From a virus (lineage: Duplodnaviria; Caudoviricetes), in IMG/VR virus record IMGVR_UViG_650627003_000001, positions 32,001-96,000 of that record: a stretch of DNA of 64,000 nucleotides; one strand, written 5' to 3'. Below are positions 1 to 64,000 of the stretch, piece by piece; position 1 is the stretch's first letter, and every line of letters begins with the position of its first letter. Position numbers and translations under genes: made by a program. The notes beneath the pieces were generated by a model, which worked only from the letters and a program-made list of their open reading frames with translations, searched no databases and was not told the DNA's origin.

Positions 1-307
1 CAAATGCCCAATCAGCATGCCATACAGTAGCCCCAGGAGTGTCGTTCATACAAACTGCATCAACAGGAGCAATGACTTTAAACAATACTGGATCACCACC
101 AATTGAGTTAGCAGCACGGCCAGCGTATACTTTGGCAAGACCAATATCTTCAGTAAAGAAAATACGACCTAAGTTCTTGTTTCGTCCTTTTTCAGACAAA
201 ACACCAGATGCATCAGGAGGCAACAACATGTCTAAAATACCAGCTTCAGTACAAGAACCGTGATAAAACACTTTTGGTTCAGAAGGAAATAAGTAATCAA
301 GATTCAT
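1..307 (-). CDS. Arr-like ADP-ribosyltransferase-fold protein, 3' end outside window
   Basis: Manual translation from ATG at 307 (SD GGAG, early promoter upstream): MNLDYLFPSEPKVFYHGSCTEAGILDMLLPP...LGRIFFTEDIGLAKVYAGRAANSIGGDPVLFKVIAP; FYHGS and IFFT pattern as in Arr-type ARTs; open to window edge. Confidence 0.55.
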   Translation of the reverse strand, partial: MNLDYLFPSEPKVFYHGSCTEAGILDMLLPPDASGVLSEKGRNKNLGRIFFTEDIGLAKVYAGRAANSIGGDPVLFKVIAPVDAVCMNDTPGATVWHADWAF

Positions 308-331
308 GTTGTTTCTCCAGTTGGTAAAGCT

Positions 332-361
332 ATATTACTATACTTTATTTGACTTGTAAAC
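332..361 (-). promoter_or_regulatory. early (sigma70-like) promoter
   Basis: GTTTACA-N17-TAATAT followed by AGCTTTACCAAC leader and SD. Confidence 0.75.
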
Positions 362-749
362 TACGTTGTTTGATAATTTTGTCAATTGATTTAATAATAT
401 GTTTGGCATAACGCAATCGTTTAGGATTTGACCAACGCGCTAGGCCTGCGGATTCAACATATTCCTTTCGACCAGCAATAGGATAACAAGTATCAGCTTC
501 ATCGAAACGATTGAGGTGAACACCTTTAAAACTACGAGCAATTTGATCAGATAAACCATCAGTGTACATAATATCGATGTCTACTACAGCACAGACGCCA
601 GAACTGTCCCAGAATTCTCCACCACGAGAATCGATGTAAGCTTTTAACGCTTCTTTGTCTGACCAAATGTTGACCAAGTGATTTGCACGATCACGAATTT
701 CAATAAGTTCTTCGTTTGTTTCTGGAACATTTTCAAGATCGAATTTCAT
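345..749 (-). CDS. hypothetical protein
   Basis: 134 aa ORF, SD GAGGA, in minus-strand gene run. Confidence 0.8.
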   Translation of the reverse strand: MKFDLENVPETNEELIEIRDRANHLVNIWSDKEALKAYIDSRGGEFWDSSGVCAVVDIDIMYTDGLSDQIARSFKGVHLNRFDEADTCYPIAGRKEYVESAGLARWSNPKRLRYAKHIIKSIDKIIKQRSLQVK

Positions 750-759
750 TTTGTATTCC

Positions 760-1026
760 TCAATTAGATAATGTAATTTTTACTTCAGACGAACATAATT
801 CCCATGTTCCTTCGCCTACACCCGACCACTCTTTCGAGTAATAACCTATTTGCTCGTTTGTTCGTTCTGATTCTACATCACGAGCTACTACAGTACCACA
901 GGTTTTTGCACGAAACAGTACATAGAACCAAGGCGAATTGTCATTGATAACATGACCAACTTGACGAGCACGTGCTAAACAAGGGTATGTAATTGGACAT
1001 TTTACTATTTCAACTGATGATTTCAT
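760..1026 (-). CDS. hypothetical protein (start moved to MKSS)
   Basis: SD GAGGAA before ATG 1026; avoids overlap with upstream gene. Confidence 0.7.
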   Translation of the reverse strand: MKSSVEIVKCPITYPCLARARQVGHVINDNSPWFYVLFRAKTCGTVVARDVESERTNEQIGYYSKEWSGVGEGTWELCSSEVKITLSN

Positions 1027-1033
1027 ATGTTCC

Positions 1034-1378
1034 TCACAAGATAGTTGTAGATGGGTCATTAAGAATTTTAATTACTGTTTGAACAACATCAAGATTCTCC
1101 TCAAAGTTGATGTTTAAGCGTTCTGCTTCTTTACCAAGACGAGCATTGCGAACCGCCATGTTAAATTCGCCAAGTTTGCTAAAGTAAAACGAAGTATGTG
1201 AATTGCTAATAACAATACAATTAAACTGTTGGCGCACGGTAAACTTATTGAATCCGTGGTGACGACGGAATTCGTATTCTCCATCAACAAGAGAAAGGAC
1301 GTCAGGACGAAGGCAAGGAATAACAACTTCGCGGAATTCATATTTGCCAGTTTCACGATTGCGGATATGTTTAATCAT
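1034..1378 (-). CDS. hypothetical protein
   Basis: 114 aa ORF tiling between neighbours. Confidence 0.75.
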   Translation of the reverse strand: MIKHIRNRETGKYEFREVVIPCLRPDVLSLVDGEYEFRRHHGFNKFTVRQQFNCIVISNSHTSFYFSKLGEFNMAVRNARLGKEAERLNINFEENLDVVQTVIKILNDPSTTIL

Positions 1379-1388
1379 TTTAAATTAC

Positions 1389-1595
1389 TCAGTTTGTACG
1401 GTTACGTTGTGAAACAATTAATCGTTGACGATAAATACGTGCACTTTGTGCATCTTCATGAAGAAGTCCAAATCGTAAAAGATTTTGGCAAAGTTCACGA
1501 TTGTTGAAATACATTTCGTTAATTCTATCAGAAGCAAAATCATGATAGTAAACTTTAGTATTCTTTGGCGGAGCTATTGTAATAATTTTTAACAT
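1389..1595 (-). CDS. hypothetical protein
   Basis: 68 aa ORF directly downstream of an early promoter. Confidence 0.7.
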   Translation of the reverse strand: MLKIITIAPPKNTKVYYHDFASDRINEMYFNNRELCQNLLRFGLLHEDAQSARIYRQRLIVSQRNRTN

Positions 1596-1631
1596 TTTAA
1601 ATTACTCAATGTTGTTCAAGTTGATAAAGCT

Positions 1632-1671
1632 ATAATACTAAAAAAGGAAGCATTTGTAAACACTTCCTTTT
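1632..1671 (-). promoter_or_regulatory. composite terminator hairpin/early promoter (PeSL-like)
   Basis: AAAAGGAAGTG-TTTACAAA-TGCTTCCTTTTTT-AG-TATTAT; -35 box in hairpin loop. Confidence 0.8.
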
Positions 1672-1679
1672 AAATATTT

Positions 1680-2915
1680 TTACTTTTTATACGGCTTGAC
1701 AATTCCTTGCTCTAAAGCAAGTTTAAACTTCTCTACATAAGAACCATCATACATCTGTACTAATACATCGTAGTTCTGATATGCGTATTCTCGGAACCAT
1801 CCAGAAGTAATAGAAGTACACACCTTTTCTAAAGCAATCATAAACGACTGTTTAGGGTCGATCTCAAAGTTATTTGGAATCTGAGAACGTTCTAGAGCCA
1901 ACACATAACACTCTTCAAGAACTCCCATCATTTTTACTGCTCGAGGGCTATTTAAAAACTTCTCTCGAGAGCATTGTACTTCTGCTCCATCTTGCATGTA
2001 CATTGTGTACGCAGGTGTACTTAAATGTTTGACTGCTAAATGAATAGAATCATGGTCGTAGATGTAGTTTACGTTTGAGTTAAAGAACTCGTTAGATTTT
2101 ACACTTAGATTAGGATGACTATAATCGTAAGTTTCTTTCTCTCGAAGATCAAGCCAGTTTTCGTCTTTAATTGTACAACCACAGACTTTAGTCAAGAACT
2201 GAATATGACGCATTGTCTTTAAGAAATGTGGAGAATTCCGCAAGAATCGATGCGACCATTTCATTGTCAATACCATATCAAGATTCATGTATTTGTAATC
2301 GTCAACTTTGAGATGGTCCATATCAAATAACATTGCGCTTGAAGTGCCTTGTTTTTTAAGATATTGGATTTCGTAAATTTTGCTTGACACTGTGTTTTGG
2401 ATAACAATTACGCCAACATCAAATTTTGGAATATCAAATTCTTTGATTAAATCAAAACGTCCAATAGTTTCAAGCTTACGCAGATGCGCAACTAATGCAT
2501 CTGCATCTTGACGATCATAGCAAAGAATATCCACATCACTGGTTTTGAAGTTTTTAGGGAGTTTGTCACTATAGAACAAATGATACTGCATTGCAATAGA
2601 ACCCATTACGATAGGGGCACGCTTTACGCCTTCAATTGTAGTTTCTTCAACTTCTACTTCCTCAACAGGTTCTAGATTAAGTGAAGCTTGGAATACTTCA
2701 AATCCTGCATCGGTCAATTCAACAGTTTCCCCATTAGAAGCAACTAGACCAGCGTTAATCAACGAAGCAAAAACACCTTTATCTTCTGGAGTATTAACAA
2801 CAATGTTAATCCAAGTAAATGCGTCAAAGCGATCGTCCGGAATCCCGCCGTTAACACCGTTGAATTCAGAAGTAGCGATTGCGTGTAACATTTTAGTTTG
2901 TAATACTGTAGCCAT
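1680..2915 (-). CDS. nucleotidyltransferase-fold protein with N-terminal winged-helix-like domain
   Basis: IVMGSIAM..SDVDIL (GS/DxD) motif after acidic linker; C-terminal YDHDSIH, LEExYVLALER, ITSGWFREYA blocks; N-terminal SLINAGLV..VELTDAG wHTH-like. Confidence 0.6.
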   Translation of the reverse strand: MATVLQTKMLHAIATSEFNGVNGGIPDDRFDAFTWINIVVNTPEDKGVFASLINAGLVASNGETVELTDAGFEVFQASLNLEPVEEVEVEETTIEGVKRAPIVMGSIAMQYHLFYSDKLPKNFKTSDVDILCYDRQDADALVAHLRKLETIGRFDLIKEFDIPKFDVGVIVIQNTVSSKIYEIQYLKKQGTSSAMLFDMDHLKVDDYKYMNLDMVLTMKWSHRFLRNSPHFLKTMRHIQFLTKVCGCTIKDENWLDLREKETYDYSHPNLSVKSNEFFNSNVNYIYDHDSIHLAVKHLSTPAYTMYMQDGAEVQCSREKFLNSPRAVKMMGVLEECYVLALERSQIPNNFEIDPKQSFMIALEKVCTSITSGWFREYAYQNYDVLVQMYDGSYVEKFKLALEQGIVKPYKK

Positions 2916-2953
2916 GATGTGTTCCTCAAGTTGTAGTTTGTTTCAATAAGAGT

Positions 2954-2991
2954 ATAATACTAAAAAAGGAAGTGCTTGTAAACACTTCCTT
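2954..2991 (-). promoter_or_regulatory. composite terminator hairpin/early promoter (PeSL-like)
   Basis: AAGGAAGTG-TTTACAAG-CACTTCCTTTTTT-AG-TATTAT. Confidence 0.8.
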
Positions 2992-3008
2992 CTAAAATAA
3001 TTAAGTTT

Positions 3009-3245
3009 TTAACAGTTCATAGAGCTTGAAGTCCAAGGACGGAAACTTACATCAGCTTCTGAACCTTGATGATCGACATAACGATTAGAACACTGTGCCG
3101 TGCTTTCTGACCAATAAATTTGACCTTCGGCAAATTCAGGACTAATTCTAAAATTAGCAATTTGACCAATATTCACACGATGCTCGAGTTCTCGTACAGT
3201 TTCGTCCATGAGTTCAATTAATTCTAGATCAGTTAAAGATTTCAT
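3009..3245 (-). CDS. small protein with two W-x-x-S-[ST]-x-x-C motifs (start moved to MKSL)
   Basis: SD GGAGAA before ATG 3245; internal WSESTAQC and terminal WTSSSMNC. Confidence 0.75.
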   Translation of the reverse strand: MKSLTDLELIELMDETVRELEHRVNIGQIANFRISPEFAEGQIYWSESTAQCSNRYVDHQGSEADVSFRPWTSSSMNC

Positions 3246-3264
3246 AAGTTCTCCAAGTAAGTAA

Positions 3265-3696
3265 TTAGCAAGATTGGCTAGACGGTTCCCATACACCTTC
3301 AGTACCGTTGTAGGTACCACCCATACCGTATGCAGTGTCAAGATCAAAGCTAAGATTGTGTTTATCTGCAATAGCTGTTGCTTTGTCTAAGGCAACACTA
3401 AATTCTGCAACAGCAATATCAAGATCTTCCTGCATTTGCAGTTTAGTAAGAATAGCGATTGCACTTACTTCATCTAATTCCACAATAGGACCTTTAACGT
3501 ATTTGCGACCTGCAGAATAGTAATGAACATTTTCTTTATACGCAGCCAAATAAGCTTGACGAACTTCTTCAGTAAATTCTTGACCAAGTTCTACGCCTTT
3601 AGGGAATTTTGACCAACGAGATGCATTTTCGTGATAGGTCTTTGGGTCTACAAAACAATAGTTTTCGTATACATGTGCTAAATTGTACTTTGACAT
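3265..3696 (-). CDS. small protein ending YGMGGTY..WEPSSQSC
   Basis: 143 aa ORF with SD, behind early promoter. Confidence 0.8.
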   Translation of the reverse strand: MSKYNLAHVYENYCFVDPKTYHENASRWSKFPKGVELGQEFTEEVRQAYLAAYKENVHYYSAGRKYVKGPIVELDEVSAIAILTKLQMQEDLDIAVAEFSVALDKATAIADKHNLSFDLDTAYGMGGTYNGTEGVWEPSSQSC

Positions 3697-3727
3697 TTCT
3701 CTCTCCGAGGAGGTTGTTGATGAAGCT

Positions 3728-3755
3728 ATATTATCACGTTCCTTGTGAAAGTAAA
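3728..3755 (-). promoter_or_regulatory. early promoter
   Basis: TTTACT-N16-TAATAT, TCATCAAC leader. Confidence 0.65.
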
Positions 3756-3771
3756 TAGCTATTTTAAAAAT

Positions 3772-5220
3772 TTATGCAGTAATTCCATCAAAACCTTCTA
3801 GCTCTGCTGCTAATTGATCAAGTCTTGCTCTTGGCGGAAGCTTTTCTTGATTCAACGGGAGGTTCTCGTTTTTAGGTGTCGAACCAGATACGTCAGAGAA
3901 CTGTGCATTTTCGTCTAACTCAACCCATCGTTGATTGCCTTTCTTAACACCGATTAAGAACTTATTCCACAAATTCTTATCTCCATAACGAGACTTAATT
4001 TGTTTAACTAGTTGTCGACCTTGTTGCGCTAGTTCTTCAGTTTCTATCACCGCTAAAATAAAGTCTGCTGTTGCAGGCAGACCAGCGGATTCGGCAATAT
4101 CAGACATATTTAAATCCGAAGAATCCCAACCAGCACGAGTGGTCTGAGCTGCTGTCCATAAAACAGTTTGGGTTTCAAAAGCTAATGCGCGAAGTTCTTC
4201 TGCAATTGCCTTGACCAACGTATAACTATTTTCTGTATACACTTTAATACGAGCAGAAGCACAAATACCAAGATAATCAATAATGATTACATCTGGAACA
4301 AAACGCTTTTTAAGCTTTAACTCATTCACCAAAGAGCGGAATGTGTTTGCAGAAGCAGTACCATTACCATATTGCTTGATGATTAATCGACCAAGAGTTT
4401 TTTGTTCACGATACCGCTCCATCTTACCTTTATACTCGTGATAAGAAATATTCCCATCGTCAATATCGTCTAATGTGACATCAAGTAAATTAGCGTCAAT
4501 ACGTTTAGCACATACTTCCTCTGCCATCTCCATTGAAATATAGAGAACGTTTTTACCATCTAACAGATAATCAGCAGCTAATGAACAAAGTCCTAAAGAC
4601 TTACCTACGTTTACACCTGCGAGTAAAATATTGAGGGTTGCAATCTCAGCGCCGCCTTTAGTAATTTTGTTCAAAATGTTAAGACGGAATGGAACTTTAC
4701 GAGCTTTGTTTTTATAACTCAACCAACGCGATTCATAATCATCTAACCAGTCATGACCGACATAAGAATCAAACGAGATAGAAATTGCATCTCGCATAAT
4801 ATCTGGAATTGCACCTAAACCTGGAAGCTTTTTATTCTGTCGTTCTAAAGGCAATTCAGCGTTGGCACTAATTTCGAGAATTTTTGAAGTTGCGTTATAA
4901 ACTGCTGTATTTTGTACATACTTTTCTGTTTCTACAAGTAACCAATCATTGTTCTCTTTTTCAAGAGACAATTCGTTTAAAAGAGACTTTGCTCCATTAA
5001 GTTCGTTTTCTGTCATTGGAGTATTTTCAATGACCATGTTAATTGCGACTTTAGAAGGAACTGTATTATACGCGTCAACGTGGTTCTTAATAGTCTTAAA
5101 CAAAACAGTTGCAGGCCCAGAAGGGAAGTATTCCTCATCCATATACGGCCATACTTTAGAAAAATACTGTTCATTACATAAGAGCTGTGACAAAATTACA
5201 TCAATCATTTCTTTTTCCAA
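3772..5220 (-). CDS. 41: replicative DNA helicase gp41
   Basis: AGVNVGKS Walker A, SMEMAEE, IIIDYLGIC, QIKSRYGD; T4 synteny uvsX-40-41. Confidence 0.97.
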   Translation of the reverse strand: MEKEMIDVILSQLLCNEQYFSKVWPYMDEEYFPSGPATVLFKTIKNHVDAYNTVPSKVAINMVIENTPMTENELNGAKSLLNELSLEKENNDWLLVETEKYVQNTAVYNATSKILEISANAELPLERQNKKLPGLGAIPDIMRDAISISFDSYVGHDWLDDYESRWLSYKNKARKVPFRLNILNKITKGGAEIATLNILLAGVNVGKSLGLCSLAADYLLDGKNVLYISMEMAEEVCAKRIDANLLDVTLDDIDDGNISYHEYKGKMERYREQKTLGRLIIKQYGNGTASANTFRSLVNELKLKKRFVPDVIIIDYLGICASARIKVYTENSYTLVKAIAEELRALAFETQTVLWTAAQTTRAGWDSSDLNMSDIAESAGLPATADFILAVIETEELAQQGRQLVKQIKSRYGDKNLWNKFLIGVKKGNQRWVELDENAQFSDVSGSTPKNENLPLNQEKLPPRARLDQLAAELEGFDGITA

Positions 5221-5516
5221 AATAAAACTAAGTTAATCAACACCCGCAAGAATTTATCAAAACGAGTTTCCACATAATCAGGAAGTTGAAATTGTTGACG
5301 AATACAAGATTCAACATGTACACCGATTTCTTCTTTAAGCTCTTCAGGACACTCTACGCTAAACGAGAATTTTAGTTCTCCATTTCGTTTATAATCCAAT
5401 TCGGTAATATAAACATCATAGCTGGTGCCGTTAGGCAACAAAATTGTGATTGTTTGGATCACAAGATTATCTAATGCCTTTTGTACATCATTTAGATTTT
5501 TTTCATGCATGTTCAT
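5205..5516 (-). CDS. 40: head vertex assembly chaperone gp40
   Basis: size, position between uvsX and 41, HVESCI motif. Confidence 0.75.
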   Translation of the reverse strand: MNMHEKNLNDVQKALDNLVIQTITILLPNGTSYDVYITELDYKRNGELKFSFSVECPEELKEEIGVHVESCIRQQFQLPDYVETRFDKFLRVLINLVLFWKKK

Positions 5517-5535
5517 AGATTTCTCCTTTAATAAT

Positions 5536-5562
5536 ATTTTAACAAATTTTTAAAGAAGCAAA
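5536..5562 (-). promoter_or_regulatory. middle-type promoter (MotA-box-like)
   Basis: TTTGCTTC then TAAAAT, 14 nt between CTT and -10. Confidence 0.6.
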
Positions 5563-5582
5563 AAGGGACCGAAGTCCCTTTT
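5559..5582 (-). terminator. rho-independent terminator after uvsX
   Basis: GGGAC-TTCG-GTCCC followed by T run. Confidence 0.85.
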
Positions 5583-5583
5583 A

Positions 5584-6741
5584 TTATTCGAAGTTTTCTA
5601 ACTCATCTTCGACTTCTGCTGAACTTTGAGATTCACCAAACGAAATGCCTGCACCTGTATTATCAAGCTTACCGTTAATAATATCAGCGATTTCGTTTTC
5701 AACTTCAATGTTGTTTTCGATAGCAGAGAGTTTGTATCGTTTTTCAATAGCATCTCGGAATTCCTGCGACTTAAATAACGGTCCCCAGAATTCGGTGCAC
5801 TTAGTGTCTTTTGCACGCCATGATTTAGTCTCACGACGTTTTTCACCATCAATAGTCAGCTCACGAGCATACCAACCATTTTTAGGCTTAACAACCATAC
5901 CAAGTTCGAGTGCCATATCTAATAAACCAGAATACGGATCAATGCCACCTTCAAATGTTACATCAATAAAGAACTTAGATTTTTCTTTCACATAACGAGA
6001 TTTCTCTGCGTTTAATACGAATTGGAATCCTTCAAGCTCAGTACCATCTTTGATCTGACGCTTACCAATATAGAACACTGTGTCAGCTGCATACATTGGA
6101 CCGGTACCGCCAGTCATAACGGTTTTAGAGAACATTTCAATAGTTTCGATTGTATGGTTAATCGCGATACATGGAATGTTTTTTGTACTGAAGTATGGTG
6201 TCACAATACGGAATAATGACTTCATAGCTTTAGCACGTGTCATGTCTGCTGTAGTTTTTTCGTTTTCAGCATCTTCAATTTCTTTCTTAGATGCCATGTT
6301 ACCGATCGAGTCAATCAATACAATAACTTTTTCACCACGTTGAACTGCTTTCAATTGATTCGCCATATCAATTTTAATTTGCTCAACAGAGACAATTGGT
6401 GTATGAACTACACGGTCTGGATTGACACCCATAGCAGAAAGATATTCTGGTGTGATACCAAATTCAGAGTCGTAGAACAAACAAATTGCATCTTCATATT
6501 TTTTCATGAATGCAGAAACTACAGTAAGAGCCATATTTGATTTAAAGTGCTTCGAAGGTCCAGCAAAGATTGTCAGTCCGGACTTCATACCGCCGCCTAA
6601 TTCACCAGACAATGCAATATTAAGCATTGGGATTTTAGTACGGAGAATGTCTTTTTCATTGAACATTTTTGACTTAGACAAAATAGCTACATTTTCAGAA
6701 GTTGAAGCTTTGAGTAAACGAGAACGTAAATCAGATGACAT
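5584..6741 (-). CDS. uvsX: RecA-like recombinase UvsX
   Basis: AGPSKHFKS Walker A, FYDSEFG, DSIGNMASKKE, MTGGTG. Confidence 0.97.
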   Translation of the reverse strand: MSSDLRSRLLKASTSENVAILSKSKMFNEKDILRTKIPMLNIALSGELGGGMKSGLTIFAGPSKHFKSNMALTVVSAFMKKYEDAICLFYDSEFGITPEYLSAMGVNPDRVVHTPIVSVEQIKIDMANQLKAVQRGEKVIVLIDSIGNMASKKEIEDAENEKTTADMTRAKAMKSLFRIVTPYFSTKNIPCIAINHTIETIEMFSKTVMTGGTGPMYAADTVFYIGKRQIKDGTELEGFQFVLNAEKSRYVKEKSKFFIDVTFEGGIDPYSGLLDMALELGMVVKPKNGWYARELTIDGEKRRETKSWRAKDTKCTEFWGPLFKSQEFRDAIEKRYKLSAIENNIEVENEIADIINGKLDNTGAGISFGESQSSAEVEDELENFE

Positions 6742-6748
6742 AAATTAC

Positions 6749-7282
6749 CTACTTGTATTTCCAGATGTACCCCGCTGAAGTGTGGGCGCCACCTGTTTGG
6801 TTACGGATTGCACAGTTTGTGATTAAATCGTTTTGACGATTCATGTTACTATTTATCGACTCGGCAGCATCAATAGCTGATCTAAAAACAGCTAAGATTT
6901 CTTGCGTTTCAATGTCGATTTGTAGAATTGGAGGTGAAGAGTATCGACGTGATTCAGAAATTGCAGAACAAGTAGAAGAACTAACATATCGTCCTAACAA
7001 TTGATGATACACTGCACGTCGCTTTGAGGCGTACACATGAGAGCTAAAGCGACACATAAAATTAAATGTGCGCTTCATTTCTTGTGAATCTGGGTAGATT
7101 TTTGTAAGTAACTTATGAGCTACACAATGTTCTCGAAGAGTCAAAGCAACTAAGTTAGAAGGCTCATCAGAACCTCCTAAAGACTTAGGAATCACATGGT
7201 GGATTTCACGATTAGAGGCTTCTGGCTCTTCACGTTTCCATGCGTTATTAATAATACGATCATAATATAATTGGTAATTCAT
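6749..7282 (-). CDS. HNH homing endonuclease (Mob-like)
   Basis: EIHHVIPKSLGGSDEPSNLVALTLREHCVAHKLL; C-terminal NUMOD1-like F.S..DAA..GYIWKY. Confidence 0.9.
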   Translation of the reverse strand: MNYQLYYDRIINNAWKREEPEASNREIHHVIPKSLGGSDEPSNLVALTLREHCVAHKLLTKIYPDSQEMKRTFNFMCRFSSHVYASKRRAVYHQLLGRYVSSSTCSAISESRRYSSPPILQIDIETQEILAVFRSAIDAAESINSNMNRQNDLITNCAIRNQTGGAHTSAGYIWKYK

Positions 7283-7284
7283 AG

Positions 7285-7836
7285 CTAGCCTTTAATAAAC
7301 TTTTCTATACCTAGTCGTTCAATTATAACCTCTGGTTTATGAAGCGTTCCAATAAACTCGTTCTTATTTGACATCGAAACGAGCATCATTGGTTCTGGAA
7401 TCATCTCAGCGAATTCATCATAGACATTTAGATATTCTAATAGAACCGAGTTAAACTCGCAAGCACTTAGCTTGATATTGTCATCTTCAAAATCAACAGT
7501 AATCGCTGATCGATAAAATGGACAAACAAGAACTTCATGTTTTGCCATAAAGTCGTAAATGTTTGCATAATCGCGAACAGTGGATTCACCACGGATTTTG
7601 TTGTACACTGCATTACTAAAAAGCATTCGATCTACAATATACACACCGTCTAAATGTTTAAACATTGTGTCAAAGATGTCGAGTTCATTTGCTGTTTCGA
7701 TTTTAAACAATTCATCATCACGATTGCGCTTTGGGAATTTAAGTTCCTTTAATTCAGGATAACGTAAGAGCACATCAGAAATGAATGTGCTCTTACCAGA
7801 ATTATCAGGACCTTCAACAATAATTAACTTTGCCAA
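7285..7836 (-). CDS. thymidylate-kinase-like NMP kinase
   Basis: IIVEGPDNSGKST P-loop, IVDRMLFSNAVY. Confidence 0.85.
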   Translation of the reverse strand: MAKLIIVEGPDNSGKSTFISDVLLRYPELKELKFPKRNRDDELFKIETANELDIFDTMFKHLDGVYIVDRMLFSNAVYNKIRGESTVRDYANIYDFMAKHEVLVCPFYRSAITVDFEDDNIKLSACEFNSVLLEYLNVYDEFAEMIPEPMMLVSMSNKNEFIGTLHKPEVIIERLGIEKFIKG

Positions 7837-8741
7837 AAGTTATCTCCTTCAATAGTAATATCACCTGGCGTAGGAATATTATACTCTGAAATAATATCAG
7901 CGCCAAAGTAAATCAATTCACCAAGACCAGGATGGAAAACTTTTTCTGGGTCTTCGTTGTACACAACAGTTGGTACTTCACTTAGAACAGAATAATACTC
8001 GAGCTTTGAAAGCCTTTGTTTTACTACATGCTGATGATTTCCAGTGTAAGTGTCATTTGGGTCAGTAATTAAAATTCGTTTATGATGATCTAGGCCAAAT
8101 TGTAAAACATCTTCAAATGCATAACATTTATCAGAAATTCTAAATGGGAAGAAAATATCATGCTTTGGTGCAACAAACGGCTCTTTAATACTGTCTAAGT
8201 AACGCTGGATTACGCTAGGTTTAACAACACGTTGTGAGACAATGATTTTATCAGCCTGAACACCTGCCGCTACCAGGGAGCGTTTCTGGGACTCGTTGAG
8301 CACAAATACTTTGATTGCGTTATGACATGTCTGAACATCAGTTTCAAAATATTTGTCAATGTATGGTCGATCTAATTCTGGGTCTTTACAAATATTGCAA
8401 TTGTAAATAAATGGAACATAATCGGTTACTACGCCTGTTATGTCAGTGACCATTGTAGTTAAGTTATAGTCTTCCATTGTTGCTTCAATTACGCCAGAAT
8501 TCCATTTCCAGAAATTTTGACGTGTTTCTTCAGCGTTTTTACCGTATTTAATCTGGATAAAAACATGGTTAGGAAATAGACTAATAAGCTCGGCTTGATC
8601 TGCAATGTCGAATGGTACACAAATAACATCGTCTTCAGATGCTCGATGTAAATGTAGTTGGAAATTGCCATCCTTTAAGACCGAGTACAACCCGGTCTCA
8701 TAAGATCGCATCGAAAAAATCGGTACGATTAAATTACCCAT
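7824..8741 (-). CDS. putative glycosyl (arabinosyl) transferase of DNA-modification cluster
   Basis: 305 aa between TS homologue and kinase; PIFSMRSYE, FFPFRISD, HPGLGELIYFG compatible with a GT-B-like protein; function inferred from context. Confidence 0.5.
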   Translation of the reverse strand: MGNLIVPIFSMRSYETGLYSVLKDGNFQLHLHRASEDDVICVPFDIADQAELISLFPNHVFIQIKYGKNAEETRQNFWKWNSGVIEATMEDYNLTTMVTDITGVVTDYVPFIYNCNICKDPELDRPYIDKYFETDVQTCHNAIKVFVLNESQKRSLVAAGVQADKIIVSQRVVKPSVIQRYLDSIKEPFVAPKHDIFFPFRISDKCYAFEDVLQFGLDHHKRILITDPNDTYTGNHQHVVKQRLSKLEYYSVLSEVPTVVYNEDPEKVFHPGLGELIYFGADIISEYNIPTPGDITIEGDNFWQS

Positions 8742-8742
8742 A

Positions 8743-9450
8743 TCAAGGCTCCAAGAATGTTTTTACATAATCAAGATCACGTTCAAATACATGAGCAGAC
8801 ACAATTGAGTGTGAATATGTGCCAACAGAAATTCCAAGTTGTTCGGCCATATACATCATAAAACGCTGCATCAAGTAAAAATCAAGTTGCATTACTACTG
8901 CGCAATTTTGACTACGCATATGAGTATGCATAAACAATTGATTATTGCGAATATAAAATGTGATCGAATCCGTGCATGGATATTCTAACGTTTCATCAGA
9001 ATCTAAAAGAACTTGATCTTGTTCCTGTAAGATTTGAAAAACTACTCGACGAGAATTTTCTTTTTCTCGTAACTCTTTAAGAAGAGCTGGCATTTGAGCA
9101 ACAATTCGTGGACCATAGAACGTATTGAAATTTGAAGGCAAGTTTTCTGATTTTGGTTTTGCAATAAATTTTGCAACAGACGCATAATCTTTAAATGCTT
9201 CTTCAGCATCAGTGCCGCCTTGGATCATGAATTCCCAGAATTTCTCTGCATAATCATAATCAATACGACTGATTCGTGAATCACTAAAAACGGCACCTTT
9301 TTCTGGCAATGCTACTTCAACCAAAATAGAACCAACTTCTAAACATTTACCGATTCGTGAATCAGTTTCGAATTCGTAATTTTCGACTACATATTGATTC
9401 AAACGTTTAAATGCCAATTCAAAAGTTGTTGCTGTGATGTATTTGCTCAT
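8743..9450 (-). CDS. dCMP-modifying thymidylate synthase homologue (gp42 locus; hydroxylase or hydroxymethylase)
   Basis: YGPRI, SRR, YPC catalytic Cys, MRSQN....LD with Asp at the Asn177-equivalent position, SAHVFE. Confidence 0.85.
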   Translation of the reverse strand: MSKYITATTFELAFKRLNQYVVENYEFETDSRIGKCLEVGSILVEVALPEKGAVFSDSRISRIDYDYAEKFWEFMIQGGTDAEEAFKDYASVAKFIAKPKSENLPSNFNTFYGPRIVAQMPALLKELREKENSRRVVFQILQEQDQVLLDSDETLEYPCTDSITFYIRNNQLFMHTHMRSQNCAVVMQLDFYLMQRFMMYMAEQLGISVGTYSHSIVSAHVFERDLDYVKTFLEP

Positions 9451-9824
9451 AAGTCTCTCACTTTATCTGGTTTATGTAATCCTAACATATCCGAACCATA
9501 AAGCTTTTTAAACACGTTAGGAGTTAATGCTTTGTCATCAATGATAAAATCATATGAAGGCTTATGCGTAATAAGCTCATGGTATTTTAGACCATGCTTT
9601 TTAAGATTGCTTATAAGCGCAGGAACGATTTCTGACGTGATTTTATCTGGACCAACTGATGTCATACCACGTGCTGTAAACAACGTAATGTGGTGTCCTA
9701 AATCGTATAATGAATTGATCATTCGGACCATTTCAGTATTGGCTTCGAAGTTTTCGTAATCACGATTATCGTTCCAATATGTGATCGTATCGTCTATGTC
9801 CACGCAAAAACGTTTCTTTTCCAT
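9447..9824 (-). CDS. small HAD-family phosphatase (start moved to MEKK)
   Basis: DIDDT motif I, FTARG, KP..DFIIDDKA; SD GAGGA before 9824. Confidence 0.85.
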   Translation of the reverse strand: MEKKRFCVDIDDTITYWNDNRDYENFEANTEMVRMINSLYDLGHHITLFTARGMTSVGPDKITSEIVPALISNLKKHGLKYHELITHKPSYDFIIDDKALTPNVFKKLYGSDMLGLHKPDKVRDL

Positions 9825-9825
9825 G

Positions 9826-10572
9826 TTAATCCTCGTCGTGATCAATATATGTAGTCATTATATCATATTTGTAGCCAATTGTGCAATTAGCTATTTTACG
9901 AGCAATGATCATTCTCGGCTCACCGGTTAAGAGTTCAGCCTTTCTAAGAGATGAATAATATTTGCCATTTATAACGACAAACTTTTGTTGTTTGTGCGAA
10001 TTCCTCGATTCATCGACATATCTAATGTTAAGATAGTTTTTACTATCTAATTTACGCTTGATATGTGATACACCAGAATTTTCATTAGCTAGATAAATGC
10101 TATCGTATATAACACCGTTAACAATAACTTTAACAGCTTGCGCAGAAATCTTTCCATACAAAGGATGATTCTTGCGAATAGATTCAGTCATTTCTTTGGT
10201 CCATGTTCTCCCAAAGGCAGGATTCTTTTCTCCAGCAAAACGCCCTTTGTTTGCCTTTGAGATTTTGAGTTTTGTCTCTTCTGATAAACCTGAACTTCCA
10301 CCTTCTCCGCCGCGCTTAAGATTGTAGTACATCTTATCTGTAATAAGATCATCAGTAACAAATTTTGTCTCTTGTTCAACAAGCTCTTCTCGTGAAGCAC
10401 AGTAAAAGAGAATTTCTTTGACAAAATTCTCTTTTCCATATCTTGATATGGCTCTTCGTAAAATTTTACCTGAGCCTAAATATTCATCAATTGAACCTTT
10501 AGGCTGAGAGTGCATACCGATATACATTTTACCATTGACAAGATTTGTGGTCTTATAAATGTAATGTAACAA
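9826..10572 (-). CDS. GIY-YIG homing endonuclease (Seg-like)
   Basis: YIYKTTNLVNGKMYIGMH, YLGSG, YYNL, SEETKLKIS NUMOD3-like; TTG start. Confidence 0.9.
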   Translation of the reverse strand: MLHYIYKTTNLVNGKMYIGMHSQPKGSIDEYLGSGKILRRAISRYGKENFVKEILFYCASREELVEQETKFVTDDLITDKMYYNLKRGGEGGSSGLSEETKLKISKANKGRFAGEKNPAFGRTWTKEMTESIRKNHPLYGKISAQAVKVIVNGVIYDSIYLANENSGVSHIKRKLDSKNYLNIRYVDESRNSHKQQKFVVINGKYYSSLRKAELLTGEPRMIIARKIANCTIGYKYDIMTTYIDHDED

Positions 10573-10583
10573 AATACGTTCCC

Positions 10584-10901
10584 CTAATTATGACTCACCA
10601 ATAATGTAAATGTTAAAGTATCTTTTTCATGCTCGGCTTCATCAATTGGGTTTAACATCCCGCGAGATTTATAACCTGCTTGGTACACAATAGTAAGTTG
10701 TGTTTTACTACGCATTGTGTTTAAAGCGTCATTGATTTTCTTGTAAGAACCATATGGTCCTTTATAAGATACTGCATATCGTGATTGAGTACGATCGCGA
10801 AGAATTTGTTGTTCGATTTCAGATTCTGCACGACGAATCATTGCTTCTGCTTCTTCAATGTATTCACTTGGCTTTTGACACAATGATAATAAGTCTTTCA
10901 T
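10584..10901 (-). CDS. hypothetical protein
   Basis: 105 aa ORF abutting neighbours. Confidence 0.75.
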   Translation of the reverse strand: MKDLLSLCQKPSEYIEEAEAMIRRAESEIEQQILRDRTQSRYAVSYKGPYGSYKKINDALNTMRSKTQLTIVYQAGYKSRGMLNPIDEAEHEKDTLTFTLLVSHN

Positions 10902-10902
10902 A

Positions 10903-11238
10903 TTATACTTCCTTACGAGTTAAAGTAGTGATACAACTAAGCTCAAAACGCTCTGGACCAATTTGATTCTTTTCGAATTTAAACGTCAATAAACTAGAAT
11001 CATCACGAGTCATATGGTATTTAAAACGTTTGTCGATCATTACTCTAAATTCGTCAAAGCACGCATTTGAAGAAAGCTCTTTACTTGTTTTGAATACAAA
11101 TGAATTATGAAATCGATCTCTGTCAATTTGGTTTAAAAGCCCGTGCCAAGTATCTTTGACGATGTCGTCAGCATTTTTAAGATAATTAAATCCGTTAGGA
11201 CACTCACGCAATTTAGAAGTAAGAGATTTAATATGCAT
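10903..11238 (-). CDS. hypothetical protein
   Basis: 111 aa ORF, TAATG coupling with upstream gene. Confidence 0.75.
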   Translation of the reverse strand: MHIKSLTSKLRECPNGFNYLKNADDIVKDTWHGLLNQIDRDRFHNSFVFKTSKELSSNACFDEFRVMIDKRFKYHMTRDDSSLLTFKFEKNQIGPERFELSCITTLTRKEV

Positions 11239-11555
11239 TAGTATAAGTCCTCTGAATATAACGTACCAGGTGTTCCAGTTACACGTCGGATTTGATTTGC
11301 ACTTTTAGCGACGTCCCATGCCTCTTCACGTGTTACAAACTCGCGGCGGTTAGTTACAAATCCTTGTTCCCAATCATGATAGTGAGTACCAGCTTCAAAA
11401 ATTTTATCAGCAACTTTAAAAAAGTCAGGAGAACCATGGCGCTTTGACATGATAACTAAATCAGTTTCTGGTTGACGAGCTGCTGCAGCAACTACAATTT
11501 CTGGTAACTCGATGTATCCAGTACGACGACTAACGTTTAATAAATAACCACTCAT
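11238..11555 (-). CDS. conserved phage protein (QGF..TREEA..LYSEDLY type; start moved to MSGY)
   Basis: SD GGAGG before ATG 11555; motif pattern recurrent in phage hypothetical proteins. Confidence 0.7.
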   Translation of the reverse strand: MSGYLLNVSRRTGYIELPEIVVAAAARQPETDLVIMSKRHGSPDFFKVADKIFEAGTHYHDWEQGFVTNRREFVTREEAWDVAKSANQIRRVTGTPGTLYSEDLY

Positions 11556-11575
11556 TTCATTTCCTCCAGAGAAGC

Positions 11576-13252
11576 TTAAAGCTTCTCCCAATCAAAACAT
11601 CCACCTTTATCAGACGGATAATATTTTTCACCAGTTTCTAGATCAGTCAATAACCATTTACGAGGAGTACGTGTCACAAGCTCAGCTCGAATCGGTTTAT
11701 CTATATCGTAAACACGTGTGCCATCTTTTAGTCGACGACCAACTCTCTTTAATGCTCGTGTTAACAAGTACATGCCATAAAGATACGCTGAAACTGCCTT
11801 TAAAGGATTATTTTTAAAATATCCGCCTAATGCAACCCATATTACACCAACCCACAACTGATGTAAACTGTTAAATTCGGGTAAATCATACGGACGATTT
11901 ACTAATGGATCGATAGTTACACTTACATGATGTAGACCACCTTTCGAGAATCCACCCCATAACGGATCTGAATTAAAATTGTCATAGCCAGTAATAGCGT
12001 ACAACACTTTACATTCGTCGTACATTCTTGGACCCATGATATTTGATTGACCAAAATAACCACGTGGGTCGATAATTTTTACATTATCATTTTCGTCAAT
12101 AAAGATATTGCTAAAGTTTGGGTCACCATGAATTACATTATACACTTGGTTTTCTTCTGCATTAACAAGATGATTGTATGCTTGTTCAAGCATTGGTTTT
12201 AGACGTCCAATCTTTACTCCATTTACGTACTGCACGTTGCCTGCTAACGAAACAATAAGAGGGTAAATAGAATCACAACGGTCAATAACTTTATCAATAA
12301 CTTCGTATTTGAAATCACGTTCGATTGTCTTACGATGCATTTGGTGTTGAACATCAGGATTAAATTCTAAAGCTTCTAAAACATCATTAATGCGATGCTT
12401 GTCAAAGCACTTATAGAATTCCTTTCCTTTGATTCGTTCCATTGAAATCATAGAACCTTCGTCATGTCCACGATAGTTTAAAATTTTAGGCACTGACTTT
12501 GAATCAATTTGCATATACCAATTGACTTCTAAGTCTTGCAATTCACGACCTTTTTCATTGATTGCTGTTTTATAGACCATATTTTCTGTGATTTCTACTT
12601 TGTTAAAATCACGTGGAACAATAAGATTTTTGTGTGCTTTTTCTAGCTTTACTTTATCACCTAAGTCAACAAGATCTATTAATTCGTCTTCGTACATTGT
12701 ATTTGGAACTAATGTACTGATGAAATCAATCCCACGATAAAAATCGTTTGCAACTTCTTTATCGACAAATGACTTAATGTAGAAATCGTTAATTTGATAT
12801 ACACCAACAACATTACCACCAGTCGCGCCAACTTCTTTTAATTCTTGAGTTTTGCCGTCAAAATTAAATCGACACTCATCGCCAAATGTATAAATGTGAT
12901 CACAATCCCAGGAAAAAGAATCAAACTTTGGAATCACGTCACACCAGTTAAAAACTACGTTATGTCCGTTTAAATTCGGAATACGAGAGATCGCATAAGC
13001 GGAGCCGTATGCTTCGTCAACAGTTTCAATAGTTACTTTGATTCCTTGACTACGACAGTAACTCTCAGTCAACAACTTAAACTTTGAGTGTACAACGACA
13101 ATAATTTCGTCTGGGTTGTACTGAGAATACAAATCGTATAAATGCTTTAAGATTGTATGCTGACCATAATTCACTAATACCTTAGGAATATAATGCGTGA
13201 TCGGATACAAACGAGTTGCAAGACCAGCACCCAAGATTACTACTTTTTTCAT
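11576..13252 (-). CDS. sugar nucleotidyltransferase fused to APH/choline-kinase-like domain
   Basis: N-terminal ILGAGLATRLYP..PK; C-terminal IHGDPNFSNI..IIDP. Confidence 0.85.
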   Translation of the reverse strand: MKKVVILGAGLATRLYPITHYIPKVLVNYGQHTILKHLYDLYSQYNPDEIIVVVHSKFKLLTESYCRSQGIKVTIETVDEAYGSAYAISRIPNLNGHNVVFNWCDVIPKFDSFSWDCDHIYTFGDECRFNFDGKTQELKEVGATGGNVVGVYQINDFYIKSFVDKEVANDFYRGIDFISTLVPNTMYEDELIDLVDLGDKVKLEKAHKNLIVPRDFNKVEITENMVYKTAINEKGRELQDLEVNWYMQIDSKSVPKILNYRGHDEGSMISMERIKGKEFYKCFDKHRINDVLEALEFNPDVQHQMHRKTIERDFKYEVIDKVIDRCDSIYPLIVSLAGNVQYVNGVKIGRLKPMLEQAYNHLVNAEENQVYNVIHGDPNFSNIFIDENDNVKIIDPRGYFGQSNIMGPRMYDECKVLYAITGYDNFNSDPLWGGFSKGGLHHVSVTIDPLVNRPYDLPEFNSLHQLWVGVIWVALGGYFKNNPLKAVSAYLYGMYLLTRALKRVGRRLKDGTRVYDIDKPIRAELVTRTPRKWLLTDLETGEKYYPSDKGGCFDWEKL

Positions 13253-13267
13253 ATCAATATCCTAAAC

Positions 13268-13310
13268 AAAAAACCTAGTGCTATTATACACTAGGCCTTG
13301 TAAATGTAAA
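13268..13310 (-). promoter_or_regulatory. promoter with -10 inside terminator-like hairpin
   Basis: TTTACA-N16-TATAAT; CCTAGTG-TATAATAG-CACTAGG-TTTTTT. Confidence 0.7.
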
Positions 13311-13952
13311 TTAAATTGTTGATCGATTTTCGCGAATCATTTGTCCGAGTGAACCACCAGGATGGTATGTCAAAAAGTCTTGACGTGTAAAACCGATTTC
13401 TTTTGAAAGATTAATCCCAATAGTATCAAGTAATGCAAGAAGAACTGTAGTACTAGAAGTTGGAGCAAGTTTATTTTCGTCACATTCTACTACACCAGGA
13501 ACATTCATCACAAAGTCAAATGGTTCTTTCATTTCTTCTGGTAAGTTGTCATTGCATGACAAAAGAATTTGTTTTACTTCCGGGCGAATACCACGTAAAT
13601 GTCGAGCCATGCCTTGCATTTCTTCTGTTTTACCAGAACGCGACACATGAATAACTACGTCGCTATATCCGATAAATCCGGCATCGCCATGAGCGTAATG
13701 GCAAGTATTTAGATATAAACTTGGTACACCAAGAGACGCAAATGTTTCTGAAGCTTTAGCAGCTAAATTAGCATTTTTGCCAACACCAGTAATTACTACT
13801 CGATTTGAATACATTCTTGATCCGAATACCGTATTAAGAATCGAGTCCATCATTTGTTCGTATTTTTCTGAATTTTCGTCCAGGAAAACAGAAAGATTAT
13901 TCATACATCGAATTTGTTCTTCGATTACAGCTTTTGCATTTTGTACAAGCAT
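13311..13952 (-). CDS. SIS-domain arabinose-5-phosphate isomerase (KdsD/GutQ-like, no CBS domains)
   Basis: ITGVGKN, AHGDAG, SRSGKTEE, LAPTSSTT, HPGGSLG. Confidence 0.9.
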   Translation of the reverse strand: MLVQNAKAVIEEQIRCMNNLSVFLDENSEKYEQMMDSILNTVFGSRMYSNRVVITGVGKNANLAAKASETFASLGVPSLYLNTCHYAHGDAGFIGYSDVVIHVSRSGKTEEMQGMARHLRGIRPEVKQILLSCNDNLPEEMKEPFDFVMNVPGVVECDENKLAPTSSTTVLLALLDTIGINLSKEIGFTRQDFLTYHPGGSLGQMIRENRSTI

Positions 13953-13953
13953 A

Positions 13954-14211
13954 TTAAACTCCCGATGCGCCTGCGATTAAAGTAAAGAATCCAACTAATG
14001 CTAACCATCCAAATACTTTAGCAAAGTTTCCAAAACTTGTATTTGTTACTGACAAAATTAAGGCGAATACCCAACCGATAATAGTCCAGCCTAAAAATGT
14101 GTTGATTAAAAAGATAAATGTCGCTGGAGCAGCATGTCCACGCCATGAAATTAAAGTCGGCAAGAAGTATAACATTAAGCAAAGAACACCAGCTAGAATC
14201 ATTGTGATCAT
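13954..14211 (-). CDS. imm: superinfection immunity membrane protein Imm
   Basis: LYFLPTLI..IFLINTFLGWTIIGWVFAL; position between 43 and the 42 locus. Confidence 0.85.
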   Translation of the reverse strand: MITMILAGVLCLMLYFLPTLISWRGHAAPATFIFLINTFLGWTIIGWVFALILSVTNTSFGNFAKVFGWLALVGFFTLIAGASGV

Positions 14212-14543
14212 GATAGTACCCCGAATCGAGATTTAAAGTGTTTAACCATACAGTCTGCTACACCCGCGGCCGACGAAGTCAATTTACCGTCGTGATCTCG
14301 TGTCGTTTCACCAGTCGATAAAAAAGCTAACGCGCTACTCTTCCAAAGTTCTCGACATTCGATTTCAAAGTCTTTTTCTGCTTGAATTCGTTTTTCTACT
14401 TTACTTTGGTTTACAGCGTTAGTGAACTCACGCGCGTCATCAATAAATGTGGTCAAACGACAGTGCTTACATTGCACTTGTGGCGGGCTAGATAATAATT
14501 GTGGACTAAAATCAAATTCATGATTACAAGTTAATTTGTTCAT
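14208..14543 (-). CDS. hypothetical protein with N-terminal Cys/His cluster
   Basis: CNH...CKHC; SD GAGGA. Confidence 0.75.
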   Translation of the reverse strand: MNKLTCNHEFDFSPQLLSSPPQVQCKHCRLTTFIDDAREFTNAVNQSKVEKRIQAEKDFEIECRELWKSSALAFLSTGETTRDHDGKLTSSAAGVADCMVKHFKSRFGVLS

Positions 14544-14555
14544 AATAATTCCTCA

Positions 14556-14597
14556 TGTGTATGAAGCAATAATACTTCATACACAGTTTAAAGTAAA
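14556..14597 (-). promoter_or_regulatory. early promoter with -10 in loop of inverted repeat
   Basis: TTTACT-N17-TATTAT; TGTGTATGAAG..CTTCATACACA arms. Confidence 0.75.
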
Positions 14598-14601
14598 ACC
14601 T

Positions 14602-14826
14602 TTATCTAAAAGTTTTCAAATATTTGCTCACCGCCATGTCAGCGATATATTCTGCCGTATCAGAATAAGAATTGTTTTTATGTGATACATGAAGACCAGC
14701 TCCAATAGATGCTACAAATACGTCACGCCAGAGTTGTTTGCATTCTTTTGAATTTTGGTGCAATGGCTCAGGATAAAGAAATTTACTGGTTTCGTCTAAA
14801 ACTTGGTCTGAATCAAAACTTGTCAT
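14602..14826 (-). CDS. hypothetical protein, paralogue of 14208..14543 C-terminal half
   Basis: ECKQLW..A..IAD..V..Y...F versus ECRELW..A..VAD..V..F...F. Confidence 0.7.
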   Translation of the reverse strand: MTSFDSDQVLDETSKFLYPEPLHQNSKECKQLWRDVFVASIGAGLHVSHKNNSYSDTAEYIADMAVSKYLKTFR

Positions 14827-14835
14827 GAGTTTCTC

Positions 14836-16011
14836 CTAAAATGAAAATAGATCAGCAAGATCTGCTTTATGTTCATAATTAAGACCGGATGCTTCACACA
14901 TACCGGCAAGTGGATCGGCAAAAGATTTAACAAACAATTCACCGTAATCGATAGATGCTAACACATCGTCTCGAATCTCTTTAGGTAACTCTGTGCCAGA
15001 AGGCCATGCAATACATTTGTCTTGGAAAATGTTACCTTCTTTAAGCGGAAGCACCATTACTTTTTCACCTTCCATAATTGGAAGAATACCATCGTAGCCA
15101 TCAGTTGCTCGGTTATAAGTCAGTACACCACGAACATGATAAGGGCATTTAGAAGCAGGGAATCCTTTGCCATCGTTATATTTCTGAACATTATTCGCAG
15201 TTTTAACTTGGGCGATTACTTTATAATCTAACTCACGGTATTCTGCTTCAAACTTTTTGTAATGTTCTTGGAGAGCTTCTTCACCTTCTTGGAGCATTAA
15301 ACGAATAGATTCTTCTAATGCATCTTGTACGGCTTTTGGTGTAGAAGTTTGTTGTGTTTCCATGCCCATGATTTTAAGCTTTGGAGTTTTAAAACGTACT
15401 TCTTCCATGTCCCAAACACATAATGCATAACGCTTTTTCGCTTTCCAGAAGCCACCAATACCTTTTGAATTTAATGGTGGACAAGAAATCGCTTCGCGAT
15501 CCATGAACATTAAATGTTCTCGGTTATTCATGTACTCGCATAGTTCACGATATGCTTTGTCAATTGCAGGCTCCATCTTTTCTTTGCCAAAACGACTTAA
15601 GAATGTTACTTTTTCATCAGTAGTTTTGAAAGTGCCTTCAGGAATTAATGCAACTACATTGTCTACACAAACATAGATAGAATCTGTATCACCGGCAATA
15701 ACGTATGCAACATTGTTTGTTTTACAAACAACATTTAAGTATTCGTTTACCTTTCGTTCGATCCATTGAATTGCTAACTGCCCAAACAATGTAATCGCTG
15801 AGGCGTTTCGTAAATCATAGAATCTGAAATATATGTTACCAAGTGCTCCATAAAGCGAGTTGATCAAAAGTTTTCGGTTAATCTGATTTGTGTCACAAAT
15901 CATGACGTAGTCATTACACTCTGCTAAAGCAGCTTTTAATTTGTCTTGTGGAAGTGATTTCAAATACGCCAATTCTTCATCACCAAAAGGTTTACTAAAA
16001 TCTAGTTTCAT
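14836..16011 (-). CDS. 43B: DNA polymerase gp43B (C-terminal half; start probably MKLD)
   Basis: RKLLINSLYGALGN, IAGDTDSIY, KKRYAL, C-terminal clamp-binding LADLFSF; upstream ATG overlaps SD GGAG. Confidence 0.95.
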   Translation of the reverse strand: MKLDFSKPFGDEELAYLKSLPQDKLKAALAECNDYVMICDTNQINRKLLINSLYGALGNIYFRFYDLRNASAITLFGQLAIQWIERKVNEYLNVVCKTNNVAYVIAGDTDSIYVCVDNVVALIPEGTFKTTDEKVTFLSRFGKEKMEPAIDKAYRELCEYMNNREHLMFMDREAISCPPLNSKGIGGFWKAKKRYALCVWDMEEVRFKTPKLKIMGMETQQTSTPKAVQDALEESIRLMLQEGEEALQEHYKKFEAEYRELDYKVIAQVKTANNVQKYNDGKGFPASKCPYHVRGVLTYNRATDGYDGILPIMEGEKVMVLPLKEGNIFQDKCIAWPSGTELPKEIRDDVLASIDYGELFVKSFADPLAGMCEASGLNYEHKADLADLFSF

Positions 16012-16038
16012 ACTGATCTCCATAAAGGGTACAAGGAA

Positions 16039-16065
16039 ATAATATCATTTATAATTTTAAGTTTT
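16039..16065 (-). promoter_or_regulatory. middle-type promoter for 43B
   Basis: AAACTT-N14-TATTAT, same spacing as the gp40 and gp55 promoters. Confidence 0.5.
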
Positions 16066-16070
16066 AAAAC

Positions 16071-16103
16071 AAAAAAGCTATCTACTCATTCCGAATAGAT
16101 AGC
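16071..16103 (-). terminator. rho-independent terminator upstream of 43B
   Basis: GCTATCTATTC-GGAAT-GAGTAGATAGC-TTTTTT. Confidence 0.8.
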
Positions 16104-16141
16104 CTAGGATAAAAGACCTATTATAATAATAACACGTCATT

Positions 16142-16432
16142 TTAACGCTTTTTGTATAAAGAACCTTTTGGCCCTTTTGTGATCACCCATTGTGCTTCCG
16201 TTTGTTTATGATCACATTTTTTGCATGAGTGTGTAGTAATCACCTCAAACAATCGATGACTATTTGCAAACATTTGAGCATATTGTCGACTGTGTCCTAC
16301 ATTATGGATGTTGCTTTCTTTGCTTATCGCTTTATTGACACAGTATTTTGTGTAGCGACCAGTGTATTGACTAATACTTCGAAAGTCATGACGACATTTT
16401 GGTTTAAAGAAGTTAATAATAGCCTTAAGCAT
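16142..16432 (-). CDS. hypothetical protein (CxH..CxxC)
   Basis: 96 aa, SD GGAG. Confidence 0.7.
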   Translation of the reverse strand: MLKAIINFFKPKCRHDFRSISQYTGRYTKYCVNKAISKESNIHNVGHSRQYAQMFANSHRLFEVITTHSCKKCDHKQTEAQWVITKGPKGSLYKKR

Positions 16433-16613
16433 TTTTGTCTCCTTGTTGCCCTAGAATTGCGCCTAGGCGACTTTGTTTGACAGTATAAATGATTCCATCA
16501 AGTGCACCTTTAAGTCCCTTAGAGAACGAAATAGGCCCACCTAGAACACCGTCATTTTTACGGTATGATTGTACTAAAGATTCTAAGTATTGAATACGAG
16601 CTTTATCGTTCAT
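16425..16613 (-). CDS. hypothetical protein
   Basis: 62 aa, SD GAGG. Confidence 0.65.
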   Translation of the reverse strand: MNDKARIQYLESLVQSYRKNDGVLGGPISFSKGLKGALDGIIYTVKQSRLGAILGQQGDKNA

Positions 16614-16763
16614 TTTTTGCTACCTCTGCGTTCAAAGACTTAAATAATTGCCAACCATTACTATTTTTAAAGCTGAATCGAAATTGTGATATGTCACAAT
16701 TTACTGAGATACCATTACGTAGATGTGTAAATGAATTTGTATACTCATTAATTGAAACGACTT

Positions 16764-17060
16764 TTACTTAAGACCACTGCCCTGACGAATTGCTAATGCA
16801 CCAACTAATCGATGAGTTGTTTCGTATTTTTTGATCCAATCTGTGATACAAAGCCATTGAGTTTCTTCTTCATCGTCTGAATCCACCCAAGCAAATACCC
16901 AATCATTCATTTGCTTATTTGTAATCTTTGAATCAAGAGTATAAAATTGTATAAATGGACCTGAAACTATGCCTGCTCGATGAACGATGCTTTCTTCACC
17001 TGATACTTTGTTTTTACATAATACGCCTACTAATGGGAAAACTTTTTTCATTAGAACCAC
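16764..17060 (-). CDS. hypothetical protein, possibly frameshifted (continues in -1 frame to 16603)
   Basis: 98 aa ORF followed by 54 start-less open codons filling the gap to the next gene. Confidence 0.6.
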   Translation of the reverse strand: MVLMKKVFPLVGVLCKNKVSGEESIVHRAGIVSGPFIQFYTLDSKITNKQMNDWVFAWVDSDDEEETQWLCITDWIKKYETTHRLVGALAIRQGSGLK

Positions 17061-17521
17061 TCCGGTTGATTACGATTTTTCCAAGTACACATTTCACGTT
17101 TAGAAGTTTTGTACAAGTGACGATACTCAGCAACTGCGTCAGTAGAGCCAAGATTATTTTCCTTGTTAACCACAATTGCGAATGGAGTTAAAGGACCAGC
17201 AGGAATTTTAGAAATTGCGTCGATAAACAACGGAATTAATCGAGAGCTTGCGTGGACTTTACCATAACGATGTGTGTACTCGTTTAATAAATCAATTGTT
17301 AAAGTTAAAAGGTACTCGAAGTTTGAGCGAGTTTCACGAGCCCAAACAGCAGAAGGATGATTAACGTGAGTTTTGCGATACATGCCTTCGACTGCAACAT
17401 TATGAACATGACATGAAGTTGACAACAATTGACAGTATTCGACAATCATTTTAACTACGTGCTTGTCAGCATGCATTTGCGCGTTTAATACAGTGTTTTG
17501 GTCAAGAATAAAAATGTTCAT
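17051..17521 (-). CDS. pyrimidine-dimer DNA glycosylase/endonuclease V-like family protein
   Basis: MNIFILD..HADKHVVKMIVEYCQLLST, HVNHPSAVW, EYTHRYGKVH. Confidence 0.7.
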   Translation of the reverse strand: MNIFILDQNTVLNAQMHADKHVVKMIVEYCQLLSTSCHVHNVAVEGMYRKTHVNHPSAVWARETRSNFEYLLTLTIDLLNEYTHRYGKVHASSRLIPLFIDAISKIPAGPLTPFAIVVNKENNLGSTDAVAEYRHLYKTSKREMCTWKNRNQPEWF

Positions 17522-17547
17522 AATGCGTTCCTCAAGTTGATAAGCTT

Positions 17548-17577
17548 ATAATACCAAGTTATTTAGTGAATGTAAAC
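17548..17577 (-). promoter_or_regulatory. early promoter
   Basis: GTTTACA-N17-TATTAT, TATCAACTTGAGGAA leader. Confidence 0.8.
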
Positions 17578-17596
17578 TGATTTACAATAAAGGGCT

Positions 17597-17884
17597 TCAT
17601 AATACTGAAGCCCCAAAGAAGTTAGCTAGAGTGCGATAGGGAACGTTTAATTCCTGCTCAATGGATAATGACTGTACAGCTTCTAAAGTCGCCAGTTGTG
17701 GCCCTGCACCCATACAGCGTACATCTAACTGAGTTTTGACATTACGAACAACGTCATCGATTACACCACGATGATCTGGACGAGTAGCCAAAAATTGTTC
17801 CACAGTTGGATGCAAAGAAACATTAAAACCGTTTGCGGTAGCTTCGATGTTTAAAATGCCTACTTGAATAGTATATTGATGCAT
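17597..17884 (-). CDS. hypothetical protein (start moved to MHQY)
   Basis: SD GAGGA and early promoter lie inside the longer ORF call. Confidence 0.7.
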   Translation of the reverse strand: MHQYTIQVGILNIEATANGFNVSLHPTVEQFLATRPDHRGVIDDVVRNVKTQLDVRCMGAGPQLATLEAVQSLSIEQELNVPYRTLANFFGASVL

Positions 17885-17911
17885 GATGTATTCCTCGTTG
17901 TTGATAGAAAT

Positions 17912-17941
17912 AATATACTCAATAAAAATTAATTTGTAAAC
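17912..17941 (-). promoter_or_regulatory. early promoter
   Basis: GTTTACA-N17-TATATT, TATCAAC leader. Confidence 0.75.
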
Positions 17942-17951
17942 TGATAAATGC

Positions 17952-17976
17952 AAAAAAGCCACTCAACGAGTGGCTT
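17952..17976 (-). terminator. rho-independent terminator
   Basis: AAGCCACTC-GTT-GAGTGGCTT-TTTT. Confidence 0.8.
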
Positions 17977-17981
17977 AATTT

Positions 17982-18188
17982 TTAAAGTGCTTTGGCAACC
18001 TTAGCAAAATCTCGTGCAAAGGATTCCTTTACATCATTTGGATGTTCAAACAAGTATTTGTTAATGACTTGCATTGTTGCAATTCGAAGAGTTGGTTCAT
18101 TAACTAGTCCTCGAGTTACCATGTGAATTTGACCATCACTAATAATTAATGTAACTTTTTTATGTGGAAAGATTAATTTAGTTTTCAT
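17982..18188 (-). CDS. hypothetical protein
   Basis: 68 aa, SD GGAG, ATGA overlap. Confidence 0.7.
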   Translation of the reverse strand: MKTKLIFPHKKVTLIISDGQIHMVTRGLVNEPTLRIATMQVINKYLFEHPNDVKESFARDFAKVAKAL

Positions 18189-18454
18189 AACTTTACTCCT
18201 GCAACAATAGACTTTTTAAGCTTTTCAACAATCGGAAGAAGAGTTGTACTAACTTTTTCGAGTGTTTGAGAATTAATTGGTTCACCGATAAATGGATTCA
18301 ATGCACGTTCAATATCAGCAATGACTTGTTTGTTGTTCATTCGATCATTGTGATCGACTACAAGTTTGATTTCACCATCTTTTTTAAAGTGAAGTTTAAT
18401 GATACCAAAATCAATTGATGGAGTTGTTTGTGCTACTGCTTGAAATGTATTCAT
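18185..18454 (-). CDS. hypothetical protein
   Basis: 89 aa ORF. Confidence 0.7.
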   Translation of the reverse strand: MNTFQAVAQTTPSIDFGIIKLHFKKDGEIKLVVDHNDRMNNKQVIADIERALNPFIGEPINSQTLEKVSTTLLPIVEKLKKSIVAGVKL

Positions 18455-18491
18455 GGTTTATCTCACATTGTGTATAAGGTTATATTATCAT

Positions 18492-18515
18492 AAAAGAGGT
18501 GAAGTATACACCTCC
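18492..18515 (-). terminator. terminator after 43A
   Basis: GAGGTG-TATACTT-CACCTC-TTTT. Confidence 0.65.
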
Positions 18516-18519
18516 TTTA

Positions 18520-20028
18520 TCATTTGATTAACTTTTTAATGAGTTCGGCATTTTGTTTTGCCTTCATCATTTTACCTTTCCATTCTTTACGTTGGAAGAA
18601 TACTTTTTCGACTTCTTCAGGTACTACACCTTTAAAATCTTTTCGGAACATCCAACCATTAGGAGAACAACTATATTCATCGCTAGGACGCGGAGCCGTC
18701 GCATTAATATAATCTTGAATCGGCGCTAGTTTAAATTGTCCTACAATCGTTTCTGGACTAATATTCACTTGTCGAATGATTGATGGATACAAAGATGTTA
18801 AGTCAAATGACATTACATTATTGTAAGCACCTGGTTTTGGCTCTTTAACGTATGCACCGGGATAAGATACACGAACGTGAGATTTCATTTCTGGGAGTAC
18901 CCGATTTGTTTCTTTAAGTGAGTTAAAGATAATCGCATCCCAAGTTTTAATTGGTGACATCACAGAAGCAATATTCATTTTAGCATAATAGCCCATAGAC
19001 AACGCAAGGTTAATGAATCCGCGTTTAATGTCGATTAACTGAACACAGTACACGTCAACAATGTTATAACTAATGTAACGTTGATGATTTGTTTCACGTA
19101 ATTTATTAATCGGGCCATCATATGGAATTTTATTTAGACCGGTTTCGTATTCAGAAATGAAATCAAGTTTATATGTTGGTTGACCAGTGAAACTAAACTT
19201 TTTGTACAAATCAAGATAATCAAGAATTGTTACACCGAGAATAGAGAAAATTTCACGTTCACCACCATAGTTATCGTTGATTGTTTTAGAATTGATTTTA
19301 CCAAATGGACTTAATCGTTTAATGTGATGCGGGCCTAATACGTTTTTAATTCTATTGATCACATATGGAATATCAAAACCTTCTACGTTCCAACCAGTAA
19401 ATACTGCCGGTGGTTTTTCTTCCCAAAGATTAATGTATTCAAGAAGAAGTTCGCGTTCTGATTCGAATGGCATGTAAACGACTTTGTCCAATAGTTCTTG
19501 TGGAACTGCATCACCACCTTCTTCCATTGTTAAAGCTGCAATTTTAGGGTCCCAACGACTTACATCAGCATATTGAGATTTCAATAAATCAAATACATAG
19601 AACTTATCGTCAATAGAATCGTAGTGTGTAATTGCATCAATTTCGTAAGCAGCAAATCGTGGATCTGGAAATTCAGCACCAGTTACTTCAATGTCCATAT
19701 TACAAACACGAATGAATTTTTTATTGTATTCAATATCGCCTTTATACATGTCACTGATATATGCTAAACGGAAATCTTCCATTCCAAGAACTTCGACAAG
19801 ACCAGAATTTTTATTTTTCCAATCACGACATTCGGCGATAGAATCGAATTTACGTGGAAGGCAGAATTTGCCATAAATGTCTTTGTATTTTGTTTCACGA
19901 TCTGTATGCACAAACATTGTTGGACTATATGGGACAAATCTGACTTTATCATTGCCATCGACATCAATGTAACGTTCTGCAATTTCGCCACGCATTAATT
20001 CGACATTTAAATAAAATTCTTGATTCAT
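18520..20028 (-). CDS. 43A: DNA polymerase gp43A (exonuclease domain and start of palm/fingers)
   Basis: DIEV exo I, GWNVEGFDIPY exo II, YNIVDV exo III, SFDLTSLYPSII motif A; ends in fingers helix. Confidence 0.95.
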   Translation of the reverse strand: MNQEFYLNVELMRGEIAERYIDVDGNDKVRFVPYSPTMFVHTDRETKYKDIYGKFCLPRKFDSIAECRDWKNKNSGLVEVLGMEDFRLAYISDMYKGDIEYNKKFIRVCNMDIEVTGAEFPDPRFAAYEIDAITHYDSIDDKFYVFDLLKSQYADVSRWDPKIAALTMEEGGDAVPQELLDKVVYMPFESERELLLEYINLWEEKPPAVFTGWNVEGFDIPYVINRIKNVLGPHHIKRLSPFGKINSKTINDNYGGEREIFSILGVTILDYLDLYKKFSFTGQPTYKLDFISEYETGLNKIPYDGPINKLRETNHQRYISYNIVDVYCVQLIDIKRGFINLALSMGYYAKMNIASVMSPIKTWDAIIFNSLKETNRVLPEMKSHVRVSYPGAYVKEPKPGAYNNVMSFDLTSLYPSIIRQVNISPETIVGQFKLAPIQDYINATAPRPSDEYSCSPNGWMFRKDFKGVVPEEVEKVFFQRKEWKGKMMKAKQNAELIKKLIK

Positions 20029-20054
20029 AATGGCTCCTTAGAGGGTAAAATTAT

Positions 20055-20080
20055 ATTATACTCAAATATCCAAAAGTTTA
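20055..20080 (-). promoter_or_regulatory. middle-type promoter for 43A
   Basis: AAACTT-N13-TATAAT. Confidence 0.5.
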
Positions 20081-20087
20081 TGACCCG

Positions 20088-20107
20088 AAAGGGAGCAATT
20101 GCTCCCT
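20088..20107 (-). terminator. terminator after regA
   Basis: AGGGAGC-AATT-GCTCCCT-TT. Confidence 0.7.
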
Positions 20108-20462
20108 AACCGATAATGTATTTTGGTACAAGTTCCCATTCTGATTTCTGTTTGAAAGAAATGATTCGGAAGTTGTTAACTGGCTCTTGATCAAGTTCTT
20201 GATCGATTTTTAATAAGTTCCAGGATTCAAGCATTTTGGCAATAGACAAAGTTCGAAGATTATCTTCATCATCGATGTCGACTTTTTTGCCATCCATTCG
20301 CATTAAATCTTTGAAGTGAGCAATAAAGTATTCACCACGTTTTTGAAGAATATGGCAACTTTGATAAAGAACACGAGTTTTGTTGTTGGCAATACCCATT
20401 CGAGTTAGTGTTTCTTTAACTTTCAAGAAGTCAGACGGTTGGTTTAATGTAATCTTAATCAT
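20106..20462 (-). CDS. regA: translational repressor RegA
   Basis: DFLKVKETLTRMGIAN, LYQSCHILQKRG, HFK, WELVPKY. Confidence 0.97.
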   Translation of the reverse strand: MIKITLNQPSDFLKVKETLTRMGIANNKTRVLYQSCHILQKRGEYFIAHFKDLMRMDGKKVDIDDEDNLRTLSIAKMLESWNLLKIDQELDQEPVNNFRIISFKQKSEWELVPKYIIG

Positions 20463-21025
20463 AATAATTTCTTTAACTCTTTAATTTCTTTAACATTTTT
20501 CGTGATTGTCTTTAAAAAATCGTCGCTCACGAAGCCAGCTGTTTTAACTACATCAGATAATGTACCCTTTGCAGTTAATATTTGTTTGTACATGATTGAT
20601 TCTACACGAGAAATATTAAAGCGTTTTCCAATAACTGCTAAATAAAATTCTTCGACGTAATCAATTCCTAATTTTGACGACTTTGTAAATCGTTTACCAT
20701 ATGGAACGGAATCAATCATGTATTGATAATGCACTTGGTCAGGCATCCCACCCATTGTCAGGTTAGCCATATACGCCGCCTGGAGTGAATCTACATGCTG
20801 CGATAGCATATCATCAATCATGAACTTGGAATAACCGTCAGGAGCGACCTTGTGTTGCTTACCTGTATTGATGTTGTTCAATGAATCAAACAAAGGATTT
20901 GGCTTACTATCATCAAAAGTGTCAGTAAGTCGTTTCACTTCGTCCCAGTCTTGATTAAACCAGGCAATTTGATATTCATTTAATGCTGGACCAACATCAT
21001 CGCCCATCAAGAAATCTAATGACAT
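20459..21025 (-). CDS. 62: clamp loader small subunit gp62
   Basis: N-terminal SLDFL; synteny 44-62-regA. Confidence 0.9.
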   Translation of the reverse strand: MSLDFLMGDDVGPALNEYQIAWFNQDWDEVKRLTDTFDDSKPNPLFDSLNNINTGKQHKVAPDGYSKFMIDDMLSQHVDSLQAAYMANLTMGGMPDQVHYQYMIDSVPYGKRFTKSSKLGIDYVEEFYLAVIGKRFNISRVESIMYKQILTAKGTLSDVVKTAGFVSDDFLKTITKNVKEIKELKKLL

Positions 21026-21026
21026 A

Positions 21027-22001
21027 TTAATCCCACTTGATATTGAGAACTAATTGAGTAAACAAATAACGTAAGTGGACTTTAACATTACCAGCATTTC
21101 CGTGGAACTGATTGTTTTCGCCAATGATTTCGTTTAAACGAATTCGACTCATTTTGTCACTAAGCATTGGATAAATCGTTTCTTGGAGTTGACAAATAAA
21201 TGTCGGATAATCGGCAAAGTATTTTGTCGCCAATTTATTACATTCAAGAAGATCTTTTGACTTTAAAGCAGAAATAATATCCTGAATAGATGCACGATCT
21301 TCAAGAACAACACTTAACAAACTTGCATCAATGACTTTATTTGTTGCAAGAAATACATCAAGCTCGTTTACTGTTTTACGGAAATCTGGGAAGTTCTTTT
21401 TGACTAATGCAGCAAGAACACGAATTCCTTCTTGACCTTCAACTTGTGCGCCTTCAGATTCGCAAATTGCTTTAGTTCGCATGATCATTTCTTTCATCAT
21501 GTTCACTTCATCTTCTGGTGTAGATTTACCAAAAACAATATGTCGAGCACGAGAAACAAGTGCTGGGTGAATGCCTGTGATGTCATTACAAGTGATGATA
21601 ATGCTACAATTATCGCCATAAACTTCCATAAATGTACGTAAAGTTTTTTGAGCTTCAGCAAGACCAGGTCGATCAAACTCGTCAATAATAATTACTTTTG
21701 GACGACCATCTAAAGATAGAGATGATGCAAAAGTTGTAAGAGGGCCACGAACAAAATCAATTTTACAATCTGCGCCGTTTACAAACAATACTTCAGCATT
21801 AACTTCATTTGACAAAGCATACGAAACTGTTGTTTTACCTGTACCAGGTGAATTCGACTGTAAAATCAAATGTGGAATTTTACCTTTTTTGGTAATTGAT
21901 TTGAACAGTTTTTTATCTTTAGCCGGAAGAATACATTCGTCGATATTGTTTGGACGGTATTTCAATTCGAGCATGTGTTGATTTTCATTGACAGTAAGCA
22001 T
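21027..22001 (-). CDS. 44: clamp loader large subunit gp44 (start probably MLTV)
   Basis: KYRP, SPGTGKTT, IIIDEFDR, FPDFRK. Confidence 0.97.
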   Translation of the reverse strand: MLTVNENQHMLELKYRPNNIDECILPAKDKKLFKSITKKGKIPHLILQSNSPGTGKTTVSYALSNEVNAEVLFVNGADCKIDFVRGPLTTFASSLSLDGRPKVIIIDEFDRPGLAEAQKTLRTFMEVYGDNCSIIITCNDITGIHPALVSRARHIVFGKSTPEDEVNMMKEMIMRTKAICESEGAQVEGQEGIRVLAALVKKNFPDFRKTVNELDVFLATNKVIDASLLSVVLEDRASIQDIISALKSKDLLECNKLATKYFADYPTFICQLQETIYPMLSDKMSRIRLNEIIGENNQFHGNAGNVKVHLRYLFTQLVLNIKWD

Positions 22002-22042
22002 ATTGTTCCTCATTTCAAATGTTGGGGCCGAAGCCCCGTTTA

Positions 22043-22732
22043 TTAATTAAAGCCGTGTGTTGAAGATTTTTCTACTGCGATTACATGAACAGTAGAACCT
22101 TCGAAACATGATGCCATCGATGCACCTTTGGCAAAGATTTTAACTTTATAATCGTCAACTAATAACTTTAAGTTTGCCATATTCAAGATGAAGTTAAAAT
22201 CAGTTGTAGTACCAGCATCACCTAGATTTAAACTTAACAAAGGTCGAACAAAAGCAGAATCGGCTTGTTTATTGAATCCATCAACATGGACTTCGCCATC
22301 ACGATTATTAAATGCAATAACGTCAACACCTAAAGCACGACTTACACGAGTGAGTTGATTCCATGTATCCGATTTTAACATAAATTCTACGGTAGGTGCA
22401 GGAAAATTAATGGTATTTTTCGGATATGTTAAACCAGCTGGATCCGCAGAAGGCCAATATACAACAGAACGTGGGCCTTTAATTGCAAATTTAGAACCAT
22501 CTTCGGTTAAACTGATTTCTGCGTTTTCGTCAACAAGACCAAGTAATGTTAAGAAGCCTGGTAAGTCAAAAATACCTGCATCGATATCGATTTCATCTTC
22601 AATTTGAGCAGATGCATGAATCGTTCGACCTAAGTTACAGGTCATGATGAATTTACCTGGTGTCAACTTAATGCTTGAGTTAATTGTTGAGAAGTTTTTA
22701 AGAATTGCTTGAGTTTCTTTAGATAAACGCAT
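22043..22732 (-). CDS. 45: sliding clamp gp45 (start probably MRLS)
   Basis: LSKET.AILKNFSTINS, IFDLPGFL; synteny. Confidence 0.95.
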   Translation of the reverse strand: MRLSKETQAILKNFSTINSSIKLTPGKFIMTCNLGRTIHASAQIEDEIDIDAGIFDLPGFLTLLGLVDENAEISLTEDGSKFAIKGPRSVVYWPSADPAGLTYPKNTINFPAPTVEFMLKSDTWNQLTRVSRALGVDVIAFNNRDGEVHVDGFNKQADSAFVRPLLSLNLGDAGTTTDFNFILNMANLKLLVDDYKVKIFAKGASMASCFEGSTVHVIAVEKSSTHGFN

Positions 22733-22744
22733 ATATGGCTCCAA

Positions 22745-23116
22745 TTAGTGGTTAACGTGTTCAGCAACGAATTTTTCGATAAAGATTAAAGCTGCTTCAA
22801 GAAGTACTTCATCAGTGTCAAAGCAATATTCATCTTGAAGACGAGTAAAACCATTAACACGGACAAATTGAGCACCTTGAGCAATTGAGTGTTCACGTCG
22901 TTGACGTAACATATCGGTCCAGATTTTTTGTACTTGACTATCAAAATCACGATAAAGTTGTTTTCGAACTTGAGCTGGATAATGAGCATAAGCGTTGTTC
23001 ATTTCTTCTGGACATTGAAGAACCCATGCTTTGCGAATACGTACATCAGCAGATTCACCACGTGAATGACGAGGTTGAATATCAAAAACTGTAACTTGAG
23101 CAAAAATGTCATTCAT
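22745..23116 (-). CDS. rpbA: RNA polymerase-binding protein RpbA
   Basis: DIQP, RIRKAWVLQ, RLQDEYC..DE; position upstream of 45. Confidence 0.8.
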   Translation of the reverse strand: MNDIFAQVTVFDIQPRHSRGESADVRIRKAWVLQCPEEMNNAYAHYPAQVRKQLYRDFDSQVQKIWTDMLRQRREHSIAQGAQFVRVNGFTRLQDEYCFDTDEVLLEAALIFIEKFVAEHVNH

Positions 23117-23125
23117 AATAAATTC

Positions 23126-23326
23126 CTAGTCGTAATAATCAAAAAGAGTAAAACCTGTATGTCTTCCAGATTTGATCTTCATTATATCACTTTCTGTAAA
23201 AGCGTTTTTAAGGTTGAATTCAGTGACGATATTTTCGTCGCCACTGAAGTTGTTAACAAGGATATAGCGTTTGATTTCAGGATGACATTCTAAATCATTA
23301 AAATTTTGAGCGTAATCATTAGCCAT
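23126..23326 (-). CDS. conserved small protein (45.2-like)
   Basis: 66 aa between 46 and rpbA. Confidence 0.6.
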   Translation of the reverse strand: MANDYAQNFNDLECHPEIKRYILVNNFSGDENIVTEFNLKNAFTESDIMKIKSGRHTGFTLFDYYD

Positions 23327-23330
23327 AACT

Positions 23331-25013
23331 TTATTCCATAACTGTAAATCGTCCTACCTTCTTCATTTGGATATGACGCCCATAATCGTCTGGATTGTGA
23401 TCACGGTGCGAAATAATAAAGACATTAGTCTTTTCAAGCGAATTCAGAATAGTCCGAATTGCCTTGACGCCTTCAACGTCAGTAGCACTATCGAAGACTT
23501 CATCCAAAATCAACGTAGATATATTAACACCTGTTACCATTGAAGCAATATTGCGCCAAGTAAATAAAATCGCAATATCAATACGGGCTTTCTCACCCTG
23601 AGAGAAGGACGAATAACTAAAATCTTCTTTGCCACGAGAAGAAATTGTTTCACTAAACTCTTCGTTAAGTTTAAACGAATAGTCAGCACCCATAATTCGT
23701 AAATACGAATTAATTTGTTTATTGAATAGTGGAATGTACTTTTTGACGATTTGTCCTTTAATGCCAGAGTCTTTTAGCATTTCAGTAATAACGCCACGTC
23801 GATACTTTTCCATCACAATGCCAGATTTATGATCAATAAGTTTCTCTAATTGAGATTTAACTTCATTGATCTTATCTGTATTGTCCACAACTTCAGATTT
23901 GGCTTGTTCTATGAGCCCATGAATCTTTTTAGCCTGCTGAGCTGCACCAATTGCCTCTTGTTTAAGAGCATCCTGTTGACGTTTAAGGGCGACAATCTTT
24001 TCCTGAACGGATTTATACTCCTTTTGTTGTTCAGTAAGCTCTGTGTGCGCCTGGCGGACACGTTGGAGTGCTTGCTCTTGGTCTGATTGACGATCTCGAA
24101 CCTTTGTGACTAATCCGGAACCTTGATCAAGATGTTGCATACAAACAGGACAGTTACCACCTTTTTCGTACAAAGTTAAGACCTTTTGGTAGCCAGAAAT
24201 ATCTGTTTGGATTTTAATTGCATCAGAGTGTTTTTCTGCAATTTTTGGAGACAAATCTTCTGGTAAAACAAGGGCAACAATTTCATCATTCAAAGCAATA
24301 ATTGCATCTTTGTTTTTATGCGCTAATGCAACTTGTTCATCATACATTGTTTGAAGACGAGCTAGGTTATCGCCAGATAGTTTTTTCTGTCGTTCGGCGT
24401 ACTCTTCATGGGTTTTAATTTCATTCTGTGCATTTTGGATTTTTACGTCAACAACTTGCAAAGAAGTGTTTAACTCTCGAATAATATTTTTATTCGATTT
24501 GTCCATATCAGCAAGAACTGTTACTTCTAATAGATCTTCGACAAGCTTTCGACGGTTTGGCGCAGTTAATCCCATAAAAGGAGTATAACCCGCTGTGCCT
24601 AGTACAACAACTTGCTTAAAGCTATTGTAAGTCATGCCAATTAGTTGTTCGAAATATTCTTGGAAATCTTTTGCAGATGCGCTTTCATCAATTAATGCAC
24701 CATTACGTTTGATCTCGAAAATAGTTGGTTTTTGGCCACGACGAATTTCGAATAACTGGCCATTGAACTCCATGTCTAGTTCGACAAGAAGATCTTTTTT
24801 ATTTGACGAATTAATTAATTGCCCTTTCTTTACATCACGGAATGGCTTACCAAATAGTGCAAATGTAATTGCTTCTAAGAAAGTAGATTTGCCTGCGCCA
24901 TTTTTACCAGTGACTAAAGTATTGGCACAATGATTTAGAAAAATCTCGATGGGCTGTTGACCCACCGACATAATATTTTTGTATTTTACTCGTAAGAGTT
25001 TAAAGTCTTTCAT
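23331..25013 (-). CDS. 46: recombination endonuclease subunit gp46 (Rad50-like)
   Basis: GKNGAGKST, CPVC hook, FSQGEKARID, LDEVFD. Confidence 0.97.
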   Translation of the reverse strand: MKDFKLLRVKYKNIMSVGQQPIEIFLNHCANTLVTGKNGAGKSTFLEAITFALFGKPFRDVKKGQLINSSNKKDLLVELDMEFNGQLFEIRRGQKPTIFEIKRNGALIDESASAKDFQEYFEQLIGMTYNSFKQVVVLGTAGYTPFMGLTAPNRRKLVEDLLEVTVLADMDKSNKNIIRELNTSLQVVDVKIQNAQNEIKTHEEYAERQKKLSGDNLARLQTMYDEQVALAHKNKDAIIALNDEIVALVLPEDLSPKIAEKHSDAIKIQTDISGYQKVLTLYEKGGNCPVCMQHLDQGSGLVTKVRDRQSDQEQALQRVRQAHTELTEQQKEYKSVQEKIVALKRQQDALKQEAIGAAQQAKKIHGLIEQAKSEVVDNTDKINEVKSQLEKLIDHKSGIVMEKYRRGVITEMLKDSGIKGQIVKKYIPLFNKQINSYLRIMGADYSFKLNEEFSETISSRGKEDFSYSSFSQGEKARIDIAILFTWRNIASMVTGVNISTLILDEVFDSATDVEGVKAIRTILNSLEKTNVFIISHRDHNPDDYGRHIQMKKVGRFTVME

Positions 25014-25243
25014 TACTTCTCCAAAAGGCTTGTCATAACAAGATCTTCAAAACAATCTTCAAGACGATTATAACGCCCAGATTGATAAAGCTCAAGAGCT
25101 TCTTCTTCACGTGTAGAAGTATAAGCACTTACGCCAAAAGTATCTTGGCCTTCTTTATTAAACTCAATTCGACACTCATGAGCTTCTGGATTATATTTTA
25201 CGTCTGATACTAAATGATGGCCTTTGATATTCATGATGTGCAC
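25013..25243 (-). CDS. hypothetical protein
   Basis: 76 aa between 47 and 46; start uncertain. Confidence 0.65.
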   Translation of the reverse strand: MHIMNIKGHHLVSDVKYNPEAHECRIEFNKEGQDTFGVSAYTSTREEEALELYQSGRYNRLEDCFEDLVMTSLLEK

Positions 25244-26253
25244 TCAACCCATAGTTGTTTAGAGAATTGTTTAATAGCAGTTTTATCTTCTGGGGTACAT
25301 TCGGCAATACCGTCAATGTATTCTTCCATAAGATCAGTAATAGATTTTACTTCAACTGTATCCGAATCAGTATCCATGTCACTTGATGAATCGACTTTTG
25401 AAACGACTCTAAGCTCATGAACAACTTGTTCCATATCGGATTCAAATTTAGGTAAATCTTTATCTACTTGCTCTACAATAACACGAACCGATAGGTTTGT
25501 ATACTCTTTTGCATCAATTTTACCTTCAAAAGGATAATAGATACGTCGATGCCACATATCCGGGTTAGGGACAAATGTCGATTTTAATTCTGATGTATCG
25601 AACACCCAGAATCCGCGTTCGTCATTTTCATCGCCAGCTGTGATTGTATACGGTGTACCAAGGTAAGTCACATTTGCGGCTTTTGAAATTGTATGGAAAT
25701 GGCCTGACCAAACTTCTTTATACTTTTTGAGAAAATCTGGTTCTAATCCGTGAGATTTCATTCCTTTATAGAAATAGAATCCATTTAGTTCCCAATGACC
25801 AACACAATATTCTGCAGAAGAAGTTTTAATATGTTCCATAATTTCTGTTGTGTTTTCGTCACACATCCATGGAATTAAATCAACAAAAACACCGTCATAT
25901 TCTACAGTTGTAGGCTTGTCATAAACTGTAATATTTGACCATTGTGTCAATAGTTCTGTACACGCATTTGGGGTAATTGTGTTTTTAAATGTTGCATCAT
26001 GATTTCCGACAATTACATCTATATGAATACCAGCATCAGAAATCTTTTGGCATTGTTCACGGTTAAATTCCATACACTTGTGTGTAATGGCTTTTCGAAC
26101 ATCGAACCAATCACCAGCTTGAATCCAGTGTTTGATTCCATTTGCTTTAGAATATTCGATAGCCAAATCAATAAGTTTTGACTGAAGATTTTGCACCCAT
26201 GCATCATCTTGTTTCACACCAAAGTGTAAATCACCTAATTTAAGAATTTTCAT
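25231..26253 (-). CDS. 47: recombination endonuclease subunit gp47 (Mre11-like)
   Basis: GDLHFG, GDWFD, VGNHD, GHWE, SGHFH. Confidence 0.97.
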   Translation of the reverse strand: MKILKLGDLHFGVKQDDAWVQNLQSKLIDLAIEYSKANGIKHWIQAGDWFDVRKAITHKCMEFNREQCQKISDAGIHIDVIVGNHDATFKNTITPNACTELLTQWSNITVYDKPTTVEYDGVFVDLIPWMCDENTTEIMEHIKTSSAEYCVGHWELNGFYFYKGMKSHGLEPDFLKKYKEVWSGHFHTISKAANVTYLGTPYTITAGDENDERGFWVFDTSELKSTFVPNPDMWHRRIYYPFEGKIDAKEYTNLSVRVIVEQVDKDLPKFESDMEQVVHELRVVSKVDSSSDMDTDSDTVEVKSITDLMEEYIDGIAECTPEDKTAIKQFSKQLWVECTS

Positions 26254-26683
26254 TTTGAGCTCTCATCTGCAATGCTCGATATAGATAAAGAAATTTTATC
26301 ACATCATTATTATAAGCTGAAAACACATACGAGTCATGGTTATTTTCAATCCATGCATCTGTGTTTGGTTGAACCGTGCCTACTCGTTTCGGCGAAGCGA
26401 TACCAAGATCAGAACTATATGCAATTAAATTAACTAAACGAATACACCCAAGATGTTCAGTTTTCATAAAGGAACAACGATAAACATTAGCCGAAACAGA
26501 GCTTGGAATAACGTTTACCGATTGCTTTGCTTCATCAACTGATAAATTATCGACATATTTAAAAATTTTTACAATGTCGTAGTACAAGACATTAGGGTAT
26601 CCGCCTTCAATAGGCTTAAGCTCACGCCTAAAGAGTTCTTTATACAAAGAACACGCTACAGCTTCAATAGCAGTCCACTTCAT
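26240..26683 (-). CDS. hypothetical protein at the alpha-gt locus
   Basis: 147 aa, overlaps neighbours by translational coupling. Confidence 0.75.
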   Translation of the reverse strand: MKWTAIEAVACSLYKELFRRELKPIEGGYPNVLYYDIVKIFKYVDNLSVDEAKQSVNVIPSSVSANVYRCSFMKTEHLGCIRLVNLIAYSSDLGIASPKRVGTVQPNTDAWIENNHDSYVFSAYNNDVIKFLYLYRALQMRAQNENS

Positions 26684-26937
26684 TTTCGCACCTTAATAAA
26701 CTCGTCTACTGTTAATAGAAAATCTGTGATTGAAAGCGCACCAGTATTTGCATTTGACGTAAACTGAGTCTTAAAATTACGATATGGATTTCGTGTAACT
26801 AAACCAACATGAATGCGAACTGGACGAGTAACAGGAAATAGTCCGAATACTGTTTTAGTCTTCAGTTCATAACGATACATTTCATATTGACCATCTTCAG
26901 GCATTTTGGTCATGAGTAAATTAATTTTGTTAATCAT
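26680..26937 (-). CDS. hypothetical protein (start moved to MINK)
   Basis: SD GGAGGAG before ATG 26937; terminator lies within the longer ORF call. Confidence 0.7.
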   Translation of the reverse strand: MINKINLLMTKMPEDGQYEMYRYELKTKTVFGLFPVTRPVRIHVGLVTRNPYRNFKTQFTSNANTGALSITDFLLTVDEFIKVRK

Positions 26938-26974
26938 AGCGATCTCCTCCGTATTTGCATTATACCATAAAAAC

Positions 26975-26997
26975 AAAAAAGGAGCACAAGGCTCCTT
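26975..26997 (-). terminator. rho-independent terminator
   Basis: AAGGAGC-CTTGT-GCTCCTT-TTTT. Confidence 0.8.
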
Positions 26998-26999
26998 AA

Positions 27000-27395
27000 T
27001 TATTTTGTAACTGTCTTGATAATATCTTGTGCAGCGCCGTAAGATGTGTTCCACATGAATTCAAGCTCTGTGCGTTTAAGCTTAGGACGATGATAGATGT
27101 CGCGAAGCTTGTTAATTGCATAGATATAACCTTCTTTATTACCTGTCAACAGGCAGTTCTCTGCATGCTTTTTAAGACGTTCAATTTCACGCTTATTCTT
27201 TTTAAGAATTTTAGTAGCACGACGTTTTGCTTCTTTCTGAACCCATTCGTCTTGAATAGCTTGTGCATCAAAAGCTAAATCAATAGAATCTTCGGTAGAA
27301 ATAGATTCATCGCCTAGTTGTTCTAAAATAGCTTCACGGGCTTCAAAAGCTTGTTCTTGAGTTAAACCGATTTGATCAGGTGATTGCATAATCAT
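27000..27395 (-). CDS. a-gt.4-like conserved protein
   Basis: KEAKRRATKILKKNKREIERLKKHAE..Y.YAI.KLRDIY; synteny below gp55. Confidence 0.75.
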   Translation of the reverse strand: MIMQSPDQIGLTQEQAFEAREAILEQLGDESISTEDSIDLAFDAQAIQDEWVQKEAKRRATKILKKNKREIERLKKHAENCLLTGNKEGYIYAINKLRDIYHRPKLKRTELEFMWNTSYGAAQDIIKTVTK

Positions 27396-27601
27396 TCCTT
27401 TATTACAAAATAAAATTCAGTTTCAGTTACTTCAAAGTAACATTTAGTAGAGCTTTCAAAACTGAAAGTAGGGTCATGAGGGTTTAATGGGTCGATCTCT
27501 ACATCGAATCCCATCTCATGCATAATTAATTTAAGGCCGTATGGGATAGCCGAATAATCGTCTTCATTTAATAAATGAGTTAAGTCAAGTTTCTTCTCCA
27601 T
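27392..27601 (-). CDS. a-gt.5-like conserved protein
   Basis: LDLTHLL, IPYGLK, IDPLN; directly after 55. Confidence 0.65.
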
Positions 27602-28118
27602 ACAAGAAATCCAAGTTTGCTAGCTCGAGTTCGTCAGATGGTTTTTTCTCTGGCTTTTTCGCAGCTAATGATTGTTCGTATTGTTGCATTTTATCGTAAA
27701 TGTCTTGGATGAATGTTTCATCTGCAAGTTCTGCCATATCAGCATCTTTTGAATCGTAGACATGATGGATAAAGTATGCATGCTTCTTAGCAATGTCAGC
27801 CTTTTCTTTCTTGATACGCTGAACAAATGCATTAAAGCAAATCATAGAGATATACGCATGCGGATTTTTGTATTTTGTAACATCAAAGTTAGGCAAATAC
27901 TTGATTGTGGTCTCAATGGCATCACCGATCATTTCCTCTTTCCAAGAAGAAGTATATCGAGAAAATTTCCAATAACCAGAAGCGCCTTTGGCGATCGAGA
28001 CAATTGCATTTCCGATATAATCAGATGCTTTGACTGTATGTCCGGCCAATTCACACTCTTCTTTCCACTTACAAATAGCGTCATAGAGCTCTTTGTTATC
28101 TACATAGTTTTTAGACAT
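27585..28118 (-). CDS. 55: late sigma factor gp55
   Basis: [37 protein letters not shown]-terminal LDFLY. Confidence 0.97.
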
Positions 28119-28139
28119 AATACACCTCGCTTTTAGATA

Positions 28140-28166
28140 ATTATATCTTAAAACTACTAAAGTATT
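28140..28166 (-). promoter_or_regulatory. middle-type promoter for 55
   Basis: ATACTT-N14-TATAAT. Confidence 0.5.
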
Positions 28167-28182
28167 TATGCCAAAAGGCCGA

Positions 28183-28431
28183 CTATTGTCGGCTTAGAGA
28201 TTTCTTAACTTCTAATGAAGCTGCAGAGAAGATTGAATCGTACGCATACTCTACTTGCATCCAATCATCACAAATGTATTCTAAATGATTGATTAGATCA
28301 GGCCCAATTGGACAAATTGAAGTAACGTCATCACGTTTTAAATGGATCTCGCCTAAAGAAGGAATTACTTTAATTTGAAGTAAATCTTGATCTTTAAGTT
28401 CGAGATGGAGTTCTAAGTATTTCTGTAGCAT
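28183..28431 (-). CDS. hypothetical protein
   Basis: 82 aa with SD behind early promoter. Confidence 0.75.
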
Positions 28432-28457
28432 ATTAAGTTCCTCAAGTTGATAAGCCT

Positions 28458-28496
28458 ATAATACTAAAAAAGGAGAGCATTGTAAATACTCTCCTT
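28458..28496 (-). promoter_or_regulatory. composite terminator hairpin/early promoter (PeSL-like)
   Basis: AAGGAGAGTA-TTTACAA-TGCTCTCCTTTTTT-AG-TATTAT. Confidence 0.8.
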
Positions 28497-28504
28497 AAAA
28501 TATT

Positions 28505-28807
28505 TTAAAAAACGTCTACGTCATAACCTAAGTCAAAAAGTTTTTGACGTAATTTAGGTTTTGGTACTAACTCATCATCAATAAAAATGACTGGATACAC
28601 AATTCGACGTGACTCGAAATTTGCACGCTTTACTAGTTGATCAATCATGTTGATGTCATACTTAACTTCGCCATCAACAAGATTTAAGACTTCGTAAAAC
28701 TCATAGTCCAATTTGGCTTCTTTTTCAAGAATTCGACAAATCTCTCTACAAGAATGACAATGCATTACTTCTGGTTTAACGCCGTAAATTTCTACTTTAT
28801 TCTTCAT
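28505..28807 (-). CDS. nrdH: glutaredoxin (NrdH-like)
   Basis: VEIYG..CHSC, YPVIFID. Confidence 0.75.
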   Translation of the reverse strand: MKNKVEIYGVKPEVMHCHSCREICRILEKEAKLDYEFYEVLNLVDGEVKYDINMIDQLVKRANFESRRIVYPVIFIDDELVPKPKLRQKLFDLGYDVDVF

Positions 28808-29048
28808 AGAAACACCCAGAATAATGGATGAAGTTTTCTATTTCAGTAGGATCAAAATCTACTAATTGGAGTTCTGATAAAATTTCACGAATATCATTAG
28901 AACAAACTGTTTCTTTATTATGTTCTTTGTATTGCTTATATCCATTAGACCAAGTTTCAAAATACACAGACCCAACAGCCTGGACTTCAACTAATAGACG
29001 ATCACCAGTACCAGATTCGTATCGATTAGCACAACTTATAACTTTCAT
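28797..29048 (-). CDS. hypothetical protein
   Basis: 83 aa ORF. Confidence 0.7.
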   Translation of the reverse strand: MKVISCANRYESGTGDRLLVEVQAVGSVYFETWSNGYKQYKEHNKETVCSNDIREILSELQLVDFDPTEIENFIHYSGCFYEE

Positions 29049-29050
29049 TT

Positions 29051-30127
29051 TTAACTCTCTAAATATTTTAAATACTGTTTAACCCAAATGATTAATTCGG
29101 ATCGTTCTTCCTTTGATAGTGGATTAAGCAAATCTTTAAACGAATTTTCCATCAAAATTCTAACATGTTCTTTTTTAACATACTTTACAATGTCAAGTTT
29201 TGAAAGGCGTTCAATATAATCCTTTCTTGATTCTATCTTGGATTTTATTACAATGCCAGATTTAATCAGCTTATAACAATCACCACGCTTCAATCCGTAT
29301 TCAGATTCTAACTCGGCATTAGAAGAATACTTTTTACCTGTTCGTGTATCATATAGTGGAAATCGGTTTCTTGCAATTTCTGGAGGAAGACCCCATTTTT
29401 CATTGGTTAAATCAATTTGCCCTTTGACAACATTAGTTAATCTCGAGGCATCAATCCCATGCAATCTTGCGAATTCTGCTTGATTTGTCACTTCATGGGC
29501 AGTATTTGTTGAATAGTCCCACAAAGTATACGAAGACACTATAGACAATGCAGAGTGTTTTTCGGATTTAGATCTACCAAATTCCCAACCGGTTTTTAAA
29601 TGTCTTTCAACTTCATCCGGATGAACATATTTTGTTCGTTGTCCAATCTTATACATCACAGACCAACCCACATGTTCATTGCCTACGTCGTAAGATAACC
29701 ATTTAGCTATATCATCTTCAGTTAAATCGTCAAAACAATTCGGATTGAAATGGCCACCAATTTGTTTATTCAACCACATAGGATCTCTTAAAACGTCATT
29801 AGCTAGTTGTAACTCCATTTCTGCCATTAAAGCTTTGCCCCAAGTCTTATACCATCCAACAATCACGAATGACTCAGGTTCTATCCCTTCTTGTAGCATT
29901 TCATTTACTAAATTCGATGATGAGCTATAAGTTTTCCAATCAGACTCAATAAATCCACATTTAGGCCCTCGTTTAAATTCAGAAGGACATTGTTTAATTT
30001 TCTTCCAAAGTTTTTTAACACCAATATACTTTTTACCATTTTTAAAGGTGATTACGTATGTAAATGCTAAATAATCCTTTATATCAACTTCTTTAAAAAC
30101 TGTCCAATGCCCATAATCAAAGTTCAT
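29051..30127 (-). CDS. GIY-YIG-family homing endonuclease (start moved to MNFD)
   Basis: FTYVITFKNGKKYIG.KK, ESDWKTYSSSS, WLNKQI; C-terminal HTH-like NQAEFARLHGI. Confidence 0.75.
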   Translation of the reverse strand: MNFDYGHWTVFKEVDIKDYLAFTYVITFKNGKKYIGVKKLWKKIKQCPSEFKRGPKCGFIESDWKTYSSSSNLVNEMLQEGIEPESFVIVGWYKTWGKALMAEMELQLANDVLRDPMWLNKQIGGHFNPNCFDDLTEDDIAKWLSYDVGNEHVGWSVMYKIGQRTKYVHPDEVERHLKTGWEFGRSKSEKHSALSIVSSYTLWDYSTNTAHEVTNQAEFARLHGIDASRLTNVVKGQIDLTNEKWGLPPEIARNRFPLYDTRTGKKYSSNAELESEYGLKRGDCYKLIKSGIVIKSKIESRKDYIERLSKLDIVKYVKKEHVRILMENSFKDLLNPLSKEERSELIIWVKQYLKYLES

Positions 30128-30162
30128 AATACACCCGTTTAATATAATTACAAGTGTATTTA

Positions 30163-30441
30163 TCAACCTTTAAAGATGAAATCTCGCTGGCTAGTAAAAA
30201 GACACCAATGAGTTCGATCAAATCCTCGTTTTAAAGAACTTACTTCAAAGTTATCAGATTCACGAACCATAGTACGCACACCTTCTAATGAATGTGTTGC
30301 ACTAATTGGCAGCGACCAAACATTAGTAATCAAAAACACATCGTCTTCTTTAATTTCAGGATATGTAGAACTCAATAAAGGATGAGCCTTTAACAGTTTA
30401 GCTGTCATTAAAATCTTTTTGCCTTTAAGAGACATGATCAC
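30163..30441 (-). CDS. hypothetical protein (paralogue family)
   Basis: 92 aa, ends HWCLFT. Confidence 0.7.
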   Translation of the reverse strand: MIMSLKGKKILMTAKLLKAHPLLSSTYPEIKEDDVFLITNVWSLPISATHSLEGVRTMVRESDNFEVSSLKRGFDRTHWCLFTSQRDFIFKG

Positions 30442-30755
30442 TCCTTTTTGATTAAACGAGCTGAGTCAGTTTGGACAAATAATGCCCAGAATTCTGCTGT
30501 ATCAGGATTTCCATCATTAATGTCAATGACATCATCAGAAGAAATGTGTTTAATTTTATCAACACCCCACCCGTCAACATCAGAACCGGTATAGCCTTCA
30601 GCCTCGGCTACTGTTTTTAAATCAACAACTGAAATGACTTCATAAGGCTGACCAGCTCGAATACCATAAGCTTCTACAATTGTTTCATTTGAAAGAATGT
30701 AGTCATTATTTGGTACCAGCATATCACCTGGTTCTGGGATTTGGAAAATTGGCAT
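30438..30755 (-). CDS. hypothetical protein (paralogue family)
   Basis: 105 aa, ends FWALFV. Confidence 0.75.
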   Translation of the reverse strand: MPIFQIPEPGDMLVPNNDYILSNETIVEAYGIRAGQPYEVISVVDLKTVAEAEGYTGSDVDGWGVDKIKHISSDDVIDINDGNPDTAEFWALFVQTDSARLIKKE

Positions 30756-31045
30756 TATACTACCTCATACTCGTCTTGTAAGCCTTCAGAAATGATCGCC
30801 CAAAGATCACCACCTTTATAGAACGTAGATTTGATGTCCAGGATCGCTTGTTGGTCCACGTTTAGCAATGATGTTGCTCCGGTGAATATTTCTTCACCAA
30901 TATCGCTTTCCGCTACACGTAACACCTGGTACGTATCTTTAGTGTTAAGAAATCCATCAAAGTGTTCGACAATAGTTTCATTTAATGGATCTTTGATAAG
31001 CACATCTGTGATGCGCACTTTAGTCCCAACATTGATTTTCTTCAT
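30755..31045 (-). CDS. hypothetical protein (paralogue family; start moved to MKKI)
   Basis: SD GAGG before ATG 31045. Confidence 0.7.
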   Translation of the reverse strand: MKKINVGTKVRITDVLIKDPLNETIVEHFDGFLNTKDTYQVLRVAESDIGEEIFTGATSLLNVDQQAILDIKSTFYKGGDLWAIISEGLQDEYEVV

Positions 31046-31052
31046 AAGAACC

Positions 31053-32009
31053 TCAGTATCGTGTTTTAATTTCTTCAATTGATTTTGTCGAAGTAACAAA
31101 GCTAAGCTTATCTGCACGAAGCTGTTGCAAGTCTTTACTAAGTTCAACAAGTTCTTTATTCAACTCTTCGATACGTTGAATAGTTGCAGACTCTTTACTA
31201 TCTATATTATCATACAAAGATTGTAAAGCTTGTGTCAAATCAACTTCTGCAATAGGTTTAGGCTCTTCGACTGCGAACTTATACTTTGTAAACACGTCTT
31301 CGAGTGGAGTAATAACCATTTCGATTATGGTACTTTTGCCAAAAGCTTTTTGCGATGGTTTATCGATTTCTTTAAACAATTTAGTTTGATTTAGGCCATG
31401 ATAAAATGCCCAACCAATTCTATTAGCTCGAGCTGTAACCTTCTTTTCATCTGATGTATACACATAAGAACAGCTTAAAACAAATTTTAACACGCCTTTA
31501 TCAAGAATAAACCCAAAGTGATAATTACCATCTGACGACAATACTCGAGTTTGACTGAATCCATGAGATCGTCGAATATATTGTGTCAACAAACATTCAC
31601 TTGTATATCGATGAATTAACGCAGTCAAAGGCTTTAAAGAATTGTTTAATTCTGTACACAACTCAAGAGTGCTTGTAATTCCTTCAAGGTTTCTACCTGC
31701 TACAGTTAGAACACCATCTTTAACTGTGCATCGTTTGAGTGAATTCTTTGCCAAGAAAACTGATGTTTCTGGGCGCTTCATGAGATATGTGACCACCATA
31801 CTAAAGTCTTTTTTAATTAATGCAGGATTTGCAGCAATAGCAAAAACTTCAGATGCAATTTTTTTAACGGTTACATCAGGAATCTCACCATAATGCTCAA
31901 TCTGATCGATATAAAAATTGACATATCGCTTTGCAGAATTGATATTATTTGGTCCAAGTGACGTGCTGGCTTTGTCCAATAGAATTTTTTCAAGAATTCG
32001 ACGGTTCAT
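31053..32009 (-). CDS. hypothetical protein with C-terminal coiled coil
   Basis: SD GGAG before ATG 32009; heptad-rich tail. Confidence 0.8.
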   Translation of the reverse strand: MNRRILEKILLDKASTSLGPNNINSAKRYVNFYIDQIEHYGEIPDVTVKKIASEVFAIAANPALIKKDFSMVVTYLMKRPETSVFLAKNSLKRCTVKDGVLTVAGRNLEGITSTLELCTELNNSLKPLTALIHRYTSECLLTQYIRRSHGFSQTRVLSSDGNYHFGFILDKGVLKFVLSCSYVYTSDEKKVTARANRIGWAFYHGLNQTKLFKEIDKPSQKAFGKSTIIEMVITPLEDVFTKYKFAVEEPKPIAEVDLTQALQSLYDNIDSKESATIQRIEELNKELVELSKDLQQLRADKLSFVTSTKSIEEIKTRY

Positions 32010-32010
32010 A

Positions 32011-33057
32011 TTATTCTCCACTACAAATTTTAAATGCTTTATTCAATACTTCAGTGTCTGCTTCGATCTTTTCTAGATCTTTTTTAAGCAGACAAATGTC
32101 ATTATTAGCGGCCACTGCAATTTCACGTTTCTCTTCAATTTTACGTTTGATCTCACTGGCTTTATCGACCATACTCAAGATCTTTGCATTTAGTGCTGAC
32201 GCTGCTGCATTTACCGGTGGCGCTTCTGGTATTAACTCAGAAAGATCTACTTCTTGACATAAGTTAGAAGTAAATATTTTAGGCACATCAAGAGCAACAT
32301 TTGTTGTATGAACTTCTAATGTTACATAGCACATATTAGAAGGTTCATTTAGATTAGTTGACTCGACAAATGCAACGTTAGGCATATATTGTGTCATTCC
32401 TAGTATTGCTTGTTGAAGTTGTCGTGCAACAAGTTTACTATTTTTAGAATCAACATTTGTACGAATTGTGAACCGTACTCGACGAGGGTCTAAACATGTC
32501 ACTTCTAAAATTGTTTTGTTGTAGACTATATCGTTAGAATTTCGATTACGAACATAAAAACTGTTGTGATCTATTCTTGACAGCATGCCGTTATAGAAAT
32601 TACACATTTTGTCTGAACTTGCCTTTGCACCAAGCTTTAACAATCGACCATTGAACATAAAAAAGAATTGTGCAAAAGCAGCAGAATTTCCAAGATCTTT
32701 GCCTAAATAAAAGTTCTGGTCATCAAGTTTAAACTTTTTATTGTTCATACTGTGCGATTCTAAACATGTTAGTCTAAGACGGGTTCGAGATACATGTCGT
32801 GCTAAAATAGGCGTACGCTGGATCACGTTATAAAGTCTAAACCAAACACTAGGATGGTAACTAGAAACTTGATTGCGAATCGCAGTATAAATTTCTGTTC
32901 GATACTGAGGATCTCCTAAATCATTTGAGAATTCTTCGGAGATCACACGAGTTGAAGCAGAAATCAGACTCTTAGAATCTGCAATCTGAGCCTTAATTGC
33001 AGAGTAAGCATTTGGGAAATACTTTTTAATGTATTCCATTGCATTTAAATTATTCAT
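32011..33057 (-). CDS. hypothetical protein with C-terminal coiled coil
   Basis: 348 aa ORF, SD GAGG. Confidence 0.8.
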   Translation of the reverse strand: MNNLNAMEYIKKYFPNAYSAIKAQIADSKSLISASTRVISEEFSNDLGDPQYRTEIYTAIRNQVSSYHPSVWFRLYNVIQRTPILARHVSRTRLRLTCLESHSMNNKKFKLDDQNFYLGKDLGNSAAFAQFFFMFNGRLLKLGAKASSDKMCNFYNGMLSRIDHNSFYVRNRNSNDIVYNKTILEVTCLDPRRVRFTIRTNVDSKNSKLVARQLQQAILGMTQYMPNVAFVESTNLNEPSNMCYVTLEVHTTNVALDVPKIFTSNLCQEVDLSELIPEAPPVNAAASALNAKILSMVDKASEIKRKIEEKREIAVAANNDICLLKKDLEKIEADTEVLNKAFKICSGE

Positions 33058-33109
33058 TTCAACCTCGTCTATCTTTAATTTGAACCAGTTCTAAAATCTG
33101 GATTCCTCT

Positions 33110-33156
33110 TGTGTACGAGTTTATTATATTACACCAAACTCGTACACATTGTAAAC
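33110..33156 (-). promoter_or_regulatory. early promoter with -10 in loop of 13-bp inverted repeat
   Basis: GTTTACA..TGTGTACGAGTTT-GGTGTAATATAAT-AAACTCGTACACA. Confidence 0.75.
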
Positions 33157-33159
33157 AGT

Positions 33160-33933
33160 TTATTTCAAAATACTGTGAATTTGATTGAATATGTTTTGGA
33201 TTACTACAGCGTCACTGTCTTTAAACTTAATGTTATCTAAATTAGTGACATTCAATAAAGAACTAAGATCGTCAAGGCATTTCTTAGCCTTATCAGCTTG
33301 CTCATTAGAATAGAGCTGACGACGTTCTTGGGCCTTTAGGTTACCAATAGTGTTCGACAAGATATTCTTATTGAAGTGGTATAAGTTAGTATAAATGAGA
33401 TTTTTCTCTTTATCGTAATACGAATTGGTAATTGCATTACCAAACAGAGTTTGACCATCTAATGTAAAGTACACATTACCAATATTGTTAATGATTTCTA
33501 CCTTTTCAAGGCCTTTAGGAATCTCTAAAGCAAACATATATGAATGATGATCGAGAGTTTGAGTAACCAAGAATTGATTGGCAAATTGCTTGACTTGTTC
33601 TGATATAACTTCGTTAAGCGCATAGTCTTTTTCTTCTTGCACAACACCAGAAATACCATCAATTACTGTTGTAGTTGTTTTTACAACTTTCACAGTTTTG
33701 ATTTTATACCCAAGATTTGGGATTTGTACAAGTATTAAACGATTATTACTAGACTGATTGCCATACTTAATAATACGTCCGCCTTTATTAACAATGACTT
33801 GCCAATAAGAAATACCGTTACCAGTTTCATCGTGATGAATGATAAAGAATGTATCTAAATCATTCAATTTAACTTTACCATGCTTTTCTGCATAAGCTCC
33901 TAGAGCTAAAGACAACTTATTCCCGTTGATCAT
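33160..33933 (-). CDS. hypothetical protein (start moved to MING)
   Basis: SD GAGGAG before ATG 33933. Confidence 0.75.
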   Translation of the reverse strand: MINGNKLSLALGAYAEKHGKVKLNDLDTFFIIHHDETGNGISYWQVIVNKGGRIIKYGNQSSNNRLILVQIPNLGYKIKTVKVVKTTTTVIDGISGVVQEEKDYALNEVISEQVKQFANQFLVTQTLDHHSYMFALEIPKGLEKVEIINNIGNVYFTLDGQTLFGNAITNSYYDKEKNLIYTNLYHFNKNILSNTIGNLKAQERRQLYSNEQADKAKKCLDDLSSLLNVTNLDNIKFKDSDAVVIQNIFNQIHSILK

Positions 33934-33983
33934 AACGATCTCCTCAAGTATTGGACATGAATGTATTGTACCACACAAAATTA

Positions 33984-34418
33984 TTAGAGTAAACTACATT
34001 GATACATTTTAGAAACTGTATGATCATCCTTTGTTCTGACGAATTCTGCGTATACTTTAACAGGCCCTCTAAATTTATGATCTAAGCCAGGAATTTTACC
34101 TTCTGCGTTGGAGCCATTAGCAAAGTCTAAAACAAACACAACATCTTTTCCAAATGCATTGTCATAAACAGTTGTAGCAATTACATTAGCTTCGACTTCA
34201 AGGAAGCCCTCAGGAGCGTCCCCTCTTAACGTTTCAGCAATCTTGTATAATCTATCAGCATATTGGTCTAAAGCCATCTGTTGGGCCGGAGACAACGCAC
34301 CAGGTGGTATTTCTAGACTGGCTTTTATTGATAATCGCCCGGCTATCTTAAACGGCGCACCAAGATGCTTTATTTTTACAACTTGACTTGACCAGCTTAA
34401 TGGAATAATTCTAATCAT
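33984..34418 (-). CDS. hypothetical protein
   Basis: 144 aa, SD GAGG. Confidence 0.8.
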   Translation of the reverse strand: MIRIIPLSWSSQVVKIKHLGAPFKIAGRLSIKASLEIPPGALSPAQQMALDQYADRLYKIAETLRGDAPEGFLEVEANVIATTVYDNAFGKDVVFVLDFANGSNAEGKIPGLDHKFRGPVKVYAEFVRTKDDHTVSKMYQCSLL

Positions 34419-34427
34419 ATAAACCTC

Positions 34428-34448
34428 AAAAAGGGCCTTACGGCCCTT
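34428..34448 (-). terminator. rho-independent terminator
   Basis: AAGGGCC-GTAA-GGCCCTT-TTT. Confidence 0.85.
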
Positions 34449-34450
34449 GA

Positions 34451-34885
34451 CTAAAACAACACTTCTTTAAATGCTATTGGTTGGATGTGGATTGACTCAA
34501 TTGTGTGTACGCCATAATCCCCATATGGAAGATATTCTGAAATTGCTTCACGAGCCTTTTCAATTGCGTCTTCTTTTTGATGATCATGAAGACCTTCATA
34601 CTGTGCACCAAATAAAGCAAAAAGAGTGCGCTCTGAAGTTTTTTCAGCATCGCCGTCGTCACAATATTCATTAGACCAGTTATGTTGACTTGGACTGTCT
34701 AAATGTAAAGCTTTTAATGCACTAACAAGTCCATCTAAAAATTCGCGCATAGTAAGACTTGGTGAACCACTAAAAAATTCGTTTAATTCAAATTGAACTT
34801 GACCATCAACGAATCCAGTGGTTTGTGTAATATAATCCGCGTCGTTAGTGTCAGCTTTAATTACTAGTTCATGAGTATCTTTCAT
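34451..34885 (-). CDS. hypothetical protein
   Basis: 144 aa, SD AGGAG; ADTNDADY..GVHTI pattern. Confidence 0.8.
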   Translation of the reverse strand: MKDTHELVIKADTNDADYITQTTGFVDGQVQFELNEFFSGSPSLTMREFLDGLVSALKALHLDSPSQHNWSNEYCDDGDAEKTSERTLFALFGAQYEGLHDHQKEDAIEKAREAISEYLPYGDYGVHTIESIHIQPIAFKEVLF

Positions 34886-34894
34886 TTTAATCTC

Positions 34895-35122
34895 CTAGTT
34901 AATAATTACAATTGCTGATAATTCGTCGGCTTCGTATTCATCGAGATCTTCTTCGGAATATCGCTCTCCATCAGAATCAATATATGACTTAGATGGTGTA
35001 AACACAACCGGATTACAATTGTTGCCTTCATCATCAGAACAAGCGTATACTTCAAGTTCGCCAGCACCAGGATTTTCTTTAATAAACTCTTTCAAGTTTT
35101 CAATATATTCATTAAGTGTCAT
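34895..35122 (-). CDS. hypothetical protein (SDDEGN type)
   Basis: 75 aa, SD GAGG. Confidence 0.75.
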   Translation of the reverse strand: MTLNEYIENLKEFIKENPGAGELEVYACSDDEGNNCNPVVFTPSKSYIDSDGERYSEEDLDEYEADELSAIVIIN

Positions 35123-35123
35123 T

Positions 35124-35741
35124 TTAACCTCGACAATCTAAAGTGTTTGCTAATTTATAAATTGACTCATGACATGCTTTCTGTTCGCGAACATGAGCAT
35201 CTACAACTTCAAAATATTCTTTTTCGCGATCTAACACAGCCTGTGCATGTTCTTTGGTTTTGAACACGCCAACTACATCAGAAATTGGATAAATCATTTT
35301 TGTCCCGTCGTCTAATTTAACATGAACATCTGTATCTCGGAACGGACTAATGCCAATACATTCAAAAATATATGAATTGATAAATTCATAATTCTTTACC
35401 AATACAAATCGCCCAGGAACAAAGCCTTTGTGGAAAACTTCTAAATAAAATTCATGTGCAGCCGGAATACTAGCTCGTCCACCAGAAGTTTTACACACAT
35501 GAGCGATCCAATCATTAAGTTCGAACTCTTTTGAAATATCGATGCCTTGTTCTTCGACATACTCTTTAAAGTGATCTTTGCCAAAGTTCCAAGTTTGAGT
35601 CCCGAACTTACCATTAGCATAAGCAATTTGTTCGGCCTGAGATAAATGTCCTACGTCGCTTAATACTTTTTCAAATACAAATCGACTGATCATTCCCCAT
35701 TTGTACATTTCCTCTAGGTCTTTAGGCTCTGAACGAAACAT
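35124..35741 (-). CDS. hypothetical protein
   Basis: 205 aa ORF. Confidence 0.8.
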   Translation of the reverse strand: MFRSEPKDLEEMYKWGMISRFVFEKVLSDVGHLSQAEQIAYANGKFGTQTWNFGKDHFKEYVEEQGIDISKEFELNDWIAHVCKTSGGRASIPAAHEFYLEVFHKGFVPGRFVLVKNYEFINSYIFECIGISPFRDTDVHVKLDDGTKMIYPISDVVGVFKTKEHAQAVLDREKEYFEVVDAHVREQKACHESIYKLANTLDCRG

Positions 35742-36721
35742 TATTTGTTCTCCTCAATGAGTTGACTGACGTAAGCAACGTTGTTTTCAGAAAAAAGACT
35801 TTGTATCTTTAACTGATGATTTAGCTGTAGTATACCACTGTATTCTGAAGATGTAAACGAGTTTATTAAATGTTTTAGTTCTTCATGACTTTTGAATGTT
35901 TTAAATTCGTCAAGCCCAAGCACAGAGAGGCATTTATTTAGTTCAGTTAAATGATCGTAGACGCCGTCTAGGGTCGTTTTGATCTCAAGCTGTAGTTTCT
36001 TAACTTGTTCTTCAAAGTATGCATCTATACGTTCCTGAGACAATTCCTTCGCTACTTTAATTTCGTTTGGTCCAGCCATAAAGAAATCAACGAGTTCTTC
36101 AATAGAGACAAGTTCTAATACAGGCCATGCATCAAATGAATCGATAGAAATCCGTCTAAACGAATCAATATAAAAGTCTCTATTTGACAACCACATTCGA
36201 TCCATTGTGTCCCACGCAGAGTGTTCTAAGCCTACACGATAATTAATTTCTTTACCTATTAAATCAGTATCGGTATAAAAGAATTCGGTGTCGTTATAGT
36301 TTACTTTACTTACGCCAGCGATTTGAATCTTTTTAAGATCATCAAAAAGTCGATACATACTTTCTTTAAAGTATTCAAATCCAATATAGCTTAATATGTC
36401 AACTTTGGTATAAGATGAAGCATTTTTAAATACTTCGATCCACTCTTCTCGAGTCAAGACACGTGCATTTTTAAAATCCACACCATGAGCTTTTTTTCCT
36501 TCACTTAAACTATGGAAGTCTTTTTTGTATAGACGCTCTATAGAATTCTCATAACGAGACACATAAAAATGTCCGTCACATTCAAATAAGCGTGCATAAG
36601 GATTTAAACCATTGTTATACGGATTTTTAACAAATGTAATTGGCTCTTGTTTAAGTTCTTCAATCACAGATGTTTCAATCTTTTTAGATTTTGATTTGAA
36701 CAAATTTTTAAACCAATTCAT
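35741..36721 (-). CDS. hypothetical protein (start moved to MNWF)
   Basis: SD AGGAG and TAATG coupling at 36721. Confidence 0.8.
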   Translation of the reverse strand: MNWFKNLFKSKSKKIETSVIEELKQEPITFVKNPYNNGLNPYARLFECDGHFYVSRYENSIERLYKKDFHSLSEGKKAHGVDFKNARVLTREEWIEVFKNASSYTKVDILSYIGFEYFKESMYRLFDDLKKIQIAGVSKVNYNDTEFFYTDTDLIGKEINYRVGLEHSAWDTMDRMWLSNRDFYIDSFRRISIDSFDAWPVLELVSIEELVDFFMAGPNEIKVAKELSQERIDAYFEEQVKKLQLEIKTTLDGVYDHLTELNKCLSVLGLDEFKTFKSHEELKHLINSFTSSEYSGILQLNHQLKIQSLFSENNVAYVSQLIEENK

Positions 36722-37536
36722 TATTTTTGCTCCTTTGCTTGACGGATTTTTTCCAACATGCAACCACCAATAAGTTCTAGAATCTTCGTGTCTAAAACCG
36801 GTCTAGGCATAATACGAACAAAGATTTCGTGGCGTTTAGGATCGATATTTAACTCTTTGCATGCCTCTACAAATTTAATGTATCGATTGCCTAATTCAGG
36901 TTGAAGTACATTATTTGGATTTGTATATTGATGACAAGAACCTGTTGCACGGCCTGCATCCGACTTTGAACTAGATCGATCGTATTTGTGTAAATGACGA
37001 TTAGGATATTCTTCATCAATTGTAAAGATGGTTTCATATCCAACATTGCCCATTGATCGTCCTTCAATTCGAGCTAGTTTACCACTTTGAAGTTCAATGA
37101 TTTGTCCAATTTTGTATGTAAATGGACTTTCATAAGTATCTGGGCTTTGGCCTTTAGTTGCGCCATACAAAAGCCATTCAAGTTGGATATAACTTTCTGG
37201 GCTGAGTTTACCGATCCCAAAATGAACATGGTTCTGGAATTTATATTTCTCTGCAAAGAACTTTGCTTCTTTGATTGCATCACCAACTAGAAGTGAAGCA
37301 TACAGCTTTGAGATGCGAGAGAAAATAAAATCAATAGAGGTCGCACTATACGGAAAGCTGACATCGTAAGAATCTAGATCATCAAGCTCTACAGTAGGTC
37401 CGTAGTAATCGCCGATAGATCGAGCTTCTAAGCCGGTTGCTCCATTTACCATAATAATGTGTTTAGTTTCCCAAGCACCACGAGCTGATTTGTGCAATAA
37501 GTTGTATTCAGTGTTTTCTAAAAGTTCCATAGTCAT
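36721..37536 (-). CDS. hypothetical protein
   Basis: 271 aa ORF. Confidence 0.8.
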   Translation of the reverse strand: MTMELLENTEYNLLHKSARGAWETKHIIMVNGATGLEARSIGDYYGPTVELDDLDSYDVSFPYSATSIDFIFSRISKLYASLLVGDAIKEAKFFAEKYKFQNHVHFGIGKLSPESYIQLEWLLYGATKGQSPDTYESPFTYKIGQIIELQSGKLARIEGRSMGNVGYETIFTIDEEYPNRHLHKYDRSSSKSDAGRATGSCHQYTNPNNVLQPELGNRYIKFVEACKELNIDPKRHEIFVRIMPRPVLDTKILELIGGCMLEKIRQAKEQK

Positions 37537-37775
37537 TTACTCACGTCGATAGTTAAAAAGTCATAAAAATCTGCTTGGACAACATGTTCGCCTTGGAGTT
37601 CTTGCATTAAGAACTCTTTGATTTCTTCATGTATAGTACCATCATTAACTGCACTTGTAAACCGTTCTTTTAAATTTTCTTTGGTCTCACCCCAATTAGA
37701 TACTTGTTCGATAGAAACTTTGAGCTTAAAGTCAATTTCTAGAACTTCTTTAGGGACAATTCGTGTTAAGCTCAT
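37533..37775 (-). CDS. hypothetical protein
   Basis: 80 aa, ATGA overlaps. Confidence 0.75.
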   Translation of the reverse strand: MSLTRIVPKEVLEIDFKLKVSIEQVSNWGETKENLKERFTSAVNDGTIHEEIKEFLMQELQGEHVVQADFYDFLTIDVSK

Positions 37776-38089
37776 TTCTTACCTCTGAATAGATACATCC
37801 CGAGTTCGTTCTGAATTTTCATACGTTCTTTTAGGCTTTGTTCATAACCACAAGCCATACCATGGCGAATCTTCTTTGGTAAATCAATATTCAAGAAGTA
37901 ATCAAACATTGCGTATCCAGTGTACAGTTTACGGATTGTAAATGTAAATGAAATGATTCTCTGCTTCATTGCAGAATCGTCATGCCAAGTATAAAAACAT
38001 TGATACGTCGCACCAAGTTTAAACTCATTGACATATTCAGTCGAATCACAATCTTTGACACATGTATAAGTAGCGTTGGCATAATTCAT
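37772..38089 (-). CDS. hypothetical protein
   Basis: 105 aa, ATGA overlaps. Confidence 0.75.
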   Translation of the reverse strand: MNYANATYTCVKDCDSTEYVNEFKLGATYQCFYTWHDDSAMKQRIISFTFTIRKLYTGYAMFDYFLNIDLPKKIRHGMACGYEQSLKERMKIQNELGMYLFRGKK

Positions 38090-38355
38090 TTTACGATCTC
38101 ATAAAAGTTGTCTTGTTCTTTTGTGAAGAAACACCAGATTCGCAATAACTCAGGTATCTCGTTGATATTGAAAACTTGCTCATGTTCAGATTTAATGATG
38201 GTCGGCCCAACACACTCTGAACCTTCATACAAATGTTCTAGGTCAATAACTGTATAAGTTGATAAAACATGTAGGCCTTTTATGTCCTTAGCGCCATGAT
38301 GATCATATGTGTCGAACCACTCGGGTTTAAATTTAAACTTAGTACCAATTTTCAT
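38086..38355 (-). CDS. hypothetical protein (paralogue family)
   Basis: MKIGTKF..IWCFFT..YEIV. Confidence 0.75.
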   Translation of the reverse strand: MKIGTKFKFKPEWFDTYDHHGAKDIKGLHVLSTYTVIDLEHLYEGSECVGPTIIKSEHEQVFNINEIPELLRIWCFFTKEQDNFYEIVK

Positions 38356-38356
38356 T

Positions 38357-39226
38357 TTACTTCTCTAATGCACCGTGATCTTTACCGCAAATATTACAAA
38401 TTTCTTCATAGTCCCAATACTTACTGGCGTCTTGCTTGTTCATAACACAACCGTTTTGATAAATGTAATTGCCCATCTTCCATTCCCAATTGCTAATCAT
38501 ATCATACCCAATTGGATTTTCTAAAGCATTGATATAATCTTTGGCGACATTTCTAAACGTGTGTGAATGTTTGTATTCATCGCACCCTTTGATCATATCA
38601 ACAAGATCGTTTGCCATGCAACCGCCATTGCGAACATGTTTAGCAATCATACGTTCAATTTTGTTTACACCATTTCTAAAGCCTTTATTGTTACTAAAGT
38701 CGTGGATCGGGTCATACCAAGCAAAATTGTGAGCAACGTCAGGGTGTGCGAATTTTGGCTTAAATCGTTTATATGTGTTATCGCCAGTATTAAATTCTTT
38801 AAGCTTACTACGATTGATTCTAGACACATCTACGTTATCGTATACACCAAGATCATAATCAAAGTAATGTTCATCCCAATCATACTCATCAAAAAGCCCA
38901 GGGTGATTGTCACTTGTACACCAATCGTAATTTGTCTCAACCCAATCAGCATTAAAGATTGCGTAGTCTATTGTGTACCGGTATTCAACCTCTTCAAATT
39001 TGAAATACGAGCCAAGACCACTAACATTTCGAATCATGTGCTTTTCAATTCGTAGTTTATTCTGTTCTGCGAACTTGATGATTTTATCGTAGTCCATACC
39101 AACAGCATCTGCACATTTATCGTTCAAAACATTGCATAGCAATTGTGCTTCATTTCGTTCAGAAAGAACAACAACTAAGTCTTTATGGTTCTCGTAATCA
39201 TTCTGATAAACAACAAACTTTTTCAT
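38357..39226 (-). CDS. hypothetical protein
   Basis: 289 aa, Asp/Tyr-rich middle. Confidence 0.8.
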   Translation of the reverse strand: MKKFVVYQNDYENHKDLVVVLSERNEAQLLCNVLNDKCADAVGMDYDKIIKFAEQNKLRIEKHMIRNVSGLGSYFKFEEVEYRYTIDYAIFNADWVETNYDWCTSDNHPGLFDEYDWDEHYFDYDLGVYDNVDVSRINRSKLKEFNTGDNTYKRFKPKFAHPDVAHNFAWYDPIHDFSNNKGFRNGVNKIERMIAKHVRNGGCMANDLVDMIKGCDEYKHSHTFRNVAKDYINALENPIGYDMISNWEWKMGNYIYQNGCVMNKQDASKYWDYEEICNICGKDHGALEK

Positions 39227-39268
39227 ATTTTATCCTTAAAAGTGGACCTCTTTCGAGGTCCTTATTGA

Positions 39269-40276
39269 TTAACGTAATTGAGTAACTTCAGCGATTGCTT
39301 TCCAGTTTTGAGAATCAGTTTTTACAAAGCTTGCTAAGTAAAGAGCTGTACGAAGAGATACATTGCGAAGACGTTTAACATTTTCTTTCATCCAATCTAA
39401 CACTTCGATTGTTTGAGCATTTGATAAACCAGCTTTAGACATCATATCAGTTTTAGTGATTACATCTTCAACACGAATCATGATTTCATCATTTGTGTGA
39501 ACACCAAGGTCAAGGTAAACAGAGCGAGATACTAAAGCTTGTAAGTGTGGAGCAAGTTTAGAACCACGATCTAATTCACGATCGATGTCAACGTTAGTAA
39601 TGAAAACAATAGTACCTTCAAATTCGAATTCGTTTGGAATTTCTTTTTCTTCAAGGAAAGAAGAAGCAGTAGACCAACATACTTTACGAGTTTCGCCTGT
39701 ATCAAGAGCAGCTTTAAGTAAGTTTAAGATGTCCATATCAGAGAAAACATCTACATCATCAAGAACTAATACATCGTTTGATTCTTTAGCTTCCCAAAGG
39801 CGACAGTATAAGCCAATACCTGAGATTTTACCGTTAACGATGTTGTAGTTGATTGTTCCTTTATCAGAAGCAGTTTGTAAAGCTTTATCTAAAGAATAAG
39901 TTTTACCGATACCTGCAGCACCAGAGATGATCAATGAACGGATAGCACCAGAAATAATACCCGAAGTCATCATATCCATTACTGAGAAGCGTTTGTTGAT
40001 TCGTGTACGCATTTCTTCAGCTGTTTCTTGAACTACTGGAACTACAGCCGGAGCAGCGTGAGAAACTGTATTAGCCAATTGACCTTCGATTGTGTAATCA
40101 CCGTGGAATACCCATACACCAGTTGCTTTACCGTTTAACATAACGAAAACTTTACCATCACCAAGATGTGTTTCGTGAGCCGGAACTTGAGCTGGGAACC
40201 ATGTGTTAGCTAATTCAAAAGTACCTGTGAAGCTGTTACCGCGTAATAAACCTTTAGTAATTGTAACTGTAGCCAT
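39269..40276 (-). CDS. AAA-type ATPase (T4 nrdC.10-like)
   Basis: ISGAAGIGKT Walker A, VLVLDDVD Walker B, LLKAALD, VFITN, ALVSRS. Confidence 0.85.
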   Translation of the reverse strand: MATVTITKGLLRGNSFTGTFELANTWFPAQVPAHETHLGDGKVFVMLNGKATGVWVFHGDYTIEGQLANTVSHAAPAVVPVVQETAEEMRTRINKRFSVMDMMTSGIISGAIRSLIISGAAGIGKTYSLDKALQTASDKGTINYNIVNGKISGIGLYCRLWEAKESNDVLVLDDVDVFSDMDILNLLKAALDTGETRKVCWSTASSFLEEKEIPNEFEFEGTIVFITNVDIDRELDRGSKLAPHLQALVSRSVYLDLGVHTNDEIMIRVEDVITKTDMMSKAGLSNAQTIEVLDWMKENVKRLRNVSLRTALYLASFVKTDSQNWKAIAEVTQLR

Positions 40277-40326
40277 GATATATTCCTCAAGTTATTTGTT
40301 AATGCGTTATTGCATTTGATAAAGCT

Positions 40327-40365
40327 ATAATACTAAAAAAGGAGTGTCTTGTAAACACTCCTTTT
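40327..40365 (-). promoter_or_regulatory. composite terminator hairpin/early promoter (PeSL-like)
   Basis: AAAAGGAGTGT-TTACAAG-ACACTCCTTTTTT-AG-TATTAT. Confidence 0.8.
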
Positions 40366-40385
40366 GAAAATAATTGAGACTTTTT

Positions 40386-40652
40386 TTACATATTAATCCC
40401 TACAGAGAACAGAAAGACTAATAAAATTAATACAATCAACAATGTAGATGGCGGAATAACAAAACATGGCTTTTTACCATAATCAGAATGATATAAGAAT
40501 GTTTTGCCATCTAATGTTTCAATTGGAAACGAGTTAGATTTAGTTTTTAGCCAATACGTTGTTTTAGATCCGGCTTTACGGACAGTTTCTACACGCGCAA
40601 CTTGAAATTGATCAGTAAAAACAATTAGCTTATCATGTTGACAGAAGTTCAT
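40386..40652 (-). CDS. hypothetical protein with C-terminal membrane anchor
   Basis: hydrophobic tail LLIVLILLVFLFSVGI. Confidence 0.7.
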   Translation of the reverse strand: MNFCQHDKLIVFTDQFQVARVETVRKAGSKTTYWLKTKSNSFPIETLDGKTFLYHSDYGKKPCFVIPPSTLLIVLILLVFLFSVGINM

Positions 40653-40885
40653 GATTGCACCTGTAAATCTAATGGGTGTAAGCGAAGCAGAAGATCACGC
40701 AAAATAACTTGCTCATCAGGGTTCATTGTCACACCACCACTTGGGAAGATTTCATCAAATACGTTTAGACACAAGTCTTCACCTACGAGTTTGATGAAAA
40801 GTGGAGATTCGCCTTCACGTTCTGTTGGAATGATTTGTCCGTCAGTTTTCAATTGTTCCATAGAAATATTCATATTAACCACCAT
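40649..40885 (-). CDS. hypothetical protein
   Basis: 78 aa; start may be the second Met. Confidence 0.65.
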   Translation of the reverse strand: MVVNMNISMEQLKTDGQIIPTEREGESPLFIKLVGEDLCLNVFDEIFPSGGVTMNPDEQVILRDLLLRLHPLDLQVQS

Positions 40886-41906
40886 TAACTACTTTTGTGT
40901 ATTGATTGAGTAAAAGATTGTCCCAAAGTTCGCGAGAAACTTTACTAGGCATTCCATTTTCAGAAGCTGTCTTAGAAAGTATTTCTACTTGGTTAACTAA
41001 GTCTTCTAAGTATTCTTGTACAACGTTAAAAGGCTCAAGACCTTGTTTAACCGATAGCAAGAAAGGTGCATCAAACAAAGGATATTTTAAATCACCAGTT
41101 CGATATATTTCTACTAATTGGATTCCACCACGACAAGCATGATGCATAGCTTTCCAATCAATATTTTCATTACGTTCTGCTTGACGAGCACGTTCACCGT
41201 ATTCTTCCCAAACTTGAGCAAGTTTTACTTTAAGTTCAGAAATTTTCATAGTGTCTTGGTACTTTCGACCTAACACTTCGTAGAATACATTACCAGTTTT
41301 ACCACAAGCTGTCCAAGTTGTAAACTCGTTTAGTGGAAATTTATCAGCAACATCACGAACTTTTACATCACGTCGGCAACTGATATGTTTTGCTTCATGA
41401 AAGTTGAGATCGCCTAGAGCTACATGTGGAGAAACATAATATGTATCTTCTAATGTATCTACAAAATCTTTCACTTCACGAAGAGCAGCAAGTCGTCCAC
41501 CTTTAACACCGTATTTAGAAGCTTGTTTACGAACATAGCCAAGATACGCTTTCATGTCTGTTGTATAGAACTTTGAACGATTGGCATGAATAAACTTCCA
41601 AATCCATCCATACGTAGGATCAAGCTCGACAACTTCTAAAGGAGCATGCAGCATGTCGATTGCAATAGTTTCACCTTTAAACGCCATTTCTAAAAAGTAC
41701 TGAAGAGAGAAATATTCTTCGTCTGTATCTTCAGATGTGTTTTTAGTACGATCGTTATTAGTATTCATTTGGATAGACTTAGGCACTTTACCTAAAAGAA
41801 TATCATTGGCTTCAGGAAGAAAGATACCTTTAAAATCGGTATCCGATTCTGGTGTTGCTGTACCATACAATTTAGAACCAAATGGTGTTCGCATAATAAC
41901 TTTCAT
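40875..41906 (-). CDS. DNA polymerase beta-superfamily nucleotidyltransferase (T4 nrdC.11-like)
   Basis: FGSKLYGTATPESDTDFKGIFLP, GYVRKQASKYG, DWKAMHHA. Confidence 0.85.
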   Translation of the reverse strand: MKVIMRTPFGSKLYGTATPESDTDFKGIFLPEANDILLGKVPKSIQMNTNNDRTKNTSEDTDEEYFSLQYFLEMAFKGETIAIDMLHAPLEVVELDPTYGWIWKFIHANRSKFYTTDMKAYLGYVRKQASKYGVKGGRLAALREVKDFVDTLEDTYYVSPHVALGDLNFHEAKHISCRRDVKVRDVADKFPLNEFTTWTACGKTGNVFYEVLGRKYQDTMKISELKVKLAQVWEEYGERARQAERNENIDWKAMHHACRGGIQLVEIYRTGDLKYPLFDAPFLLSVKQGLEPFNVVQEYLEDLVNQVEILSKTASENGMPSKVSRELWDNLLLNQYTKVVNGG

Positions 41907-41932
41907 AATGTGTTCCTCGTTTTGATAGTGCT

Positions 41933-41962
41933 AATATACACCAACTAAAAATTAAAGTAAAC
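41933..41962 (-). promoter_or_regulatory. early promoter
   Basis: GTTTACT-N17-TATATT. Confidence 0.75.
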
Positions 41963-41982
41963 ACTTTTTTGAAAATAAAAAC

Positions 41983-42009
41983 AAAAAAAGAGAGCCGAAG
42001 CTCTCTTTT
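41983..42009 (-). terminator. rho-independent terminator
   Basis: GAGAGC-TTCG-GCTCTC-TTTTTTT. Confidence 0.85.
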
Positions 42010-42274
42010 ATTTTATAGCCGCCTCTCGAAGACCTGCGTACCAAGCACCTTGCTTATACACAATTTCGAAATCTGCAGGACCATCAGGGAAACGTTCCTT
42101 GTAAGGCCAAGGTCCGAAAGTAACATGCCAATCACCGGCTGCCTTTTCAAAACGAGCTAGCGGCGTACGAGACGTACCAACTTGTTTTACTTCAGCCATG
42201 AAGCGTACTTTCTCTTCTCCGAACCAGTAATAGCTCGTATGTTTTAATAACATTAATGGTAGTTGTTCTGCCAT
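42008..42274 (-). CDS. hypothetical protein
   Basis: 88 aa, SD GAGG. Confidence 0.75.
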   Translation of the reverse strand: MAEQLPLMLLKHTSYYWFGEEKVRFMAEVKQVGTSRTPLARFEKAAGDWHVTFGPWPYKERFPDGPADFEIVYKQGAWYAGLREAAIK

Positions 42275-42310
42275 ATAAACCTCGTGATATAAGACATCAT
42301 TGTCTTATCA

Positions 42311-42844
42311 TTATTTATTAAAACGTTTTTTGAGTCGTTCTAACAAAGAAGGCTTATGCGTGTAATCTAATTCGATCATAGGACAGACTTTACTGTGTTT
42401 GGCCTTTACAAATTCGACAATTAAACTATCCTGTACATGTTGAATTGGAACAGAAACAGATTTTGTTTTGAATAATTTTTTAGTATGTTTCCATAAAAAT
42501 GTCGGAACAAAAACTATAATAAGACCAGCGATAATAGCTAATGATAATGCTACAATACCAACTAAACATAAAATAGGGACTGAAATATACGCAGACATTC
42601 CAATTATTGACATTGTAGCTGAATCGCCAAGAGGGACAATTCCGAATAGTTCAGTTAAACTCATTAAAGCTGCAAATCCAAGCATATTTAAAATAACTGT
42701 ACAAATAATCGTCACAACAATAAGAAATACAATACGCCACATGGTTGCCCAGAAATATGGACAAAGTGATAAAGGAATTCCTTTATCAGATTTACAGACA
42801 TTTTTCTGTAATAGATAGTGCCAAGAATTTACGTTAACTTTCAT
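42311..42844 (-). CDS. membrane protein
   Basis: two to three long hydrophobic segments; SLCPYFW, VCP motifs. Confidence 0.75.
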   Translation of the reverse strand: MKVNVNSWHYLLQKNVCKSDKGIPLSLCPYFWATMWRIVFLIVVTIICTVILNMLGFAALMSLTELFGIVPLGDSATMSIIGMSAYISVPILCLVGIVALSLAIIAGLIIVFVPTFLWKHTKKLFKTKSVSVPIQHVQDSLIVEFVKAKHSKVCPMIELDYTHKPSLLERLKKRFNK

Positions 42845-42846
42845 AG

Positions 42847-43113
42847 TTACCTCAATTGTGAGTCCTTAGACCCTCTACGATTATAATACGACTTTACAGT
42901 AGTATCGTGATTTTGTTGACATTGAATACAGTATTCAACACCAGGAACAGCAATTCTTCTACCTTCAGGAATAGATAGGCCACAGTCTTCGCAATATTCT
43001 AAGCTTTGACGTTTAGATGCCAATTCCAATTCTAATCTAGCCCAATCGACAGCATCATCAATTGTAGATTGATTAGTGTCAAAAACGGCATCTGATGGTC
43101 CCCATCCATTCAT
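42847..43113 (-). CDS. TraR/DksA-family C4 zinc-finger protein
   Basis: CEDCG..IPEGRR.AVPGV.YCIQCQ; GWG N-terminus and RRGSKDSQLR tail typical of YbiI-like members. Confidence 0.9.
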   Translation of the reverse strand: MNGWGPSDAVFDTNQSTIDDAVDWARLELELASKRQSLEYCEDCGLSIPEGRRIAVPGVEYCIQCQQNHDTTVKSYYNRRGSKDSQLR

Positions 43114-43140
43114 GTTAATATCCTCACTTTGGTAATGCTT

Positions 43141-43169
43141 ATATTAACATGAACGGATGAGTATGTAAA
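43141..43169 (-). promoter_or_regulatory. early promoter
   Basis: TTTACA-N17-TAATAT. Confidence 0.7.
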
Positions 43170-43439
43170 TCACTTTTTCTCAATTTTTATATTTTTCTTT
43201 TTTGCATACTCTTGACCAGCAGCATACCCCCATTGATCGCAATCAATAGTGCAGGTTGATTTATTCCATTTTGCTTTGACAAAAACATAAAATTCTTCGG
43301 ATTCTTTTTTAGAAGGTGTTTCAAACTGAGAATATACTTCAAGAGCGCCTTCAAAGTACTTGTCGAATTTAACAGGTTTTTCTGTCGAAGCAAAGCATAA
43401 GCTTGGCACGATAAGAATCATAAAAATGAGGTATTTCAT
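43170..43439 (-). CDS. rI: antiholin / lysis inhibition regulator RI
   Basis: signal sequence, FDKY..GA..VY..FE..S..ESE.FY.F, two Cys, YA...NIK.E as in T4 RI. Confidence 0.8.
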   Translation of the reverse strand: MKYLIFMILIVPSLCFASTEKPVKFDKYFEGALEVYSQFETPSKKESEEFYVFVKAKWNKSTCTIDCDQWGYAAGQEYAKKKNIKIEKK

Positions 43440-43732
43440 TTGTTTACCTCGTGCTTAATACATTCTTCTAAAAAGAGATCGCTAAAGTGTTCGTTAACAA
43501 AATCTCTTTTTGAAACTTGATTTTGTGGGATAGTCTTCAAATACTTCGTACGAAGTTCATTTGTACTAGATTGATTTGGACACACCTCGGAAATGTATAA
43601 ATGATGGGAATATGCAAGACTTTTGATTTGTGATTCAACTTCAGAATCTACCTTCGGATGTAAAAACATGCCGATTGCAGCAATGAATGTTAATAAAATA
43701 ATTGCATAGACAACATAAGTCTTCATTATCAA
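43436..43732 (-). CDS. hypothetical exported/membrane-anchored protein
   Basis: N-terminal hydrophobic helix, two Cys. Confidence 0.75.
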   Translation of the reverse strand: MIMKTYVVYAIILLTFIAAIGMFLHPKVDSEVESQIKSLAYSHHLYISEVCPNQSSTNELRTKYLKTIPQNQVSKRDFVNEHFSDLFLEECIKHEVNK

Positions 43733-44142
43733 TCCTCAAAAATAGGACCAATGTTTTCAAACTTATAGGTAACGTGATTGTTCTGTGTATCCCATACTTG
43801 TATAAACATAGGTCGTTTGCAGTCATAAAATAATTCGTTCATTTGACCAGTTTCTGATATTGATTCTAAAGCAGAACCAGCTATTGCGCCAGATGTATTT
43901 TTACCACACACCCGCATATTGAATATGCCATAGCTAAGTTTTTCTCTTGATCCGTCAGAGTTTAAGAACGAAATACCAAAAGAATCTGTTGACGAATTGT
44001 ATGCAATTTCTGCAAATGGTGTCAACATTTCTGTTGATTGCTGAATACGTGTACCATAGATAGTATACGTATTTGGAGCAACTGTTTCCCATGCTAGCAC
44101 AGGAAACGATAAAGCAGCTAACAATAAAAAGATGTACTTCAT
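43729..44142 (-). CDS. hypothetical exported protein
   Basis: signal peptide ending VLA-W. Confidence 0.75.
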   Translation of the reverse strand: MKYIFLLLAALSFPVLAWETVAPNTYTIYGTRIQQSTEMLTPFAEIAYNSSTDSFGISFLNSDGSREKLSYGIFNMRVCGKNTSGAIAGSALESISETGQMNELFYDCKRPMFIQVWDTQNNHVTYKFENIGPIFED

Positions 44143-44456
44143 TTTCTATCCAATAAGCCGTTCATGTATTTCAACATGAGTTGTGCTTTATATGTTTCAC
44201 ATGTCTTTTTGTCACGTGAATATTCGCAATACGAAATTAAAGATCGAGCTTTGCGATTGATATGTGTGCCTATAGTTACATCATGGTCTTCGTTTAGGCC
44301 TTGATGATAAAAGCCTTCTAATTCCATTGTAATTAAATCAACACACTCTACATTGGACGTACAAAATTGTTTTGCAGTCTTTTCAATGTCAGGATGATCT
44401 TTAGCTATCCCAAGTACTGGGATACAAAGTGCTAAGACAAAGATTAAAGATTTCAT
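44139..44456 (-). CDS. vs: Vs (valyl-tRNA synthetase modifier) homologue
   Basis: signal-like N-terminus; TA..FC..N..C..Y..G and C..DK..C..L...Y..GL spacing as in T4 Vs; adjacent to vs.1. Confidence 0.7.
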   Translation of the reverse strand: MKSLIFVLALCIPVLGIAKDHPDIEKTAKQFCTSNVECVDLITMELEGFYHQGLNEDHDVTIGTHINRKARSLISYCEYSRDKKTCETYKAQLMLKYMNGLLDRK

Positions 44457-44980
44457 TTTTCTACCTTCAATACGTCATTTGTTTTTAGGTATTGCGCTTT
44501 CTTTATAACACTAGAAGAATAGCTTTTTCCTTTTGAGATTTGCCAGCCTGCGTTATAAGAAGCTAATGCTTTTGGCATACTACCGTTATGTACTTTAAGC
44601 CAATACTCCATTTCAGTATGGGCCCAATAAGCTGATCGATCGAATTGTTTTAATTCTGACGCGATTTGTGCATTTGACTTGGTTACACCGTTTTGCTTCA
44701 TACGGCTTTTGACTGTTGGGATGTAGTTTTGATACGGTCCTACAGCATGTCCGTTTTTACCACAATTAATGCCAGCTGAACTTTCTTGCCAAAGAATTGC
44801 CGCCATTATGTATCCTAAGTTAAGGTCTCCGTGTCTAGATTTAGGTAATTGTTTTGCGTACTTGTTGCCATAACTGTAAGCCTGCTTCATGTTTGATACC
44901 TGAGCCTGACTAAAGTTATATGCAAATGTGGTTGAACAGATCATAGTCAAGACAAAGGCAATTATAAGTTTTAACTTCAT
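44453..44980 (-). CDS. vs.1: Vs.1-like lytic transglycosylase (SLT fold)
   Basis: AAILWQESSAG, ASYNAG, signal peptide. Confidence 0.8.
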   Translation of the reverse strand: MKLKLIIAFVLTMICSTTFAYNFSQAQVSNMKQAYSYGNKYAKQLPKSRHGDLNLGYIMAAILWQESSAGINCGKNGHAVGPYQNYIPTVKSRMKQNGVTKSNAQIASELKQFDRSAYWAHTEMEYWLKVHNGSMPKALASYNAGWQISKGKSYSSSVIKKAQYLKTNDVLKVEK

Positions 44981-45053
44981 AATTCCTCTCTTAGGCTAAG
45001 TGCCTTTAAAAATAATAATTATACACAATATATTTATTGCATATTTTTTATAC

Positions 45054-45078
45054 AAAAAAGGATGACATAAGTCATCCT
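45054..45078 (-). terminator. rho-independent terminator
   Basis: AGGATGAC-TTAT-GTCATCCT-TTTTT. Confidence 0.85.
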
Positions 45079-45476
45079 AGCATTTTTGCATACCAATTCA
45101 AATAAAACTCTGGGTCTTTGAGTTTTTCTTGGAAAACGCTAGAAGCGAGCAGGGCCCTTTCCTTACGTTGTTCAGTTGTCATGGTTGAGTTAATATAGTC
45201 AAAGCCGCCAGCGCCACCTAGCTTAAGATTATACGTATCAGGACGTGCTACAAATGCCTCATTGACAATTGCTCGTTCGTGTGCGTACATTTCTTTTTCA
45301 GATGGATGAAATTTCAAAATCTCTTTAAAGAATTTTTCTTTTCCGTGCTTCTTGATAGCCTTTTTTAGAACAGTCCCTGAACCAATATAGCCATCATTAA
45401 AGTCTTCTGTTTTATGGACACCAATGTAATAATGTCCGTTTACAGAGTTTGTGGTCTTGTATGTGTAGTAAAACAT
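45072..45476 (-). CDS. short GIY-YIG endonuclease (catalytic domain only)
   Basis: YTYKTTNSVNGHYYIGVH, YIGSG, YNLKLGG; no obvious DNA-binding domain. Confidence 0.85.
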   Translation of the reverse strand: MFYYTYKTTNSVNGHYYIGVHKTEDFNDGYIGSGTVLKKAIKKHGKEKFFKEILKFHPSEKEMYAHERAIVNEAFVARPDTYNLKLGGAGGFDYINSTMTTEQRKERALLASSVFQEKLKDPEFYLNWYAKMLG

Positions 45477-45515
45477 CCTTACAGCCTTTACACCTTGGGG
45501 AACTACACATATTTA

Positions 45516-45710
45516 TCATTCTGGGAATTCGTCTCGCAATAATTTAAATGCCACAGCTCGGTTTAAATGAGGCGAACGTTGTTCTGAAGATTCAAAAACT
45601 TTACCTGAAGGCTTATGAGTAATGCGAACTCCTTTTGGATATGCATTCAGATAATGTCCTTGAGATTCTGTTCTAAAACTTTCAATTAATAAATCTTCGG
45701 CTTTAATCAT
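45516..45710 (-). CDS. peptide chain release factor domain-like mini-protein lacking GGQ
   Basis: I.AEDL.IESFR...GVRITHKPSG..SEQRSPHLNR..AF..L. Confidence 0.75.
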   Translation of the reverse strand: MIKAEDLLIESFRTESQGHYLNAYPKGVRITHKPSGKVFESSEQRSPHLNRAVAFKLLRDEFPE

Positions 45711-45895
45711 TTAAATAGCTCCATAGTTATAGCAACTATAAGAATTGTAAGGACTACTACAATGCCGTACAAGCAGGCTTTTGCTTGATTAATAAATCGT
45801 TCAAAAGACATACCAGCGTGCCATTTTAGGACTGTGTTTCCTATTAGCATAACAATAGCAATACATGCAATAAGCATGCCAATCAGTGTACTCAT
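45707..45895 (-). CDS. small membrane protein
   Basis: two hydrophobic helices, SD AGGAG. Confidence 0.7.
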   Translation of the reverse strand: MSTLIGMLIACIAIVMLIGNTVLKWHAGMSFERFINQAKACLYGIVVVLTILIVAITMELFK

Positions 45896-46161
45896 TTTTT
45901 CAATAGCTCCTTATTCAATTTCTTTGGTTTCAAAGAATTGTAATACTCAAAAGTTCTACGAGTTTCTGGCTTAAGAAGACAATATTGCTTGATTCCCCAT
46001 AAGTTCCAATCACTCATAAAAGTCATATAAATGAAGAATGCGTTTTCTTTATTAACGCGACGGCCAGTAACTATTGCTCGAGTTGTTGGACTTGAATACT
46101 TCATACAGTCTTCAACAAATGCACGTAGTTGTTTCTTCTTTGTTAATTTAAGACGTTTCAT
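45892..46161 (-). CDS. hypothetical basic protein
   Basis: 89 aa ORF. Confidence 0.7.
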   Translation of the reverse strand: MKRLKLTKKKQLRAFVEDCMKYSSPTTRAIVTGRRVNKENAFFIYMTFMSDWNLWGIKQYCLLKPETRRTFEYYNSLKPKKLNKELLKK

Positions 46162-46754
46162 TATAGACCTTTAAATGTGCACAAATCAATAGATTCTTGA
46201 TCACCGGGGTTGTTTTCTGTGCAAATAGCGTTAACTTCAGCATAACGTGGATCGTTTACATCTGGCTTTGGATTTTCAAAGCCAGCAAAATCTTCATAAT
46301 TCGTTTCGACTTCACTTGGAGGCTCCGGAGCTTCTACAAAATTATTTTTATTCCCAAAATGGATTTCTGTGGTATCGAATTCAACAACAAAGTCATTAAG
46401 CGATTCTTGGACACATAGTTTAATAACATCGTTGTAATTTTTAATAGCAGCAGAACCTTCTTCGGTAGAAGTATCAGCTAAATCATCAATCATGTATTCA
46501 AACTTATTAGAGCACAGGTAATATGCTTTTTTAAGATCAGTACCATGAATAGATTCAAGTTGCAACAATACTTCATGCTCAGGAGCAATTTCAATACCTT
46601 TGTAGTTATACCCAGGATATTGGTCTAAGTTAATACCAAACTTCATTTCGCGTTCTACTACAACATTAGTGTTCAAAGAACTTGTATCAACTTTAGTGTC
46701 AGAGCATCCAACTAAGGATAGTGAAACTGCTATTGCCAAAAATAATTTGTTCAT
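46161..46754 (-). CDS. putative lipoprotein
   Basis: lipobox LVGC at residue 17. Confidence 0.75.
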   Translation of the reverse strand: MNKLFLAIAVSLSLVGCSDTKVDTSSLNTNVVVEREMKFGINLDQYPGYNYKGIEIAPEHEVLLQLESIHGTDLKKAYYLCSNKFEYMIDDLADTSTEEGSAAIKNYNDVIKLCVQESLNDFVVEFDTTEIHFGNKNNFVEAPEPPSEVETNYEDFAGFENPKPDVNDPRYAEVNAICTENNPGDQESIDLCTFKGL

Positions 46755-46780
46755 GTTAAATTCCTCTTGATTATGGAACT

Positions 46781-46809
46781 ACTATATACTACTATTTTAT
46801 TTTGTAAAC
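46781..46809 (-). promoter_or_regulatory. early promoter
   Basis: GTTTACA-N16-TATAGT. Confidence 0.65.
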
Positions 46810-46818
46810 TATAAAACG

Positions 46819-46844
46819 AAAAAAGAACGCACTAAGCGTTCTTT
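46819..46844 (-). terminator. rho-independent terminator
   Basis: AAAGAACGC-TTAGT-GCGTTCTTT-TTT. Confidence 0.8.
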
Positions 46845-46935
46845 ATAATAATAATATTATATACGAGAATACGGATCCATATAGAATCCGTATTTACCGA
46901 AAGTAATTTATCTTTAATGATTTTATTATTTCCGG

Positions 46936-47391
46936 TTAAGTAATGATGTAAATTGGATCGTTTTTATTTCCAGAGAACTTAATAAACCCATCTAAATTTT
47001 TTATGAGTTGATGTGTCAAACGTGTTGTTGATGTGTCGAACAACGAACAAATAGATACGTCGACAAATACCCGTTTAATATTTTTAACTTGTTCTCTTCC
47101 ACGTAGAGGATCAAATGAAATACTCCGAATAGTAGAGTATAAGAATTTATTTGATCCATACTTTGATGCAAATTCTTCAACCATTCGCTTATTTGTACTA
47201 ACATATAAGTCAGTTTCAGCATCAAAAATATCTGCTATCATTGTAGATGTACCCATTTGTCTAGGCAATCCAACAGATAAAGTTCTAAGCTCAAATAATC
47301 CTCTAGATTGAAATTCTCCAAGATCCAAAGAACTATTTCTAGCGTCAATTAGTGGACATACAACATCCAAATACTTTTTTAAGTGATTCAT
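46936..47391 (-). CDS. hypothetical protein with degenerate P-loop (start moved to MNHL)
   Basis: SD AAGGAG; longer call runs through tRNA-Thr; LPRQMGTST. Confidence 0.7.
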   Translation of the reverse strand: MNHLKKYLDVVCPLIDARNSSLDLGEFQSRGLFELRTLSVGLPRQMGTSTMIADIFDAETDLYVSTNKRMVEEFASKYGSNKFLYSTIRSISFDPLRGREQVKNIKRVFVDVSICSLFDTSTTRLTHQLIKNLDGFIKFSGNKNDPIYIIT

Positions 47392-47429
47392 AATTATCTC
47401 CTTATGAATACGGCTCTTCAGCAAAAATC

Positions 47430-47505
47430 TGGTTCCGAATATCCGACTCGAACGGATGACCTTTGGATTACAAAACCACTGCTCTACCAACTGAGCTAAT
47501 TCGGA
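47430..47505 (-). tRNA. tRNA-Thr(UGU)
   Basis: 76 nt cloverleaf, TAGCTCAGTTGGTAGAGC, GTTCGAGTC, encoded CCA; anticodon stem has G-A and U-U mismatches. Confidence 0.85.
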
Positions 47506-47608
47506 ATAATCCTCTCTTTCGAGAGTGTCCACAGTTTTTGTTTCAGACTTAGCCGGACAATGATTATGCTAAGTCCCTTAAACATCCGCAAATGTTTAAG
47601 GCTTAATT

Positions 47609-47682
47609 TGGCAGGCCACCAAAGATTTGAACTCTGACTAACGGGGTTGGAGCCCGCTGTGCTGCCATTACACCAATGACCT
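47609..47682 (-). tRNA. tRNA-Trp(CCA)
   Basis: AGGTCAT/GTGGCCT acceptor, loop CTCCAAC, G73, CCA. Confidence 0.9.
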
Positions 47683-47805
47683 ATATATGATAACCTTAAA
47701 ACCGTTTCTTGCAAGTCCGTATTTAAAGGTGAGTTGCATCGTCCTAAGCTCCAGAGGAGTGTGCCGTTTTAAAGGCGGATCGTATGATCATCAACTACTT
47801 GAGTT

Positions 47806-47891
47806 TGGTGTGCACCCTGTGATTCGAACACAGATAACTTTCGTGGCGGAGTTACAGTCCGCTGGGTTTGACCAACAACCCGACGATGCAC
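47806..47891 (-). tRNA. tRNA-Tyr(GUA)
   Basis: GCGGA-CTGTAAC-TCCGC, long variable arm, GTTCGAATC, CCA. Confidence 0.85.
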
Positions 47892-47896
47892 ATATT

Positions 47897-47987
47897 TGGC
47901 GGAAGAGGTGAGACTTGAACTCACACGGCTGTGACACCCAACTGTTTTCAAGACAGCGACCCGTAGACCGACTTGGTTTACTCTTCC
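47897..47987 (-). tRNA. tRNA-Ser(UGA)
   Basis: GGAAGAG/CTCTTCC acceptor, loop CTTGAAA, long variable arm, G73 CCA. Confidence 0.9.
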
Positions 47988-48045
47988 GGAATCGATTTCG
48001 TTTATTTTACGAGGAGATAATCGAGAACGTCCTGCATCATACAAA

Positions 48046-48053
48046 TATTTATA
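48046..48053 (-). promoter_or_regulatory. late promoter upstream of tRNA-Ser
   Basis: perfect TATAAATA. Confidence 0.6.
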
Positions 48054-48389
48054 CTAGTTGGAATTGGGCTGAATTCCTTTATTTGTAAAATTTACCACAA
48101 CTTTTGTAATAAGCTTTGTAGTGTTTTGCATTTCTTCAAGAGTATTGCAAATAAAATCTGGTTCACGAGAACCCTTTAAAAAATCAGCAATATCGCTAAG
48201 TTTATCAGGTCGTCGATTTTTAATTACTTTACCTGTATAATCAACAACCCAATCGGATTGAGCAGCTAGATCAGTACCAACAGAAACACTGTAATTAGTC
48301 GAAACGAATGTTTGATCCTGTTGAAGAGGTACTTCAACAATTGAACCACGTACGCAATAATAAACTGAACGATTAAAAATATGTTGCAT
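48054..48389 (-). CDS. hypothetical protein in tRNA cluster
   Basis: 111 aa, SD GAGGA. Confidence 0.75.
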   Translation of the reverse strand: MQHIFNRSVYYCVRGSIVEVPLQQDQTFVSTNYSVSVGTDLAAQSDWVVDYTGKVIKNRRPDKLSDIADFLKGSREPDFICNTLEEMQNTTKLITKVVVNFTNKGIQPNSN

Positions 48390-48410
48390 TATAAAATCCT
48401 CAAGGTAATT

Positions 48411-48487
48411 TGGTCCGCTAAACTGGACTCGAACCAGTGACCATCCACTTAGAAGGCGGATGCTCTATCCATCTGAGCTACTAGCGG
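48411..48487 (-). tRNA. tRNA-Arg(UCU)
   Basis: canonical cloverleaf, loop CTTCTAA, CCA. Confidence 0.92.
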
Positions 48488-48656
48488 AAATTCAAACGGT
48501 TTTGATGCATTGACCGAAAACAATGGCTGGCGGTAAGTTCACCAGTCTCACAAGCCCATTACTGGAACTATTTAGTGGAGTCACGTGGATTCTATCCAGG
48601 CTGTCGCATCTTGCTCACCACAAGACTCAATTGTCATTGTCTCGTTCCTCCATAAT

Positions 48657-48731
48657 TGGTGGGCCCAACAGGTTACGCTCCTGAATCCTCCGATTTATGA
48701 GATCGGTACTCTACTATTGAGTTATAGGCCC
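48657..48731 (-). tRNA. tRNA with CAU anticodon, probably Ile2 rather than Met
   Basis: GGGCCTA/TGGGCCC acceptor with C4-G69 and C5-G68, CCGAT-CTCATAA-ATCGG, CCA; atypical T-loop. Confidence 0.75.
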
Positions 48732-48832
48732 ATGTTTAAATCCACTAAATTTATGCATTACAAAGAGGCCTTAGTGGTAGTCAAATATAGCATGTAATCG
48801 ACCTTAAAAATAAGATTACATGGCTAACATAA

Positions 48833-48902
48833 GTGACTCTTTTAAGTAATGTCTAACGGCTCTTAATTGGCTGGGACAGTTGACATTACTTAAAAGAGTC
48901 AC
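48833..48902. repeat. 21-bp perfect inverted repeat
   Basis: gtgactcttttaagtaatgtc (48833-48853) / gacattacttaaaagagtcac (48882-48902). Confidence 0.95.
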
Positions 48903-48922
48903 CTCGAAAGGTGACTTAATGT

Positions 48923-49177
48923 TTATTCACCATAAACATGTAAACAGCGTTCATCAAAATCAAGTTGAGCTAAATCAACAACAGCTTGTGAAACTTCTTC
49001 GAAGCTGTTTGTAACAGGAGTAGCGGTACGCTGACCATTTGCCGGATGTTTGGTAGTAACCAATACTGTTCCATCAACAAGTTCTTGTACACCAACAATA
49101 AAGCTTGCATCAATAACAAAACGCACAACATTAGTTGGAAGACGGTTACGATCGATATTAAGAACTAATTTAGCCAT
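48923..49177 (-). CDS. hypothetical protein
   Basis: 84 aa, SD AAGGA. Confidence 0.75.
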   Translation of the reverse strand: MAKLVLNIDRNRLPTNVVRFVIDASFIVGVQELVDGTVLVTTKHPANGQRTATPVTNSFEEVSQAVVDLAQLDFDERCLHVYGE

Positions 49178-49409
49178 TTTGATTTCCTTTTAAAGAGATA
49201 GAGATTTTAACGTTTAATAAAACGAAGCGAATGGCTTCTAGTAAACAACCAAACAAGAATAATGCAATTGCATTCATTCCAAATGATTTGATTTCTGCAT
49301 TTGTCATGACTAGACCACCAACTACAGCAATTATAACAGAACTCGCAGCTAGAAGGAAAAATATATTTCGAGCAAATTCTAGGGGTTTGTTTAAAGATTG
49401 TAGTTTCAT
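49170..49409 (-). CDS. small membrane protein
   Basis: two hydrophobic helices, behind early promoter. Confidence 0.7.
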   Translation of the reverse strand: MKLQSLNKPLEFARNIFFLLAASSVIIAVVGGLVMTNAEIKSFGMNAIALFLFGCLLEAIRFVLLNVKISISLKGNQNG

Positions 49410-49437
49410 GATGTAGTACTCAGTAGTTGATAATGCT

Positions 49438-49466
49438 ATAATAACACAATTTTGTTTGAAGTAAAC
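49438..49466 (-). promoter_or_regulatory. early promoter
   Basis: GTTTACT-N16-TATTAT, TATCAAC leader. Confidence 0.7.
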
Positions 49467-49491
49467 TGCTTTTTAAAAATAATTTAAATTT

Positions 49492-49977
49492 TTATGGTTT
49501 CCAATTTAAATCAAGATCTTCAGTGTACTCATGTGTTATTACAACAGGATTCCCAGTGACCCCATGTTTTGGTATTTCCATTGCGCCAATATCATAAGCC
49601 AATGTAACATGAGGATTATACGTCGGGAAATCGAATGTAGCACCAAGAATGTTAGCATATTCATGTCTTGATTCTAAATAAGGCGAATCAAGTAGAACGA
49701 CCAGTGCACGCTTTCCGTTGTGTTCGAAAACTTCCAATTTATGAGTTGAACCAATAGGCATTTTCTCAGTCAATGGAATATACGGAATTTTAACTCGAGA
49801 AAAACAAATCGTCGAGTGTAATTTGTCACGTGGGACTGGATTGAAGAGCTCCATAATTTGCTGGAGCGCTTGGAACATATCTAAAGTGCTATCATCGAAC
49901 TTTACAGCAGCGTAAGTGCCTTTGTCAATATCACTCAGCTTCAACTTGTTCGACCGGGGTAACAAGAGCTTTAACAC
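49492..49977 (-). CDS. 57B: gp57B / Acb1-like 2H phosphodiesterase (start uncertain, perhaps TTG 49944)
   Basis: GTYAAVKF, LHSTICFSR and PHVTLAY HxT motifs, EDLDLNW tail; follows 57A. Confidence 0.9.
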   Translation of the reverse strand: MLKLLLPRSNKLKLSDIDKGTYAAVKFDDSTLDMFQALQQIMELFNPVPRDKLHSTICFSRVKIPYIPLTEKMPIGSTHKLEVFEHNGKRALVVLLDSPYLESRHEYANILGATFDFPTYNPHVTLAYDIGAMEIPKHGVTGNPVVITHEYTEDLDLNWKP

Positions 49978-50173
49978 CAGCTATAACATCTTCTAAAGCG
50001 ATTTCACCACGTTCGTTTGGAGTAAGACCAATAATATGAGCTACTTCGCCGAGTGCAGCTTGAATTTGTTGTGCAGCTTGATTAGTTTGATTAAACTGTT
50101 CTTGAATGTCAAACATACGTGCTTTAAGGCCAGTAATAATTTGTTCAGCTGTAGGTTGTGCTTGTTGAGTCAT
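49931..50173 (-). CDS. 57A: tail fibre chaperone gp57A
   Basis: LKARMFDIQ coiled coil; synteny 1-57A-57B. Confidence 0.8.
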   Translation of the reverse strand: MTQQAQPTAEQIITGLKARMFDIQEQFNQTNQAAQQIQAALGEVAHIIGLTPNERGEIALEDVIAGVKALVTPVEQVEAE

Positions 50174-50905
50174 TTAGATTGCTCCAATAAATTTAAGTTG
50201 TTGTGCGACATTTGGTTTAAGGTCTTCCAAAGATCCATCATTATAAATGAATGCATTTTGAGAAGAATTCTCACAGCTCAGACCTTGTTCGGTGATGTGT
50301 GTATCAGTGATATTATTTATACGACTAGAACTAACGTACATAAATGTAGCACCAAATGAATCGAATGCGTCTTGTTCATGTACTTGTCGAATATCGCCAA
50401 TAACACAGATGTCTGTATGATCCATTTTATCAAAAATTTCGTTAAGCGTTAAGCGACACCAAAAATATTTGTCGAATCGATTTACAACAACATCTGTTCC
50501 GAGTGTTTGCATTAAGCGACGTACTGACCAAGATTCTTTATTACTAAAGACCACATCTTTGATGATGTCTTCAACAATCGATTTGTCTTCTGGGTTTTTA
50601 AGGGCATATATGCGTTGCAGATAACCAATAGAACTTTTAATTAAATCGCATGCATCTTTATTAGAAATCAATAAAGGGCTTTCACGATCGTAATCAATAC
50701 CTTCAAGTCGTTCATTAGTTAAATCAATGCCAGAAACACGAACTAGTTGGTTTTCTTCGTAGCCGATTTTTAACGCTTCTTTAATTTTATCAGCGAGTCG
50801 AACGAAATTAACACGTTTATTATTTTCACGTCCAATTTCGTCAATGAGCATTCCAACAGTATCTTTACCTGAACGCTTCTTTCCCGCAATAGCGATAATC
50901 TTCAT
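50174..50905 (-). CDS. 1: dNMP kinase gp1
   Basis: GKKRSGKDT, RRLMQTLGTD, DIRQ.HE, HITE.GL. Confidence 0.95.
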   Translation of the reverse strand: MKIIAIAGKKRSGKDTVGMLIDEIGRENNKRVNFVRLADKIKEALKIGYEENQLVRVSGIDLTNERLEGIDYDRESPLLISNKDACDLIKSSIGYLQRIYALKNPEDKSIVEDIIKDVVFSNKESWSVRRLMQTLGTDVVVNRFDKYFWCRLTLNEIFDKMDHTDICVIGDIRQVHEQDAFDSFGATFMYVSSSRINNITDTHITEQGLSCENSSQNAFIYNDGSLEDLKPNVAQQLKFIGAI

Positions 50906-50950
50906 AAGATTCTCCGTAAGGGTTGATATGAAGATTTTATCACTATTATT

Positions 50951-51541
50951 TTAACGCATACTTGGATGAACAGCTGCAGTATTTCCCTTTCCATTTGCTA
51001 ATGCTTGTTCTTTAATAGATTGACGCTTGATAATAATCTTGCCGTTCTTTTCTACTTCCATATATTTGTAATGGAACGTAGCTATTGACGTTACAGGGAT
51101 GTCTGTTGATTCTGTGGTGTTATACTCAACTTCGCCAATATCCGCACACCATGCGCCGTAGAAGTGAATCGAGAGTGCGATTTTAGTTCGGCTGTTATCT
51201 AATATATGCAAGGTAATGAATTTGGGTAAAACGCCATCTTCAAATCCGTTTCCATCATATGCTAAATAGCTATTAATAGAGATCATCCATTTATATAGTT
51301 CCAACCAAGAATCTAGTTCTTCATCTACTACGAATCGACAAACAAATGGATCGAATTCAACAGTTGAACCTGGCAAACTGGCGCGAGCAAGACCTTTTGT
51401 TCCAGCCGGAACATCAGTAACAGGCATGCGAATACCAGGAATTAATACAGACTGTGCGTTTAACTTAAATGCCTTTGTGATATTACAGTCTGGAATTTCT
51501 ACCACAAAGTTAGTAATGTTCGTTTGATTATGTAATGACAT
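50951..51541 (-). CDS. 3: tail tube terminator / sheath stabiliser gp3
   Basis: NQTNITNF, FVVDEEL.SW..LY.WM, ITLHILDN. Confidence 0.93.
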   Translation of the reverse strand: MSLHNQTNITNFVVEIPDCNITKAFKLNAQSVLIPGIRMPVTDVPAGTKGLARASLPGSTVEFDPFVCRFVVDEELDSWLELYKWMISINSYLAYDGNGFEDGVLPKFITLHILDNSRTKIALSIHFYGAWCADIGEVEYNTTESTDIPVTSIATFHYKYMEVEKNGKIIIKRQSIKEQALANGKGNTAAVHPSMR

Positions 51542-51748
51542 TTTAGCCTCTTGGTTAAAAAATGGACGCTTGGAACGTCATGGGTTAAGCACGAGATTTG
51601 CTTAAAGTGTAAGTATGGTACAATGCTTCTACAATGCTGAATGAACTGGTTCCCTATTACCTGGAAGGGGATAGAGTCTTAATTGGTTACTAATTAATAG
51701 ACAAAATAAAAATAATAAGCGTGAAACTCGCGCAGCGATAATCGTGTA

Positions 51749-52567
51749 TTATTTCCATACACGATTTGCTGAGAAACGTTTTCCTTTGCTTTGGAAACTT
51801 TGCAAAGGTAACAACACGACATTTGACCAATCTGAAGGTTTAATTTCTGTAATTTGACCTTGAATATGACTTGGCAAATACGCTTTAATCATCTTATCTG
51901 CGCCTTGCATTCCTTTAACTTTTGACCAATCAATCTTTAAGCGTGTACTATTAGTAATAGTTCCGGTGGTAGAATACTTCGTAAGAAGTTCCTCAAGAAA
52001 AGATTGGCGTGCTTTTGGTGGAATATAATGTAAGTTTAGACCATATAATAAAGTAGAAGCACCTTGTTTGCCAACACCTAAGAAAACAATTAATGGGTAC
52101 TTATCCCAGTATGGAAGAGTGTCTTTATGTTTTGCGTCATAAGCAAAAGCGTATATCCGACCTGGTTCAGGTCTAGAAACTTTATGGCCACGTACAGAGC
52201 TCTTCATTGTATCAGCGAACCATTTAGCAGATTTATTGTTTACTGCAGCACCATGGTTTCTTACTTTATCTCTAATTGAAGCTCTAAAACTATTAATCAT
52301 AATTAGAGATTTTTCTTTAGAAGTCAACTTGTTATATGGCTTCTTGGCTAAAATTTGTACTTTTTGAGCCATTTCAATTTGTGTCTTATAACGAGACATT
52401 GACTTTGTAAAAGTCCCGTAAGGGATATTTCGTTCAGCAGCAAATTCTTTTGCTGTTTTCCCTTCTTTTCTTTCTTCTAAAAACTTAAGACCAATCTCAA
52501 CCCATTGTGATTCTTTACGAGCTGTTACTTGGTTCATTCCTGATTCATTTGCTTCTGTAAAAATCAT
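51749..52567 (-). CDS. 2: DNA end protector gp2
   Basis: [26 protein letters not shown]. Confidence 0.95.
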
Positions 52568-53025
52568 AATACCATCCCAAGTCGTCTAAGACCGTTTTCT
52601 GTTAATAGTCTAAAAGTGATATTGTGTTTAGTTGCAACTTTTTCAGCTGCCACCCATTTGTCTGAATTCACTTTCCACGTATACAGTTCATTAATAAACC
52701 GTTTTTTAGCTTGTACAGTTAGTTTAGCTGGTTGCTTTGGTGCAATAGTTTCTTTCTTAGGTTTTACTTCAAAAAAGAATTCTTTGTACTCACCATTACC
52801 CATATCAAACTTTGCCCAGAAGTCCATAAAGTATCGACGACGTCGACCATCTGCTGTAGAAAAATATGGAATCACGACTTCTTCGCTATTCCACTTAACT
52901 ACTTGAGGGTTATTGTCTAAGTATTTCATAAACCAATGCTCCCAAGAGCTTCTATACGAAATCTTATACAAATCACCTTTATATTTTTCTTTGTTTACTG
53001 GCATGAATTTACCCGAGTAAGCCAT
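52564..53025 (-). CDS. 4: head completion nuclease gp4
   Basis: MAYSGKF.P.N..KY.GD, YRSSWE, RYFMDF, EVKP. Confidence 0.95.
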
Positions 53026-53038
53026 AGGATACTCCTGC

Positions 53039-53058
53039 TATAAATATATTTATTTATA
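53039..53058. promoter_or_regulatory. divergent pair of late promoters between genes 4 and 53
   Basis: TATAAATA on plus (53039-53046) and on minus (53051-53058). Confidence 0.85.
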
Positions 53059-53071
53059 AAGAGGGCTTATT

Positions 53072-53641
53072 ATGCTTTTGTCTTTTTATGACCCTATCTC
53101 GTATACAGCAAAGACTGTAAACAAAAATGCAAAACCTGTATTAATGACACAGATTTTTAGAGACTATAAAGAGTATTTTGATCGAGTAGCTGTTAATTAC
53201 AGATTAATTTCTTATTATATTCAAGATGCACCACGACCAGAAACTTTGGCAAACGAATTGTACGGAAACGTCCAGCTTTATTGGGTCCTATTAATGTGTA
53301 ATAATATTTACGATCCTTTTCATGGGTGGATTAAATCCCAAGAAGCTGTTTATGATTCTGTTGAACAAGAATATGACGAACCAGAACAAGTCGTTTATCA
53401 TGTTGATGTAAAGGGCGAAAAATATTTCAATTTAGTTGAATATCCTTTGTACTCTGGAATTTGGTACGACAAAGGCGATAAAAATAGATTGCATCGTCAA
53501 TATACAGGGGCTTTGAGAGCGGTTGATGCTAATGAAGCAGCTCTTTTAAACAATGAAGCTAAACGCAAAATCAAAATTATTGCCCCATCAGATATTGATG
53601 CATTTTTAGCTGATTTTATTAAAGAGATGGAGCGAAACTAA
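53072..53641 (+). CDS. 53: baseplate wedge subunit gp53
   Basis: PRPETLANELYG..LYWVLLM.N.IYDP. Confidence 0.95.
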   Translation: MLLSFYDPISYTAKTVNKNAKPVLMTQIFRDYKEYFDRVAVNYRLISYYIQDAPRPETLANELYGNVQLYWVLLMCNNIYDPFHGWIKSQEAVYDSVEQEYDEPEQVVYHVDVKGEKYFNLVEYPLYSGIWYDKGDKNRLHRQYTGALRAVDANEAALLNNEAKRKIKIIAPSDIDAFLADFIKEMERN

Positions 53642-55383
53642 TGCAAATTTTACCATTCAATGGTAGCTGGTTTACTGGTGTAGTTGAAGATCGACATGAT
53701 CCTCTAAAGCAAGGGCGTGTACGTGTTCGAGTCGCTGGTGTCCACCCATTTAGTCGCATCCAAGGTGATGTCGAAGGTATGCCTATTGAAGATTTACCAT
53801 GGATGTCTGTTGTTTTACCTGTAACTTCAGCTGGTATGAGCGGTAACTCTGGCTCTGTTACTGGTTTAGTTGAAGGTTCTCATGTTTTTGGACAATGGTT
53901 AGACAAGTATAAAATCAATGGTATTGTTCAAGGAACTACCACCGGCAATATGGTCAACACACCAAACTTTGATGAAGGATTTTCTGATCCAAGTGGACAA
54001 TATCCGTCGCGATTAGGGACTGATTCTAGTTCTTTAAGCTTAGGTGGTGATATGGGTGCAGATAATGATGCTAACATTTACCAAGACGAGAATCTTGATG
54101 AAGGTATCAATCCTGGGGCACCAGGACAGTCAAACCCAGACAGTAATCCTAACTATACAATGGAACGGATGTTGAAGAAAGATGAAGGCGTTCGCAATAC
54201 ACTTTATTGGGATCATTTAGGCTTTCCTACTATTGGTATTGGACATCTTATTGTTCCACAAAAGACCAAAAACAGTTCAACAATCAATAACCAATTATCT
54301 AAAGATCTTGGTAGATCAGTTAGTGGAAATAGACCTTCTATCACACATACAGAAATCACTACTTTATTTGAAAAAGATTTAAAGCAAATTCAATCTGAGA
54401 TCAAAAAGAATAGAACAATTGCACCTGTTTATAATAAGTGTAATCGTAGTAGACAAATGGCATTAGAGAATATGGCTTTCCAAATGGGCACAGGAGGATT
54501 GGCTAAATTTAAAACAATGCTTAAATTTATGTTTGCTGAAAACTGGGTTGAAGCTGCAAAATCTGGTAAAGGGTCTAAATGGGCTAGACAAACACCTGGT
54601 CGTGCATCGAGAATTTGTCGTATTATCTTAAACGGCAATCTTACTTCTTATGGAGTGCCTGTATCAACAAAATCAGCTTCAAAAACATTCTTTGTTTCAA
54701 ATGGATTTACTGCTTTTGCTTCAAGCGATGATGACGATGATCTAAGTCAACCTTTTGTTGAAGACAATAATCTACAACTTTTTGCTGAACCGGAGAGCTC
54801 TTATAAAGGCGAATACCCATATGTTCATGCATATCAATCAGAATCTGGATTGGTCCAAGAATTTGATGATACTCCAGGCCAAGAGCGATTTAGAGTAAGA
54901 CATCCAACTGGTTCTTATAATGAATATGCTCCAGATGGCAGAACTACAACTAAGTCTGTTGGCGACTCATATCAGTTGACAAATGGTAACCATAATCTTC
55001 TTGTTCAAGGTGATAATAAAGTAAACATTGGTGGTAACGAAACTGTTTACAATATGGGCTCGTTGAATCAAACTGTTGATGGGGACATTGTTAAAATTGT
55101 CCATGGAAATACCACTGTAACTATAGATGGCGATAACAATGTTTCTATTAAAGGGAGCACGACTATTACTGTTGAAGGTGATGCTAACGTAACAGTCCAA
55201 GGCAATGCTGGTGTCAATGTCCAAGGCAACTACGATTTAACTGTCCAAGGCAATATGAATTGGAATATCACTGGTACAGTTACTCAAAATATTTCTGGCG
55301 CTTGGACTCAATCATGTCCATCATTAACTGTAGATGTTGCTGGTTCTTATTCTGCGACTGCTACAAGATACGACTTTAAATAA
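53641..55383 (+). CDS. 5: baseplate hub and tail lysozyme gp5
   Basis: OB domain GVVEDRHDPL.QGRVRVR, lysozyme DEG..YWD..PTIGIGH, VxGN beta-helix repeats. Confidence 0.97.
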   Translation: MQILPFNGSWFTGVVEDRHDPLKQGRVRVRVAGVHPFSRIQGDVEGMPIEDLPWMSVVLPVTSAGMSGNSGSVTGLVEGSHVFGQWLDKYKINGIVQGTTTGNMVNTPNFDEGFSDPSGQYPSRLGTDSSSLSLGGDMGADNDANIYQDENLDEGINPGAPGQSNPDSNPNYTMERMLKKDEGVRNTLYWDHLGFPTIGIGHLIVPQKTKNSSTINNQLSKDLGRSVSGNRPSITHTEITTLFEKDLKQIQSEIKKNRTIAPVYNKCNRSRQMALENMAFQMGTGGLAKFKTMLKFMFAENWVEAAKSGKGSKWARQTPGRASRICRIILNGNLTSYGVPVSTKSASKTFFVSNGFTAFASSDDDDDLSQPFVEDNNLQLFAEPESSYKGEYPYVHAYQSESGLVQEFDDTPGQERFRVRHPTGSYNEYAPDGRTTTKSVGDSYQLTNGNHNLLVQGDNKVNIGGNETVYNMGSLNQTVDGDIVKIVHGNTTVTIDGDNNVSIKGSTTITVEGDANVTVQGNAGVNVQGNYDLTVQGNMNWNITGTVTQNISGAWTQSCPSLTVDVAGSYSATATRYDFK

Positions 55384-55392
55384 AGGTGAGCA

Positions 55393-55866
55393 ATGGCTAA
55401 TATTTTACCGGTCAACTCAATTTTACCTGATGCACTTGAAGGCGATCAAGTGCATCAGGCTTTTACAGCAGAGTTATCAAGTACTGAAACACTAGATTCA
55501 ATTAGAATTATAAATAACGATTTTCCTAATGGAATAGTAGTTAATGGCGCTAGTTATTCTGGTGTATTTAGAGATGTCTTTAAATTGTCGCCAGGTGCTC
55601 TAAAATATCGTAAAGGCTTTGAATATGGACAAGCTGATTCGTTTAGTGAGTTGCCACCAAAAGGAACAGCAGATTTATATTCCTACGGCGCTCCTAGCGT
55701 CATGAGGGATAACTTTCACTGCACAGTTGAGTTAATCTATACTTCTAGTGACGCAAGCGATCCTGCGGCGACAGGGACCCAATCTACTATAACTAAATCA
55801 TACACACAACCATTGCAAGGCAATTGGTCAACATTTGCTAATCGCTTTAGAGAATATGTGAGGTAA
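55393..55866 (+). CDS. gp5.1-like protein
   Basis: position after 5; GNWS..A..FREYV tail. Confidence 0.75.
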   Translation: MANILPVNSILPDALEGDQVHQAFTAELSSTETLDSIRIINNDFPNGIVVNGASYSGVFRDVFKLSPGALKYRKGFEYGQADSFSELPPKGTADLYSYGAPSVMRDNFHCTVELIYTSSDASDPAATGTQSTITKSYTQPLQGNWSTFANRFREYVR

Positions 55867-55868
55867 CA

Positions 55869-56138
55869 ATGCCATCTGTCTCAGTACACATGTCTAAAAC
55901 AACCGGTCATGGTCCATATGGACCAACTAGCATTATAGCAACACAATCAAAGGTTTTTATCGAAGGTTTAGCTGTGCTTGTGAATGGAGACAAGATTATT
56001 CCACATCCACATGATGGCACAGCAATTGCATCACAATCAAAGATGTTTATTCAAGGTAAACCAGTAATTATAATTGGTGATCAAATCTCTTGTGGAGATA
56101 TGGTTGCCCAAGGAAGCAGCAAGGTATTTCTATCATGA
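55869..56138 (+). CDS. 5.4: PAAR spike-tip protein gp5.4
   Basis: TTGHG, KVFIEG, PH, GDQISCGD..AQGS.KVF. Confidence 0.9.
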   Translation: MPSVSVHMSKTTGHGPYGPTSIIATQSKVFIEGLAVLVNGDKIIPHPHDGTAIASQSKMFIQGKPVIIIGDQISCGDMVAQGSSKVFLS

Positions 56139-58084
56139 CAACTACTCCACTAAACGGACAACTTAAACGTACAGTAAATGCTTTACCAGAAGTGTTTGTT
56201 GGTGCGACTTTCCAAGAAACTAAGACTGATTTAATAAACTGGTTGCGCGGTCAAAAAGAGTTCTTAGATTATGACTTTTCAGGTTCTCGTATTAACGTGC
56301 TTCTTGATTTATTAACATACAACACTTTATATCTTCAACAGTTTTCTAACACCGCAGTTTATGAAAGCTTTATTCGTACAGCAAACTTACGAAGTTCAGT
56401 AGTACAAGCGGCTCAAGATAATTCTTACTTGCCAGCAAGTATGTCAGCAGCTCAAACTACTTTAATGCTTAAAGTGTCACATTCTTTACGTCCAAACAGC
56501 GTAAAAATTCCACGTGGTACAAAATTCTTAGCTTATGCTCGAGATACAAGTGCTGAACCATATCCATTTGTTGTGACCGAAGACGTTGTTGCAGTAAAGG
56601 ATACAAATAATCAATATGTTCCAATTGTTAGATTAGCACAAGGTCGTATTGTTCGTACTGAACAAATTTTTAGTCATACGAGACCATTAATTGTTCGTGA
56701 CGAAAATATCGATCGAAATCAAATTCGAGTATTTGTTGATGGTGCTGAGTGGACAAACTGGACACATCGTTCTATGGTCCATGCTGGTTCAACATCATCG
56801 ATCTACTATATTCGAGAAACTGTTGATAATTTCACAGAAATCTATTTTGGTGAAGGTGAAGCTAGCACTTCTGTTGCTGGCGGTGTTCTTGAAGCAAATT
56901 ACATTGGTGGTCTAAAACCTATTCAAGGTAGTTCTATCGTTATTGAGTATATCCGTACTGATGGCGAAAAGGCTAATGGGTCACGTGATTTCACATACGC
57001 AGATACGTTACAGTACGTTACTGTGGACCAGGTAATTGAGAACTACGATAACAACCCAGATTACGTTGGCGCGATAGGTGGCGGCGATCCTGAAGATATT
57101 GAGCGTATTCGAGAATTAGCAGGTGTTAAACGTGAAGCTCAAATGCGTTGTGTAACTGCTAGCGATTACGATGCATTTGTTTCTGAACGCTTTGGTTCTA
57201 TTGTACAGGCTATCCAAACATTTACTGATTCTCAAAAACCCGGATATGCTTTTATTTCTATTAAACCAAAAACCGGACTTTACTTAACAGCTGTTCAACG
57301 TGAAGACATTCAGAACTACTTAAAAGAATATAATATTTCTACTATTACTCCTTCTGTGATTTCTCCGAATTATTTGTTCATTAAGCATTATATTAAAGTG
57401 ACTTATGCAATTAATAAATTACAGGAATCTGAACAATGGTTGGAGTCTAAAGTTTTAGATCAAATCGATCGATATTATATTGATGATGTTGAGTTGTTTA
57501 ATAAATCATTTGCAAAATCTAAAATGCTTAATTACATCGATAATTCAGATCACTCAATCATTGGTACATCAGCAGAAATCCAATTGGTTCGTGAAGTACA
57601 GAATTTCTTTGTTACACCAGAAGCCGGCATTAAATACAATAACATTGTAGTACCAGGTTCTATTACATCAAATTATTTCCCGTTCCGCCCATCAAATGGA
57701 AACGACCCTTATAATGTAAGCATCATTTCAACTGACGCCGATTCTGAAGGTGATGGAAGTATTTTAATTGGACCATTTATTAAAGGTGATGTTCCTAATA
57801 ATGCAAACATTAAACCTTATACTGGTACTGATTTTAAAGATGAATCAAATGATACTCAAAAAGAGTATTATAAAATTGGTACTGTAAGCTATCCACGTGA
57901 TTTTATTTACTGGAATATTAGCTCTATTAATTTAACTTCTGATATGTTTGATGTGCAACAAATTGAGTTGTACTCAGATCCGACAGAAGACAATATTTTT
58001 ACACGAGATGGCTCTTTAATTGTATTTGAAAATGACTTACGTCCTCAATACACAAAAATTGTCATGGAGGCAATTAATCAATGA
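56135..58084 (+). CDS. 6: baseplate wedge subunit gp6 (start moved to MTTT)
   Basis: DYDFSGS, ESFIRTANLRSSVV, GGGDPEDIERIR, RCVTASDY. Confidence 0.96.
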   Translation: MTTTPLNGQLKRTVNALPEVFVGATFQETKTDLINWLRGQKEFLDYDFSGSRINVLLDLLTYNTLYLQQFSNTAVYESFIRTANLRSSVVQAAQDNSYLPASMSAAQTTLMLKVSHSLRPNSVKIPRGTKFLAYARDTSAEPYPFVVTEDVVAVKDTNNQYVPIVRLAQGRIVRTEQIFSHTRPLIVRDENIDRNQIRVFVDGAEWTNWTHRSMVHAGSTSSIYYIRETVDNFTEIYFGEGEASTSVAGGVLEANYIGGLKPIQGSSIVIEYIRTDGEKANGSRDFTYADTLQYVTVDQVIENYDNNPDYVGAIGGGDPEDIERIRELAGVKREAQMRCVTASDYDAFVSERFGSIVQAIQTFTDSQKPGYAFISIKPKTGLYLTAVQREDIQNYLKEYNISTITPSVISPNYLFIKHYIKVTYAINKLQESEQWLESKVLDQIDRYYIDDVELFNKSFAKSKMLNYIDNSDHSIIGTSAEIQLVREVQNFFVTPEAGIKYNNIVVPGSITSNYFPFRPSNGNDPYNVSIISTDADSEGDGSILIGPFIKGDVPNNANIKPYTGTDFKDESNDTQKEYYKIGTVSYPRDFIYWNISSINLTSDMFDVQQIELYSDPTEDNIFTRDGSLIVFENDLRPQYTKIVMEAINQ

Positions 58085-61000
58085 TCGTAAAGGCACCCTA
58101 TGTAACGAGCTTAGAAATTTCTAAGCTCTCTGCCAATCACGTCGAAATCACTTGGGATGACGTTGGCTCTAACTTTTTCTATTTTGTTGAGATAACCGAG
58201 ACTCGTAATGACATTGGTATTCAATGGGTGAACCTTGGTTATACTGCTGATAGAAAGTACTTTTTCTCTGATTTAGACCCGGACACGTATTACAAAATGC
58301 GTGTCGCTGTTGCAGCAGAAGGTTTTGAACAATCTGATTGGATGGAGACCGAAGAGTTCCAATCATTTACAGAAAATGCTTATACTTTTGAACTTATGAC
58401 AGAGATGTCATTAATTAGTAAGTTCATTAGTGAAAAATTTACAAAGAATAATCAAAGCTACGTTGACTTCAATAAAGATGTAATCATGGCTTCATTGGTA
58501 AACGAAGAGTTCCAATTTAGTCCAAATTATGAACACATTTCTAGTATGTCAAACTTTATTATTAAAGAAAACGAATACCACGAAATCCAAGGAAGCATTG
58601 AAAAAGTTTGTACAGATATTAATCGTGTGTATTTGATGGAATCAAATGACGTTTTGTATTTGTTTGAGCGCTATCAGCCTATTGTAAAGGTATCTAATGA
58701 CAAAGGTCAAACTTGGAAAGCGGTAAAGCTTTTAAACGATCGTGTTGGGTATCCTATTTCGCCTACAGTGTTTAGTCAAACTGCTTCGACTTCATATGTT
58801 CTTGGATATGATCGTATTTTTTATGGTCGTCAAAGTACCGACATAAGATGGTCCGCTGATGACGTTAGATTTAGTTCTCAAGACATCACTTTTGCAAAAA
58901 TCGGTGATCAGCTAAATCTTGGATTTGATGTAGAACTTTTTGGTACTTATGCTCGTTTACCTGGCGATATGTCAACAATCGCTGAATCTATTGTTGCGAC
59001 TGAAGAGTTCATTTATGTTGTAGCAAGAGATAAAGTTCGTTATGTTAAAGTTCGTAATGCTCCAACAGACACCGATCCATTATCGCCAACATTTGGCGAA
59101 AAGGTATTTGAACCGGATTCAATGAATATTACAGGTAATCCAAAAGCAGTTTGCTACAAGTTAGAAACTGTTAATGGTAAAGTTTTTGCCTTAATTACTG
59201 GCGAAGTTAAAGTTGCTGGCCAAGACCCACGCAACACTGCAAATATTGTAGATTCGAATTTAAAGGGTGTATATCGTTTAGAAGATGACAATACTTGGAC
59301 TCGCACTTATGGCAATACCACTGAAGAAAGAAGACGTATTGAACATGGGTATTCTTCAATTTCTTCAAATGGAAATGAAGTATTCTTTTCATCAAGCAAC
59401 TATAGATTAAATCAAGATCAAATGATTGATGATCCAGAGCTAGTCAGCAAATACCCAGATGAAGTTTCATCTGCTGTAAAAGTAGCAATGGACAATAATT
59501 GGGTTCATGATAAGCACTATATGATGATGTCATTCCGTGCAAATGCGAATGATGACTTTAGAGAGTTTAAACCTGGGCGTATGCAATATTATGCAGAACC
59601 ATTTTTCTCGGTTTGTAGAAAATCTAATACTCGGTGTTGGATTAATAACTCTCGAGATGTTGTAGTTGTTTACACTAGTGTAGAGCATACACAAACGATA
59701 GAACCTTATCCAGAAACTAGTCCAAATCGATTTGTTCATGAAGTCTGGGACGGTGGTGAGTGTACAGTTATTTTCCCTAATATTGATTTCAAAAACTTTA
59801 CTCGATATGCATCAGGTGTTATTTTCTATAAAGCATCAGGTGAATTGATTTCTTATTATGAATTTAACTATCGAGTTAAAGATGAAGTTCGTATTGTTTG
59901 GAAGCCAACAAATGTGTTCTTAAAGGCTTATTTGCAACAGCAAACACGTGAAGAACCATGGGTACCTGATGAAAGTGATTGGCGTCGTGATCCGGATTTA
60001 CAACCATTAATCACAACAATGATCCCGGATAGTTATTTGCTTGAAGGGTCTAACTTTGAGAAGTTTAGTCAGTATTATCTTCAGTACATTTCTGACGGAT
60101 ACGGTACTAGTTACAATAATCTTCTAAATCTTATTAGAAACAAATATCCAAGAGAGAAAAATTCTTGGGAATATTTGTGGAGCGAGATTTATAAACGTAA
60201 CATTTATTTGAACCGTGAAAAACGCGATTTAGTTTCTAGATTCTTCCAAACACGTAAAGCTGATTTTTATTCAACTAAAGGTATTGAAGAGAGCTATAAG
60301 TTCTTGTTTAAAGTCCTTTATAATGAAGAAGTCGAAATCGATATTGAATCAAATAGTGGTACTGAATATGACGTTATTATCGAATCTGATTTGATTAATG
60401 ATGATCTTGCAGGTCAAACTATTTACACACCATCTGGACGTTGTAACGTAACTTACGTAGAGCGTCATTATAATGATGGCAAGCTTCAATGGCGTGTGAC
60501 TATTCACAACCTAATTGGACGACTAATGGTTGGTCAAGAGGTTAAAGCTGAACGATCTTCAATGACTGGGACTATTATTCAAGGTGTCCGAGGAAAAGAT
60601 CTTGCATCAAACACAATTGAATATATTAATAGGAATCGTTCTTACTATGTAATGCGTATCAAGTCTACTTTACCAACTTCACGTTATCGTGATGATGTAT
60701 TGAGATTTGTTCATCCGGTTGGTTTTGGTTTTGTTGGTATTACTCTTCTTACAATGTTTATGAACGCTGGATTGAGTATGAAGCATACCGAGACAATTAT
60801 CAATAAGCTTAAGAATTATCGCTGGGATGCTGGGCTTCCATCAGTTTGGCCTGACCGAGTAGCTATTCTTACTGCAAATGATGTAATATCTATGGACCCA
60901 GTTACAGGTGAACCAGTTTATGCTCTACACCCAAATGCAGGACAACCATTTATTATTCCACCTACGTATAATAGTGAAAACAATAACACTATTATATCTG

Positions 61001-61161
61001 GTCAAAATCCAGATCAGCGACGTAGACCAATGAGTCCAACATTTGATCAATCAGCAGTAACATTCGCTTCTTATCGAGCATTAGTCGACCAACGTCTTAA
61101 AGATGATATTGGTCTACCTCGCGATCCAACTGAGCCGACTCAAGTTAAGATAAACGAATAA
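58081..61161 (+). CDS. 7: baseplate wedge initiator gp7
   Basis: KLSANHV.I.WDDVG.NF, TKGIE.SY.FLFK.LYNE, FVHPVGFGF. Confidence 0.96.
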   Translation: MIVKAPYVTSLEISKLSANHVEITWDDVGSNFFYFVEITETRNDIGIQWVNLGYTADRKYFFSDLDPDTYYKMRVAVAAEGFEQSDWMETEEFQSFTENAYTFELMTEMSLISKFISEKFTKNNQSYVDFNKDVIMASLVNEEFQFSPNYEHISSMSNFIIKENEYHEIQGSIEKVCTDINRVYLMESNDVLYLFERYQPIVKVSNDKGQTWKAVKLLNDRVGYPISPTVFSQTASTSYVLGYDRIFYGRQSTDIRWSADDVRFSSQDITFAKIGDQLNLGFDVELFGTYARLPGDMSTIAESIVATEEFIYVVARDKVRYVKVRNAPTDTDPLSPTFGEKVFEPDSMNITGNPKAVCYKLETVNGKVFALITGEVKVAGQDPRNTANIVDSNLKGVYRLEDDNTWTRTYGNTTEERRRIEHGYSSISSNGNEVFFSSSNYRLNQDQMIDDPELVSKYPDEVSSAVKVAMDNNWVHDKHYMMMSFRANANDDFREFKPGRMQYYAEPFFSVCRKSNTRCWINNSRDVVVVYTSVEHTQTIEPYPETSPNRFVHEVWDGGECTVIFPNIDFKNFTRYASGVIFYKASGELISYYEFNYRVKDEVRIVWKPTNVFLKAYLQQQTREEPWVPDESDWRRDPDLQPLITTMIPDSYLLEGSNFEKFSQYYLQYISDGYGTSYNNLLNLIRNKYPREKNSWEYLWSEIYKRNIYLNREKRDLVSRFFQTRKADFYSTKGIEESYKFLFKVLYNEEVEIDIESNSGTEYDVIIESDLINDDLAGQTIYTPSGRCNVTYVERHYNDGKLQWRVTIHNLIGRLMVGQEVKAERSSMTGTIIQGVRGKDLASNTIEYINRNRSYYVMRIKSTLPTSRYRDDVLRFVHPVGFGFVGITLLTMFMNAGLSMKHTETIINKLKNYRWDAGLPSVWPDRVAILTANDVISMDPVTGEPVYALHPNAGQPFIIPPTYNSENNNTIISGQNPDQRRRPMSPTFDQSAVTFASYRALVDQRLKDDIGLPRDPTEPTQVKINE

Positions 61162-61181
61162 ATATTTTAAAGGAGAATTAT

Positions 61182-62186
61182 ATGCTCAGTTCAAGTACTG
61201 TTTATCGTGCAATTATTACATCTAAGTTCAGAACCGAAAAGATGCTGAACTTTTATCGATCAGTCGGTGATGGACCGACTGAGAACTCAATTTATGTTTC
61301 ATTTGGACGTAAAGAATCATGGGCTCCAAATGAAAATGACCCAGGTTTTGCTCCGCCGTACCCTATTGATAACGTTCAAGGTATGATGAGTGTTTGGACT
61401 GATATGCTTGGTGTTGTTAAAGTAAATCAGTCTATGCTAGACGCTGTTATCCCACGAAAAGACTGGGGCGACATTCGTTACACTAATTCTCGAACATTTA
61501 ACATTGGCGAGATTGTTGTAACGAATACAGCACCGTTTAATAGAGCGCCAGGTGCAGCAGGGTGGATGGTTTATCGAGTTGTTGATGTACCAGGTCAAGG
61601 TGTATGTTCTATTGACACTATCACAAACAAGGAAGAATGTACAAAGCTCGGTGGTAAATGGACACCAAATGTAGAGAGCTTTATTGTCCCAAGTGGACGA
61701 GGAGATACAGAAGGTTTAGTTGATACTGGTGATGGATATTTGTGGGAATACTTATATGAGATTCCACCAGATGTGTCTATTAACCGATGTACTAATGAAT
61801 ATATTGTTGTGCCATGGCCAGAAGAGATTAAAGAAGATCCTACTCGTTGGGGGTATCAACATAATTTGACTTGGCAACAAGATGATTATGGGCTGATCTT
61901 TAGAATCCGTGCGGTGTCTATTCGCTTTAAAGCATACTTTGATTCTTTGTACTTTCCAGCCGCGTCTATTCTCGGGAATACTGGGTTTCGACAAATCGCT
62001 TTAATAGTAAATCCATTATTAAAGAAATCTAAACCAACAGATGCAAATAAAAAAGCAACTGCCCAATACTATACTTTGAGTGACCTTGAACGACATTCAG
62101 GTGAGATGCTTTATATTGAGAATCGACCACCAATTACACGTTCTATGGACCAAACAGAGGAAGTCTCGATAATTTTTTCATTTTAG
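61182..62186 (+). CDS. 8: baseplate wedge subunit gp8
   Basis: YRAIITSKFRTEKM, DGYLWEYLYEIPP, SGEMLYIENRPPI. Confidence 0.96.
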   Translation: MLSSSTVYRAIITSKFRTEKMLNFYRSVGDGPTENSIYVSFGRKESWAPNENDPGFAPPYPIDNVQGMMSVWTDMLGVVKVNQSMLDAVIPRKDWGDIRYTNSRTFNIGEIVVTNTAPFNRAPGAAGWMVYRVVDVPGQGVCSIDTITNKEECTKLGGKWTPNVESFIVPSGRGDTEGLVDTGDGYLWEYLYEIPPDVSINRCTNEYIVVPWPEEIKEDPTRWGYQHNLTWQQDDYGLIFRIRAVSIRFKAYFDSLYFPAASILGNTGFRQIALIVNPLLKKSKPTDANKKATAQYYTLSDLERHSGEMLYIENRPPITRSMDQTEEVSIIFSF

Positions 62187-62213
62187 AAGCAATTATTCAC
62201 ATAGGAAAAATAA

Positions 62214-62969
62214 ATGAAGCTTTACCATTTTACTTATAAAACCACGAATATTGTTAATAACAAAATTTATTTTGGGATTCATTCTACGAATAATCTAGAA
62301 GACGGTTATATAGGTTCTGGGCGAGTATTCCGTCTTGCTATAGCTAAATATGGTAAAGCTTCATTTGTCAGAGAAATCCTTGAGTTTTTCGATACACGTG
62401 AAGAGGCTTCACTTGCTGAATCTGTTTTAATCACTGAAGAGCACATAAACAGTCCAGATTGTTATAATGTCAGCTTTGGTGGTGAAAACAGCCTATTTAG
62501 ACATTCTGAAGCGACTAAAGCCAAAATTTCAGAAAAGACCAAAGGTAGTTTAAACCCACGCTTCGGGCATCGATGGTCTTCTGAAGATAAAGAAAAGCTT
62601 GCTGGATTTAAAGGCAAAAAGCATTCCGAGGTAACCAAGGCCAAAATATCTAAACTCCATAAAGGTTCTAAAAAGAGTGAAGAAACTAAAGCTAAAATAT
62701 CCGCATCAAATAAGGGTGTTAGTCGAGGATTAGGTAAAAAGCATTCAGAAGAAACTAAATCTAAAATGTCAAAATCTAAAACAGGTAAGGCCAATTATAG
62801 ATTTGACGATCGGCCGGTTGAAGCGACATGTATAGAAACTGGAAAAAAGATTAAATTTTCTTCTAAGAGCGAAGCTGGAAAGTATTTTAGAGTAAAGTCA
62901 TCAAATATTAGTAAAGCTTGTGACGGGGTGTACTCTAAAAGTGTGAATCACACATGGAGATACATATAA
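62214..62969 (+). CDS. GIY-YIG homing endonuclease with NUMOD3 repeats, inserted between genes 8 and 9
   Basis: FTYKTTN..KIYFGIH, YIGSG; repeated HSE.TK.KIS; C-terminal F.S.SEA..NISKAC. Confidence 0.9.
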   Translation: MKLYHFTYKTTNIVNNKIYFGIHSTNNLEDGYIGSGRVFRLAIAKYGKASFVREILEFFDTREEASLAESVLITEEHINSPDCYNVSFGGENSLFRHSEATKAKISEKTKGSLNPRFGHRWSSEDKEKLAGFKGKKHSEVTKAKISKLHKGSKKSEETKAKISASNKGVSRGLGKKHSEETKSKMSKSKTGKANYRFDDRPVEATCIETGKKIKFSSKSEAGKYFRVKSSNISKACDGVYSKSVNHTWRYI

Positions 62970-62983
62970 TTTTCGAATTCTAA

Positions 62984-63006
62984 AAAGGGAGCCTTGTGCT
63001 CCCTTT
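62984..63006 (+). terminator. terminator-like hairpin
   Basis: AAAGGGAGC-CTTGT-GCTCCCTTT. Confidence 0.7.
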
Positions 63007-63014
63007 GTTCGTTT

Positions 63015-63022
63015 TATAAATA
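63015..63022 (+). promoter_or_regulatory. late promoter for gene 9
   Basis: TATAAATA upstream of SD GAGG. Confidence 0.75.
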
Positions 63023-63044
63023 TCTATAAATTAGCGAGGTTTCT

Positions 63045-63908
63045 ATGGCTTACGAACAAATCCCAAAACAGAAAATTGACATTGGTCAAATCGGTAACCC
63101 ATCAACTGGTGACATTTTATATGACGGCGGCGATAAGCTAAATGGCGATCTCGATGCAATCTATAATATGTTTGGTGACCAACGTTTTTACAATCAAGGC
63201 ATTGATGTAGGTAATCAAACTATCCATGCCACAGGCTACTATCAAAAAGTAGATCAACTAGAATTCCGTACGCCAGTCCCGATGGGAACTATGTATGACG
63301 TTGATGCATCTGCCGGTTCAGTGAACCCAATTTTGTCTAAAGGCAAACGCGGTGAAGGTGTAATTTTTGTAAACTTTAATGGAAGTATTTCTATTAATAG
63401 ACCATTAATTATACAAGCATCAGCTGGTTCTTTTGTCAATTTACCTGGTCCACTTACAGTAACAGCACCATACAGCCGTGTTGAATGCTGGTGTATTTCT
63501 GATGAAAATAATGTCCCAGTATGGAACTACAAAATTACTTCATTATTTGGACAAGAAAACGTTCCGATTAACTTAACAACTTCTTTGACATCTACAGCAA
63601 AAAATATTCCTATTGCACACAGAACCGAGTTTAGTTCGATTAAACTGTTTTTAACTGGTATGACCGCTGATGGGACTAAGATGCGTCAGTCAGAGTTAAA
63701 TATACTTATCGATACAATCAACAATAAAGTATTGAACACGGAACATGCTGTTCTTCAAACAGCCTACACTGAAGGTTCAGACGAATTGTTTACTTTTGAT
63801 TTTGACATTGATGTCGCTGGTGTTGTAAATCTAGTAGCTAAAACTACATATCCAAACGTTAGACTTGCTATTAAGTCAATCGCGACACAAAGAATTGGAG
63901 CAGCATAA
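63045..63908 (+). CDS. 9: baseplate tail-fibre connector gp9
   Basis: IDIGQIGNPSTGDILYDGG.K.N, IHATGYYQK. Confidence 0.95.
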   Translation: MAYEQIPKQKIDIGQIGNPSTGDILYDGGDKLNGDLDAIYNMFGDQRFYNQGIDVGNQTIHATGYYQKVDQLEFRTPVPMGTMYDVDASAGSVNPILSKGKRGEGVIFVNFNGSISINRPLIIQASAGSFVNLPGPLTVTAPYSRVECWCISDENNVPVWNYKITSLFGQENVPINLTTSLTSTAKNIPIAHRTEFSSIKLFLTGMTADGTKMRQSELNILIDTINNKVLNTEHAVLQTAYTEGSDELFTFDFDIDVAGVVNLVAKTTYPNVRLAIKSIATQRIGAA

Positions 63909-64000
63909 TGAAACAGAATTTAGTCATTGGCAACACAGTAGATGACGGTACAGGCGATTACTTAAATAAAGGCGGTAAAAAGATCATTAATAACTTTGAT
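63908..64000 (+). CDS. 10: baseplate wedge subunit gp10, 5' fragment
   Basis: MKQNLVIGNTVDDGTGDYLNKGGKKIINNFD, TAATG coupling to gene 9. Confidence 0.9.
   Translation, partial: MKQNLVIGNTVDDGTGDYLNKGGKKIINNFD

Follow-up and report, generated by a model that had tools for sequence, protein, structure and literature searches.

A phage nucleotidyltransferase of the polymerase beta fold linked to small acidic proteins that share a C-terminal W-x-x-S-S-x-x-C tag

The window analyzed here, a 64-kb stretch of a tailed virus genome, carries 3 consecutive genes on its minus strand. The first (positions 3265–3696) encodes a protein of 143 amino acids (aa), hereafter tail protein 1, the C-terminal end of which is ...AYGMGGTYNGTEGVWEPSSQSC, with the tag WEPSSQSC (3268–3291) placed directly before the stop codon. 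The second (3009–3245) starts from an ATG at 3245 preceded by GGAG, stops at 3009–3011, and encodes a 78-aa protein, tail protein 2, with one internal (WSESTAQC; 3090–3113) and one terminal (WTSSSMNC; 3012–3035) copy of the tag. The third (1680–2915) encodes a 411-aa protein composed of an N-terminal extension (residues 1–100; 2616–2915), a DUF7277 lobe (residues 101–199; 2319–2615), and a helical DUF7275 lobe (residues 214–390; 1746–2276). Six-frame translation of the whole window yielded 4 matches to W-x-x-S-[ST]-x-x-C, 1 of which spans a stop codon; the 3 true occurrences all lie within the two small genes, at the positions where the first-pass annotation had placed them. Tails of this type end only the 143-aa and 78-aa proteins out of 1,270 stop-terminated open reading frames (ORFs) of at least 25 aa, a clustering far beyond chance. 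Megablast of the region against phages returned no match.

The two tail genes are separated from the third gene by a hybrid terminator/promoter, which had been raised earlier as a caveat and is real: a 13-pair hairpin is combined with TTTACA-17-TATTAT at 2993–2954 (terminator hairpin with embedded early-promoter-like site, 2954–2991, minus strand). A second TTTACA-17-TATTAT hairpin with identical arms occupies 1671–1632 (1632–1669, minus strand), directly past the stop codon of the 411-aa protein, and the window contains 4 copies of the element against none expected by chance. Stem-loop terminators that overlap an early promoter and are repeated around variable genes, as found in the window, characterize the PeSL promoter–terminator cassettes, a known family in T4-type phages (PMC2839356, PMC4122927).

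Tail protein 1 matches phrog_899 (E = 4.3e-61), as do all 30 members of its family alignment, whereas tail protein 2 has no PHROG match. The two proteins had been described as otherwise dissimilar, which holds for their pairwise comparison (BLASTP E = 21) but not at the profile level, where the family profile of the 143-aa protein aligns residues 30–78 of the 78-aa protein (13.4 bits; E = 3.6e-6 in a single-sequence search) and pairs FRISPEFAEGQIY with FSLDPAYGMGGTY. This weak profile match suggests that they are probably distant paralogues. Tail protein 1 is arranged as a long helix, the sequence AYGMGGTY, a hairpin, and the tag ending in the free carboxylate; in its AF2 model, which is of moderate confidence (mean pLDDT 67.5), the helix spans residues 76–112 and the hairpin residues 127–138, whereas the last residues have low confidence and the tail end is predicted to be flexible. 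Foldseek comparison of this moderate-confidence model with the PDB gave a best E-value of 1.2, and above-threshold Pfam matches were absent from the two tail proteins of the window and from the further partners scanned. A word-index search with the 143-aa protein recovered only 2 near-identical matches, a consequence of the word index; the family profile recovered 913 representatives (50% identity) at E ≤ 1e-3, and the strict motif ends 145 of the best 150. The AYGMGGTY pattern also matches an unrelated protein family, responsible for 18 of 38 IMG/VR stretches, none of these 18 with the 411-aa protein family, and this 8-mer alone is therefore insufficient to define the tail family.

The tail proteins are acidic, 60 to 190 aa long (median 86.5 aa), and vary in their bodies but share the tag G-W-x-x-S-S-x(0-3)-C-COOH, in which 0 to 3 residues separate the serines from the cysteine, even within single genomes. 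Among 140 cluster members with a tryptophan near the end, serine occupies position W+3 in 139 and W+4 in 118, and the terminal cysteine is present in 134. The tag is under selection at the protein level: all six serine codons, both cysteine codons, and all three stop codons occur across the family, and an RNA-level explanation is ruled out because all synonymous codons are in use.

The 411-aa protein matches DUF7275 (234.3 bits) and DUF7277 (32.7 bits; cut-off 27 for each) in Pfam, where UL11 is the only other family listed and remains below threshold, and phrog_2141 (E = 4e-108); NCBIfam gave no match, and PADLOC gave one chance-level Cas6d row (E = 0.016). The GS/DxD N-lobe and the motif-rich helical C-lobe read from the sequence in the first-pass annotation were located in the ORF as described: GS (residues 105–106), DVD (127–129), SHRF, HDSIH, EECYVLALER, and TSGWFR. 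G105-S106 is invariant (75 of 82 aligned enzymes, the other 7 being gaps at truncated N-termini); D127 and D129 are present in 76 and 77 of the 82, respectively, the rest being gaps; and position 182 is occupied by E in 70 and by D in 4, E182 being the likely third carboxylate judging from its position on the modeled strand 180–186. In the DUF7275 lobe, K219, H222, K233, R258, H288, D289, H292, E334, E335, E342, R343, S368, G372, and R375 are invariant, and C366 is near-invariant. Homologues are about 300 to 330 aa long and cover only residues ~95–411, and tblastn of residues 1–100 found no match in 50,697 phage records; the 100-aa extension, with pLDDT below 50 over residues 1–60, thus appears to be absent from the other family members seen. 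The family is found in 728 of 50,697 GenBank phage records, comprises at least 2,363 protein clusters, and is nearly confined to phages: a pattern-based scan of 185,579 species genomes, which counts as weak evidence, found it on only 5 contigs from metagenome-assembled genomes (MAGs). Longer fused forms (721 to 2055 aa) were not found in a search that is likewise weak evidence.

The AF2 model of the enzyme (mean pLDDT 82.7, above 90 over residues 100–260) and its solved matches contain the alpha-beta-alpha-beta-alpha-beta core of the polymerase beta superfamily. The closest neighbors in VIA-align are MenT3/TglT and MenT1 (Z 10.6 each), MenT4 (9.5), LnuA (9.1), and ANT(2'')-Ia (9.0), with JHP933 also among the best fold matches; all eight best solved matches (Z 9.0–10.6) are nucleotidyltransferases (NTases), clearly separated from the next matches, which score Z 6.7 at most. 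Foldseek (E about 2e-4) and the ESM Atlas agree with VIA-align, whereas the enzyme profile had no match at E ≤ 10 among PDB sequences, even though MenT structures are in the PDB. As modeled, the 411-aa protein is a polymerase beta-fold NTase with intact catalytic motifs; its earlier assignment to the NTases is borne out by the invariant GS and DxD and by a fold like that of MenT, AbiEii, LnuA, and ANT(2''). In MenT, LnuA, and ANT(2''), the best structural neighbors, a nucleoside monophosphate (NMP) is transferred to a hydroxyl. LnuA and ANT(2'')-Ia share the NTase core, and Aminoglyc_resit is the nearest named Pfam family in the ESM Atlas clusters; unlike the phage enzyme, these proteins act on small-molecule antibiotics, have no protein partner, and lack the DUF7275 lobe (aligned range 92–264 only). 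Two further identities were set aside. RlaP is likewise a polymerase beta NTase encoded by phages and common in jumbo phages (PMC7824862), but the phage enzyme has no RlaP match in Pfam (DUF7275, DUF7277, and sub-threshold UL11), RNA ligase is no conserved neighbor in 80 enzyme loci, and RlaP is not known to come with tagged small proteins. The other is Gad2, a phage NTase that counters Gabija (PMC13728456).

The pairing of enzyme and tag extends well beyond the window. Overall, we examined 80 + 17 + 5 loci and a few genomes, the enzyme side being represented by the best 80 of 234 confirmed IMG/VR loci. An ORF with the strict terminal W..S[ST]..C pattern is present in 67 of these 80, in agreement with the proposal that enzyme neighbors are enriched for proteins ending in the tag, and a looser pattern, written post hoc, raises the count to 72, where a single locus can have as many as 6 copies; when the enzymes are de-duplicated into 46 clusters at 70% identity, tails accompany 36 of these clusters under the strict pattern and 41 under the loose one. 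The strict tag ends 137 of 20,328 ORFs in the 80 loci, all on the enzyme strand (0 of 11,780 on the opposite one) and 134 upstream of the enzyme. Several loci missed by the strict pattern carry variant tails directly before a stop codon, such as WQTSFC, WAGSSC, WQSSSC, and WDGSSC, and in two further ones the upstream flank is shorter than 700 nt; a tail of any kind is absent from 3 of the 80 (L026, L077, and L081), and one is ambiguous (L067). Starting from the tail side, the enzyme lies directly downstream in 5 of 5 loci and is present in 16 of 20 tail-family loci found through AYGMGGTY; in the other 4, the stretch extends no more than 1,107 nt downstream, and 3 of them are on contigs elsewhere seen to carry the enzyme. 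When the genes of the 80 loci are grouped into families, the enzyme (80 loci) is followed by the main tail cluster (61) and by a family of 17 sequences in 21 loci with the double-tag layout, internal and terminal, of tail protein 2, and no other gene is conserved beside them across the 80 loci. The linkage recurs in T4-like phages, jumbo phage contigs of 300 to 400 kb, myoviruses of 98 to 150 kb, Myxococcus phage Mx1, and Ralstonia phage RSP15. This near-obligate, strand- and order-specific linkage supports the earlier view of the enzyme and the W-x-x-S-S-x-x-C proteins as parts of one system.

Co-regulation of mechanistically independent genes, with a host protease, chaperone, or defense sensor reading the tag and the enzyme co-traveling in a mobile cassette, would suit the promoter/terminator elements that bracket the enzyme gene in the window. 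We nevertheless consider it very improbable: the linkage survives across phages with almost no other neighbors in common, strand and order are strictly kept, and sister clades of the enzyme have kept a partner, in some cases as a fusion. In a distant clade (clade B), all 17 loci contain 1 to 4 copies of another partner family with the core G-[WY]-Y-x-S-[YH]-x-G, in which an invariant serine again lies three residues past an aromatic residue; enzyme and partner form one ORF in one locus (L101) and one annotated coding sequence in Alteromonas phage PT11-V22. In the Bacillus/Brevibacillus clade, the upstream protein is acidic and ends in ...EEYSSSYYEED or ...ETSSSW. Neither the Firmicute nor the clade-B partners have the cysteine, so the chemistry of the tag may differ between clades. 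We do not claim kinship between the tail family and the clade-B partner family, for which hhalign detected no homology (probability 1.4%), and the clade-B partner matched only unnamed viral clusters, without structure, in the ESM Atlas. A tblastn search with the Brevibacillus homologue matched Bacillus phage G, with no SPbeta-like phage among the best 40 of 732 matches.

We tentatively propose, at a probability somewhat short of even, that the locus is a phage accessory module in which the polymerase beta NTase modifies the tags of one to six small acidic proteins. The conserved helical lobe would recognize the flexible C-terminal tag, for which the terminal cysteine or carboxylate would act as an anchor, and the NTase lobe would move a nucleotidyl group from an NTP onto the hydroxyl of the invariant serine at W+3; the small proteins would be substrates or carriers, and probably early effectors aimed at the host that depend on being modified. 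The strand- and order-specific linkage, the intact motifs, the fold class, the conservation of the tag, and the sister-clade fusion all count in favor of the tails being substrates. Direct binding, the serine as the acceptor, the nucleotide donor, and the biological role are inferred; on the best reading, the tails would be protein substrates or handles of the enzyme, probably nucleotidylylated on the serine at W+3. The strict position of the terminal cysteine counts against a serine acceptor, a model that leaves this residue unexplained. The enzyme loci that have no tail, the cysteine-free partners of the Firmicute clade and clade B, and the absence of homology between the tail family and the clade-B partners weigh against the proposal as well.

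The clearest precedent for an NTase acting on the protein encoded next door is the HEPN/MNT (HepT–MntA) system, where a minimal polymerase beta NTase modifies its neighbor on a tyrosine. The MntA-type enzyme (poly)adenylylates this neighbor on the side-chain hydroxyl (PMC7641770). The phage system differs in that the partners scanned have no HEPN domain match in Pfam, several of them accompany one enzyme, the setting is that of lytic phages, and serine is the proposed acceptor.

If the serine were only the first stop of a nucleotidyl group, the tag could be a precursor site: NMPylation would be followed by elimination to dehydroalanine, to which the terminal cysteine would add, in analogy with the formation of lanthionine and AviCys, to give a lanthionine- or AviCys-like C-terminal ring. 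The first-pass annotation had already compared the locus to RiPP precursors, and one enzyme does serve several would-be precursors; moreover, serine–serine followed by cysteine at i+3/i+4 is the commonest form of the tag, and the invariant His/Asp/Glu cluster of the helical lobe could hold a metal. The comparison is weaker in other respects, because the tag ends acidic proteins of 60 to 190 aa that are predicted to be folded, its serine-to-cysteine spacing is variable within single genomes, the sister-clade partners have serines without the cysteine, and no dehydratase, cyclase, decarboxylase, or other maturase is conserved across the 80 loci; cross-linking is the least probable of the explanations considered, with hardly any weight in our assessment. 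By analogy only, CaaX box and prochlorosin-type clusters are comparable, in that one enzyme serves many proteins with a short conserved terminal signal in which cysteine is the last residue or close to it, but the enzyme folds and chemistry are different, no lipid or RiPP enzyme family lies near the phage genes, and the partners are folded proteins rather than peptides.

The structural neighbors of the enzyme suggest another reading, a toxin–antitoxin-like pair in which the enzyme acts on RNA or tRNA 3' ends and the acidic, predictedly flexible tails plug its active site as pseudo-substrates, timing or restraining toxicity. MenT and AbiEii (DUF1814), the nearest solved relatives, are tRNA-targeting toxins held in check by a small protein encoded upstream (PMC10435456), so that the gene order fits this reading equally well; in MenAT1, the gene order is the same, and MenA1, a 68-aa protein, blocks the active sites (PMC10435456). 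MenT toxins top the fold matches, the ESM Atlas neighbors of the enzyme include AbiEii, and the polymerase beta catalytic motifs are shared. The similarity to MenT covers both lobes (Z 10.6, rmsd 3.2–4.0, 160–163 residues aligned) and reaches model residue ~381. The toxins of this family inhibit growth by extending tRNA 3' ends, an effect neutralized by the cognate antitoxin, and their C-terminal motifs III and IV form the catalytic site with the NTase motifs; K189/D211 of MenT3 (PMC10435456) are the residues with which K219, an invariant residue where the helical lobe of the phage enzyme begins, might be compared. However, the phage enzyme has neither a Pfam AbiEii match at E ≤ 1 nor a PDB sequence match, is almost phage-only in our data, and has a much larger helical lobe with invariant motifs of its own. 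A simple inhibitor would not be expected to occur, instead of as one partner, as a set of up to six paralogues whose bodies differ greatly, and the permanent clade-B fusion suits a substrate or subunit better. Nor do the lytic-phage setting, the near-neutral pI of the enzyme family (median 6.3), or the small proteins, in which Pfam detected no autoregulatory DNA-binding domain, favor such a pair, and we know of no MenA or AbiEi protein with an invariant C-terminal tag. On balance, we regard the toxin–antitoxin-like reading as unlikely, but as one that carries real weight.

The common tag on variable bodies, the several paralogues per genome, the clade-B fusion, and the highly conserved helical lobe, as a possible docking surface, could also indicate that the unmodified tag is a docking handle that brings exchangeable specificity subunits to the enzyme for varied host or phage targets. 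Two non-homologous partner families, however, share an invariant serine at a fixed distance from an aromatic residue, as is more usual for an acceptor site than for a docking peptide, and no neighboring gene suggests a target, which makes this arrangement distinctly improbable.

Returning to modification of the tag, a more specific form, which is possible but less likely than not, is that the NTase attaches one nucleotide or a short chain of nucleotides to the serine of the C-terminal W-x-x-S-S-x-x-C box, common to a fast-evolving family of acidic early proteins. Each genome would then provide a small arsenal of protein–nucleotide conjugates, for example, decoys for the nucleic acid- or nucleotide-sensing defenses of the host, and the partners with serine motifs would be analogous in the sister clades, namely in KVP40-like, Gordonia, and Alteromonas phages and in phages that infect Gram-positive hosts.

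Within the literature searchable without subscription journals and supplements, we found no paper on DUF7275, DUF7277, PF23940, PF23942, phrog_2141, or phrog_899, and none on a phage NTase paired with cysteine-tailed proteins. The earlier statement that no function has been characterized for this pairing therefore stands for that literature, which points to an undescribed enzyme–partner system, made up of families without name or function. Few genomic signals speak for a functional system as strongly as near-obligate pairing across lineages with no other shared neighbors. Should the tails hold a MenT-like enzyme in check, phages would carry a relative of the toxins now known mainly from bacterial defense and persistence modules. 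Modification of the tag by the enzyme, in turn, would be a viral post-translational modification of a new type, directed by a simple recognition box that can be transplanted, and would provide a function for hundreds of "hypothetical" early genes in T4-like, jumbo, and therapy phages.

The first-pass annotation proposed that a 411-aa predicted nucleotidyltransferase (NTase; hereafter the enzyme) and two neighboring small proteins ending in the tag W-x-x-S-[ST]-x-x-C (tail proteins) form one system. Downstream of ORFs of 385 aa (5584-6741) and 482 aa (3772-5220), the gene for the 143-aa tail protein (3265-3696) follows a helicase-like gene, the gene for the 78-aa tail protein (3009-3245) carries GGAG seven bases before its ATG, and the enzyme gene (1680-2915), whose ATG is preceded by GAGG, lies beyond a hairpin/promoter element (2954-2991), all on the minus strand. 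In Acinetobacter phage Maestro, the counterparts of the 482-aa and 385-aa ORFs are annotated as gp41 helicase and are followed by small genes and then by an enzyme homologue; based on this synteny and the best tblastn matches, we take the window to belong to a T4-like Acinetobacter-group phage. The hairpin/promoter element combines a terminator hairpin with a TTTACA-17-TATTAT promoter embedded in it and is present in 4 minus-strand copies in the window (1632-1669, 2954-2991, 28458-28489, and 40327-40358; 0 expected by chance), which match the PeSL promoter-terminator elements of T4-type phages as described in excerpts of PMC2839356 and PMC4122927. Two of the copies flank the enzyme gene exactly, which marks it as a self-contained cassette.

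The enzyme matches the Pfam domains DUF7277 (residues 101-199) and DUF7275 (residues 214-390) as well as phrog_2141 in PHROGs, and its family comprises at least 2,363 proteins (E ≤ 0.001 among 4,291 candidates; typical length 300-330 aa), with matches in 728 of 50,697 phage records. The GS/DxD signature initially read from the sequence holds across the family: in a 44-sequence alignment and 82 enzymes, G105-S106 and D127-x-D129 are invariant wherever aligned, as are the helical-lobe residues K219, H222, K233, R258, H288, D289, H292, E334, E335, E342, R343, S368, G372, and R375, and C366 is kept in 79 of 82 enzymes. The AlphaFold model (mean pLDDT 82.7) is confident from residue 100 on and scores under 50 for residues 1-60. 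VIA-align comparison of the model with 48,161 PDB representatives returned 8 NTases at Z 9.0-10.6 (TglT/MenT3, MenT1, MenT4, TM1012, LnuA, ANT(2''), JHP933, and a fungal NTase-like protein), the next match scoring 6.7, and the same fold is indicated by Foldseek (E about 2e-4, low TM) and ESM Atlas (Aminoglyc_resit, AbiEii, DUF6036, DUF2204, and Poly_A_pol_cat). Membership of DUF1814/AbiEii was ruled out by sequence, using Pfam and profile comparison with PDB sequences. Residues 1-100 (2616-2915, minus strand), modeled with low confidence, form an extension missing in all homologues seen, which begin at about residues 95-101, and tblastn found no match to it in the 50,697 phage records; judging by its sequence pattern of short helices ending in ...VELTDAGFEVF, it may recall a small winged-helix-like domain.

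The enzyme family looks essentially viral, since a pattern-based scan of one genome per species from 185,579 prokaryote species, which detects relatives retaining the searched motifs, yielded just 5 loci, each on a contig assembled from metagenomes (167 kb long in one case). DUF7275 proteins of 508 and 571 aa are also found in BFVD for 2 giant eukaryotic viruses (A0A3G5AJ90 of Sylvanvirus and A0A3G5AE53 of Satyrvirus), the next structural neighbors being the catalytic subunits of poly(A) polymerases from nucleocytoplasmic large DNA viruses.

The 3 motif copies described in the first-pass annotation are the sole genuine W..S[ST]..C matches in all six frames of the 64-kb window, and among its 1,270 ORFs the 143-aa and 78-aa proteins are the 2 with such a C-terminal tail. 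The description of these proteins as otherwise dissimilar stands for the pairwise comparison (BLASTP E = 21) but not at the profile level, where residues 30-78 of the 78-aa protein can be aligned to a profile built from the family of the 143-aa protein (13.4 bits); for this reason, the two are probably paralogues of old origin. In its structural model, the 143-aa protein has a long helix at residues 76-112, a hairpin at 127-138, and a tail modeled with low confidence. For the 128 unique proteins with a strict tail, the median length is 86.5 aa and the median pI is 4.5 (84% under pI 5); their consensus reads G-G-W-V-S-S-S-x-x-C. In tail clusters defined by BLAST, independently of the pattern, W occurs within the last 12 residues of 140 of 147 unique members, and these 140 have Ser at W+3 in 139 cases, Ser at W+4 in 118, and a terminal Cys in 134, with variable spacing between serine and terminal Cys; the 7 members without W look like overlapping wrong-frame ORFs. 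At the invariant positions of the tag, all 6 Ser codons and both Cys codons are in use, as are all 3 stops, and the constraint therefore acts on the protein. A search of 1.84 billion proteins with a profile of the YGMGG subfamily retrieved 913 representatives at E ≤ 0.001; the strict tag ends 145 of the best 150 matches, and 4 of the 5 exceptions have one extra residue beyond Cys. All 30 aligned tail-family members match phrog_899, whereas Pfam, NCBIfam, and PADLOC returned nothing for the tail proteins.

The predicted co-occurrence of enzyme and tails was recovered in IMG/VR: of the 80 best loci among 234 confirmed ones (≤6 kb of flank on each side), 67 contain at least one strict-tail ORF, defined as a stop-terminated ORF of ≥25 aa with W..S[ST]..C as its last eight residues. 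All 137 such ORFs (among 20,328) lie on the enzyme strand, compared with 0 of 11,780 ORFs on the other; their ends lie upstream of the enzyme match in 134 cases and downstream of it in 3. Across about one million 8-residue windows the motif occurs 144 times, exactly at the C-terminus in 137. Among the 13 loci missed by the strict definition, 7 have evident variant tails just upstream of the enzyme (WQTSFC, twice; WAGSSC; WQSSSC/WRSSTAICNGY; WSSSGMLC; WDSSTC; and WDGSSC, each followed by a stop), 2 have <700 nt of upstream flank, 1 is ambiguous, and 3 contain no tail of any kind in the fetched stretch. A looser pattern (W.{1,3}[SA]S.{0,3}C$), written post hoc with the variants already seen, matches 192 ORFs on the enzyme strand, against 0 on the other, spread over 72 of 80 loci with a maximum of six per locus. 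After de-duplication of the 81 locus enzymes into 46 clusters at 70% identity, tails accompany 36 clusters under the strict definition and 41 under the looser one. When same-strand ORFs were compared all against all by BLAST, only 2 families proved to be conserved across the 80 loci, the enzyme (80/80) and the main tail cluster (61/80). The next-commonest neighbor family, present in 21 loci, again consists of tail proteins; they carry one copy of the tag inside the sequence (DW.SSCYGE) and another, W.PSSC, directly before the stop, a layout shared with the 78-aa protein of the window.

The linkage was also apparent from the tail side, where the enzyme lies directly downstream in 5 of 5 loci (two IMG/VR contigs, Myxococcus phage Mx1, Erwinia jumbo phage Kaldavass, and Shigella phage phi25-307). 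An IMG/VR scan with the back-translated AYGMGGTY motif, only a partly independent test because many of its contigs overlap those of the enzyme side, gave 38 stretches, of which 20 encode the tail family; the enzyme is present in 16 of these, and for the remaining 4 at most 1,107 nt downstream were fetched, 3 of them being on contigs already known to bear the enzyme. The other 18 stretches (L119-L122, L128, L131-L133, L138, L139, L146-L152, and L154) encode an unrelated viral protein family containing AYGMGGTY, ending in ...DDELFVIGRVVAIVRKV or similar and lacking a Cys tail, and the enzyme was not found in them. The loci examined comprise the 80 best-scoring IMG/VR loci, 17 loci of a distant DUF7275 clade (clade B), 5 loci from genome collections, and a dozen stretches of GenBank sequence, against a total of 728 matching phage records; tails distant from the enzyme were scanned for in this window, and counts elsewhere refer to the enzyme neighborhood. 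In Escherichia phage VR26 (Gaprivervirus), the gene that comes after the enzyme gene carries a restriction endonuclease annotation (L085:5693-6340), and the module is located between homologues of T4 e.3 and e.2, a known variable region. A macro-domain gene lies near the module in Mx1, and polynucleotide kinase and RNA ligase genes in Kaldavass; none of these neighbors is conserved across loci.

Clade B, which includes enzymes of KVP40-like Vibrio phages, Vibrio phage R16F, and Gordonia phage Smoothie, lacks adjacent Cys-tailed proteins in the loci examined. Instead, all 17 IMG/VR loci (L098-L114) carry 1-4 same-strand copies of another small-protein family (also seen at L091:3441-3737, L092:4602-4967, and L090:4887-5357), without a Pfam family, with the core F-[KR]-x-x-G-[WY]-Y-x-S-[YH]-x-G, in which Ser is invariant. 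Enzyme and partner form a single 387-aa ORF in L101 (3830-4990) and one annotated 383-aa CDS in Alteromonas phage vB_AmeM_PT11-V22 (L115:1498-2649), the 2 fusions being about 40% identical. Comparison of the Cys-tail and clade-B partner families detected no homology; in both, an aromatic residue is followed at position +3 by an invariant serine. In the Firmicute clade, from phages of Gram-positive hosts, acidic proteins are also encoded just upstream of the enzyme, namely in Brevibacillus phage Sundance (L089:3672-3953, ending in ...EEYSSSYYEEEEYSSSYYEED) and Bacillus phage G (gp204, L116:2113-2466, ending in ...EEEETSSSW), with Ser/aromatic-rich C-termini (EEYSSSYY repeated; ETSSSW at the very end) and no cysteine.

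Because the linkage is strand- and order-specific and persists in phages sharing almost no other neighbors, and because sister clades repeat it with different partner families, fused in one clade, the enzyme and the tail proteins are very likely direct functional partners. A MenT-type toxin-antitoxin pair, with the enzyme as toxin and the small proteins as antitoxin, would fit the gene order but agrees poorly with the multiple divergent tail paralogues and the fused enzyme-partner forms. Our best reading is that the enzyme would nucleotidylylate the serine of the tag, given that its closest structural relatives all transfer NMP to a hydroxyl and that a serine in a fixed aromatic context is the sole feature common to all partner families. 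LnuA and ANT(2'') place NMP onto antibiotic hydroxyls. For MenT, excerpts of PMC10435456 give the tRNA 3'-OH as acceptor, and a precedent for an NTase acting on a neighbor protein is provided by HEPN/MNT, in which a minimal NTase can adenylylate the adjacent protein, according to excerpts of PMC7641770. The weakness of serine nucleotidylylation is that the terminal cysteine is left without a role; speculatively, it might act as a ligand for a metal held by the helical lobe's His/Asp/Glu cluster, or take part in carboxylate recognition.

No paper naming either family was found in the literature searched, and broader searches found only work on MenT, AbiE, HEPN/MNT, RlaP, and Gad2 (related literature, in excerpts: PMC7824862, PMC10435456, PMC13728456, PMC7641770, and PMC11375011). 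Neither the enzyme fold nor the concept of an NTase paired with a small neighbor protein is new. What appears to be undescribed is the multi-copy family of tagged partners, together with its near-obligate link to DUF7275 enzymes and its phage-wide spread.
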